A stretch of 44,907 bases of DNA from the sequence record DRR723986_3513; one strand, written 5' to 3'. How positions within the stretch are numbered: the stretch's first letter is position 1; every line of letters starts with the position of its first letter. A program made the translations under genes and the position numbers. The notes beneath the pieces are model-generated. The model had not been told where the DNA came from. It ran no database searches and saw only the letters and a program-made list of their open reading frames with translations. This document shows positions 1 through 44,907 of this stretch, in pieces.

Positions 1-385
1 CGGCCAGTCCTCGATCACCACTGTACGCCTGAGTGGTCAAGAACTCGGTACCAGGGGACAGTTTGCCCAGCGTTTCCAGCTTCTCAATCTTGTGTTGTAG
101 TCGACCGATCTTGGTTTCGTTCATTTCCATCGTGCCGAGTTCAACAGCATTGTCGATGGAGATGCGTCGGATGTGATCGATGGCTTTCTTGCGATCTTCC
201 ATCGGTCGTGATCGCAGTTGCTCAAACGCTTCCCGAGCGGCAGCCACGGCGGCATCGGCGCAGTCGAACTGTCCATGGCGGCCAGCGGATGAGCTCGGCG
301 CAGTCGCGCCAGCGGGTGCTTGGCCACGAACTTCTTCGATTACCTGAGTGACAACACTTCGAATCAGATCTTCACTTATCTGCAT
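1..385 (-). CDS. BMC-associated CoA-acylating aldehyde dehydrogenase (PduP/EutE-like), N-terminal part; runs off the left edge
   Basis: Not in the ORF track. Manual translation from ATG at 385: MQISEDLIRSVVTQVIEEVRGQAPAGATAPSSSAGRHGQFDCADAAVAAAREAFEQLRSRPMEDRKKAIDHIRRISIDNAVELGTMEMNETKIGRLQHKIEKLETLGKLSPGTEFLTTQAYSGDRGLA, open to base 1. It has PduP/EutE-type ETxxGR...K...PGxExL...SGDxGL motifs, an N-terminal encapsulation-peptide-like helix, and lies inside a BMC operon. Confidence 0.9.
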   Translation of the reverse strand, partial: MQISEDLIRSVVTQVIEEVRGQAPAGATAPSSSAGRHGQFDCADAAVAAAREAFEQLRSRPMEDRKKAIDHIRRISIDNAVELGTMEMNETKIGRLQHKIEKLETLGKLSPGTEFLTTQAYSGDRGLA

Positions 386-451
386 TTTGTCGTTTCCACG
401 ATTTGAATGGTTCGTTTCGCTCGGGGCCTACGCAATAGCGGTGTAGGCCAA

Positions 452-766
452 TCATCCATCCTGGCGACTGTAAACGGCGTTTTTTTCGATATTGACTGAG
501 TCGACGATTCCGATGACGACACAGTCGATAGGTAGTTTTTGTGTTTCGGGAGTGAAGCGTGCGCTGCTGCCCTGAACAATCAATACGAAGTCGCCTTCGC
601 CAGCACCGAGTGTGTCGACAGCCACGAACGTTCGACCAGTCGTCGTCAATTCACTGCGGCTCTTGCCGTCGAGCCGGTAGGGTTCAACGACGAGTAGCTT
701 TTGCCCTCGCATTGTTTCGACTTTCTCAGTCGAAACGACCGAGCCAGTTACTTTGGCAACAAACAT
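452..766 (-). CDS. BMC vertex (pentamer) protein, EutN/CcmL family
   Basis: MFVAKVTGSVVSTEK...VAVDTLGAGEGDFVL...GSSAR...PIDCVVIGIVD is the EutN/CcmL signature. Confidence 0.95.
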   Translation of the reverse strand: MFVAKVTGSVVSTEKVETMRGQKLLVVEPYRLDGKSRSELTTTGRTFVAVDTLGAGEGDFVLIVQGSSARFTPETQKLPIDCVVIGIVDSVNIEKNAVYSRQDG

Positions 767-812
767 CGTTTGCTTCTTCCTCTAATTTCCGGCGTGCCGG
801 TTCTTGGCTCTG

Positions 813-2018
813 TTAGCCCGCAAGTGCTTTTACCGTTTGCCTCGCCACGATGACTTCCTCGTTGGTCGGCACAACCCAAATCTGTGCCGCAGCGGTTGAG
901 TCATCTATGCGAGTCTCTGTTGCGCGTGTTTTAGCATTCTTGGCATCGTCAAGTTTGAATCCTAGTTCCGAGAGTCCGTCGCAGACCGCAGAACGAATGG
1001 AAGCACCGTTTTCACCGATTCCGCCCGTGAATACTAAAGCGTCGCAGCCTCCCAGGGCTACCAGCATTGATCCAAGTTGTCGCCTGAGTTCTGCAACGTA
1101 GACATCCAGCGAGAGCTGAGCGTCTTCGTTTCCTTCTGCAGCAGCGGCTTCTAAATCGCGAATGTCACCACTGAGACCTCCCGAGACTCCCAGTAGGCCA
1201 CCTTCACTTGCAAGTGTCGCCAGGGTGTTCTCAAGATCCTGGCCCGTGTGTTGCATGATCATCGGCAGGCTAAACGGGTCAAAGTCTCCGACGCGATTAT
1301 TCTGCGGTATGCCAGACTGTGGGCTCATGCCCATTGTCGTGGCAACACTCTTGCCATCATAAATCGCACACAGGCTGCTGGACCCGCCCAGGTGACAGGA
1401 GATCACTCGCTTGCACTCGTCACCAAGCAGCTCGTGGGTGCGAGTTGCGATGTAACGATGGCTTGCGCCGTGGAACCCCCACTTTCGCAGCGGCAACTCT
1501 TCGCTCCATGCCTTGGGTACGGCATAGTGCTTTCGAGCATCAGGGATGGTTTGATGAAAATCGGTTTCGAAAGCGGCTACCAATGGAATGTCCGGAACAG
1601 TTTCCGCAAGTTGTCGCATGGCTGCGATGTACGGCGGGTTGTGTGCCGGAGCTACTTTGGCGACTTCCTGCATCGCTTCGAGAACGGATTCATCTATTTT
1701 GAACACACCTTGTTTGCGTCCACCATGGACCGCTTTAAACCCAATCGCAGCAATCTCGGACGCATCGTTAATGCATCCCGACTTTGGGTCTGTTAGCTGC
1801 GAAATGCAGGCTTCGACGGCAATCCCGTGATGGGGCACTTTCAGGGTGAGTTGTGTTTCTGTACCACCAATTTCAACCGTACACTGGCTTTCTTCGCTGC
1901 CGATTCGCTCCACACCCCCTTTGGCTAGTTGCTGCGGGGAGCCGTCGAGTCCATCGGGCATATCAAAAAGTCGGTATTTGAAGCTGGTCGATCCTAGGTT
2001 TGCAACAAGTACTTTCAT
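813..2018 (-). CDS. ackA: Acetate/propionate kinase of the BMC locus
   Basis: Motifs MKVLVANLGSTSFKY, VHGG, APAHNP, GFHGASH, CHLGGSSS, FTGGIGEN and PTNEE. Confidence 0.93.
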   Translation of the reverse strand: MKVLVANLGSTSFKYRLFDMPDGLDGSPQQLAKGGVERIGSEESQCTVEIGGTETQLTLKVPHHGIAVEACISQLTDPKSGCINDASEIAAIGFKAVHGGRKQGVFKIDESVLEAMQEVAKVAPAHNPPYIAAMRQLAETVPDIPLVAAFETDFHQTIPDARKHYAVPKAWSEELPLRKWGFHGASHRYIATRTHELLGDECKRVISCHLGGSSSLCAIYDGKSVATTMGMSPQSGIPQNNRVGDFDPFSLPMIMQHTGQDLENTLATLASEGGLLGVSGGLSGDIRDLEAAAAEGNEDAQLSLDVYVAELRRQLGSMLVALGGCDALVFTGGIGENGASIRSAVCDGLSELGFKLDDAKNAKTRATETRIDDSTAAAQIWVVPTNEEVIVARQTVKALAG

Positions 2019-2078
2019 CCGTGTTTTTCCTGCGACAAAATTGGTAGCGATACAGTCGGCTGTGGCAGAACCTTCGAC

Positions 2079-2348
2079 TTAGGCGAAGAAGGCCGTATCA
2101 AGTCCTTCGGCTGGGCGAGGAATGATGTGGCTGCCAACTAGGTCGCCAACTTGCGAAGCGGCTGAAGCACCCGCTTCGACGGCAGCGCGAACACTGCCAA
2201 CGTCGCCGCTAACAACGGTGGTGACCAAGCCGCCGCCGATGTCGACGCGCTTTACGATATTTACGCTAGCGGCTTTCACCATTGCGTCGGTCGCTTCTAC
2301 GAGTGCCAGCAAGCCCTTCGTTTCGATAAGTCCAATTGCGTTTTGCAT
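2079..2348 (-). CDS. BMC-H shell protein
   Basis: MQNAIGLIETKG...DAMVKAASV...GDVGSVRAAVEAG...HIIPRP. Start moved to ATG 2348, where the BMC domain begins. Confidence 0.93.
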   Translation of the reverse strand: MQNAIGLIETKGLLALVEATDAMVKAASVNIVKRVDIGGGLVTTVVSGDVGSVRAAVEAGASAASQVGDLVGSHIIPRPAEGLDTAFFA

Positions 2349-2496
2349 TTTGTTATCCAGGTTGTGTTGTTCAGTTTGTAGGAAGGTAAACTGCAGTTGT
2401 TCGGTGTCGTCTTCCAACGTATTCACTTTGGTGCACCGCCATCTGCGATGAATTGTGGTCCATGCAGGACTGCAAGTTCAAGGATGTGTTTCAGCG

Positions 2497-2781
2497 CTAT
2501 GAGCCGACTTTGAGAACCTTTGGCAGGTCCTCGTGTGGTCGGGCGATCACTTGTACGCTGACGACTTCGCCGATGCGACCTGCTGCTGTTGCTCCAGCGT
2601 CGGTTGCCGCTTTAACGGCAGCTACGTCGCCGGTGACGAATGCCGAAACCATTCCGCTGCCTACCTTGTCCCATCCAATAAACTGCACGTTGGCAGCCTT
2701 CATCATGGCGTCGGTGGCTTCGACAAGGGCGATAAGGCCCTTGGTTTCAATCATTCCTAAGGCTTCTGAGATCTGTGCCAT
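2497..2781 (-). CDS. BMC-H shell protein (PduA/EutM-like)
   Basis: [10 protein letters not shown]...DAMMKAANV...[13 protein letters not shown]...VIARPH. ATG 2781 is preceded by a GAGGAG Shine-Dalgarno. Confidence 0.95.
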
Positions 2782-2876
2782 GTCCGGTTTTCTCCTCGCT
2801 TTTGGCATCGTAAATTCAGCCCGCGAAGGCTGTCATAAAGGTTCGAAATTTAGTTATGGAAGGAGCTGCGAGTGTG

Positions 2877-3575
2877 CTAACTGGAGCAACTGCAGCCTCC
2901 CTGGGGTTTGAGTTCAACGTGAGTCGCTGCGTCCAAGTTGCACGCATTGCCTTCGTCAGTATCAATGTGAACTTCCAGCTTGGCCGCCGGGTCCGCGCGA
3001 ACGAGCAAGTCGTCGAACGAAACACTGCACTGGTGACTGGTGACTTTGAGTGACATGAAATCGCCATTAGCCACGCCGTAGTAGGCTGCTTCATCGTGGC
3101 TCATGTGTACGTGTCGTGCGGCGCGGATGACCCCCTTGTCTAACTCGACCGTGCCGGCCGGTCCGACCAGTACACAACCGGGCGTGCCGTCTATGTCTCC
3201 GGAGTGCCGAATAGGAGCATCGATTCCAAGGGAAATCGCATCCGTGAGCGCCAATTCCACTTGGCTGTGTCCGCGAGTTGGTCCAAGTACGCGGACCTCT
3301 GGAAGCATGCGGCGTCGAGGGCCGACGATCATGACCGTCTGCTCAGCAGCATAAAAGCCATCCTGGTAAAGCGGCTTTGCTGGGACGAGTGTCTTGCCCT
3401 TTCCGAACAGGCGTTCAACATGTTCGTCTGTAAGGTGGACGTGCCGAGCGGAGATGCTCACCCGTAGGTCGGGCTCAGTTGGCGCGGCGGTGTCCTGGCT
3501 CTGCGAAGCGACTTGCTGAACAACTCGACGAACAAGCTGTTCGATCTGAGAACGGTCTACATGCGCTGTTGTCAT
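2877..3575 (-). CDS. pduL: Phosphate propanoyltransferase PduL with N-terminal encapsulation-peptide-like helix
   Basis: Motifs [29 protein letters not shown] and [10 protein letters not shown]-terminal [18 protein letters not shown]. Confidence 0.93.
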
Positions 3576-4405
3576 GCTTCTACTCTTGATTTATGCAGTA
3601 CTAAGTGTGAGCTTGCGATTTTGTCTTCGGCTAATCGATCCGCTAAGACAAGCTCAACGTCGGATTCGGTTAGTTGTTCTTGCCAACGTTTGGGAAGCTC
3701 GCTGTCTGTTACAACGGTTTGAACTGAACGGAGTTCACCCAGCTTCGATAGTGAACTTTTTCCAAACTTGCTACTGTCGGCGACAACGATGGTACGATCA
3801 GCACACTGCATCATGGCTCGTTCTGTTTCGACGAGCAGCAGGTTGCTGTTGTAGTAGCCGCGTTCGTCGGCACCGGCGATGCTGAGGACTGCGGTCTGGA
3901 CGTTCAGTGTTGACAGCATTTCATTGGCGTAAGGCCCAAGCGATACGCCAGTGCGATTGTGAACGTAGCCTCCCAGCAAGACGAGATCGACTTGTTCGCT
4001 TGTCGAAAACAAGTTCGCCAGCGGAAGCGAGTTTGTAACAACTTGCAGCGGAATCCCCGTGAGCTGCTGAGCGAGCTCGTAGGTCGTGCTGCCGCCGTCC
4101 ATCACGAGCGTTTCGTGCGGCTCAATCAATTTGGCCGCGGCCGCTGCGATTTGTCGTTTCTTTTCCCACTGTTCACTTCGGCGATTCTCAAAAACGCCAA
4201 GCGAAGAAGTCGGGCCAGTTGAAAAGACTCCACCATGAGTCCGCTTCGCCTCGCCCTCCCCTTCCAGGAAATCGAGATCGCGACGCACCGTCGACTCGCT
4301 GACTCCCAGCGTCTCGCGAAGCTCTGGCATGGAGACGAATCCCTTCCGCCGGATCAACTCCTTGAGCTGAGATCGTCTTTGGTCAGTTGTGGGAGCAGTG
4401 CTCAA
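3572..4405 (-). CDS. DeoR/GlpR family regulator heading the BMC operon (PvmR-like)
   Basis: [15 protein letters not shown] and RTHGG; sensor-domain motifs DGGSTT, TNSL, ADSSKF. The stop overlaps the pduL start. TTG 4405 is preferred over 4468 because a GAGG lies just upstream. Confidence 0.9.
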
Positions 4406-4435
4406 CGCCGCCTCGCGATGAAAGCTTTCGTGGAA

Positions 4436-4462
4436 GATTTCCTTCACGCAGTGAAAGAAATC
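4436..4462. promoter_or_regulatory. Inverted repeat, candidate operator of the BMC operon
   Basis: GATTTCCTTCAC-gca-GTGAAAGAAATC: 12-bp arms with 1 mismatch, about 30 nt upstream of the proposed DeoR start. Confidence 0.45.
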
Positions 4463-4709
4463 GCTCATAAGTCTACCACCCCGCGGCGTGTTTTCAAGAC
4501 TTTGGCGGGTTAAAGATTGCGCAATTGCCGCAAATTAACTTTTCCGGCAGCGCAAACGCCACAATCCGTCCTATGCAGCGATGCGTGCGATGGGCGTTCT
4601 CGCGGTCGGATCCGGCCTTCGTTCGATAGGTTCCTTCGGTCAATCCAGCTTGGTTTGAAGCTCCTGCGCTTCAGGAACCGTCTATTTGCAGGTTTGAAAC
4701 GATTTAGGG

Positions 4710-4738
4710 CTGCAAACTCAGGAAAGACCAGTGATAAT
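4710..4738 (+). promoter_or_regulatory. Candidate sigma70 promoter of the metal ABC operon
   Basis: CTGCAA (4710-4715), 17-nt spacer, GATAAT (4733-4738). The -35 is weak. Confidence 0.4.
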
Positions 4739-4742
4739 CATT

Positions 4743-4758
4743 TGTAGCCATGGCTACA
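4743..4758. promoter_or_regulatory. MntR/DtxR-type operator (perfect palindrome)
   Basis: TGTAGCCATGGCTACA is a perfect 16-bp palindrome with a TAGC-N4-GCTA core like the E. coli MntR box. It lies just downstream of the -10 and 22 nt before the ATG. Confidence 0.7.
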
Positions 4759-4780
4759 TTCACCCCGCGTTGGTCCAGCG

Positions 4781-5593
4781 ATGTCCGCCGAAACTGATTC
4801 ACAATCCAGTCCTGAAGCAAACCAGGCGGAGCAACCGCCTTTGGAGGTTGATGATTTAACTGTGGCTTACGATCGCAAGCCTGTGATATGGGATGTCCAG
4901 TTCTCGATTCCGCCTGGCAGTCTGGTTGGTATTGTTGGGCCGAACGGAGCTGGTAAGAGCACGCTCCTGAAAGCGATCATGGGACTAACCAAGACGGCCA
5001 GTGGGCGGGTCCAGGTTTTTGGGACAACCTACCGCAAGGCCCGGCACAGGGTGGGTTACGTTCCGCAGCGCGAGAGTGTCGATTGGGATTTCCCGGTCAC
5101 TGCGGTCGATGTGGTTAGTATGGGGCTGTATTCCAAAATCGGTTGGTTTCGTCCGGTTACGAAACGATACACCGAAGCGGCCTTGGAAGCTCTCGCCCAG
5201 GTTGGCATGGCCGATCTGGCCCATCGTCAGATTAGCCAGCTATCCGGCGGGCAGCAGCAACGGACGTTCCTCGCTCGCGCTTTGGTTCAAGATGCTGATC
5301 TGTATCTCATGGATGAGCCCTTTGCCGCAGTTGACGCGTCGACAGAGAAGGCCATCGTGGGAATTCTGCGCTCCATGAAAGCCGCAGGGAAGACGGCGGT
5401 TGTGATTCATCACGATTTGCAAACCGTGCCAGAGTACTTCGACTATGTCATCTTGCTCAACATGCGGGTCGTCGCCCATGGTGATGTTGGCGACGTCTTT
5501 GTGCCTGAGAATTTGCAAGCAACCTACGGTGGTCGGCTAACGCTGCTCGATGAAGCAACTGAAGCGATGCGGCGCAAAGGGCGGTCGCTCTGA
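4781..5593 (+). CDS. Mn/Zn/Fe ABC transporter ATP-binding protein (TroB/MntB-like)
   Basis: Walker A GPNGAGKST, GYVPQRESVDWDFP, signature LSGGQQQR, Walker B YLMDEP, H-loop IHHD. Confidence 0.95.
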   Translation: MSAETDSQSSPEANQAEQPPLEVDDLTVAYDRKPVIWDVQFSIPPGSLVGIVGPNGAGKSTLLKAIMGLTKTASGRVQVFGTTYRKARHRVGYVPQRESVDWDFPVTAVDVVSMGLYSKIGWFRPVTKRYTEAALEALAQVGMADLAHRQISQLSGGQQQRTFLARALVQDADLYLMDEPFAAVDASTEKAIVGILRSMKAAGKTAVVIHHDLQTVPEYFDYVILLNMRVVAHGDVGDVFVPENLQATYGGRLTLLDEATEAMRRKGRSL

Positions 5594-7086
5594 TGTTTCC
5601 ATTGTGGCGTTCTCAAGTTGTTGTTCGTTGCTCCGTTGCGGCTATCGGTGCAGTTTTCTGTTTACTGACTGCTGCGGTAACTCGTGCTGGCATGCTTGAT
5701 GAGCCTAGCATCGGTCTTGTAAGTGTGACAGAGAATAGCCTGCCCGGTGCGTTCGGCGACGTCTGGCGTGTGCTTACGCTCCGTGATTACAATACTCGGG
5801 TCGTCCTGTTCGGCACTACAATGCTGGGGGCTGCGTCGGGGCTGGTTGGAAGTTTTACATTGCTGCGAAAAAGGGCGTTGATGGGCGACGCGCTTAGTCA
5901 CGCTACGCTTCCCGGGATTGCGATCGCCTTCATGGTTGGCGTGAGTTTGGGGGGCGATGGGAAATGGTCGCCGGGGTTGTTGATCGGCGCAACCATCAGT
6001 GGTGTTATCGGAGTGCTGACAATTCTGTTCCTCAGACGCAACACAAAGCTAAAGGAAGACACAGCTCTGGGGATCGTGCTAAGTGTGTTTTTCGGCGCTG
6101 GGATTGCGCTGATGCGTCTGGGGCAACAAATGGAGGGCGGTTACGCTGCCGGATTGGAGTCCTTTATTCTGGGCAAGACGGCGAGCATGAGGGCGGCAGA
6201 TGCGGTCCTGATTGCGTGGGCCGCCGTACTCGCTTGTGTTGTTTGCCTGGTGTTCTTCAAGGAACTGTGTTTACTGTGTTTCGACGATGCCTACGCGGGC
6301 AGTCGAGGTTATCCAGTGCTCGTGCTAGATCTCGCGCTCATGGCGTGCGTAGTGACCGTGTCCATCGTTGGGTTGCAGGCCGTGGGGCTGGTCCTAATGA
6401 TTGCTTTGTTGATCATTCCGGCTGCAGCAGCCAGGTTTTGGACCCAGTCGCTGAGCATCATGCTCGCGATTGCCGCCTTTATCGGTGGTGCCGGTGCGTG
6501 TTCGGGTGCCCTGTTGAGTGCCATGTGGCCTGATTTGCCCAGCGGCGCAATGATTGTCATTATGTGCGCTGCAATGTTTGCGATCAGTTTAATTTTTGGT
6601 AGTCACCGAGGACTCGTACAGCGGTTACGACTTTCGCGTGCGGTTGAACAGACCGTCGATCGGCAGCACCTGCTGCGCGACTTATTCGAGATTGGCGAGG
6701 CAACTGGGATTCTGAAGCCGTCGACCCAGACCCTTCTCAAGCAAAGGACTTGGTCGAGTTTCCGTCTGCATCAGACGATTCGCCGAGCGGCTTCGCACGG
6801 CTTGGTAACTTTGACGACCAGCGGTGTGAAGTTAACGCGGAAGGGGCGGGTTGAGGCGCGGCGTTTGACACGCGAACATCGACTGTGGGAACTCTATCTG
6901 ATCTCGCACGCCGACATTGCCACCGCCAGGGTGGATCGCGCTGCAGATCGGATTGAACACGTTCTTGAACCTGAAGTTATTGCTGAGCTTGAGTCGTTGC
7001 TTGATCAGGAAACTGCGCTCGTACCCAGCAGTCCACATGCGGCTGAACCATTGGGTGATGCTGCGAGCCCGGAGGCTTCGCAATGA
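5593..7086 (+). CDS. Metal ABC permease (TroC-like) fused to a C-terminal DtxR/MntR-like domain
   Basis: ABC-3 motifs LRKRALMGDALSHATLPG and KEDTALG; C-terminal VKLTRKGRVEARRLTREHRLWELYL...ADRIEH. TGATG overlap with the ATPase gene. Confidence 0.9.
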   Translation: MFPLWRSQVVVRCSVAAIGAVFCLLTAAVTRAGMLDEPSIGLVSVTENSLPGAFGDVWRVLTLRDYNTRVVLFGTTMLGAASGLVGSFTLLRKRALMGDALSHATLPGIAIAFMVGVSLGGDGKWSPGLLIGATISGVIGVLTILFLRRNTKLKEDTALGIVLSVFFGAGIALMRLGQQMEGGYAAGLESFILGKTASMRAADAVLIAWAAVLACVVCLVFFKELCLLCFDDAYAGSRGYPVLVLDLALMACVVTVSIVGLQAVGLVLMIALLIIPAAAARFWTQSLSIMLAIAAFIGGAGACSGALLSAMWPDLPSGAMIVIMCAAMFAISLIFGSHRGLVQRLRLSRAVEQTVDRQHLLRDLFEIGEATGILKPSTQTLLKQRTWSSFRLHQTIRRAASHGLVTLTTSGVKLTRKGRVEARRLTREHRLWELYLISHADIATARVDRAADRIEHVLEPEVIAELESLLDQETALVPSSPHAAEPLGDAASPEASQ

Positions 7087-8432
7087 CGCTCTTGGCGGAA
7101 AGTGGCAGCACGCTGGCAAGCCTGCAGTGGAGTTGGGCACTCGACGGTTGGATTATCGCTGTCGCCTGTTTGTGTGCAGTCTCGGCCAGCCTGCTGGGCA
7201 ATTTTCTTGTCCTGCGGCGTATGAGCATGCTTGGCGATGCTATCAGCCATGCTGTTTTACCAGGGCTCGCTGCCGCGTTCTTTCTTAGTGGAAGTCGCAG
7301 CAGTCTGCCCATGTTTCTGGGGGCGGTCGTGGTCGGTGTGCTGACCGCTTTCTTTACCCAGTGGATTCATCGAGCCGGGCGAGTGGACGAAGGGGCTTCA
7401 ATGGGCGTCGTCTTCACGACCCTGTTCGCGATTGGCTTGTTAATGATTCAACAAGCTGCAAAGAACGTCGACTTGGATGCAAGCTGCGTACTCTATGGTG
7501 CGATCGAGCTAACACCACTGGATCGAGTTTCCATTGCTGGGTTCGACGTGCCGCGGGCGGCAGCAGTATTGTCTATCGTCGCGCTGCTTAACTTCATTTG
7601 CGTGGGGTTGTTCTACAAAGAGCTGAAGTTAGCTTCTTTCGATCCGGCTCTCGCGACAACGCTCGGGTACAATGCAACGTTCATGCACTACCTCTTGATG
7701 GTGCTCGTAGCGATTACCGCAGTAGCCAGTTTTGAAAGTGTCGGAAATGTTCTGGTCGTGGCAATGTTTGTCGTCCCTCCAGCGACGGCATTTCTGTTGA
7801 CGACGCGTCTGCACTTGATGATTGCGATTAGTTTGGTGATCGCGCTGGTTTCGGCTAGTGCTGGTCACTGGAGCGCTATGGTTGTACCGCGGTACTTTGG
7901 ATTTGAGAGTACGACAACGGCCAGCATGATGAGCGTCGTTGCGGGCTGTCTACTGCTGTTGGCAGTTTTGTTTTCTCCTACCCAGGGCGTTGTGGTTCGG
8001 CTGCTTCGACGAGTCGGGTTGTCCATGAGGATTGTTTCGGACGATATCATCGCTGTTGTCTATCGTCACGAAGAAGGCCAAGACGGTGGTCCACCGATTG
8101 AGGTTGAGTCGCTGTCCAAGGTGTTGCTATGTCGCATGGCAACGTTGCGATTGGCGATCAAGCGGCTCCGAAAGGCGGGGGACTTGGAGGGGACCGACGC
8201 TTTGAAGTTGACCAAGCAAGGGCGAGCCAAAGCTCAGAATCTCGTGCGTTCTCACCGATTGTGGGAGCAATACTTGCAAGAACATGCCGGTGTACCGCCG
8301 ACCCGCGTGCACAGCACTGCAGAGCGACTCGAGCACTTTACCGATGTTGGCCTGCGCGGCAAACTGAATGAGGAGACCAATCAGCCGGGACAGGATCCGC
8401 ACGGACGCCCCATTCCTGAGGAAAGCGAATAG
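7083..8432 (+). CDS. Metal ABC permease (TroD-like) fused to a C-terminal DtxR/MntR-like domain
   Basis: LRRMSMLGDAISHAVLPG, FESVG; C-terminal LTKQGRAKAQNLVRSHRLWEQYL...AERLEHF...DPHGRPIP. ATGA overlap with the upstream gene. Confidence 0.92.
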   Translation: MTLLAESGSTLASLQWSWALDGWIIAVACLCAVSASLLGNFLVLRRMSMLGDAISHAVLPGLAAAFFLSGSRSSLPMFLGAVVVGVLTAFFTQWIHRAGRVDEGASMGVVFTTLFAIGLLMIQQAAKNVDLDASCVLYGAIELTPLDRVSIAGFDVPRAAAVLSIVALLNFICVGLFYKELKLASFDPALATTLGYNATFMHYLLMVLVAITAVASFESVGNVLVVAMFVVPPATAFLLTTRLHLMIAISLVIALVSASAGHWSAMVVPRYFGFESTTTASMMSVVAGCLLLLAVLFSPTQGVVVRLLRRVGLSMRIVSDDIIAVVYRHEEGQDGGPPIEVESLSKVLLCRMATLRLAIKRLRKAGDLEGTDALKLTKQGRAKAQNLVRSHRLWEQYLQEHAGVPPTRVHSTAERLEHFTDVGLRGKLNEETNQPGQDPHGRPIPEESE

Positions 8433-8499
8433 ATCGCTCGCCCGCTGCTAATTTCTGCAGGCTGATTCGGCAGGTGATCCTACGAGAAACGGCTGACAA

Positions 8500-11091
8500 C
8501 TAGCTCGCCGTTGGTTCTTCGGTGAAGGTAGTTTTCAGCACGGATCGCCACTTCTGAATGTCCGAGGCGAGCATGGATGCGTCGGAAGTCTCCGGCAGAA
8601 GCGCTTGTCGATTTCCTGCGGACCAAATCAGGCTGGAGCGAAGCAGTCCGCTATCGTCGCATTCCAACTGCAACTGCAGCGGGTCTGCTGCATCGCGTTG
8701 GGGAAAGAGGTTTGACGGGCGTACTCGACCGAGCTTCAGCCAGTGCGTTCCGCCTTGACTTGTGCCTTCGATGATCTGCACCGGTGGAAACGAGCCTTCA
8801 GCGTCCGCGCTCGGGCGAAGCGTGTTTGCAAAAGCGGCTGGCAGGTTCGTGCCAGCCGGAATTAAGACTTTGGGTTTCAATCCCTGGTCGGTTGCGGTCA
8901 CGATGGCCAAGTCGTAGGCGGTGCAACCGACAGAACGCAGCGTATCACCAGTCGACGATAGGCGAGTCAGATAGTGTGCTTGAATGGCCGCACCACGTGC
9001 CAAGTCCGCTTTTTCGAGCAGTTCAACCGGAGTACCTGCGGGAAAGATCTTCTTAATGTTGTTTTGAATCGCACGGATCCTCATCAGGGAACCCGTCAGC
9101 AGTACTTGGTCCACGTCGGCAACATCCATCTTTGCTGTCTGGCAAGCGGCTTGAATGCTGTTTTCGATTTGCTTAAGTTCTGTTGGTGCGATTCGAACCA
9201 GTCCCTCCTGCGTGACAACTTGTTGAATCGTCTCGCCTTCCCAGGTGAACTGGATTTCGATTTTGTTGGTGCGAGTCAATCGATCGAGGGCGAGTTCCAG
9301 GGTTCGTTGTAGGCGGGTTGCGGCCGCCACGTCCTCTCGGATGGATTTGCCTGTTTTCTCCTTGAAGACGCCTGCGAAAAACTCACCAAGCAAGAATTGC
9401 CAACGCCCGCTACCAAGTTTCCAGTTGCCGTGGGTGCCCAGTTGCCTGACCACTCGGCCCTCTGCACTGACGACCGAGGCTTCCATGCACGAGCCGCCCA
9501 GGTGGACCACTAGGATTCGGTTTGCGGCTGTTTGGTTCTTGTCCGCAGCAAGGCGGCTGTTCAGGTCAAGCCAACACATGGCGGCCGCGAGCGGTTTGTC
9601 CAGCAACTGTACCAGTTCCACGTCGGCCACTTCGCAGGCGGTTCGAACTGCTCTGCGGTGCAATTGGTCGTAACAAGCCGGCACAGTAACGATCGCACTG
9701 CGGCCGCCTTCGGTAATGCTACTCGCATTACGCATGATTTGTTTGACGATTGCAGCGAGTGCAACCTCCGGCGGTGGATTCAGGCCACCGATCTGCCAGT
9801 TGACCTCTGAAGCGCCCACCCACCGCTGAACGCTGTGTAGGATGCTTCCCGGATCGGCTTGCCGTTTTGAAGTCGCTGCCTGGCCGACACAGATCTTTCC
9901 ACCAGAGTTGGAAAGCATGTTGCGAATATGCTGCGCGTTCCCTTCGCCCTGCTGAATGATTTGCGGGCCGACCTCAGCGTCAAAATAGGCGGCGGTGCTG
10001 ACCAACATTCCCAGGTCGATGGCAACGATTTGCGATTTCTTGGCGAGCGTAGATCTGCTCATCGCGACACTGGTGGGATTGTCGGCGATCAATCGCCCTG
10101 CCCCGCGACGAAACGCGCCCAGGACTGCTGGACGCGATGCGAGATTCATTTCGTGCAGATCCGCAAGCAGAGCCTCTGCGGAATCGTAGCGTTCTTCTGG
10201 TTTCTTGGCGACTAACTTTTGGAACAAAGCATCCAGGCGCAAGTCGATGTCAGGACGAACGGTGTAAAGGGCTGGTGGCTTGTTTCGCAACTGGGCTGTC
10301 GCGACCTGCATCGCTTGGCCGGAGAACATCGCTCGACCGGTTAGCAGGTAATACAGAGTCGCTCCGAGAGAGTAGAGATCGCTACGGCCGTCCACTGACT
10401 CGGGGTCTTCTATTTGTTCGGGCGACATGTACTCGGGCGTGCCCATGAACATGTTCTTCTGCGTGTTGGTCCGCGGGGCTTTGCTAATATGGGCCAGCCC
10501 GAAGTCGAGGATTTTCAGCTTGCCGTCGCGGGCCAGCATCATGTTGCTGGGCTTGATGTCACGATGCACAATGCCCATTGAATGCGCGTAGACGAGCGCC
10601 TCAGCGGCTTGTTCAAGCACGTTGACGGCCTCGCTACTGCTCAATGAACCGTGTTCGCGAACCTGTTGCGACAGCACTTCGCCATCAACCAGCTCCATGA
10701 CAAGATAGTGTTTGTCATCGCAAGATCCAGCGTCGAACGCCGTGACGATATTGGGGTGCATCAACTGTGCCACGGCCCGCACTTCCGAATAGAACTGCGC
10801 TAGTGCCTGCTCGTGTGCAGAAATCGAATCGCCAAGCACCTTAAGTGCGACTTGACGGTTCATCGTGCGATGCTCAGCGCGATAGACCTTCCCCATCCCA
10901 CCGGAACCAATCGGCTCGATCAGCAAGTACTCTCCCAGCAAACCAACCGTCGCATTGCTAGACGGTTCGGCTTCCAGGAAATCAAAATCATCCTCTTCAA
11001 AGCCCTGGAGATCGTCGTCTCCGGCAGCAAACTGCGTCGCATCTTCCTGATACTGAGGAGGCCTTTGTGAGCTAGGTTTCTCGTCGGACAT
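8500..11091 (-). CDS. Hanks-type Ser/Thr kinase fused to a degenerate Hsp70 (DnaK-like) domain
   Basis: Kinase motifs GSGGMGKV, VALK, HRDIKPSN, DFG, GTPEYMSPEQ. Hsp70-like motifs AIDLG, AIVTVPA, PLAAA, VVHLGG, VDQVLLTG, LARGAAIQA. No transmembrane segment is evident. Confidence 0.88.
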   Translation of the reverse strand: MSDEKPSSQRPPQYQEDATQFAAGDDDLQGFEEDDFDFLEAEPSSNATVGLLGEYLLIEPIGSGGMGKVYRAEHRTMNRQVALKVLGDSISAHEQALAQFYSEVRAVAQLMHPNIVTAFDAGSCDDKHYLVMELVDGEVLSQQVREHGSLSSSEAVNVLEQAAEALVYAHSMGIVHRDIKPSNMMLARDGKLKILDFGLAHISKAPRTNTQKNMFMGTPEYMSPEQIEDPESVDGRSDLYSLGATLYYLLTGRAMFSGQAMQVATAQLRNKPPALYTVRPDIDLRLDALFQKLVAKKPEERYDSAEALLADLHEMNLASRPAVLGAFRRGAGRLIADNPTSVAMSRSTLAKKSQIVAIDLGMLVSTAAYFDAEVGPQIIQQGEGNAQHIRNMLSNSGGKICVGQAATSKRQADPGSILHSVQRWVGASEVNWQIGGLNPPPEVALAAIVKQIMRNASSITEGGRSAIVTVPACYDQLHRRAVRTACEVADVELVQLLDKPLAAAMCWLDLNSRLAADKNQTAANRILVVHLGGSCMEASVVSAEGRVVRQLGTHGNWKLGSGRWQFLLGEFFAGVFKEKTGKSIREDVAAATRLQRTLELALDRLTRTNKIEIQFTWEGETIQQVVTQEGLVRIAPTELKQIENSIQAACQTAKMDVADVDQVLLTGSLMRIRAIQNNIKKIFPAGTPVELLEKADLARGAAIQAHYLTRLSSTGDTLRSVGCTAYDLAIVTATDQGLKPKVLIPAGTNLPAAFANTLRPSADAEGSFPPVQIIEGTSQGGTHWLKLGRVRPSNLFPQRDAADPLQLQLECDDSGLLRSSLIWSAGNRQALLPETSDASMLASDIQKWRSVLKTTFTEEPTAS

Positions 11092-11385
11092 GGCAACGAA
11101 TCATACGGCGGACATGAAATAGGAGACAGAAGAGCGGCCGACCATGCCCTATTGTACCGGGGAAACGGCAGATAATCTCCCTTTATCTGCCCAATTGATG
11201 TGGAGATCCCACCCAGTTGAGCCGTTGTAGTTCGCACAATCGATAATCGCCCGTAGAACTATCCCTTGGTGGGGGGCCAAACTCTGGCCCCATGCTTCAC
11301 TCACACTAGACTGGAGGGAGAAGCGTGGCTCGCGTCTTTGAGGCCAGGTGGCTTCGGGCAAACAGCAAGTAATATTGAAGAGCGA

Positions 11386-12894
11386 ATGCAAGACAAAAAA
11401 GTAGTGGTTTACTGGGCCATGGTCCTTCTGGGGGTGATTAGCTGTTTGGCTGCCCCGATGGTGTCTTCCCTGCGCGTTGGCTTGATCGGTGGCGGCTGCA
11501 TTGCTGCCGTTGCGTTGAGTTGGGCGGTTGCCGGATACCAGTGGAATCGGAAGCTCAAATTTCCAAGCGGCTTTCGAAGTTGGGCCCTGCTGGTGGGGGC
11601 TCTCGCTGGTGCAGTCGTTGGGATTTATCAGAGCACAACCGATTACCAACTGCTCGTTGGCGGGTTGCTGGCGGCTCACTTTCTGACCAGCCACGCACGG
11701 CAGAAACGAGTCAGCTTGGGCGCGTACGCTGCCCCTGGGATTGTTATCGGTGTCGCTGCCATTCCTGCTGTTTCGCGGGCGCTTGCCCTCCACGCAACCA
11801 GCTTGGCCGAAGGCGGGACGACGGGACTGCTGAGACTTTATCGCATTCCGCACGCGTTAGATCTCGACCAACTCCTGTCGGAGCACGTGAACTGGGATTT
11901 CCAGATGTCAATGAACGGCTTAGGCTCACCGGTGCTGTATGTAGCTCTTGCTGGGGTCTTGATGGCAGTGATGAAGCGGTGCTGGTTGCACATCGTTGCC
12001 GGTGGAGTAATTGCGTTTTACCTAGCGGTTGCTTTTCATAGTGGTGTTCCTGCGATGAAGTCGATTGCCGAACTGTGGGAGTGGTCTTGGTTGGCCGCAC
12101 TTGCACCGGTGCTTTGCTTTGTGATCGTGGTGCTGGTCTTTCTTTCCGCAGATCGACTGCTGGAGGCAATCTTTCTGCCGGTTGCTCCGGACGACAATGC
12201 GTCGGCTGCCAACCCTTTGGTCTACTACTGGAACACCGCCTTAAGCCCTCGCGTGTCAGGCGAGAAGAATCGCGTTTCGCCTGGGATAGTGAGACTTCTT
12301 GTGCCCTGTGTGGCCGTTGCAGTCATCTCGGTACCTGCACTGGCATCGATTCCGCAGCAGTGGTCAGGCAAGGCCAATTCGCGGCAGGTGAGCTTTGATG
12401 CTGAGTTGTTGGCCAGCGTTTTTAGTGAAGCTGTTGGCGCTGATCACAGAAGCGGTGACGCTCGTGTTGCGAAAGACCTTGGGACCGTGTTTGATCAGTG
12501 GCGGTTCGATTGCTTGGAATACGACGTAAGGATTGTGGTTTCCCAGTCCGGAGATGCTGAGTCATACGATAAGTCGATATGGACTGAAGCGCCCCCAACT
12601 ACTGAGGGCGACAAAGAGGGACCAGGCTTAGGGGACTTTGTTGCACCGGAGAGGCTCCAGCCCATTGCCGACACTGAAAACGTGAAAGTCACCAGACTCT
12701 ACGTGCCCGACGGTCAACGCGACATGTTGCTCCTGCAGCAGGTTGGGGCCGACGCTGAATCGCCTGTTCAGATCAAGCTATTCGCTACGATGCCGTTCGG
12801 AACCAATCCAAGGCTGGAACGCGTGCTGCTTGAGCGATTCGAAAGCGTTGTGCAGATTGTCCAAGACCGCTTTAACAAAGGGGCGAACCAATGA
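11386..12894 (+). CDS. Exosortase U-like multi-pass membrane protein with a C-terminal soluble domain; catalytic residues apparently lost
   Basis: Multiple TM helices. LLRLYRIPHA...MSMNGLGS falls in register with exosortase LLxLLxVPH...EACSGxxS. Also FLSADRLL...NPLVYYWN, DLGxxxDxW, and coupling to a TPR gene. The alignment is from memory. Start set to ATG 11386 (the ORF track uses 11266). Confidence 0.6.
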   Translation: MQDKKVVVYWAMVLLGVISCLAAPMVSSLRVGLIGGGCIAAVALSWAVAGYQWNRKLKFPSGFRSWALLVGALAGAVVGIYQSTTDYQLLVGGLLAAHFLTSHARQKRVSLGAYAAPGIVIGVAAIPAVSRALALHATSLAEGGTTGLLRLYRIPHALDLDQLLSEHVNWDFQMSMNGLGSPVLYVALAGVLMAVMKRCWLHIVAGGVIAFYLAVAFHSGVPAMKSIAELWEWSWLAALAPVLCFVIVVLVFLSADRLLEAIFLPVAPDDNASAANPLVYYWNTALSPRVSGEKNRVSPGIVRLLVPCVAVAVISVPALASIPQQWSGKANSRQVSFDAELLASVFSEAVGADHRSGDARVAKDLGTVFDQWRFDCLEYDVRIVVSQSGDAESYDKSIWTEAPPTTEGDKEGPGLGDFVAPERLQPIADTENVKVTRLYVPDGQRDMLLLQQVGADAESPVQIKLFATMPFGTNPRLERVLLERFESVVQIVQDRFNKGANQ

Positions 12895-14714
12895 GCGATG
12901 CCCCAGATTCCAACGCGAGCAAGAAATCGGCTTCCAAGTCGTCCTCAAAGTCGGATTCCCGCCGTGACGGTTCACGTGGAAGTTCTCGCGGGAAGGGACA
13001 CTCGAAGTCTCGCGGTCGGTCCAAGTCTAGCAGCCCGCTGACGTATCCGTTTCGTTTCATCGCGAATGCGGTACGCCATTGGAAACCCAAGAAGATTGCC
13101 TCTGGGGCGTGGAAGACGGCGGTTCGATTCACAAAGTGGTTAGTGTGGGGACCAAAACCAACCAAAGCCAAAGGTGCGGTTCGTCACGAGACCTCGTTAC
13201 AGTGGCCAAGTCGCAAGTCGATGCGAAATCCGCTCAACTGGGCCGCCTGGGCATGGGCCGCCGCTGGGCGATATGCAACCACTCGTTCGGTGCGTTCGGT
13301 TGTTCTGTCCTTTCCCGCCATCGGGTTCTTTATCGCATTCGTTTCCTCCATTTCCCTTGGATTGAAGGACGGTGCGGGCAATCAGACGGGCAGGTATAGC
13401 TACTACTTGGCGAAAGCTGTTGAAGCAGAAAACCTGACCGAAGCCCGCATCTGCACTCGCCGTATGCTTCTGGATTCTCCCGACGAGGAGCAGGTGCGAT
13501 TGCGGCGTGCCCTGCTCGAGCAAGAACTCGGGGAGAAGGACGTTGCGAAACGCATGATGGGCGATCTTGCCCAATTTGGCGAATCGTCCCTCGCTGCACA
13601 GTGGTTGGCCGAGCGTGTCGGTGACAAAACGAAAATCCAAGAATGGTCATCGGACGAACTTCGCGAGTATGCAGACTGGTTGGTTAACGCGAGTGTCAAC
13701 GCGCCGGACAATCCGCAGCCACGTTTGGATCTGGCTGACATCCTGGTCAGGCTCGGAGATCTAGAAAGGGCTCGAGCGGTTCTCATAAAGCCCGCGAAGA
13801 AGGATTTCGAAAGCGCGTACCAGTTGGTCTTGATTGAAGACCGCATTGGTGAAAGGGAAACAGCAAAGAAGCGTGCTGTGTCTCTTTTGCAGGCGATGCA
13901 GTCTCAGTTGATCAGAACCCCGGATAACATCAAACTGCGACTGCAAGCCGCAAACCTGATGGTGTTTGTTGGCCGCGGTGTTGATGCCGTTTCAACGCTA
14001 CGCGGGGGACTCTTGCACGCGAAGACGGACGAGAACCGCGAGACGATTACCTCTGCCCTCACGGCTGCTCTGCTTTCGGAGGCGCAGCAAGCCCTTCCTC
14101 AAGGGGCGGATGCCAACGAGATGCTTCGCCGGTTCCGATTGCTAAGCGACGCACGCGAGCTAGCGCCAGAATCTGAGGTCGTCACGCAGTGCATCGTGAA
14201 TGCATGCATCGCGTCGTTCCGTTTTCCCGATATTGCGGTCGAGCAGGCACGCGATGCATTCTATTCGGGACTGTCCGAAGAGAACCTACGATTTATCGAA
14301 GGAACGGCGGCAATTCACACTGGCGACATTTCGTCGGCAAAAACACTGCTCGCCGCAGACGTCGAAAAGGACGCGGATTCGCCCGGCGTGCTGAACAACC
14401 TCGCCCACGCGATCCTGCAAGAGGAAAATCCTGATCTTAACAAAGCGCTGAAGCTATCTAATGCAGCCGTTGAAGCGATGCCCAACCACGCCTACCTTCG
14501 CGAAACGCGTGGACAGATCTTGTACCGTATGAAACGTTACAATGAAGCTATCAAAGACCTAGAACTGGCATTCGCTGCACCTGAGCTTCGCAATGGAATT
14601 CAAGTGATGATGTATCGTTGCTATCAACACTTGGAGATGACCGAACAGGCCGAGCAATTCAAGAAGTGGGTACTCAGCCAGCGAGCTGCTGCACAGAAGG
14701 CTGGGCGGCAATAA
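12891..14714 (+). CDS. Membrane-anchored tetratricopeptide-repeat protein
   Basis: One TM (VVLSFPAIGFFIAFVSSISLGL) followed by helical repeats, with C-terminal TPRs VLNNLAHAI...LRETRGQILYRMKRYNEAIKDLELA. ATGA overlap with the upstream gene. Confidence 0.85.
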   Translation: MSDAPDSNASKKSASKSSSKSDSRRDGSRGSSRGKGHSKSRGRSKSSSPLTYPFRFIANAVRHWKPKKIASGAWKTAVRFTKWLVWGPKPTKAKGAVRHETSLQWPSRKSMRNPLNWAAWAWAAAGRYATTRSVRSVVLSFPAIGFFIAFVSSISLGLKDGAGNQTGRYSYYLAKAVEAENLTEARICTRRMLLDSPDEEQVRLRRALLEQELGEKDVAKRMMGDLAQFGESSLAAQWLAERVGDKTKIQEWSSDELREYADWLVNASVNAPDNPQPRLDLADILVRLGDLERARAVLIKPAKKDFESAYQLVLIEDRIGERETAKKRAVSLLQAMQSQLIRTPDNIKLRLQAANLMVFVGRGVDAVSTLRGGLLHAKTDENRETITSALTAALLSEAQQALPQGADANEMLRRFRLLSDARELAPESEVVTQCIVNACIASFRFPDIAVEQARDAFYSGLSEENLRFIEGTAAIHTGDISSAKTLLAADVEKDADSPGVLNNLAHAILQEENPDLNKALKLSNAAVEAMPNHAYLRETRGQILYRMKRYNEAIKDLELAFAAPELRNGIQVMMYRCYQHLEMTEQAEQFKKWVLSQRAAAQKAGRQ

Positions 14715-14754
14715 CGCCGTACGCGAGTAACGCCGTACACGAACAACGCCACAC
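14712..14754. repeat. 16-bp tandem repeat, ~2.7 copies
   Basis: TAACGCCGTACGCGAG / TAACGCCGTACACGAA / CAACGCCACAC, starting at the stop codon of the TPR gene. Confidence 0.8.
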
Positions 14755-14825
14755 TGTGACGTGCGAGTGTGTGGCTGGCCGGTATGCGATGTGATCAGTC
14801 TGCGATTATGGCCAAACTGATTCGG

Positions 14826-15629
14826 CTACGCAGCGGTAGACTTGGGCAGTTCCCAAGCCACTTGGTCGATACACTCAGCATCGACGAAGTCGGATTGACT
14901 CACCGCGCCCGCGACCAAGGAAAGATCCGCTAGCTGTACAATTCGTCGAGCGACTCCGCCGCTTAGTTGATGAATCTGGCGCACGGCGGTGTCGGTGAAT
15001 ACGGGCGACGTTCGGCCCAGTCTTCCCAGTTCCCAAGCCAGGAACTCAGACGTTTGCTCTTCGCTCCATGCGGGCAGCTCAATCTGCAGTTCGGTCTGGT
15101 CGAGTAGCCTTCGGCTGACGGCACTGAGCAGTTTGGTTTCGACGCCGAGCACGATCGTCAACGGGAACGACTGGGACAGCAATCGCGCGATGTCCGCTTC
15201 TGCTTCGGGGGTTGCACTTACTACGTCGTCGATAAACAGTCCGATTTGCAGGTCTTCGCGTCGAGCTGCAGCAAAGTAGTCGCAGATTCTGATCCAGGTT
15301 GCGTTGGAATCGACGGTCAGTCGTCGACCGCAAAGGTGCCCTGCTAGTTCGCTGAGCAAGTCGCCCTGCTCTAGTGCGAGCATGCTGATTCGGTGCGTCT
15401 CGATGTTTCGGACAGTCTCGTCGCGAGGCGGGTTAGCGGTCAAGTAGCGCAAGATTTGTGTCTTGCCAACGCCACTTGCTCCCAGCAACGTTCCGAGTCG
15501 GCGACGGTTGGCGATAAGGAAGTCGATCCTGGCCAACGCTTCCTCAACGGTCGCGCCTTCGAAAACACTGCGGAGGTTGTCCGACGAAAATGGTGCAGAA
15601 CTTAGCTGCCAGTATCGCCAATAGCTCAC
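14826..15629 (-). CDS. ExeA/GspA-family AAA ATPase
   Basis: YWQLSSAPF N-terminus, EEALARI, Walker A GASGVGKT, Walker B LFIDD, FTDTAVRQIHQLSGGVARRI. Confidence 0.85.
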   Translation of the reverse strand: MSYWRYWQLSSAPFSSDNLRSVFEGATVEEALARIDFLIANRRRLGTLLGASGVGKTQILRYLTANPPRDETVRNIETHRISMLALEQGDLLSELAGHLCGRRLTVDSNATWIRICDYFAAARREDLQIGLFIDDVVSATPEAEADIARLLSQSFPLTIVLGVETKLLSAVSRRLLDQTELQIELPAWSEEQTSEFLAWELGRLGRTSPVFTDTAVRQIHQLSGGVARRIVQLADLSLVAGAVSQSDFVDAECIDQVAWELPKSTAA

Positions 15630-15830
15630 CGTAAGGCTCCTGGTACATTACCGAAAAAATCCGGTTGTACGATTAGACGCAATGCTGTTGTTGAACACGA
15701 TGGTGCCGCACGTAGATTGCTAGCATCTGACTGCGCGGACCTATCCCTCACTGAGAATCGTCGTCTCGTGACCAGCAACTTGAGTGCATCTGCGGTGTAC
15801 AGCAAGTTGAATTTGCGATTCTGCTTGCGC

Positions 15831-18800
15831 CTATTGACGGGTGATGACTTCGTCGAGATTCAGAATCACCCGGCAGACAAGGGCCCAAGCGGCTCGTTCG
15901 TTCTGAGCGGCCGAGTCCAAGGCCTTGCCCGATTCTTCCTGTTCAGAGAGCCCAAGAATCTTTGTAGCCTGAAGTTCGCCGCTGCCGAGTCGGTCGCGTT
16001 GAGCGTTCAGCAGCGCCAGCAGAGTTTCGACTTCGCTGGCCGTTGGCTTCCTGCATGTCGCTCGCCGGAACGCCCGCTGCAACTTCTTGCGGTCGGGAGC
16101 GTCAGAGGCGATCGCTAGTGGGGCGGACATGGCAATGGCAGCGTCGACAAATTGCGGCTCATTGAGCGCAACAAGAGCTTGCATTGGAGTGTTGCTGCGT
16201 TCTCGACGAATACATGCTGCATCGCCCTTTGGCGCGTCGAAGACCTGCATGGTTGGATAGGGCACTGAACGATACTGGTGCACATACATGCTTCGGCGGT
16301 ATTGCTGGCCGTCAGTGTTGGTAGCCCAGATCTTGGGGCCGTAACTTGCTGGCGGCTGGTAAAGAAACTCAGGAGCTGGCGGATAGACGCTTGGTCCGCC
16401 AATTTCTTCACGAAGGAGACCGCTAATGGAAAGAACACTGTCACGCACCAGCTCAGCATCCAGCCTAAATCGCGAACCTCTGGCAAGGTGCGTGTTTTGC
16501 GGGTCTTCTTGATAGGCGGTCGTCGTCGCTTTGGAAGACTGTTGGTATGTCGCCGAGTTGACGATCAGTTGATGGATGTGCTTTAGGTTCCAACCGGATT
16601 CGACCAATTCGACGGCCAGCCAGTCGAGAAGTTCGGGGTGAACCGGTGGGGAGCTTTGCAGGCCGAAATCCTCTGGAGTCGCTACGAGCCCCTGGCCAAA
16701 GTATGCTTGCCAGATTCGATTGACGATAACGCGGGACGTTGTCGGTGAGTCATCGCGGACGAGCCAGCGTGCAAACTGGAGTCGTGCTGGCGTGTCGTCT
16801 GTAACAAGGCTGGTTGAGTCAGCCTGGTTTAGGAATGCGGGCGTTCCTGGTTCGACGCGATCGCCCTTGGATAGGAAATCACCTCGCACAAACACAAAGC
16901 TCTCTCGTGGCTCGCGACTCTCCACGACCAATTGAGTGTCCGTTTCCGGGTACTTGGACCAGGCTGTTTCGATGCGCTGCGAATACTCTTCGAAGGAGGA
17001 TTCTGCGGCTAGCCACTGCGCAAGAAGTGCATCACGAAACGGTGCGGTGTTGGCTTTGTTGCTCCAAAGTAACTCTTGTACATCTGAGCTAATCGATTCA
17101 CTTTTGTGTAAAGCGTCAACGGCCTGCCGTGTGACAGAGAATCTGTATCTGCCCAAGAGATAGTTTTGGTTGTCATCTGAATTCCAGCCGCCGTGGTTCT
17201 GTTTCAGTGTGACGTGAACGATCGCATCTTCGGTCAGGAGAATCGGCTGCTTGAATTTGAAGACGATGTGCCGATTTACATTGCGTCTGCCTGGACCCAG
17301 GTCTGTCGACCAGGCAGTTTTGGTATCGCCATCAATCGCATAAGCAGCGTGACCTGTGACGCGATTGTCCTTTTCTGGATCGCGGTCTCGATAGATCGCC
17401 GGCAGTTTGCTTTTGGCTGGATTTACATCGGAGACTGCTGCCACGAGCTCGATTTTGGTCTTCTTTTCCGGTGCAGAAACCGGTGCATAGTGCAGCTCGA
17501 ATTCGCTAAGAGCTCCGGTGCCGTAAATTGAGCGGCCCGGTCCACCGCGTGGAAGTTGCGGATGTTTGAGGACGTCGATACGAAAAGCGGTTGCACCGTT
17601 GAGGTCAAATTGCCCTTTGAAGACGTTGGTCGCCTTCGTTGGAGCGTAGCTTTCGCTCACGATCGATCCATCATCCAGTTGCCGGAATTTTTGCCCTTCA
17701 AAGGGGACTTCGTCGATACGGATCGTCTCCCACCTGAGCAGTTGTTCCTGTGACTCCGCTACCCAGGCGTTGAGACTCTTCTGCCAATCGGGATTCTCTC
17801 GCCCAAAATCGTTGAAGACATCATCAATCTCGTCTAGGACGCGATCACGCTGCTGGGCTTGTTCGGGCGTAAAGCACGCGATGGACGCTTCGTGGAAATC
17901 GTTAAGGGCCGCGAACATCTGGTAGTACTCGTGCTGGCTGAGCGGGTCGTACTTGTGCGTGTGGCATTGAGCGCACTGCGTTGTCACGCCCAGGATCGCT
18001 TTGCCAACGGCGTCAATTCTGTCAAACATCGCTTCGACGCGAAATTGTTCGGGGTCCGCCCCGCCCTCTTCATTGACCATCGAATTCCGCAGAAAGCCTG
18101 TCGCGACGCGGCTGTCCTGGTCTGCACCATCGATCAGGTCGCCAGCAACTTGTTTAATAATGAACTCGTCGTATGGCATGTTTTGGTTGATCGCTGCGAT
18201 CACCCAGTCGCGATAGAACCAGACGCTTCGCGGCTTGTCCTTTTCGTACCCGTCGGAATCGGCGTAACGGGCCGCATCAAGCCACCAACGTGCCCAGCGT
18301 TCTCCAAAGTGCGGTGAGTCGAGAAGACGGTCGACCAAATGTTGGTAAGCTTTGGGCGAATCGTCGCTCAGGAATGTATCTAGTTGTTCGGGGGGCGGCG
18401 GCAATCCGATAAGATCTAGATGTAGTCGCCGTGCGAGCTCGGCGCGCGTCGCACGGCCACTCTGCGTTTGGCCTCGCGATTCATTGTGCGCAAGCACGAA
18501 GCTGTCGATTGGGTTCTTCACCCAGTCGGATTCTTGCAGATCCGTTGCTGCGGGCGGCTGTGGGCGAACTGGCGGCACGAACGCCCAATGTTCCGCGTAA
18601 GGAGCACCTTCGGAGAGCCATTGCCTAACCGTTTCGATTTCCTGAGTGTCCAGCGATTTACCACTGTCCGGCGGAGGCATCTGATAGTCTTCGTCGGTCG
18701 ACAGTAGACGCTGAAGCAGCTCACTGTCTTCCCAAGCGCTAGCGTCAATTGCACCACCATCGACGGCGGCATCGCGGGAGTCCAGTCGTAGATCGGTAGC

Positions 18801-18983
18801 CCGAGTTTCGTCGGCCGGTCCATGGCACAGGAAGCACTTGTCGGAAAGTAGGGGCCGGATTTGTGTGCCAAAGTCGATCGGGTCAGCCGCACGACTTACC
18901 GACGCAATGCCCGCGTGTGCAAAGCACGCAAGAGCAAGGACTAGTTTTTTCAACGAGCTTGAGCAATGTGACTGGTGGGGCAT
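15831..18983 (-). CDS. Planctomycete cytochrome c / DUF1549 / DUF1553 (PSCyt1-PSCyt2-PSD1) protein
   Basis: Signal peptide, CFLCH and CAQCH heme motifs, HWAF, NPIDSF, FGERWARWWLDAARYADSDG, VNRIWQAYFGQGLV, HPELLDWLA, TPMQAL. Confidence 0.93.
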   Translation of the reverse strand: MPHQSHCSSSLKKLVLALACFAHAGIASVSRAADPIDFGTQIRPLLSDKCFLCHGPADETRATDLRLDSRDAAVDGGAIDASAWEDSELLQRLLSTDEDYQMPPPDSGKSLDTQEIETVRQWLSEGAPYAEHWAFVPPVRPQPPAATDLQESDWVKNPIDSFVLAHNESRGQTQSGRATRAELARRLHLDLIGLPPPPEQLDTFLSDDSPKAYQHLVDRLLDSPHFGERWARWWLDAARYADSDGYEKDKPRSVWFYRDWVIAAINQNMPYDEFIIKQVAGDLIDGADQDSRVATGFLRNSMVNEEGGADPEQFRVEAMFDRIDAVGKAILGVTTQCAQCHTHKYDPLSQHEYYQMFAALNDFHEASIACFTPEQAQQRDRVLDEIDDVFNDFGRENPDWQKSLNAWVAESQEQLLRWETIRIDEVPFEGQKFRQLDDGSIVSESYAPTKATNVFKGQFDLNGATAFRIDVLKHPQLPRGGPGRSIYGTGALSEFELHYAPVSAPEKKTKIELVAAVSDVNPAKSKLPAIYRDRDPEKDNRVTGHAAYAIDGDTKTAWSTDLGPGRRNVNRHIVFKFKQPILLTEDAIVHVTLKQNHGGWNSDDNQNYLLGRYRFSVTRQAVDALHKSESISSDVQELLWSNKANTAPFRDALLAQWLAAESSFEEYSQRIETAWSKYPETDTQLVVESREPRESFVFVRGDFLSKGDRVEPGTPAFLNQADSTSLVTDDTPARLQFARWLVRDDSPTTSRVIVNRIWQAYFGQGLVATPEDFGLQSSPPVHPELLDWLAVELVESGWNLKHIHQLIVNSATYQQSSKATTTAYQEDPQNTHLARGSRFRLDAELVRDSVLSISGLLREEIGGPSVYPPAPEFLYQPPASYGPKIWATNTDGQQYRRSMYVHQYRSVPYPTMQVFDAPKGDAACIRRERSNTPMQALVALNEPQFVDAAIAMSAPLAIASDAPDRKKLQRAFRRATCRKPTASEVETLLALLNAQRDRLGSGELQATKILGLSEQEESGKALDSAAQNERAAWALVCRVILNLDEVITRQ

Positions 18984-18998
18984 CGTCTATTCAGGCAG

Positions 18999-20381
18999 TT
19001 AAAGCGTTTTGATACGAATGTTGCGGTATTCTAGCTGGCCGCGATCACCTTCTAAGCCGATTGGCCCAGAGGCGGGGATCTTGAATGCTTCTTCCAGAAC
19101 TTCACCGTTACAGGTGCAGCGTGCTGAGTTGCCCGTGACGACAACGGTAATTGAATTCCAGTCGCCCTGACGGTAATTCTTGAGCTGTTTGTAAGGGCCG
19201 GCAACAGCGTAATCGCGACATTGCAACTGTTTGCCTCGGAGGAAAACGCCGCTGTCAGCATTGGGCGTTGCGCGGAATTCCAAACGGAGTTCAAAATCGT
19301 CCGCGTATTCGTCTTGCGTCCAAAGTTGTTGGATTCGGCGACCTTCAGTTGGAGTGGTTACGACCAGGCGTCCGTTGATCGCGCGGTAGCGGCCATCGGG
19401 CGTTGAAGTCTTTCCGTCCAGGTTGATGTGCTCGGTCATCACCGGCCAAGGTGGTGCATTGGGATTGCCCTTCTTCCATCTGGCGTACTGAGCCTTTTCG
19501 GCTTCCGTAGTTGGGCGAATGCACCATCCCGAAAGATCTTTCTGGTTGAATAGGCTGACGAAACCATCTTCTAGCTCGAACTGCTGTGGCTCTGTTTCGG
19601 TAATTTGCAAAGTGGCGAAAACAGAGTTCAACGCAGCAGCCCACTTGGAATAGCCGGCGGCGTTGGGGTGAAGCAAATCTGGGAACTCCTCCTTCTTCGC
19701 ATCGCCGTTGTTGTTGGCGAACAACGAATAAGTGTCAACAACCGTGACTGTTGTGTTTCCTTTTACGGCGGCTCGGTACAGTTCGTTGATTTCCTGGATC
19801 GACTTCGCGGGCCGCTTCTTCGATTCGGAGCTCGGGAAGACGTCGCATACAACGATTGGTAGTTCAGGATTGTGCTCGTTGAGTCGTTTGATGATCTCGG
19901 CGAAATTGCTGGCAATCTGCACAGGCGTTGCGCCTTCTTCCAGGTCGTTGGTTCCCATTAGCATCACGACGCACCCAGGTTTTAGACTCAGGACGTCGTC
20001 GGATAGACGAAGGAGCATACCGCGTGTCGTGTCGCCACTGATGCCACGATTGGCTTTCTGGAGATCGTCAAAGTGACCGTGATAGTTGGGCTCCCAGCCC
20101 TGCGTGATTGAATCACCAAAGAAGACCACAGCTCCAGTGTCCTGCTGGATCTGCTTGGCCCACTTGCTTCGACGATTTCTCCACAGGTTCTTGAACCAGT
20201 CATAGCGACGGATCGGACCAACACCAGGTAAGCCTTCATCAGTCGGCGGAATCGAGAACTGAGGCTCTGTTGGGGCATCCGTTTGTCGTTGGGCTTGCGC
20301 TGTTGCGGCCAGCGCACCGGTGCACAAAGTTAGTATGGTGAGAGCAGTGGCGATTGCTCGGCAGGTTTTGCGGTCGGACAT
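18999..20381 (-). CDS. Secreted GDSL/SGNH hydrolase fused to DUF1080 (3-keto-disaccharide hydrolase)
   Basis: SGNH blocks FFGDSIT, NRGISGD, GTND, DLLHP; DUF1080 motifs SLFNQKDLSGW, DSGVFLR, WN, GPIGLE, YRNIRIK. Confidence 0.9.
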   Translation of the reverse strand: MSDRKTCRAIATALTILTLCTGALAATAQAQRQTDAPTEPQFSIPPTDEGLPGVGPIRRYDWFKNLWRNRRSKWAKQIQQDTGAVVFFGDSITQGWEPNYHGHFDDLQKANRGISGDTTRGMLLRLSDDVLSLKPGCVVMLMGTNDLEEGATPVQIASNFAEIIKRLNEHNPELPIVVCDVFPSSESKKRPAKSIQEINELYRAAVKGNTTVTVVDTYSLFANNNGDAKKEEFPDLLHPNAAGYSKWAAALNSVFATLQITETEPQQFELEDGFVSLFNQKDLSGWCIRPTTEAEKAQYARWKKGNPNAPPWPVMTEHINLDGKTSTPDGRYRAINGRLVVTTPTEGRRIQQLWTQDEYADDFELRLEFRATPNADSGVFLRGKQLQCRDYAVAGPYKQLKNYRQGDWNSITVVVTGNSARCTCNGEVLEEAFKIPASGPIGLEGDRGQLEYRNIRIKTL

Positions 20382-20636
20382 CAGTAGGCTCTGGAGAAGG
20401 AATTCAGGAAGAGGTCGGCCCTGTTGGTGGGGACCAATATTCTAGTGGGAGCCAGCCAAGATTGCTGTACAGGAGCAAGTGAATTCTGAACAAGTCCCGA
20501 GAGATTGAGCTTGGGGATTGCTCGGACGAGACGCAACTCGGCCGTTTCTTTGCGGCCGCTAGATAGAAAGCCCTACTGGCGACCCGATGCAGATGCTTCG
20601 TAGCAAGTCGCGACCGGCCGCCAGACTGCTTCGTTT

Positions 20637-21968
20637 TTACTGGTGTCGCAAGGCTTCAATTGGATTCATGCACGCGGCTTTCCGAGCGGGATAGACCCCA
20701 AAGATTACGCCCGTCAGTACCGAGATTCCAAACGCGACCAAGACGCTCCAAGTGCTGGTGATTGTCGGGATGTCAGCAAAGTGCGTCACTGCCATTGGGA
20801 TCGAAATGCCAAGCACGATGCCGACCAGTCCACCAGTGGTGCTCAGGACGACAGTCTCAATTAAGAATTGTCGAATGATGTCGCTGCGTTTCGCTCCGAT
20901 CGCGCGGCGGATGCCGATCTCGCGAGTTCGTTCGGTGACCGTTGCGAGCATGATGTTCATGATGCCGATCCCGCCGACTAGAAGTGAGATGCCAGCGATG
21001 GAGCCGAGCACGATATTCCAGATCTTCTTTTCGTGTTCTGCCTGTTGAAGTAACTCCAAGGGTACGATCACCTCGTACTCACGTCGGCTTTTGTGTTTCG
21101 TTTCGAGCAGCTTTCGAACCATCTCCGCAGTCTGCGGAACAAGGTCTTCGGAGGCCACCGAGATCGCAATCTCGCTCAACTGGTTCCGCTCGTAAGATCG
21201 GCTTCCAGCGGTGACAATCCGTTGCCGTTCACCAAACCGGCTCCGCGCGGCAGTAATGGGGATGTAGATGTCTAGGTTCAGATTGTCGGCTTCCATCTGC
21301 CCTGGTCTAGCATTGCCAGAGCCTTGTTGCCGCAGAATGCCGACAACCGTGTAGGCTCCACTGCCGATCAAGAGCGGTTCGCCAATCGGGTCTTCAAAGC
21401 CGAACAGTCTCAGAGCCGCGCCCTGGCTCAGAACAACAACGTTCGCGAAACTCTCAAGGTCCTTATCAACCAGAAATCTCCCTCGATCAATCTCAATGCT
21501 CTTTACATCAAGGAACTCCGGGGTCGTGCCCAGGACACGAGCGTTATCGATGCGGCGACCGCCGTGATTGGTGTTCTTGCGAACCAACGCTATTGGTACG
21601 ATGTTGTCGACCAGCGACTCACCGCCAATTTGGTTCGATTCCAGGCCTTCGAGCATTCGGAGGTCTTCGTACTTGAGGCCGTACGCGAGTTCGAGGGATC
21701 GGTTGGAGCCCGATGAGCCTGACGAAGATGAGTTGTTGCTGTCAGACTGTGACGACTTGCTTGAGCCGGGGCGGACGCTGCGGACCATAACGTTGGTGGC
21801 GCCAAGTTGCCGGATCTGATCAACGGCAGCCTTCTTGCTGCCTTCGCCGACGCTTAGCATCGCAATCACGCTGGCGACGCCAAGGATCGTTCCAAGTACC
21901 GTCAGAAAGCTGCGAAGCTTATGCAGGAGCAGATTGCGGACAGCCAGTTTGCAGGTTGCGATCCACAC
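20637..21968 (-). CDS. MacB/FtsX-type ABC permease (no fused ATPase)
   Basis: [19 protein letters not shown] and [36 protein letters not shown] 21968 is preferred because GGAGG lies upstream. Confidence 0.92.
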
Positions 21969-22064
21969 TAGTGCACCTCCTTGTGTCGAGTGTGACAATG
22001 CATCCTGCTGTCAGCCCCGGTCAATACTCGCGAGAATTCAGAATGGCTAGTTCGTACAGGCAGC

Positions 22065-23726
22065 CTACTTCAGGCTAGCAATTTCACTGCCACTCTCAGC
22101 AACCAAGTCCGGGATTTCGCTGTCTTTGGTGGCAACTTCCGTTTCCGGTTGCTTGTCGTCGATCAAGGTACCTGGGTTCAGGATGACTTCATCACCAACG
22201 TCAACGCCGTCAACGACAGATACGTAGCGGTCGTTGCTTAGTCCAAGTTCTACCTTACGTCGTTGAATCTGACCGCCGTTGTCAACGAACAGCCAGTTTT
22301 CGCCACTTCGCTGCACGACGGCTTGAACCGGAACGGCAGTCGCGTCGGCCAAGTAGTCAATCTTGATGTCGCAAACGGCCGTCATGCCGGGCTTGAGCTG
22401 GTAGACTTCTTCGTTGATTTCAACAACCGTGGAGTAGGTTTTGGTGTCGCTGTAAGAGCTGTTTTCGGGAAGTACGGCGACGCTCTTTACAGTGCCCTGG
22501 TATTCACGATCCGGGAATGCATCAACGGACACAGCAACTTGCAGGCCGGGTTCAATGCGATCAAGAACAGACTCGTGCACCCGCGTCTTGACTTGCATGC
22601 TCTTCAAGTTTGGAATGGACAGAATGTGCTGGCGAGGTCGAACAGGAATGCCTTCTGCAATTTCTGTGTCACGGGAGCTGCGTGGAGTCGCGTAGGCTAC
22701 CATGCCATCTTGCGGAGCAAAGATCTTGCATTTCTGCAATTGGGCTTGGTAGCGGGCGAGGCGTTCCTCTTCCTTGTTGAGTTGTTCAGTTCGGCTGGTG
22801 AAGATTCCCTTCATTTGAGCCATCTTCGCCGCGTTGGTAAGCTGAGCTTGCTTGAGAGCTTGTTTGCTGGTTTCAAGATTGCCCATCAGTTGAAGCTCTT
22901 GCATCTCGCGATCGAACTTCTGAAGCTTCTCGCTGTTAGCAAGCTGAGTCTTCATCTTGTTCAGCTTGGCCGCGTAGTCCCCCTGGGCTTGCAGGTGGCT
23001 GAGCTCTGATCGGTCCAGTTCGCTCTTTCCTGCGTAACCGAGCTTAAACAGGCTCTCGATACCCTTCTTCTCATTCTCGCGGAGTTTGAGGTTCATCCGT
23101 GCGGTCATGATTTCATTGTTCAGGTCGTCAATCTGTCGATTGATCAGCTCAAGTTCAAGTTGGTGTGATCCAACCTTGGCGTCCTGGAACATTTCAAGCT
23201 CGAGTGTCGCTAGCTTCACCGCTAGCTCCGCTTTGTACTCGGCGGTCGCGTTTTGGATCTCTTGGTTGTCCAAGTTAGCCTTTGCCTGAACGTGAGCGCT
23301 GCGAGCTTCCTCGGTATCAAGAATCTGCTCGTCAAGCTCGGCGCGAATGGCTGACGAATCCAGCTCGCAAATCAGATCACCCTCTTTGACCGATGCTCCG
23401 TTTTCAATGATCCAGACGATCGGAGTTCCGTTGATGCCGTCGCTTCGCACATCGTCTACTTCGCAGTAGATCGAAATGTTCGTTTGGCTTTCCAGACTAC
23501 CTCGCTCGAGCACCGTGATTGGAACGTCGCGTGGTTCGACTTCGTATGTCAGGAAGTTGTTGCCGCTTGAGCTATTGCCGCTGCTGAAAAGTCCGGCTGA
23601 AAAAGCCCAAAAGCCTGCCGCCCCTAGGATGCCAGCACCAACAAGCCACTTCGAGAGATTTTTCATTGCTGGACTGAAACGCATACCGGACGAATCTAGA
23701 CTGCTGCCGTTGGCAATCGTGCTCAT
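22065..23726 (-). CDS. Efflux periplasmic adaptor (MacA/HlyD-like) with a long coiled coil
   Basis: N-terminal TM, lipoyl half-motifs VKEGDLICELD and IFAPQDGMV, LKPGMTA, VPVQAV. ATG 23726 has an AAGGA RBS. Confidence 0.88.
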   Translation of the reverse strand: MSTIANGSSLDSSGMRFSPAMKNLSKWLVGAGILGAAGFWAFSAGLFSSGNSSSGNNFLTYEVEPRDVPITVLERGSLESQTNISIYCEVDDVRSDGINGTPIVWIIENGASVKEGDLICELDSSAIRAELDEQILDTEEARSAHVQAKANLDNQEIQNATAEYKAELAVKLATLELEMFQDAKVGSHQLELELINRQIDDLNNEIMTARMNLKLRENEKKGIESLFKLGYAGKSELDRSELSHLQAQGDYAAKLNKMKTQLANSEKLQKFDREMQELQLMGNLETSKQALKQAQLTNAAKMAQMKGIFTSRTEQLNKEEERLARYQAQLQKCKIFAPQDGMVAYATPRSSRDTEIAEGIPVRPRQHILSIPNLKSMQVKTRVHESVLDRIEPGLQVAVSVDAFPDREYQGTVKSVAVLPENSSYSDTKTYSTVVEINEEVYQLKPGMTAVCDIKIDYLADATAVPVQAVVQRSGENWLFVDNGGQIQRRKVELGLSNDRYVSVVDGVDVGDEVILNPGTLIDDKQPETEVATKDSEIPDLVAESGSEIASLK

Positions 23727-24034
23727 ACTGTATTTCCTTGGCAGTTGAAGCAATTCGACGAAAGCTATCAACAAAGAAGAACGGTCGACCGCGTTGTGCA
23801 AGGACGCCCGTCTAGTAGGTGGGATGTTTGCCAACGAACAGGTCCGCCCGCTGGGAAGGTGGGGCACTCAGTATAGTGTCCACGCCCGTCAAACGCCATC
23901 GACAATTCCGCGTTGATATCGCCAGACTAGGCCACAGAAACCGACTAAACCCCCGCCTTCCCCCTGCAAGTAGGGTGGCTGTGTGGGTTTTGCGGGTTGT
24001 CACAAACGGGCAAAGGCTGCCGGGATCGGTTTGT

Positions 24035-24601
24035 CTAGGGATCCATGGCTCTTTTGAGCCAGGCGCGGGCATAGGCCCAGTTTCGCTTCGCCGTGCGTTC
24101 GGATACGCCCAATATCTCTGCGGCTTGGACGTTAGTCAGGCCTGTGAAATAGCGCAGTTCGACCAGCTTTGCCAGGTCTCGATCATGGTCGGCGAGCTTC
24201 GTAAGGGCCTCGTCTAGAGCCAGTAGCGAATCTGCGTCGTCGCTTGGAGCGATGCAATTCTCATCGTTCAGTTCGGCTCGCTGCATTCCTCCACCCCGCT
24301 TCTGGGCGTTTCGGCGTCGCGCGTTCTCGATCAAGATCCGTCGCATTGCCTCTGCGGCAGCCGCAAAGAAGTGTCCGCGTCCGTCCCACTGCCCCTCCGA
24401 GGCCGTTTCGTTTCCGATCAGTCGCAGGAACGCCTCGTGGACAAGCGCGGTCGGTTGCAGTGTGTGATCTGCTTTCTCGTGGTGCATTTTTCGTTGCGCC
24501 AGACGACGCAGTTCATCGTACACCAGCGGCAGCAGTTGCTCCGCAGCCTGCGGGTCTCCGTGTTCGATGAGCGATAGGATACGAGTGACTTCGTTGTTCA
24601 T
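24035..24601 (-). CDS. ECF sigma factor, TIGR02999 family
   Basis: EVTRIL, LLPLVYDELRRLA, TLQPTALVHEAFLRL, FFAAAAEAMRRIL, KRGG, VELRYF, WAYARAWL. Confidence 0.95.
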   Translation of the reverse strand: MNNEVTRILSLIEHGDPQAAEQLLPLVYDELRRLAQRKMHHEKADHTLQPTALVHEAFLRLIGNETASEGQWDGRGHFFAAAAEAMRRILIENARRRNAQKRGGGMQRAELNDENCIAPSDDADSLLALDEALTKLADHDRDLAKLVELRYFTGLTNVQAAEILGVSERTAKRNWAYARAWLKRAMDP

Positions 24602-24724
24602 ACCGCAATCATATCACACATTGATTTTCAGCAGCATACGTGCCTTTCCGAGTCGCGTTGGTCGATACAAGGATGTCCGCGTCATTCGGTGTGGCACATT
24701 GAAAAGGGCCTGGGCAGCGAGGAT

Positions 24725-25666
24725 CTACAGGATTTCTTTGTCGGGGTCCTTGCCTTGTTGCTCAAGCCAGGTGCGGTCCTTGAGAGCTTCTTCTTCGTTT
24801 CCGAGCGCTTCGTGAATCTTCATGCGGTGGTAGTACAACGCCTGGCGCGTTTCGGAGGCGTTCTCGAAGTTCTTTTCCTCGTCGCTCAGGTTGCTACTCT
24901 TTTTTGATTCGTCCGTATCCGAAGTAGGTGCCGCGGACTCGGATTCGGTCTGTTGTTCGTCATCGTCCTTCTCCGCCTTGCCCGATGGTTTGTCTCGCTT
25001 GCGAGAACGCGAGAGTACATCGGAGAGGTGTGTTAGCCAATCTTCGGCCAAAGCGATTGACTTGTTTACATCGACCAATGCCTCTTCGTTTCTGCCGAGT
25101 TTATGAAGTACCCAAGCACGGGTATCAAGAAACGCGGTGAGTTGACTTTCGTCTGTTGCTGTCAAGCTGGATAACGCCTGCTCAATATCGACCAACGCTT
25201 CGTCCAGTTCGTACGATGCAAGTGCACGAAAATAAGCCAGTTGATTCAAGTAAGCCACATACGCCCTGCTCTTCAGGTTTCTGCGGACCGGATACTGTTT
25301 GAGGGTTTCAACCGCTTCAACGCGGTGATTAGAATCCAAGAGAAGTTGTGAGAAGACATTCGCGGTTTCTGCCAGGCCAGCGATTTGTTTGGAAGCCTCG
25401 CGGAATGTTTCTGGAAAGTCTTCTGGGTGATCCTCAAGAGCCGCGCGAAGGCGGACTTCAACTGCACCGATTCGGATCTCAGTTGAGTCGCTCCATTGTT
25501 GAGCTTTCTCGATCAGCGCCTCCGGATCGCCCTCGTCGAGCGCGATCGCATTGCGAGCAGATGCGAGATACCACCTCGCAATCTCCTTAGGAAACTCATT
25601 GAATGCCAGAGGTCCAACAACCAGGCCAATGTAGAAGAGAACGGTGAGCCAGGTGAGCAATCGCAT
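24725..25666 (-). CDS. Membrane-anchored TPR-like protein
   Basis: N-terminal hydrophobic helix; YLNQLAYFRAL and FLDTRAWVLHKLGRNEEAL TPR-like repeats; acidic low-complexity insert. Confidence 0.7.
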   Translation of the reverse strand: MRLLTWLTVLFYIGLVVGPLAFNEFPKEIARWYLASARNAIALDEGDPEALIEKAQQWSDSTEIRIGAVEVRLRAALEDHPEDFPETFREASKQIAGLAETANVFSQLLLDSNHRVEAVETLKQYPVRRNLKSRAYVAYLNQLAYFRALASYELDEALVDIEQALSSLTATDESQLTAFLDTRAWVLHKLGRNEEALVDVNKSIALAEDWLTHLSDVLSRSRKRDKPSGKAEKDDDEQQTESESAAPTSDTDESKKSSNLSDEEKNFENASETRQALYYHRMKIHEALGNEEEALKDRTWLEQQGKDPDKEIL

Positions 25667-26008
25667 TTTCAGGCCCGGAGAGTCAGATGTCGTGAATTAA
25701 AGGTCATCAAGTGTGCAATTGTAGAATATGGCACTCGTGGAAGTCGGTCTGTTTCGTGCAATTCCAGCCAAACCCGCTCCAAATGGCAGCGAGTTCAGAT
25801 ATGCTGGACAGTACATTGAAGCATTACTGGGGTTCAAGATCAGCGGAAGCAGAAATGTCCCCAAGATGAACCTGTCGACCGGCAGCTATTATGTCGGAGC
25901 GGCGGCTTGCGACAACCTGCTAACATCCCTCTCCGCTCGGCCAGCACTCTGTGCCGGGGCAAAAGTTAACAAGCAATTGGTCACGCCCGCGCGTGGAGAA
26001 TAGTACAG

Positions 26009-26332
26009 ATGCCTTTATACGAAATAGAAACGAATTCACATATCATCATCACTTGGGCGGACGACGAAGCGGCTGCTCGGGAAGTCGTTTTGGATGCGTA
26101 CCCCAGTGACGAAGTGCGTCGGCTGACCCGGCGTCCTCGAGATACTTGGGTCATCTCCAAAGGCGTGTTGGGGCTTGGCACACGCATGGACATTTGCTCA
26201 ATCGCTCGTGATTGCTTAGCAAAATCCTCGGGAGACAAAGTTCACGCCATTCGCCTTTATATGCACGAGACCGGCAGCGACTTAGAGAAGGCCCGCAAGG
26301 TCATCGAAAGCAATATGGTCATGGGTTGGTAG
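26009..26332 (+). CDS. Conserved planctomycete small protein (DUF6793-like)
   Basis: MPLYEIETNSHIIITWA...RPRDTWVISK...ARDCL...KVHAIRLYM...IESNM, with a GGAG RBS upstream. The family name is from recall. Confidence 0.75.
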   Translation: MPLYEIETNSHIIITWADDEAAAREVVLDAYPSDEVRRLTRRPRDTWVISKGVLGLGTRMDICSIARDCLAKSSGDKVHAIRLYMHETGSDLEKARKVIESNMVMGW

Positions 26333-26353
26333 TAGTGCAGGCAGCCTGACTGC

Positions 26354-26414
26354 AACCGGCGCAGCCGCCTCTTCCCAAACCGGCGCAGCCGCTACTTTCC
26401 AAACCGGCGCAGCC
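26354..26414. repeat. Tandem repeat with 24-bp period, 3 copies
   Basis: AACCGGCGCAGCC at 26354, 26378 and 26402, separated by similar 11-nt linkers. Confidence 0.9.
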
Positions 26415-26494
26415 AGCACCATCTCAATCTCAACAACCGCCCATGGCGTCCCGGCTCAGCCACCTTCCAGCCATTGGCCCAATTGGCAGCAACT

Positions 26495-26517
26495 GTAGCA
26501 CGGTGGTCTCCACCGCG
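26495..26517 (+). repeat. Second GTAG-type REP-like hairpin
   Basis: GTAG-CACGGTGG-TCT-CCACCGCG (8-bp stem, 1 mismatch); single copy in this window. Confidence 0.45.
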
Positions 26518-26705
26518 ATCAATAGCCGGTCCGTCGAGCTGTCGGTATAACCGGCAGTTGCACCGCTTTGCCTAGATTTTTTGCAGGCAAGCTGCCTGCA
26601 CTACGACGCCGCAACGTCGAGTGTTTTGCATGCAGGGCTGCCTGCACTGCGACACTGCGGCGATCGAGAATCAGGGCTTGCACCGGTTGAGGCTTTCGGC
26701 TCAGT

Positions 26706-29297
26706 CTATTGTTTGCCGGTGTAGGTCGAGTGCTTGGGATCACCACCACTCTTAAGATAGGCCAGGATCTGAGCTACCTCCTCGGGCTTGAAGGTATCGA
26801 GTAGACCAGCCGGCATCATGGAAGATGGTGCTGGCCGTTGCTCAATAATCTCATCCGTATCAACGTTTGTGAACTTACCTGGGTCAAACATGTTCTCAAC
26901 GACGCGGAGCGTTTTACCACTTAGGTTGGCGACGCGGCCGGTAATAACGCGGTCCTCGGTCAAGAACTGGGTTGCCTGGTATTGATCACTAATCGACTTG
27001 TTAGGATCAATGATGGCAACCAGCATTTCACGGTCGCTGAAACGTCCGCCAGCGCTGGTCAGATCCGGGCCCTGAATACCGCCTCGTCCTGCCATTCTGT
27101 GGCATTTGAAGCACTGGGCCGTCGCGGTTAGGCGTCGACCTTTGTCAAAGTCCGGCTTGACGTCCATCGACGCCAACTCAGTAACTAATTCTTCTACCGT
27201 CCATTTCTTCACGACATCACGAGGCGTTAGGTCTTCCAATGGGTCGCGAGGTGCGGGCAAGGCCTTCGCCAATTCACCCAGCGAATTGACTTGTTCTTTG
27301 CTCAAACTGTCCAATGATGCCTGACGGATATTGTTGAGGAATCCACCAAAGGAAGCACCGCCACGGGCTGATTGCACGTCACGGAACCACTGCATGTAAT
27401 CCTTCAGCGAAGCATCGTCCCAGCCCTCGCTTTGCTCACGCAGAATGAAGGCGTAGTGGATCTGGTCGTCTTGAGCGGGCACGCTACGCATGTGCTCTAC
27501 GATTTTCGGAATCACGCCGGGAGCCTTCAAGTAAACGAGTGTCGACGCGAGCTCGCGATTTAAGCGACCATCGTTGGATGGAAACGCAGCCGAAGTCTGG
27601 GCGATTGCAGCCTCGCGCTGAGCGTCACTCGGTTTGCCCAGGCGCATCCAGATAAGGTGCTGCGCTCGGAGAACGTTCAAGGCGACAGCAGGTCGAACAG
27701 CCGTCAGATCGACCGCGTTCAGCTTCTTCAGCAATGGTGCTGCAGCACTTGATTCTCCCTTGCGCGCCAGGGCCATGGCGACGTTTGCAACCGCCAAGGG
27801 CTCCTCCAATTGCAGTGCTTGCTCAACCCACGAAGATGCATCTTGATGCTCGAGTGCAATTCGGGCAGCGTAACGAATCGCTCGGTCTGAGTGACCGATG
27901 TGTTCCATGGCAAGATCGACCGCTTCGGTGCCTGCTGATGTGTGGAACGCTTCTAGGCGTTGACGCAGTTCGCGGGCAGCTTGCGCGTCCGCCGAGTCGG
28001 ACATTGGCTCAGGGCTGGTGGAGGCGTCGCCGGTGTATTTCACGCGGTAAAGTGACGATGCGGTTCGACGACCGCCGACAGCAAAGTAGAGGTTTCCGTC
28101 TGGATGAACAACTAGATCCGTTACGGCCATTGGGGCGGCCGCGACAAAGGATTCAAAGTCGCCTTTATAGCTGGCGCCGTTGGGCTGCATATTCACGGCG
28201 TAGATAACACCGTAGCTCCAGTCGCTGATGAACAAGCAATTTTGGTACTTTGCTGGGAACTTCGCTCCGGTCCCGAATGCGATACCTGTTGGAGAGCCGG
28301 GCCCAATTTTCACGACAGCGCCAACGCTGTCGCCGTAGTAGGCGGGCCACTTGCCAGTTCCGTTTCGCCAGCCAAACTCGGCACCGCTGACGACGTGGTT
28401 CACTCGAGTTGGGCGGTACCATGGGGTTCCGATATCCCATTCCATGTCTGCGTCGTAGGCGAAAAGTTCACCGTGTTGATTGAATGCGATGTCGTATTCG
28501 TTGCGGAAGCCGGTAGCGACAAGTTCAACGTTGCTGCCATCTGGGTCCATGCTGCAGATCCAGCCACCTGGAGCTAAGCGTCCAGCCATGTGGCCTCGAG
28601 CGTCTGGCAGTCGGCCTAGCAAGTGGTCTTCGTCCCACAATCGCGAAACCGGCCCGGACGTTGCGGACTCAGGCACATCGACTTGATTGCCGCTGCAGAA
28701 GAAGATGCGTTTGCCATCGGGCGACAGGACCAAGGCGTGCGGACCATGCTCGCCAGCTTTGTCGGTCATCGGCACGATGTATTCAACTTTGTCGTACTGG
28801 TCGTCGTTGTCCGTATCGGTCAATCGGTAAACACCAGGGCCTTGAGCATCAGTTCCCTTTAGCTCGTTTCGACGCGCGTTGATGTTAATGTAGAGCGAAT
28901 CGAACGCGCAAAGCATTCCTTGGGCGTGCCCAATGTTAACGGTCAATTCTTCAACGCTAACATCGTCGCCATTGATTGTCGTGCGATACAGCTTTCCATA
29001 TTGGTCACTTGCGATGATGCGTCCTTTGGGGTCGACGCACATCGATACCCACGACCCTTGCTTGGCGGCGCTAACGTCGTAAACCAGTTCGACGTCGAAA
29101 CCTTTTGCAACTCGAAACTCACCTGCCGCGCCGGCTTTGACCATTGTTGGCTCGGCCGCAACACCTTGGTTACCCGAAACCGATAACGCGATAGCCAGAG
29201 CCCCAAAGGCTGTGGCAATCGAGGCGGTGGCAATCGGGGCGATGCGCCTAGTTAGGCAAACAATACGTGCTCTCAAACTCATTGATTGATATTCCAA
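26706..29297 (-). CDS. PVC-type heme-binding protein: sorbosone/glucose dehydrogenase-like propeller, HEAT repeats and cytochrome c
   Basis: Signal peptide, EHGPH, GFRNEYD, DADMEWD, GSPTG, C-terminal CFKCH, GPDLT, SMMP. Confidence 0.88.
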   Translation of the reverse strand: MEYQSMSLRARIVCLTRRIAPIATASIATAFGALAIALSVSGNQGVAAEPTMVKAGAAGEFRVAKGFDVELVYDVSAAKQGSWVSMCVDPKGRIIASDQYGKLYRTTINGDDVSVEELTVNIGHAQGMLCAFDSLYININARRNELKGTDAQGPGVYRLTDTDNDDQYDKVEYIVPMTDKAGEHGPHALVLSPDGKRIFFCSGNQVDVPESATSGPVSRLWDEDHLLGRLPDARGHMAGRLAPGGWICSMDPDGSNVELVATGFRNEYDIAFNQHGELFAYDADMEWDIGTPWYRPTRVNHVVSGAEFGWRNGTGKWPAYYGDSVGAVVKIGPGSPTGIAFGTGAKFPAKYQNCLFISDWSYGVIYAVNMQPNGASYKGDFESFVAAAPMAVTDLVVHPDGNLYFAVGGRRTASSLYRVKYTGDASTSPEPMSDSADAQAARELRQRLEAFHTSAGTEAVDLAMEHIGHSDRAIRYAARIALEHQDASSWVEQALQLEEPLAVANVAMALARKGESSAAAPLLKKLNAVDLTAVRPAVALNVLRAQHLIWMRLGKPSDAQREAAIAQTSAAFPSNDGRLNRELASTLVYLKAPGVIPKIVEHMRSVPAQDDQIHYAFILREQSEGWDDASLKDYMQWFRDVQSARGGASFGGFLNNIRQASLDSLSKEQVNSLGELAKALPAPRDPLEDLTPRDVVKKWTVEELVTELASMDVKPDFDKGRRLTATAQCFKCHRMAGRGGIQGPDLTSAGGRFSDREMLVAIIDPNKSISDQYQATQFLTEDRVITGRVANLSGKTLRVVENMFDPGKFTNVDTDEIIEQRPAPSSMMPAGLLDTFKPEEVAQILAYLKSGGDPKHSTYTGKQ

Positions 29298-29680
29298 AGT
29301 GATATGAAAACGTTAATTTTCTGAAGCTCTAGCTTACCAGCCCAAGCGTCCGGCGATAAGCACTAAGCCCGCCAAGTCGCCTTAACTAGTCGTCGATGGG
29401 GCAAAGCCCTCCGTTAGGTGGCTTGGCCGGATTGCGCCCAGTGCCTCGTCGAGGCGGCCAGTCGGTGCAAGCTCGCTCGGCTCACGGCTCTGGCTGCTTC
29501 GAGCGACTGCGAGTTCCCTTATAATCCACGCTTAAGAGGTATCCAACAACGTCGCCGCTAAAAGCATGCACTTGGCTGATCGTCGACTTGTGGGACCATC
29601 TGCGGCGCTCGATGAGGCGGATTCCTAGGCGGGCGTGTCGATACTTTTGATTGCGATTCTATTTTTGATGGTGAGTTCTT

Positions 29681-32600
29681 ATGTCCATTTCTTGGCAGCA
29701 GCTTGGTGATGAATGGTTGGTAAATGACCCGACAATGGCCCTAGGCTGGGGCAAGGAATCGGACGAAACCGAAGTTGCCCAACAGCACCAACAACTGCAA
29801 GAGTACCTGCACATGCAACTGGCTGTGTGTGGTATCAACGCGCCAAATGTCCAAGAGTCGGGATCGCTGTGGAGTGGAAGCCTTCTGGAATCCCTAAGGG
29901 AAAAGAATCGCCTTCTGGCCGAGCATCAGCCAGCCATCGACCGTCGGGTTGAGGCGTTTTTGGCTGAGCATTTTCAGTCGACGGCCGATCAGCCGCTTGA
30001 GTTGCCGAAAAACGCGTTCTGCCTTGACCGCCACGGAATGGCCAGGCAGTTGAGTATTCCTTGCAATAGTGATGGTTTCCGAAACGAGCTCATCTCCAGC
30101 GCGCGAGTTCACAACGGGGTCGTCCACAATCCGAAAGCTGACCGCCGGACGACGAAGGGGACGTTTCATGTATGCGAGGGAGGGCTTCCAATCCCGGCCG
30201 ACAAACGGGCGGTTCCGAAGAATGTGTTCGCCAACCTATTCCAGGCCGCGATGAAGCCACCTGCGGACTTGATGCGTTTGCCGTACTGCGCCGAACTTGA
30301 CAACGATGCTTCCACAGAGAGTTTCGTTTCGCTGTTGGTGCGTCCTCTCGTTTGTCCCGCGGTGGATAATTTCTGCCGACACAAATCGATGGAAGTCCGG
30401 TTCTTTGCTCCCGGTGGACTGGTCAGCAACTTGGATTTTGTCGAGTCGATTTTTGGCAACGCTGGCGATCCGCAGGTCACCGAGAATGATGCCGGCCTAG
30501 ACGTATTGCACTGGTCGGGGCACACCGGCTGCGTGATCCTGGCTCCGCACTTGATTCATCTGACCAAAGCCGAGCTTGGTTTGCCGCACTGGGACGACGC
30601 TACTGAGCGGCAGCGCAGGGACTCGATGTGCTACCGCGATGAATCGGAGAAGTACAACGATGGCGGGGCATTCAAGGTCACCTGCCGGACTGCCAGTGGT
30701 GTCATCGTGACTTTGATCGCGGACAATTACTTTGGCTATTGCAAGAAAGAGGTAAAGACGCAGATCAGTTACGCAGCGAACTTGATGGGCAACGTCGAAG
30801 AAGAGCATGCGGGCGGAACTCTAGCCTTCCCAAGTTGGTCGTTGGGTGACGAATTTCAAGTCAACAGTCAACGCTACAACGGTCGCACTTTTGACGATGT
30901 CCGCCGCGACTATTCAGATTGCTTGACCGAGCACCAAGACGGCTACGCGGTTGACAACAATTGTCCTGAATTGATCTACATTCCCGAGAACGCAAAAGCG
31001 TCCCTCTATGACCAGAAGATTCACTGGTTGCGTGACGGATCCGAGCATAGCATTCCGCTGCGTCCAGGCCGAGTCTACATGGCTCCAAGCGGTTATCGTA
31101 TCAAGATGGAGAAGCACCCCAAGGCGCCTTCTTGGCGATTGATCGGAGTAAGTGGTGAAGGGATCGTTTGCCACAAACCCTGTACCGTAAGTGGCGGCGG
31201 GAAGAGTGAGATTAGCAAGTCGCTGCGTGACTACATGCACTCTGGACCCATCTTTGTCTCCAATTTGGAAAAGGACTTTGAACAGCTCGAAGTTCTGTTC
31301 ACAAAGGATTACTCGACTCGTTGGCGACACGATTCACCAGAGTGCCCGGACTATGAAGGACGTCGGAGTCGCCCGATTCTCGATCCAGCCCGTTCTCTGG
31401 GCAGCGTGATCAAGCTGCTGACGCCAAGTCGCGACTACACGGACGAATACAACGACTGGTTGCGGAAGATTCCAGGTTCGATCTACGCAATGGCGTTCAT
31501 CATCAAGCGATTCAGCAAACCAGAATGGAATGGCCGATGGCGCGACCACTTCAGCGTCGATATGGTCAACGGCGAACCAGGTCACCAACTGAAGTACGAA
31601 AGTCGCTCGTTGGTCGGCATGTATCTCCGCGTCGGTCTCGATAGCGACGGACGATGGCAAACATACAAGCTCCGCCAGGATTTCGCTGCCGCGTCCAAAA
31701 TCCAGCTTGAAGATGACATCAGTGCCTCGGTCGTCGTGCCGGGCCGATTCTTGGATGGTCAGTTGCCTGACAAGCTGAGCTACAAGTTTGTGGCAAACTG
31801 CGAGTATCGCCTCTTTCAGCGTCCGGACGATGCGATTCACCGGGGATTGGACAAGCAGACCGAAGCCGATATGGCTCACTTGAACAATTTCTTCTGCAAC
31901 TATGAACCGTTGCCGCTGGATCAAACGAAGGCGCTCGTTGACGACGTTTTGACCTTCGACAAGTACACCCAGCCAATGCAGGACATGCTGCAGTCTGCGG
32001 TCAAGAGCGAAGCGCCATTCACGATTTCTTCAGCGCATCCGCGCCTGGTTGATGGTGTTCCGACGAAGAATCCACGGTACCTGCAAGACCGAGTTGATTT
32101 GTCGAACCCGGACGAGCGATACATTGCGATGCAGAGTGTGCGGCTGTTCCGCGGACTTCCGCTAGATGCACCTATCTATCAGCCCGTTTCAGCAGTGCTT
32201 TCCGGCCGCAGGAACAATCCGCCAGACAAGGAAGCTGGAATTCGCTCTTTGGCGGTTTACAATCCGATTCACTACCAAGAGCTCCCGGAGCTCTTCATGG
32301 ACTACGCTTGCTCGTTGACCGGAAAGAGTCCGTCCACAACCGGAGCTGGAAGCGAAGGGGCACTCACGAAGGGGCCATTCAACGCTCTATTGCCCGTGCA
32401 TGACCTGAACGCGGCACTAGTAAGCATGATTCTGACCGACCTCGGCGGATTCTCAACGGCTGCTGGTCACGTGGGAAGTGACATTCAAGTCGGCCACGAT
32501 GTCAGCTTCCTTGTTCCTGAGCTTTGGTGTCGATTGACTGACGAAGAGAAAGATCCCGAGTTCCTGATCAAGGAAGGAATGCTGGAGCGAGTGCCAGATG

Positions 32601-33229
32601 TCACTCATGGCGGCAAGACGGTCGAGACCGGACGACTGGGATATCGAATAACGTCACGGTTCGTGCGTCGGTTCTTCGGGCGAATGTTCGATAATCCGGA
32701 CAAAGTTTTCGATGAACGAATCCTCAAGCCTGAGACTCAGGATATGGAAGGCTTTGCCGATGGTGTTGAGCATATCTTGGAAGCTCATCACCGCGTTGCA
32801 TCGAACTACTTTGAGGACGGCAGTGTCGAATTCGCAGTTCCTCCTTTGAAAGCACTTCTGCACATCATGGTGCATGGGAACTGGGAAGGAAAAACGCTGG
32901 ACGATCCGGAAGTCCGCGGGATGTTTGATCGAGAAACGATGTTGCAAAGCGACTGGTATCGGGCTCGCTTGAATGCGAAACGACGATCGGACACCAATTT
33001 GTGGAGTCGGCACAAGGAGTATCTCGAGTCCTTTATTGAGTTGAAGACTCACAGTGAGGTTGCGGCTCGGATGAATCTGCCGGAACGGATCAAGCAGGCC
33101 GAGGAACGCTTGGAATATTTCTCCAGCGACGATTACCTTGCGCGACTCGAAGGCACGCTGGGAACCGACCCGCATCTGGTTCCGCTAACGCATCATCATT
33201 CATCACAGATGTTGCTTGCCGAAGCCTAG
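29681..33229 (+). CDS. PPi-dependent phosphoenolpyruvate carboxykinase (PEP carboxytransphosphorylase)
   Basis: 1182 aa; NPKADRRTTKGTFHV, SNLDFVESIFGNAGDP, ADNYFGYCKKEVKTQIS, EEEHAGG, CHKPCTVSGGGKSEISKS, RLFQRPDDA, TGKSPSTTGAGSEGALTKGPFN. Confidence 0.9.
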   Translation: MSISWQQLGDEWLVNDPTMALGWGKESDETEVAQQHQQLQEYLHMQLAVCGINAPNVQESGSLWSGSLLESLREKNRLLAEHQPAIDRRVEAFLAEHFQSTADQPLELPKNAFCLDRHGMARQLSIPCNSDGFRNELISSARVHNGVVHNPKADRRTTKGTFHVCEGGLPIPADKRAVPKNVFANLFQAAMKPPADLMRLPYCAELDNDASTESFVSLLVRPLVCPAVDNFCRHKSMEVRFFAPGGLVSNLDFVESIFGNAGDPQVTENDAGLDVLHWSGHTGCVILAPHLIHLTKAELGLPHWDDATERQRRDSMCYRDESEKYNDGGAFKVTCRTASGVIVTLIADNYFGYCKKEVKTQISYAANLMGNVEEEHAGGTLAFPSWSLGDEFQVNSQRYNGRTFDDVRRDYSDCLTEHQDGYAVDNNCPELIYIPENAKASLYDQKIHWLRDGSEHSIPLRPGRVYMAPSGYRIKMEKHPKAPSWRLIGVSGEGIVCHKPCTVSGGGKSEISKSLRDYMHSGPIFVSNLEKDFEQLEVLFTKDYSTRWRHDSPECPDYEGRRSRPILDPARSLGSVIKLLTPSRDYTDEYNDWLRKIPGSIYAMAFIIKRFSKPEWNGRWRDHFSVDMVNGEPGHQLKYESRSLVGMYLRVGLDSDGRWQTYKLRQDFAAASKIQLEDDISASVVVPGRFLDGQLPDKLSYKFVANCEYRLFQRPDDAIHRGLDKQTEADMAHLNNFFCNYEPLPLDQTKALVDDVLTFDKYTQPMQDMLQSAVKSEAPFTISSAHPRLVDGVPTKNPRYLQDRVDLSNPDERYIAMQSVRLFRGLPLDAPIYQPVSAVLSGRRNNPPDKEAGIRSLAVYNPIHYQELPELFMDYACSLTGKSPSTTGAGSEGALTKGPFNALLPVHDLNAALVSMILTDLGGFSTAAGHVGSDIQVGHDVSFLVPELWCRLTDEEKDPEFLIKEGMLERVPDVTHGGKTVETGRLGYRITSRFVRRFFGRMFDNPDKVFDERILKPETQDMEGFADGVEHILEAHHRVASNYFEDGSVEFAVPPLKALLHIMVHGNWEGKTLDDPEVRGMFDRETMLQSDWYRARLNAKRRSDTNLWSRHKEYLESFIELKTHSEVAARMNLPERIKQAEERLEYFSSDDYLARLEGTLGTDPHLVPLTHHHSSQMLLAEA

Positions 33230-33293
33230 TATCAGGCAAATTGCGGGGAATCATCGAAAGTTCTGGCGCTGCGGCGTTGGAACGCTGACGGTT

Positions 33294-33350
33294 CGTTCCG
33301 TTGAATGCTGGACGTGCGTTCCGTTGAATGCTGGACGTGCGTCCCGTTGA
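33294..33350. repeat. 23-bp tandem repeat, ~2.5 copies
   Basis: CGTTCCGTTGAATGCTGGACGTG exactly twice (33294-33339), then CGTCCCGTTGA. Confidence 0.9.
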
Positions 33351-33554
33351 CCGAAGGCAGCCGGCAACCACCCTTGGGAAGCTGGCTGCTAGGCGCGAAG
33401 CACTTCGGCGATAGTTCGCCAAGCTCTGCCTTGGTCATTGGCCGATTTGCCGGTGCCTAGTGGTCGCGAAGCGCAAATGAGGGCCCAGGCTCCTGCAATG
33501 CGTACAAACTACCTGCAATTGTGGGCTGCCACACAATGCGGCCATGTCTCGCCG

Positions 33555-33583
33555 TTGCGACGGTGGGCTCGCAAAGCTACATT
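33555..33583 (+). promoter_or_regulatory. Sigma70 promoter candidate for the ncRNA-rny transcript
   Basis: TTGCGA (33555-33560), 17-nt spacer, TACATT (33578-33583). Confidence 0.6.
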
Positions 33584-33848
33584 GGGAGGGTTCTGTGGGG
33601 GCACTCGACACCATTTGTTGGTGAGCGAATTCTCCGGCAGGAATATGAAGCCCGTGATAAGACCAACAAAACGCCGCAATCCGTGTGCGTCGATCTTTGC
33701 ACTGGCCTTCAAACAACTCCTACGCTTCTTTTCAAATCCACGCTTAACTTCCAGCGGGTGCCACACCCCTCCGCGCTCGGCGCTGAGGTTCAGCCAATGT
33801 TTGATTCACTTCTCAACTTGCTTATCGCGATCATTCGCTTTGCTGTGC

Positions 33849-34066
33849 GCCCCCTGAGGTTCGCCGGTCAGCGATTGTCCGTGAAGTCTATGCCGACCGC
33901 AGATCGGCCGATGACCGATGCTGGCAAGCAATTGTGGATCAACCAGGCTGGTGACGCACACCCAATGCTCCAGCTTGTGCGCAGAATAGACTGCGTCGCA
34001 GGCCGAGAACTGCTCGCCGGCGAAATGCCGAACAAGAGCAGCTTTCCGCCAACGATAGCCTGGGGC
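33849..34066 (+). ncRNA. ssrS: Probable 6S RNA (3' end uncertain, between ~34030 and 34066)
   Basis: The 5' CCCCTGAGGTTCG resembles 6S 5' ends. Nested long-range pairs TTCGCCGG 33860-33867/CCGGCGAA 34017-34024 and AGTCTAT 33885-33891/ATAGACT 33986-33992 form a rod. It lies directly upstream of rny-ymdB, a known ssrS neighbourhood. Confidence 0.6.
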
Positions 34067-34199
34067 AGTGATCGTGAACCGAATCGTACCGTTAAAAGTT
34101 TGAATGGCTTGCATAGCAAATTGTGCTGTGCCACAGTGTTCCTTCGACGCATCGGCTTGCTATTGGCGCTCCCAGATACGCCGCTAAGAAAGGCAAGCT

Positions 34200-35840
34200 G
34201 TGAATATTTCAGACTCTACTCTATCGCTCGGTGCGGAGCTTAATCGCTCGCTGTTCACCAAGCTCAGCAATTTTTTACCCCTCGGCCAATCAGCCGAAGC
34301 GACCGCCATAGCTGCGTTGGTTGGTGGCATCGTTCTTGGGGCTGGAATTGTCTTCTTGATCAACTACCTGATTGGTCGCGACGTTGCTGCGCAGAAGCAA
34401 GCTGTTCTGGACAAAGCCAAAGCTGAGGCTGAGAACCTGATCAAGTCTGCCGAGCTCGAGGCCAAGGATGTCGCCATTCAGCAGAAGCAGAAGCTGGAGG
34501 GCGAAGCAAACAAGCTCCGAGAGCAAGTCCGAAAGCGTGAGTCAGCCCTCGATCGCCGCGAAGAGTCGTTGCAACAAACGGCAAAGGACTTCCGCAAGCA
34601 GGAGAAGATGGTCGAAGCCAATCAAAGACGTTTGGCCGAAAAAATGCAGGATGCTACTGAGCATGCCGACAAGGCGAAAAAACTTGTTCAGGAGCAGACA
34701 ACTCAGCTTCAACAGATTAGCAGTTTGACAAAGGATGAGGCGTCCGACCGCTTGATGAGCCTGCTTGAGCACGAGCTGGAGCAGGACGTTGGCAATCGCA
34801 TCCTAAAGCACGAACGCCGGATCTCGGAAATCGCTGAACAGAAAGCTCAGGAGATCATCCTGACTGCGATGCAACGGTATGCATCCGCACACACTGCCGA
34901 CAGCACGACCAGCACGGTGGATATTCCGAACGATGAGATGAAAGGTCGCATCATCGGGCGTGAGGGTCGGAACATTCGTGCCTTTGAGAAAGCCACGGGC
35001 GTTGATGTGATTATCGATGACACACCTGGCGTTGTGATCGTCAGCGGTTTTGATCCGGTGCGACGCGAGGTTGCGCGTCAGTCGCTGGACAAGCTGATCG
35101 CTGACGGACGCATTCATCCGTCGCGAATCGAAGAAGTTGTCGCTGACACGAACAAAGAGCTTGAGAAGTACATTCGCCGCAAGGGTCAGGAGGCCGCTGA
35201 GGAAGTGAACATCGGCGGGCTGCATGACAAAATCATCTACATGCTTGGGCGCCTGCATTTCCGAACTAGTTTCAGTCAGAACGTGCTAAGGCACAGCGTC
35301 GAAGTCGCTTTCTTGTCTGGGCTGATGGCCGAAATGACTGGGCTCGATCCCGATCTAGCTCGACGAGCTGGGCTGTTGCACGACATTGGCAAGGCGGCTG
35401 ACCACGAATTGGAAGGGGGCCACCCCAAGATCGGGGCCGACCTCTTGAAACGCAATGGCGAAAATGAAGTCGTCGTGCATGCTGCTTTCGGTCACCATGA
35501 CGAACTGACAACTGAGTACCCATACACGCTCTTGGTCGCAACGTCTGACGCCTGCAGCGCCTCGCGGCCTGGGGCTCGGCGAGAGTCGTTGGAACGCTAC
35601 ATCAAACGAATGGAAGAACTCGAGTCGATTGCAAAGGATTTTAACGGAGTCGAGCAAGCCTTTGCAATTCAAGCTGGTCGAGAATTGCGGGTCATCGTTG
35701 GTGCAACTCAGACCGACGATGCCAAGGCAGCGAAAGTTTGTCGTGATATCGCGAAAGCCTTTGAGCAACAATTGACCTATCCCGGCGAAATCAAAGTGAC
35801 GGTTGTGCGCGAGTCCCGCTTCGTAGAAGTGGCGAGGTAG
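34200..35840 (+). CDS. rny: Ribonuclease Y
   Basis: N-terminal TM and coiled coil, KH domain [16 protein letters not shown] domain NVLRHS...[35 protein letters not shown] start uncertain. Confidence 0.97.
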
Positions 35841-35848
35841 CCGCACAA

Positions 35849-36757
35849 GTGCAGAACCCCAAACAAAAAAACAGTGAGACGAAGGCAGCAAGTGGTGATC
35901 GGCCCGCGGTCGAAAACTCGCTGCCCCCGCCGCAGAAATCGACAAGCGAAATCCGCGTCGTCATGATTGGCGACATCGTGGGTAAGCCAGGCACGCGAAT
36001 GGCTTGTGCCGCAGTTGAGACACTGCGTTCGACCTACGGTGCCGACTTTATCATTGCCAATGCGGAGAATTCAGCAGACGGCTCTGGGCTCCGGTGCAAA
36101 GATTATCGCAAGCTGGTCGATGCTGGTATCGATGCGATGACGCTTGGGGACCACGTCTACCGCAAGCGTGAAATCATGCTTGTCTTGGACAAAGAAGAGA
36201 ACATTGTTCGGCCTGCGAATTTAGCCGAAGATGCACCGGGAAAGAAATTCATCGAAGTAAAATCCTCCAATGGTGATCGAATCGGCATCACGTGTGCCCT
36301 TGGTCGAGTCTTCATGAATCCGGTTGACTGCCCTTTTCGAGCTGTCGATCGCAGTTTGGCCGCCATGTCACCGTCGACAAAAATTCGCTTCGTTGATTTC
36401 CATGCCGAAGCAACTAGCGACATGCAGTTGATGGGCCGCTACATCGACGGTAGGGCGACTGCAGTTTTAGGCACCCACACTCACGTGCCAACCGCCGATG
36501 AACGTGTGCTGCCCGGAGGTACGGGGTTTCAGTGTGATGTGGGAATGACCGGGCCATTCGAAAGTATCCTTGGACGGAAGATCGCGGCGGTGCGCGATGC
36601 GGTCCTTGGCACCATTCCCCTTCCATTCCAAGTCGCGACAGAAGACGTGCGACTGTGCGGCACATGGTTTGACGCGGATCGGGCGACTGGAAAGTGCCTC
36701 CGAATCGGACGTATCGAGCTTCACGAAACCTTGCTTCCTGAGTCCGGGAGAAGCTAA
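35849..36757 (+). CDS. ymdB: TIGR00282 metallophosphoesterase YmdB
   Basis: IGDIVGKPG, NAEN, RPAN, DFHAEATS, GTHTHVPTAD, DVGMTG; directly follows rny. Confidence 0.93.
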   Translation: MQNPKQKNSETKAASGDRPAVENSLPPPQKSTSEIRVVMIGDIVGKPGTRMACAAVETLRSTYGADFIIANAENSADGSGLRCKDYRKLVDAGIDAMTLGDHVYRKREIMLVLDKEENIVRPANLAEDAPGKKFIEVKSSNGDRIGITCALGRVFMNPVDCPFRAVDRSLAAMSPSTKIRFVDFHAEATSDMQLMGRYIDGRATAVLGTHTHVPTADERVLPGGTGFQCDVGMTGPFESILGRKIAAVRDAVLGTIPLPFQVATEDVRLCGTWFDADRATGKCLRIGRIELHETLLPESGRS

Positions 36758-36758
36758 C

Positions 36759-37229
36759 TTGGAGGCCCAAAGGCTCACGCCCGCGACGGCACAACTCGGA
36801 GGTCATCGGCAACTGCATTGGTCTCTGAGAATCTTGGCGGCAGCGTTTGTACTCGGCCTGACTACGCTACTGATCGTAGCTCGATCATTAGAGCCAGCCA
36901 GCAGTGGCTTGGGGACACACCAGCAGTTGGGACTTCCGCCGTGCAGCATCATTGAACTGTGGGGCGTTCGCTGTCCAAGCTGCGGAATGACGACCTCTTG
37001 GTCTCACTTGCTGCGTGGAAATTTTTACGCCGCAGCGTCGGCGAATCTTGCGGGCGTAATGCTAGCAGCAATCGCTCTAGCCTATATTCCATTCGGATGC
37101 TATTTCTCCATTGCCGGACGTCGGTCTGCCCGCAATTGGTTCTCCAATGCGGCGGCAATTGTCTTGGTCATCACATGCTGCATCGCACTGATCGAGTGGG
37201 GATTGCGCGTTTGGTTCTTCGAGAACTGA
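36759..37229 (+). CDS. DUF2752 domain membrane protein
   Basis: GTHQQLGLPPC...CPSCGMTTSWSHLLRG. TTG 36759 chosen to avoid a long overlap with ymdB. Confidence 0.8.
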   Translation: MEAQRLTPATAQLGGHRQLHWSLRILAAAFVLGLTTLLIVARSLEPASSGLGTHQQLGLPPCSIIELWGVRCPSCGMTTSWSHLLRGNFYAAASANLAGVMLAAIALAYIPFGCYFSIAGRRSARNWFSNAAAIVLVITCCIALIEWGLRVWFFEN

Positions 37230-37313
37230 TTGCTACGGATCCACGGCCGCCCGACAACGCATGCGAAGCATATCGAAGAAAACAGTTCGACTTGAAAGCA
37301 AGGACGCTTCATC

Positions 37314-37973
37314 GTGGCAACAATTGTGAGCCAGCAGGGTATTTCAAAGTTAGCGATCTTGGCGCTGCTCGTCGTCGGTAACTGCGGGTGCATCAGCTTG
37401 GCAGCCAACCTGCTAGGCGTCATTAATGGAAACGGTATTCCCGCAGAATACGAAGGGCTCGAGGACCAGAGGGTAGCAATCGTCTGCACTAGCACTGGTG
37501 GTTCGAAGGTTGATCCTGTCGCCACGACCCTAACGAGCTACATGCACGCCAATTTTAAGACGAATATCAAAGATATCGACTTGGTTCGAGCGTCAAAGGT
37601 TGAGAACTGGACGGCGAACAATGAACTGGATGAAGACGCCTTTATCCAGATTGGTAAGGGCGTTGACGCGGACAAAGTAGTCACGGTGGAGATCGAGAAT
37701 CTCAAGCTGAAAAATGGCCAGACGCTTTATCGCGGCCAAGCGGATATTCGAATCACTGTCTACGACATCGCTGATGGTGGCGACATTGTTTACCACAAAG
37801 AGTTGCTCGAATTCGTCTACCCAAGACTTGGCGGACCAAGTGTGACCGATACCTCTGAAACGCGGTTCCGCGGCCTGTTCCTGTCCGTGCTGGCCGACAA
37901 AATCTCTGGGCTGTTCTATGCGATGGACTCAACCCACGACGTAGCCCTCGACGCGAAAGCCACCTCGCTCTAG
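37314..37973 (+). CDS. Putative lipoprotein
   Basis: Hydrophobic stretch ending LLVVGNCGC (lipobox-like), followed by an alpha/beta body (IGKGVDADKVVTVEI). Confidence 0.7.
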   Translation: MATIVSQQGISKLAILALLVVGNCGCISLAANLLGVINGNGIPAEYEGLEDQRVAIVCTSTGGSKVDPVATTLTSYMHANFKTNIKDIDLVRASKVENWTANNELDEDAFIQIGKGVDADKVVTVEIENLKLKNGQTLYRGQADIRITVYDIADGGDIVYHKELLEFVYPRLGGPSVTDTSETRFRGLFLSVLADKISGLFYAMDSTHDVALDAKATSL

Positions 37974-38035
37974 CTGACACTTGTATTGAACGCTTTGTGT
38001 CACATGGAAGCACCCGAGCTAGCGCACCCAAACGC

Positions 38036-39787
38036 TCACGGTCCGCTTGCGATGCTTACAACCAGCATGCCCAGCAGCCCGGCCAGGATGACGTAGTAGG
38101 CGAACACCAAGAGCGTTTTTCGGATAATCAATCCTTCACGTCCCACGATACCCACGACGGCTGATGCAGTCACAACATTGTGAACGCAGATTGTATTGCC
38201 AGCAGCGCCACCAACGGCTTGCAAGGCAACAATCCACAACGGCTCCACTCCGATGCGTTGCCCGACTTCGAACTGGAACAGTGAAAACATCATGTTGCTG
38301 ACTGTGTTGCTGCCCGCAACGCTGGCTCCCAGTCCGCCGATTAACGGCGCGACAAGCGGCCAGACTCCTTGTGCCAGTCCGCTCGCGCCGCTAGCGAGAG
38401 CGGTTGGCATCGCTGCATAACCAGCCTCACCGCCGGCGGAATTAATAAACACCTGTACCATCGGTACGGTGAAAACCAGCGCCACCGACGCGGCTATAAC
38501 CGTGCGCACCGAACGCACACAAGCTCTTCCGTAGGCCCGCGCGGGTAGCTTTTGCACGAGGGCAGCAAACAGGCTTGCAATGATGAATACTGTGCCAGGC
38601 AAATAAACCGGTGCAACGGTATGCGATAAATCAGTGCCGAGTATTTCGGGCACTTTGAAACTAAAGGACTTCGTCCAAGCTACTGGAGAGAAATCAGTGA
38701 AGGGTAGTTGCGACTGCCGCGTGACAACTAGGATGCCTCCTACAACCACGTAAGGGCTCCACGCTATCCAGAGCGGCATCGTTGATGATGAGTCGGCTGA
38801 TTCAGTTTCAGCGGCAGTGAGCTGGCTTCGATTTGACTTGGCGTCGCTGGCGCGGTCCTCTCTCTCGGCGGGCGACCAATCGCTGTGCCAAGCTTCTCGC
38901 GGTGGGAACTCCCATGGTGCAACGTTACGGAGTAAGAATCCCCGCTTGGCACTTGGGATCACGATTGCCAGCCCCACGAGACCTCCGACGAGCGAGGGAA
39001 ACTCCGGCCCCAGCAATTTCGCGACGAGCACATAGGGGATGGTCATCGCAAGCGAAGCGAACAGAGCAAAGGGCCACACAGCCAGGCCGTCTTGCCAAGA
39101 GCGTCGCTGGCCGAAGAATCGCGTCATGGCGCAGACAACTGCAAGCGGTATGAGCAGGCCGCAGATGGCATGTAGCACGGCGACGCGAAAACCAACTTCG
39201 CCAAGTAGCTCAGGTTGTGAGCCAATCCCGGCTTGCTGCATGTACGATTCAACCTGTTGGCTATCGGCCAGCCCGTTCTTGACGCCAACAAGAATCGGTG
39301 TGCCGACCGCGCCAAAGGAAACTGGGGTGCTCTGAATAATCATGCCAGACACGACCGCTGCCAGTGGTGGAAATCCTAGACCGACCAACAGCGGAACGGC
39401 AACGGCCGCCGGAGTGCCGAAACCTGCACTGCCCTCAATGAACGAGCCGAAAAGCCACGCCACGATGATGACCTGAACGCGCGGATCGGCTGACACTGAA
39501 TTGAACCCGAATCGGATGCGATTTAAGGCACCGCTTTCACGCAGCGTGTTGAGTAGCAGAATGGCACCGAACACAATGTAAAGCAGTTCGATGGCAACAA
39601 TCAGACCTTTGAGGCTGGCTGCAGCAACGGTCAATCCAGGGATCTGCCAGACCATGAGTGCTAGCCCGCCGCAAACGATGTAGCAGACGGGCATCGCCCG
39701 GCTCGCGGGCACGCGCAATCCGACAAGTAGCAAGCCAACCGATGCGATGGGAAGGAGAGCGAGGATCGCCAAGGCACCGTCGGACAT
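38036..39787 (-). CDS. lctP: L-lactate permease
   Basis: [63 protein letters not shown]. Confidence 0.93.
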
Positions 39788-39822
39788 GGAATGGCCTTTC
39801 GCAGAGAATACACCGTGAGTGC

Positions 39823-41280
39823 TTAGGAAGCAGGCTCGTCGGGTTTCTTGCGAACGATGGACATCATCTTTTTCATCGCTGAGAACCGAGAACCGAATCC
39901 GTCAGCATGGAATACTTGCAGCAGCAATGCAAGTAGTTCGGCATTGTTTCCGTTGACGGGATCCAGGTGTGGTTTCCAATTCCCCAGCCGCGTACAGACT
40001 GTTTTGGGGCGCGTCATTTCCTCCAATCCACCTCTGCCACGCGTTACGCCCCAGCCGCTTTGGTCGCGTCCGCCAAAGCTCACCCGTGGATCAGCCGTCG
40101 GCACGATAACATCGTTGATGACTACGCAACCAGCCTCCACTTTACTGGCCCAGTGTTCAGCAAAGCTCTTGGGGCCAAAGATGGAAATCCCGAGGCTGTA
40201 CGGGCACAGGCGATCCGCGTCGATTGCTTCGCTCATGTCCTCGACCTCAATAATCGAGATTACCGGGGCAAAGATGTCACTGCGGGCAACTTCCATGTCA
40301 GGTGAGACGTTGCCAAGTACGATGGGCTGCACCGACGTGTCGGCCTTGCCGTTGGGCAGTTTTCCGCAAAGCAGTTCCGCGCCGCCATCCAAGGCAGCAT
40401 CGACTGCACGACGCAGACGCAATGCGTTGTTGGTGTTGAGGATTGTCTTGTGGTCGCGACTGGTCAGCCGTTCAACGAGTTTTGTCTTCAGCTCACCGGA
40501 GAGAGCCCTGGGCACAAAGAGCCGGCGTGGAGCGATGCAGGTGGCTCCGCCGTTAAGCGTCATTGCATACCCAACACTGGCTACGACATCATCCAGTTTT
40601 GCCTGAGGCAGCACTAACACTGCGTCACACCCACTCAGCTCCATCGTTGCTGGCGTGAGTGTCTCGGCCAACTGCCGCAGTACGGCTCGACCAGTGTGCA
40701 CCGATCCGGTCAGGACGACTTTATCAACTCCCTGTCGCATGACCTCTTCAGCGTAGTCAATTGCTTCGGGCAGAATCTGAACGACTCCCTCCGGGACACC
40801 CGCTTCGTGCAAGACATCAAGAAACACTCGCATGCATTCTGAGCAGCCAGGGGCCGGTTTGACGAGCACCGCATTGCCAGCAGCAACGGCCTGTATCGCC
40901 TGAACGGCGGGCAGCAGCAGTGGGTAGTTGCCTGGAGCCAAAATCAGGACGATGCCCCATGGGGCAGCGTGGCATTTGACACCGACACGCCCCATCCACC
41001 AAGCACCATTCCAGAATGACGCTCTCCGGGGTGCGAGCACTTGTTTTCCGACTTTGGCGGTAAAGCGGCACGCGTCAGCCAACGGAAGAATCTCGGACGC
41101 CAGCTTGTCAGCCTCAGTGGCATGCGGGCGAGGGATTGAGGCGACGAGTTTTTCGTGGTGTTTGGCGACGAGTCGGGCTACTTTTCCAACCGCCTTTAAT
41201 CGCTGGCGGACGAGGACGTCAGCCCAGGTCAACTGAGCCGCGTTGGCAGATTCTAGAGCCTTTTCAACTTCGTCAAGCAT
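39823..41280 (-). CDS. Aldehyde dehydrogenase family protein
   Basis: [25 protein letters not shown], catalytic GATC, DIFAP, FGG...SG. Start moved to ATG 41280. Confidence 0.9.
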
Positions 41281-41455
41281 GAATCTGCTTCGAGGATGCG
41301 TGAGACAATTCCCGCACAGGGTATGCGGATCGTACGCATAGTCTAGCTGCATCGGCGTTTTCAGCCGAGACGGGGACAGGGCGAAAGAACATTCCGACCG
41401 CAGGGCTAAGCCTGGCCGGCGGATGGGATCCACCCGATCGGCCAGTGATTAGAGG

Positions 41456-43402
41456 CTAGGCGTCAGGCGGCTCAACTTCCAGCAACGTGGATGGTTCGCC
41501 GGTATCCGCGTCAAAGGTGCCCGCATAAAAGTCAGCCATCGTGTGCATGCCCAGAGCGGTCCGTCGGCGTGAGTCAGCGAGGGTTCGGTAGAGCAGCAAT
41601 TGCTCCTGGCCGTATTGCAGCCGAAATGCGACCGCTTCGTCAGGGCCAACCAACCGCAAATCTTCGCCAACGGTCAGCCGACGCCAAGTAAATTGATCGG
41701 TGGCGTGAGAAGGGCAAAGACTAATCGCCAGTGGCATGTACAAGCGACTGGCTCCCAACGTCGAGGACGTCGCAACTAGTTCGGTTTCAGTGGCCGTTAG
41801 CGATGCGGAGTCCAGCGTCTGACGTTTCCATTCAGGCAGATACAGGGGCAGCACCAAGCATTTTGCCGAGCCGACACCCAGCATGACTTCGGTCGTCTTC
41901 TTCGGCGCAGAAACGTTGACTGCGTCGCCAAGCGGGAGACGTGTGGAAATTTGCCATTGATCTTTCGCTGTGCACAGAAGTGAATCTGAGACCAGCAATA
42001 CACGCTGCTCGCGTAGCAAGAGCACTTGTCGTTGCACTTTCGCACGCGTGCCAAACTTCGCCTCAAGCTCCAAGTAGTCAGCGTCTTCGTCACTAAACCA
42101 GCAGACTTCTTGCCAGTCATCAAGTTGAATCTGAGCTTGTCCGTCTCGCATCACACTGATTGACCAACGCCCATCGATGATCGCCTTACCCTTTGGGCCA
42201 AGGGCTTCGATCTTGGGATCCTGTTCGGAAAAATCGATTGCGACCTGCCCGCCCTTGTGCTTCCAATCGCAGCGCATCACAGCGGTGGCCGCATCGGCGT
42301 TGTAGTCCGTCAGCGCTGGCAGTTTCGCAGGCTTCTTCTTTTTCGATTTCTTCTTTGCCACGTTCAACAATTCCTTGCGACTTTTTTCGCCGATCCCCGC
42401 GTATCCGCTGGCGAGCATTAGATCTTTGGGACGCCCCGATTGATCGCGAAGTGCGTTCCACACCGCTTGTGCTTTTGGAGCTGGTTTCTTGGCGGCTAGC
42501 AGGTGTGTGCCACCGGGCCGCGACCAACGTGCAGCGTGCTTCAAAAGGTACACCAATGCCCGAGCCTGTGGAGGGTACCACTTTCGCAAGCCAAGAGAAT
42601 TCGCCAAGACGCGACATCGCACCACGCTTGCCAGGGCGGCTCGAAGGTAGGCTGCGCCGTGCACCAACCAAGGTCCCGGCTCATCAACCGCCCGCTCCAG
42701 GTACTCGGCCAAGCTGTCCATGGCACGAGTCGCCTCGCGAATTGCAACGCGGCGAGTCGCGGTGGAAGCAACGCTCAGAAGTAAAGGCATTTCGCACTGG
42801 AGGGCCAAGTGGCACAGAACGGCCTCTTCGAGATCAGGTTTGTAGCCATGCATTCGATCCATCAAGTTCTCAAGCCAACCGGTCAACCACTCGTTACCCG
42901 GTCGCTCCGCATGGAATGGCAAGTGCCATGCGAGCGCTGAAACGCCCAGCGCTGCCGAGGCGTAGGCGTCTGAATCGTCGAGCCACTGGGTCGCAATCGC
43001 TTCGAGCGGCCTATCCATCAGCCCAACAACTTGCGAAATCTGCATGCTCTGCGTTGTCGCCTGGTTGATAACCGGCTGGCTAACGATGGCTGAGAGTTTC
43101 GTCGCGCTGACGCCGGCTCGGACGAGTACTTCCGCCTGCTCGCAAGACACGGCAGAAAAGAGAAACGTTCCCTCGAGCGTTAGGCCTCTCTTCCATTTGA
43201 GCTGGGCCAACGACTGGTCAAAGGCTTCTCCCCAAACCTGAGGCGGTTGAGCAAGGGCGGCCTTCATCTGACTGGCCAGAGTCTTTTGTCGCGGTCGCCG
43301 CTTCGGCTTGGCATCCGAGGCTGGTTCAGGCGCATCGAACTGCCCAGTCTGATGCTTTGGGTCGATCCAATCCATCCGTACACTCCGTCTCCAACGCTTC
43401 AA
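41456..43402 (-). CDS. Conserved planctomycete hypothetical protein (helical N-terminal half, beta-rich heparinase II/III-like C-terminal half)
   Basis: Long, plausible ORF. C-terminal WQEVCWFSDEDADYLELE...RQVLLLR...LLVSD pattern. The domain call is tentative. Confidence 0.6.
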   Translation of the reverse strand: MKRWRRSVRMDWIDPKHQTGQFDAPEPASDAKPKRRPRQKTLASQMKAALAQPPQVWGEAFDQSLAQLKWKRGLTLEGTFLFSAVSCEQAEVLVRAGVSATKLSAIVSQPVINQATTQSMQISQVVGLMDRPLEAIATQWLDDSDAYASAALGVSALAWHLPFHAERPGNEWLTGWLENLMDRMHGYKPDLEEAVLCHLALQCEMPLLLSVASTATRRVAIREATRAMDSLAEYLERAVDEPGPWLVHGAAYLRAALASVVRCRVLANSLGLRKWYPPQARALVYLLKHAARWSRPGGTHLLAAKKPAPKAQAVWNALRDQSGRPKDLMLASGYAGIGEKSRKELLNVAKKKSKKKKPAKLPALTDYNADAATAVMRCDWKHKGGQVAIDFSEQDPKIEALGPKGKAIIDGRWSISVMRDGQAQIQLDDWQEVCWFSDEDADYLELEAKFGTRAKVQRQVLLLREQRVLLVSDSLLCTAKDQWQISTRLPLGDAVNVSAPKKTTEVMLGVGSAKCLVLPLYLPEWKRQTLDSASLTATETELVATSSTLGASRLYMPLAISLCPSHATDQFTWRRLTVGEDLRLVGPDEAVAFRLQYGQEQLLLYRTLADSRRRTALGMHTMADFYAGTFDADTGEPSTLLEVEPPDA

Positions 43403-43920
43403 ACGCCAGCAGCATCCCGTCGCTGGGACATACTGGCGGCATCAGCGCGTAGTCAGTTCCGATCAGTCATCTTCAAACGAGCGGCACAGGCCATACGGAC
43501 CACGAACCTTCCGGCATTGTGCCAGCGGTCAAATGAAGATTCCCTTAGCCACCTTGGTCGGCGTCATGCTACGACCAGAGTGGTTCCCGTGTGGTTACTA
43601 CGCAAGTAGACGCGGCTACTTTTGCAGTCTGCCGGGCAACCCAACGACTTCGCCGCATAGACTGTCGCTGGAAAGCGAACTTGGCAGACGCGACGAAAAA
43701 CTCTCCAATCGTGTCACCAATTTAGCTATACTGCTTGGCTTGTTGGGATGCCGTCGCTGATGGTAATCAAGCAGTGTGAAAATTCCGAGTCTTTCCAGCT
43801 CAAAAAGTGCGTGGTTGCCGAAAAACTCCCTGCGAGTTGCAAACCAAGACCTTGCGGAAAGTCATCGTGCGCGTCCCGGTGAAAGTTCCAGTGAAAACCT
43901 ACTCAGAAACGACCTCCATA

Positions 43921-44847
43921 ATGTCCAATCGCCTCCTGCCCATTCTGCTCGTAGCTTTCGCTTGCTTGGTGTGCAGCCCTCGCCGAGTTCTCGCGCAGTG
44001 GGAAGGTGCACAGAATCAAAAACTGCTCAAGAAGATTGAGCAGACGTTTGGCGAGCCGAAGGGGGCTGTACGCTTGGACCCTGACAATCGCGTCTGGGCT
44101 GACAAGAAAAAGAAGCGCGTCATCGTTGATGGTTTTGTTGCACTCCGCGAAGGGCCGCTTGAGATGCTGGCCTGCATCGTTGGGACGAAAGAGCACGAGT
44201 CCGTCGTGGCGGTCTACAGCAAGGCCTTCCTAATACACGCCGGTCTGCTGGCCATTGGGGCCGAAAAAGGCAAGCCCGTCCAGTGGCGGCCGGAGTACCA
44301 ACCACCGACGGGTAGCGAAATCCGCGTGATCGCGCTTTGGAAGGACGAAGACGGCAAGAAGCACGCAATGGACGCACGGAAATGGGTCCGCGAATCCCGA
44401 CGCGATGGCAAGGCGCTCGACGTCAACTGGGTGTTCGCCGGCAGTATTCTCTACAAAGATCCCGAGACGGGCAAAGAGAGCTACGAAGCTGAGCAAGGTG
44501 ATTTGATTTGCGTAGCGAATTTTTCGACGGCCACGTTGGATATTCCCCTTCGCAGTTTGAAAGCAAATTCGCTGCTCGAGTACGGCACCTTCACTGAGAA
44601 TATTCCGCCGTCGGGTACCCCAGTGAGACTTGTTCTCGAGGTTCAGGAGAGCGCAAAGGATGCCGGCAAAGAAAAGGACGAAACTGCCGAGGCTGGCTCT
44701 GAAAAGCCCGAGGCTTCAATGGCAAAGCGCAATGATTTCTCGTTAGCGAGTTACGAGAAGCTGCTCGATCCTCCAGCGAGCGCCAAAGAAGAAAAGGAAG
44801 CACTTCGAACTGCCGATGCAACCGGCGACGAATCGGATCGTAATTAA
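43921..44847 (+). CDS. Secreted YdjY-domain protein
   Basis: Signal peptide from ATG 43921; LEMLAC...KEHES...IHAGLLAIG...WVFAGS...GDLICVANF. Confidence 0.75.
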   Translation: MSNRLLPILLVAFACLVCSPRRVLAQWEGAQNQKLLKKIEQTFGEPKGAVRLDPDNRVWADKKKKRVIVDGFVALREGPLEMLACIVGTKEHESVVAVYSKAFLIHAGLLAIGAEKGKPVQWRPEYQPPTGSEIRVIALWKDEDGKKHAMDARKWVRESRRDGKALDVNWVFAGSILYKDPETGKESYEAEQGDLICVANFSTATLDIPLRSLKANSLLEYGTFTENIPPSGTPVRLVLEVQESAKDAGKEKDETAEAGSEKPEASMAKRNDFSLASYEKLLDPPASAKEEKEALRTADATGDESDRN

Positions 44848-44892
44848 CGAACCTGGATAGACGCGGCTGCCTGCAGCTTGGAACACAGGAAG

Positions 44893-44907
44893 TTGCAGGC
44901 AAGCTGC
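44893..44907 (-). repeat. Partial copy of the GTAG-type REP at the window edge
   Basis: TTGCAGGCAAGCTGC is identical to 26581-26595 and forms an imperfect hairpin with 44863-44879. Confidence 0.6.

Follow-up and report, generated by a model that had tools for sequence, protein, structure and literature searches.

DtxR-like tails on both permeases of a manganese-type ABC importer look more like built-in metal sensors than repressors of the upstream palindrome

The locus described here raises the question of what two regulator-like modules do when each is fused to the end of a different permease of a single metal importer. It lies in a window of 44,907 nucleotides (44.9 kb), the whole stretch of DNA that was analysed. 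A sequence-only reading had proposed that the modules, joined into a heterodimeric sensor when the transporter assembles, act either as a metal-feedback gate on transport or as a tethered or cleavable repressor of the palindrome upstream of the operon. The gate is the part of that proposal that best fits our data, while the repressor of the palindrome is not borne out, and the tails look more like built-in metal sensors. We know of one experimental system built on a permease-DtxR fusion, Chlamydia YtgCR. Here the fusion is doubled, and it coexists with canonical MntR and the MntR operator.

The operon and its fused permeases

Judged by their sequences, the three genes encode the ATPase of a divalent-metal ABC importer of manganese type (the PsaBC/MntBC/TroCD kind) and its two distinct permeases (Table 1). 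The genes are tightly packed, with overlaps of one base between ATPase and permease 1 and of four bases between permease 1 and permease 2. According to the Pfam scan, the 270-residue ATPase carries no added regulatory domain at its C-terminus. Its top NCBIfam models are manganese ATPases, each scoring below cut-off (MntA, 228 bits against 400), and all other hits likewise lie under the curated cut-offs (e.g. SloB, 147 bits against 460), so that no equivalog model assigns the system to manganese, zinc or iron by name. Because every NCBIfam match falls below its curated cut-off, we infer the metal specificity. The full transporter complex comprises 1,486 residues. A ZnuA/TroA-family binding-protein gene was not found in the window, either among the large ORFs or by tblastn with three binding proteins of relatives; in relatives, a ZnuA-family gene lies directly upstream within the operon at 57 of 63 loci, and the corresponding gene may lie elsewhere in the genome from which this window derives.

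Table 1. Features of the importer operon, in window coordinates.
Feature	Position	Strand	Basis and details
20-bp MntR-type operator box, TTTGTAGCCATGGCTACATT	4741..4760	.	Predicted; inverted repeat and PWM
ABC ATPase subunit, MntA/SitB-like, 270 aa	4781..5593	+	ORF call; PF00005, E 8.4e-33
Permease 1, 497 aa	5593..7086	+	Variable N-terminal extension; ABC-3 ~66-335; DtxR-like tail 336-497
Permease 1 long helix (linker and DtxR helix 1), residues 341-371	6613..6705	+	Model secondary structure
Permease 1 winged helix-turn-helix, residues 378-414	6724..6834	+	Fast-evolving; dN/dS 0.229
Permease 1 metal-binding/dimerisation domain, residues 416-473	6838..7011	+	PF02742; dN/dS 0.052
Permease 2, 449 aa	7083..8432	+	ABC-3 ~18-297; DtxR-like tail 298-449
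Permease 2 long helix (linker and DtxR helix 1), residues 303-332	7989..8078	+	Model; dN/dS 0.080
Permease 2 winged helix-turn-helix, residues 341-377	8103..8213	+	dN/dS 0.230
Permease 2 metal-binding/dimerisation domain, residues 378-446	8214..8420	+	PF02742; dN/dS 0.072

The claim that both permeases are fused to DtxR/MntR-like tails is confirmed by the HMM scan, which finds an ABC-3 domain followed by Fe_dep_repr_C in each: PF00950 at residues 69-335 (E 1.5e-60) and PF02742 at 415-471 (E 5.2e-13) in permease 1, and the same two families at 25-296 (E 1.7e-45) and 377-446 (E 4.8e-20) in permease 2. In sequence searches of the PDB, tail 1 matches residues 4-119 of SloR and 9-121 of DtxR (E ~2e-6), and tail 2 matches residues 26-137 of DR2539 and 4-130 of the manganese repressor 5zr4 (E ~6e-11). 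These alignments extend over both domains, so each tail has a winged-helix part as well as a dimerisation/metal part. AlphaFold models were obtained for permease 1 (pLDDT 86.2, pTM 0.79) and permease 2 (pLDDT 90.4, pTM 0.83). Foldseek matched the latter to PsaC (7kyp, E 1.2e-13, TM-score on target 0.79) and to DR2539 (8pvt_B, E 1.8e-6), and against the two-domain structures of DR2539 and IdeR the model gives TM-scores on target of 0.78-0.86 with an rmsd of 1.6-2.3 Å over ~133 columns. By alignment and predicted fold, each tail thus corresponds to a complete two-domain DtxR/IdeR/MntR module.

This arrangement is not peculiar to the window. The double fusion occurs in 68 of 80 related loci, for the most part from Planctomycetota, and among the matches listed for permease 2 all 120 homologues carry both domains. 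Permease 1 alone is fused in five loci labelled Verrucomicrobiota, which means that the permease-1 tail does not require a second tail to pair with, and neither permease is fused in one locus among the 80. As far as these sequences indicate, the double fusion is the norm among relatives in a large free-living phylum.

Metal site and winged helix of the tails

Ligand positions were read by DtxR numbering, which we take to carry over through the alignments of the tails to DtxR, SloR, DR2539 and 5zr4. From the PDB alignments the residues are H359, H429, E433, D448, D452, E455 and H456 in tail 1, and D321, H391, E395, H410, E414, E417 and H418 in tail 2, so that all seven positions, covering the primary and ancillary sites, are kept in each. 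The His/Glu motifs recognised from sequence are supported: across 67-72 relatives each ligand column is either invariant or conserved to at least 90%, with H359 in the latter class and D321 invariant, the exception being E414, which is the majority residue in the 67-row tail alignment. Furthermore, PF02742 matches all 67 permease-1 tails and all 67 permease-2 tails, and the dN/dS of this second domain (0.05-0.07) is on par with that of the membrane domain (0.065). The metal site of the tails is under strong constraint.

The attachment of the tails to the membrane domain is predicted to be rigid. In the AlphaFold models both tethers are uninterrupted helices with high pLDDT (residues 341-371 and 303-332), each beginning five residues past the last membrane helix (279-297 in permease 2); the permease 1 helix bears H359 and has a dN/dS of 0.084, and that of permease 2 bears the invariant D321. 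A family-specific HRLWE-YL motif is common to both tails and absent from free regulators, and permease 2 ends in a terminal DPHGxPIP motif. In the tree, the tails cluster apart from all free forms with a branch support of 98%, and long branches with supports of 98% and 100% lie between the tails and free MntR. Genes resembling a tail standing free seem to be almost absent: a search limited to shorter proteins gave 11 matches for tail 2, eight of which lie on contigs of less than 3 kb and are fragments.

The DNA-reading part of the modules evolves about three times as fast as the metal-binding domain. The recognition-helix motif had been described as unrecognisable, and indeed the DtxR DNA-binding profile PF01325 matches neither window permease at E <= 0.1. 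At E <= 0.01 it matches none of the 67 permease-1 and none of the 67 permease-2 tails, but all 28 free regulators taken from these loci. When one set of 20 genomes is compared, identity over the recognition helix is 0.69 in free MntR, 0.33 in tail 1 and 0.29 in tail 2. In permease 1, mean pairwise identity is 0.36 over the winged helix against 0.69 in domain 2; the winged helix of permease 2, at 0.29, shows the lowest conservation within the protein. In both tails the winged helix has a dN/dS of 0.23, about three times that of the other parts, whereas in free MntR non-synonymous difference is alike in the two halves (0.152 against 0.158). These comparisons, together with the models, show that the DNA-reading surface of the tails is degenerate or relaxed while the winged-helix fold is kept. 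Nonetheless, a dN/dS of 0.23 means that purifying selection continues, and the mean net charge of helix 3 and the wing is +2.8 to +2.9 in the tails against +2.2 in free MntR. The recognition helix of tail 1 is also arginine-rich, with R385 in 65 and W387 in 67 of 67 sequences; since these residues are kept, a role in binding nucleic acid or another partner is possible.

The upstream box and free MntR

The palindrome noted upstream does exist, as a perfect 16-mer inverted repeat at 4743-4758, a pattern observed once in the window against 0.03 expected. The 20-bp box that contains it stops 20 bases short of the start codon of the ATPase gene, and is the sole match of the PWM in the window (28.8 bits). 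Its family consensus is AATGTAGC-N4-GCTACATT (20 bp, 8-4-8). In 46 of the 57 regions examined, a regular expression found the same box ahead of the operon, and over ~1 Mb of related loci PWM matches are almost confined to the operon upstream regions. The enterobacterial MntR consensus, AACATAGCnnnnGCTATGTT, is likewise an 8-4-8 palindrome (PMC1698941); at its 16 specified positions the family consensus agrees in 12 and the window box in 10.

The box is associated with free mntR genes. Among 59 relatives with enough upstream sequence, 25 have an adjacent gene for a free regulator of the E. coli MntR type, and all 25 have the box. The free regulators adjoining the operon match both PF01325 and PF02742 and carry the NCBI name MntR. 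Box-bearing loci with enough upstream sequence number 47, of which 25 have an adjacent mntR and 22 do not; two copies of the box occur in 13 of the former and in one of the latter. Moreover, the box is kept in a locus without tails (L075) and in two with tail 1 only (L050 and L058). No mntR gene was found in the 44.9-kb window, nor a free mntR within the locus DNA examined for the 22 box-bearing loci, and the upstream k-mers yielded no further conserved motif. From these sequence patterns, the box is most likely an MntR-type operator belonging to a protein other than the tails. The earlier suggestion that the tails repress at the palindrome fares poorly here: the box is of MntR type, accompanies free mntR and persists without tails, and the recognition helices of the tails are variable. 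The conserved box also provides a working motif for the MntR regulon in Planctomycetota and Verrucomicrobiota.

Possible functions of the tails and known systems

We tentatively favour a division of labour in which transcription is left to free MntR and the tails, probably paired, serve as tethered metal sensors that brake import on the transporter itself. A free canonical MntR, encoded elsewhere in the genome, would most likely act at the box, and both DtxR-like modules would remain attached to the importer, where they would probably act together in sensing the metal of the cytoplasm. Bound metal would clamp helix 1 against the dimerisation domain; the clamped helix would restrain the membrane domains, and import would slow. 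Such trans-inhibition would be a fast post-translational brake alongside slower control by MntR. A stronger form of this proposal, that modules derived from a transcription factor are permanently attached, one per permease, with their first helix directly prolonging the last membrane helix, so that metal binding mechanically locks the importer in parallel with MntR, strikes us as possible but doubtful. That the tails bind metal, pair, stay attached and have any effect on transport is what we infer. The doubled fusion, its coexistence with MntR, the lost DNA-reading signature and the constrained metal site together argue for a job at the transporter. Against this, the five loci with tail 1 only count against a strictly paired sensor, the continuing purifying selection and kept fold of the winged helix against a pure transport brake, and the window and 22 box-bearing loci lacking a visible free mntR against control by MntR. 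Additionally, the trans-inhibition domains described in the review PMC10710835 sit on the ATPase and not on a permease, which counts against a transport brake.

Cleavage of one or both tails from the permease, followed by repression by a homo- or heterodimer at the upstream box or at other, lineage-specific operators, seems unlikely to us but is a serious alternative. The 29-33% identity of the recognition helices is hard to reconcile with a nearly invariant box, which accompanies canonical mntR in 25 of 25 adjacent-gene loci and is present without tails in L075; the failure of PF01325 in all 134 tails, the want of a second motif among the k-mers and the near absence of free tail-like genes point the same way, as does the modelled tether, a confidently predicted unbroken helix that leaves no disordered stretch where a cleavage site could be exposed. 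Nevertheless, the modelled tails hold the full winged-helix and dimerisation fold, with a positive helix-3/wing charge resembling that of free MntR and purifying selection persisting on the winged helix, and no free mntR adjoins the operon in the window or in the 22 box-bearing loci. Gene order agrees as well, the first permease being the fused one in the Verrucomicrobiota-labelled loci and ytgC presumably being the first permease gene of the operon in Chlamydia. In that PVC relative, according to the review PMC5599777, YtgC is cleaved and its tail, YtgR, acts as a transcriptional repressor, which counts against a transport brake in the one studied relative, and the same source places permease-repressor fusions in 11 phyla.

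It is less probable still that the tails are non-regulatory, serving as a metal acceptor or buffer at the pore exit or as an assembly clamp that joins the permeases through structural metal sites. Strongly conserved ligands and dimerisation helices beside a relaxed winged helix would suit such a role, as would the rigid attachment predicted by the models, the HRLWE-YL motif shared by both tails to the exclusion of free regulators, and their separate clustering (98%). However, one related locus without tails and five with a single tail indicate that assembly is independent of them, a clamp leaves the retention of a whole winged helix at a dN/dS of 0.23 unexplained, and we know of no precedent for DtxR modules as metal hand-off domains. 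Finally, capture of free MntR at the membrane, or subunit exchange with it through the dimerisation domain, by which transporter occupancy would tune transcription, is very improbable: the two tails and free MntR, whose dimerisation domains are related, do occur side by side in the same loci, but long branches (98% and 100%) part them, and tblastn of small MntR proteins against the window tails gave no match at E <= 0.01.

If a transporter-based job for the tails is true, it would represent a new kind of feedback control for ABC importers. In the stronger, locked form it would also be the first trans-inhibition device on the membrane subunits of one, and would show plainly how a repressor fold can become an allosteric regulator of transport. 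Tails and separate MntR would then regulate manganese homeostasis at two levels throughout Planctomycetota. What the wider fusion family does, in the 11 phyla that it is said to span, would have to be looked at afresh, including the possibility that chlamydial cleavage arose as a derived solution in a reduced genome.

Several known systems frame these proposals. The operator of E. coli-type MntR has the same 20-bp 8-4-8 palindrome layout as the family box, but its half-site is CATAGC where the family has TGTAGC, and the window contains no mntR gene. Streptococcus pneumoniae PsaBC and the MntBC, SitCD and TroCD permeases share the ABC-3 membrane fold, the manganese-like ATPase and, in relatives of the window, the ZnuA-family binding protein, the gene for which the window itself lacks. 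Those permeases stop after the last membrane helix, whereas the window permeases carry a regulator-like module; in the tro operon, as described in PMC2628430, the regulator is a separate gene, troR, after troD.

The closest likeness is to YtgC-YtgR of Chlamydia trachomatis (CT069, ytgABCD), also from the PVC group, in which an ABC-3 permease and a C-terminal DtxR-like domain form one ORF. There the first permease is presumably the fused one, as in the one-tail loci labelled Verrucomicrobiota. In the window, by contrast, both permeases are fused, the YtgCR type having one fused permease and a plain partner; many relatives pair the operon with a separately encoded canonical MntR and the matching box, and the tails are without a match to the DtxR DNA-binding profile. 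In E. coli MetNI and Methanosarcina acetivorans ModBC, a cytoplasmic domain that binds the substrate being transported limits the conformational cycle of the transporter, according to the review PMC10710835. The logic is the same as that which we propose for the window, although the regulatory domains of MetNI and ModBC follow the ATPase and have other folds, while the candidate domains here follow the permeases and derive from a transcription factor.

Two DtxR-like tails on one manganese-type importer

Both membrane subunits of this manganese-type ABC importer, permease 1 and permease 2, carry a C-terminal DtxR-like module (tail 1 and tail 2, respectively), as the sequence-only reading had proposed. 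In Pfam searches permease 1 matched ABC-3 (E 1.5e-60) and the metal-binding and dimerisation domain of the DtxR family (Fe_dep_repr_C, PF02742, hereafter domain 2; E 5.2e-13), and permease 2 matched the same two families (E 1.7e-45 and 4.8e-20). The same reading could not make out the usual signature of the recognition helix, and the DNA-binding winged-helix family (Fe_dep_repress, PF01325) indeed gave no match at E <= 0.1 in either permease. Sequence searches against solved structures aligned tail 1 to residues 4-119 of SloR and 9-121 of DtxR, and tail 2 to residues 26-137 of the Deinococcus manganese repressor DR2539 and 4-130 of the manganese repressor 5zr4; the alignments of both tails span the winged helix as well as domain 2. 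AlphaFold models, built from input alignments of 70 and 72 rows, were confident, with a pLDDT of 90.4 and a pTM of 0.83 for permease 2, and 86.2 and 0.79 for permease 1. Foldseek comparisons with the permease 2 model matched its membrane part to PsaC of the pneumococcal manganese importer (E 1.2e-13), and its tail to repressors of the DtxR family that likewise have two domains, DR2539 (rmsd 1.7 Å over 133 columns, TM-score 0.85) and IdeR (TM-score 0.78-0.83). Permease 1 additionally has an N-terminal extension; in relatives, anything from about 0 to 130 residues lies ahead of the membrane domain.

Features of the importer operon and its surroundings in the window
Feature	Position	Strand	Remark
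Microcompartment cluster	2-4468	-	adjoins the importer
Partial ORF	2-385	-	no Pfam match
EutN/CcmL vertex protein	452-766	-	
Acetate kinase	813-2018	-	
BMC-domain shell proteins, two	2079-2426, 2497-2808	-	
PduL-type phosphotransacylase	2877-3575	-	
DeoR regulator	3572-4468	-	
GATAAT	4733-4738		directly upstream of the box
MntR-type box	4741-4760		in gap 4469-4780, 20 bases before ATPase start
Perfect 16-mer palindrome	4743-4758		
ABC ATPase	4781-5593	+	270 aa
Permease 1	5593-7086	+	497 aa; 1-base overlap with ATPase gene
N-terminal extension of permease 1	5593-5790		residues 1-65; predicted hydrophobic helix 4-34, low-confidence stretch 39-49
Permease 2	7083-8432	+	449 aa; 4-base overlap with permease 1
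863-aa protein	8500-11091	-	Ser/Thr protein kinase domain 57-308, Hsp70-like domain 441-847

The double fusion is widespread. Among the matches listed for permease 2, all 120 homologues contain both domains; they belong to Pirellulales, Planctomycetales and groups close to these, and are named merely 'metal ABC transporter permease' or similar. One scan of a species-representative genome collection yielded 80 loci, which were classed by ORF calling and BLAST with the parts of the window. Both permeases are fused in 68 of these, permease 1 alone in five (each labelled Verrucomicrobiota) and neither in a single locus, L075. Six further loci, outside the 68, are cut or broken: permease 2 is cut by the contig end in L001 and L013, permease 1 by the contig start in L025 and L064 (with its tail visible), and in L037 permease 1 was not found and permease 2 has a weak tail. 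The sixth, L005, has two ORFs each for the ATPase and for permease 1 (5316-7633), with the permease 1 tail as a 202-aa ORF of its own, which could reflect assembly frameshifts or a genuine split. Loci L018, L026, L027, L028, L030 and L063 come from bins labelled Bdellovibrionales, Candidatus Kuenenia or Chitinophaga, yet are near-identical to planctomycete loci in organisation and sequence; this is probably a binning or labelling problem rather than transfer.

Modules of the tail 2 type are essentially always attached to a permease. A tail 2 search limited to proteins shorter than 246 aa gave only 11 matches, eight of which lie on contigs below 3 kb and are therefore probably fragments. The nearest look-alikes of tail 2 in the ESM Atlas (scores 0.88-0.91) are clustered proteins of 150-177 aa that have PF02742 and no other domain. 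They occur most often in Verrucomicrobiota and Planctomycetota, and may be either pieces of fused permeases or tail-like proteins that stand free.

The upstream box and free MntR

The upstream palindrome singled out by the sequence-only reading is real: 0.03 matches to a perfect 16-mer palindrome would be expected in shuffled sequence. It lies within a 20-bp box whose family consensus, AATGTAGC-N4-GCTACATT, was found by k-mer counts and regular expressions in 46 of 57 regions upstream of binding-protein genes. A weight matrix built from these sites has matches almost confined to that position across about 1 Mb of locus DNA, and a single match (28.8 bits, at 4741-4760) in the 44.9 kb of the window. 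The layout of the box is that of the enterobacterial MntR consensus AACATAGCnnnnGCTATGTT, as quoted in PMC1698941. The classical DtxR box was rejected as a candidate: its 19-bp consensus, in the form we take to be standard, matched upstream regions at 13-14 of 19 positions at most, mostly overlapping the MntR-type box.

Of 63 relatives, 57 have a ZnuA-family binding-protein gene immediately before the ATPase gene, and because this gene fills the region, a palindrome scan upstream of the relatives' ATPase genes found none shared. No binding-protein gene was found in the window, where the divergent DeoR regulator of the microcompartment locus takes its place. The box stands 20 bases ahead of the ATPase start, as though the operator had stayed behind when the binding-protein gene was lost or relocated. 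Two Rhodopirellula loci (L042 and L056) have neither binding-protein gene nor box. A sigma-70 consensus scan of 4440-4800 revealed no plus-strand promoter. The GATAAT directly upstream of the box, which together with its preceding bases resembles part of a Fur-type half-site, is possibly a -10 element, in which case the box would lie over the transcription start.

Many relatives encode a free regulator of about 135-150 aa, located by BLAST with DtxR-like ORFs of the loci. It is mostly transcribed away from the binding-protein gene, and the box lies between the two. PF01325 is present in 28/28 of these proteins and PF02742 in 27/28; their 120 best database relatives all contain both domains and, where they have a name, are called MntR or DtxR-family manganese regulator. 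Of the 59 loci in which 2.2 kb or more precedes the ATPase gene, 47 have the box and 25 an adjacent MntR-type gene, and the box is present in all 25 of the latter, including L075, which has no tails, and L050 and L058, which have tail 1 only. Beside the larger DtxR-type free regulator of L069, L078 and L080 the box is found in none of the three. Upstream of the binding-protein genes, 13 of the 25 loci that have a divergent mntR carry two boxes 25-34 bases apart, versus one of the 22 box-bearing loci without, a pattern expected from mntR autoregulation. The simplest reading of these sequences is that the box is the operator of free MntR. The window itself has no mntR-type gene within its 44.9 kb.

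Constraint on the tails and a model for their action

The metal-ligand motifs that the sequence-only reading described as kept are strongly conserved. Ligands were placed on DtxR numbering through the alignments to solved structures, taking the DtxR positions to be M10, H79, E83, H98, C102, E105 and H106. The corresponding residues are H359, H429, E433, D448, D452, E455 and H456 in tail 1 and D321, H391, E395, H410, E414, E417 and H418 in tail 2. Across 67 to 72 relatives each of these positions is invariant or conserved to 90% or more. The one exception is E414, the majority residue of the 67-row tail alignment, whose conservation reaches at least 90% when the 70-row full-length alignment is used. 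An Asp at the M10 position with a Glu at the C102 position is the manganese-type pattern, in keeping with the closest structural matches of tail 2.

The winged helix shows a different pattern. PF01325 was found in 0/67 tail 1 and 0/67 tail 2 sequences. Mean pairwise identity across the same 20 genomes is 0.69 in both the recognition helix and domain 2 of free MntR, versus 0.33 and 0.69 in tail 1 and 0.29 and 0.58 in tail 2. Pooled from 14-15 independent close pairs, dN/dS follows one and the same pattern in both permeases: 0.065-0.067 in the membrane domain, 0.08 in helix 1, 0.23 in the winged helix and 0.05-0.07 in domain 2. For free MntR the proportion of non-synonymous differences was used, because saturated synonymous sites in domain 2 make dN/dS incomputable there, and its two halves are equal (0.152 vs 0.158, L075 left out). 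The DNA-reading surface of the tails is thus relaxed about threefold, not decaying, and it is unlikely that such variable helices read an invariant operator. Nonetheless, some binding function of the tail 1 surface is possible, since R385 (65/67), W387 (67/67) and several semi-conserved arginines of helix 3 are kept.

In both models a continuous helix of about 30 residues (341-371 in permease 1, 303-332 in permease 2) begins five residues after the last membrane helix (317-335 and 279-297), and no disordered linker between membrane domain and tail is predicted. This long helix is linker and DtxR helix 1 at once, carries the ligands H359 and D321, and is constrained as strongly as the core (dN/dS); its tail 1 version is strongly basic (mean net charge +4.3 vs -4.5 in free MntR). 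In DtxR, helix 1 is tied to domain 2 on metal binding, so that here a membrane helix would be tied to the sensor; the mechanism suggested below builds on this. The putative tail 1-tail 2 heterodimer of the sequence-only reading is plausible because DtxR modules dimerise via domain 2 and the permeases must pair; the predicted complex (67-row alignments; score 0.01, mark 0.32) is neutral on pairing.

We tentatively favour a two-tier model. Free MntR at the box would control transcription, and the tails would act as tethered metal sensors that slow the transporter as cytoplasmic metal rises, which would amount to trans-inhibition as in MetNI and ModBC (reviewed in PMC10710835, whose accessible part mentions neither DtxR nor YtgC). 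An alternative is that the tails are cleaved to yield a repressor, as in YtgCR; the retained tail 1 residues leave room for binding, the variability of the recognition helices speaks against reading of the box, and we consider cleavage unlikely. That the tails form a non-regulatory clamp or metal hand-off device seems to us quite improbable; conserved ligands and a rigid connection to the membrane domain would be at home in such a device as well as in a tethered sensor. Cross-talk between the tails and free MntR is very improbable.

Origin of the fusion and known relatives

In an unrooted tree of 88 DtxR-like modules from the loci, which rests on few columns, tails 1 and 2 group together, apart from all free regulators (98% SH-aLRT), and the verrucomicrobial tails nest within the tail 1 group. 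The row of L075 is unreliable; the ORF that would be its free regulator sits on a very long branch and is odd in composition. These groupings would fit a scenario in which tail 1 was fused long ago, in common with the Chlamydia arrangement, and tail 2 arose later as a copy. Two loci, L015 and L021, add to their free mntR and two fused tails another unattached DtxR-like gene, a small ORF starting from the very end of permease 2 (8311-8748 and 8320-8709, respectively); the two extra ORFs pair in the tree with 97% support.

The double fusion is a solid and widespread observation that is, as far as searched, not in print. In the literature searched, neither a doubly fused importer nor any planctomycete example is described, and the same holds for the occurrence of such a fusion beside MntR and its box; the accessible part of PMC4652624 has nothing relevant on double fusions or planctomycete DtxR-permease fusions. 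According to a review (PMC5599777), Thompson et al. 2012 found permease-DtxR fusions in 11 phyla. The third ORF of L015 and L021 is placed at the end of permease 2 like troR in the tro operon. Finally, YtgC-YtgR of Chlamydia is an already known fusion of a single permease, whereas here both permeases of the importer are fused.
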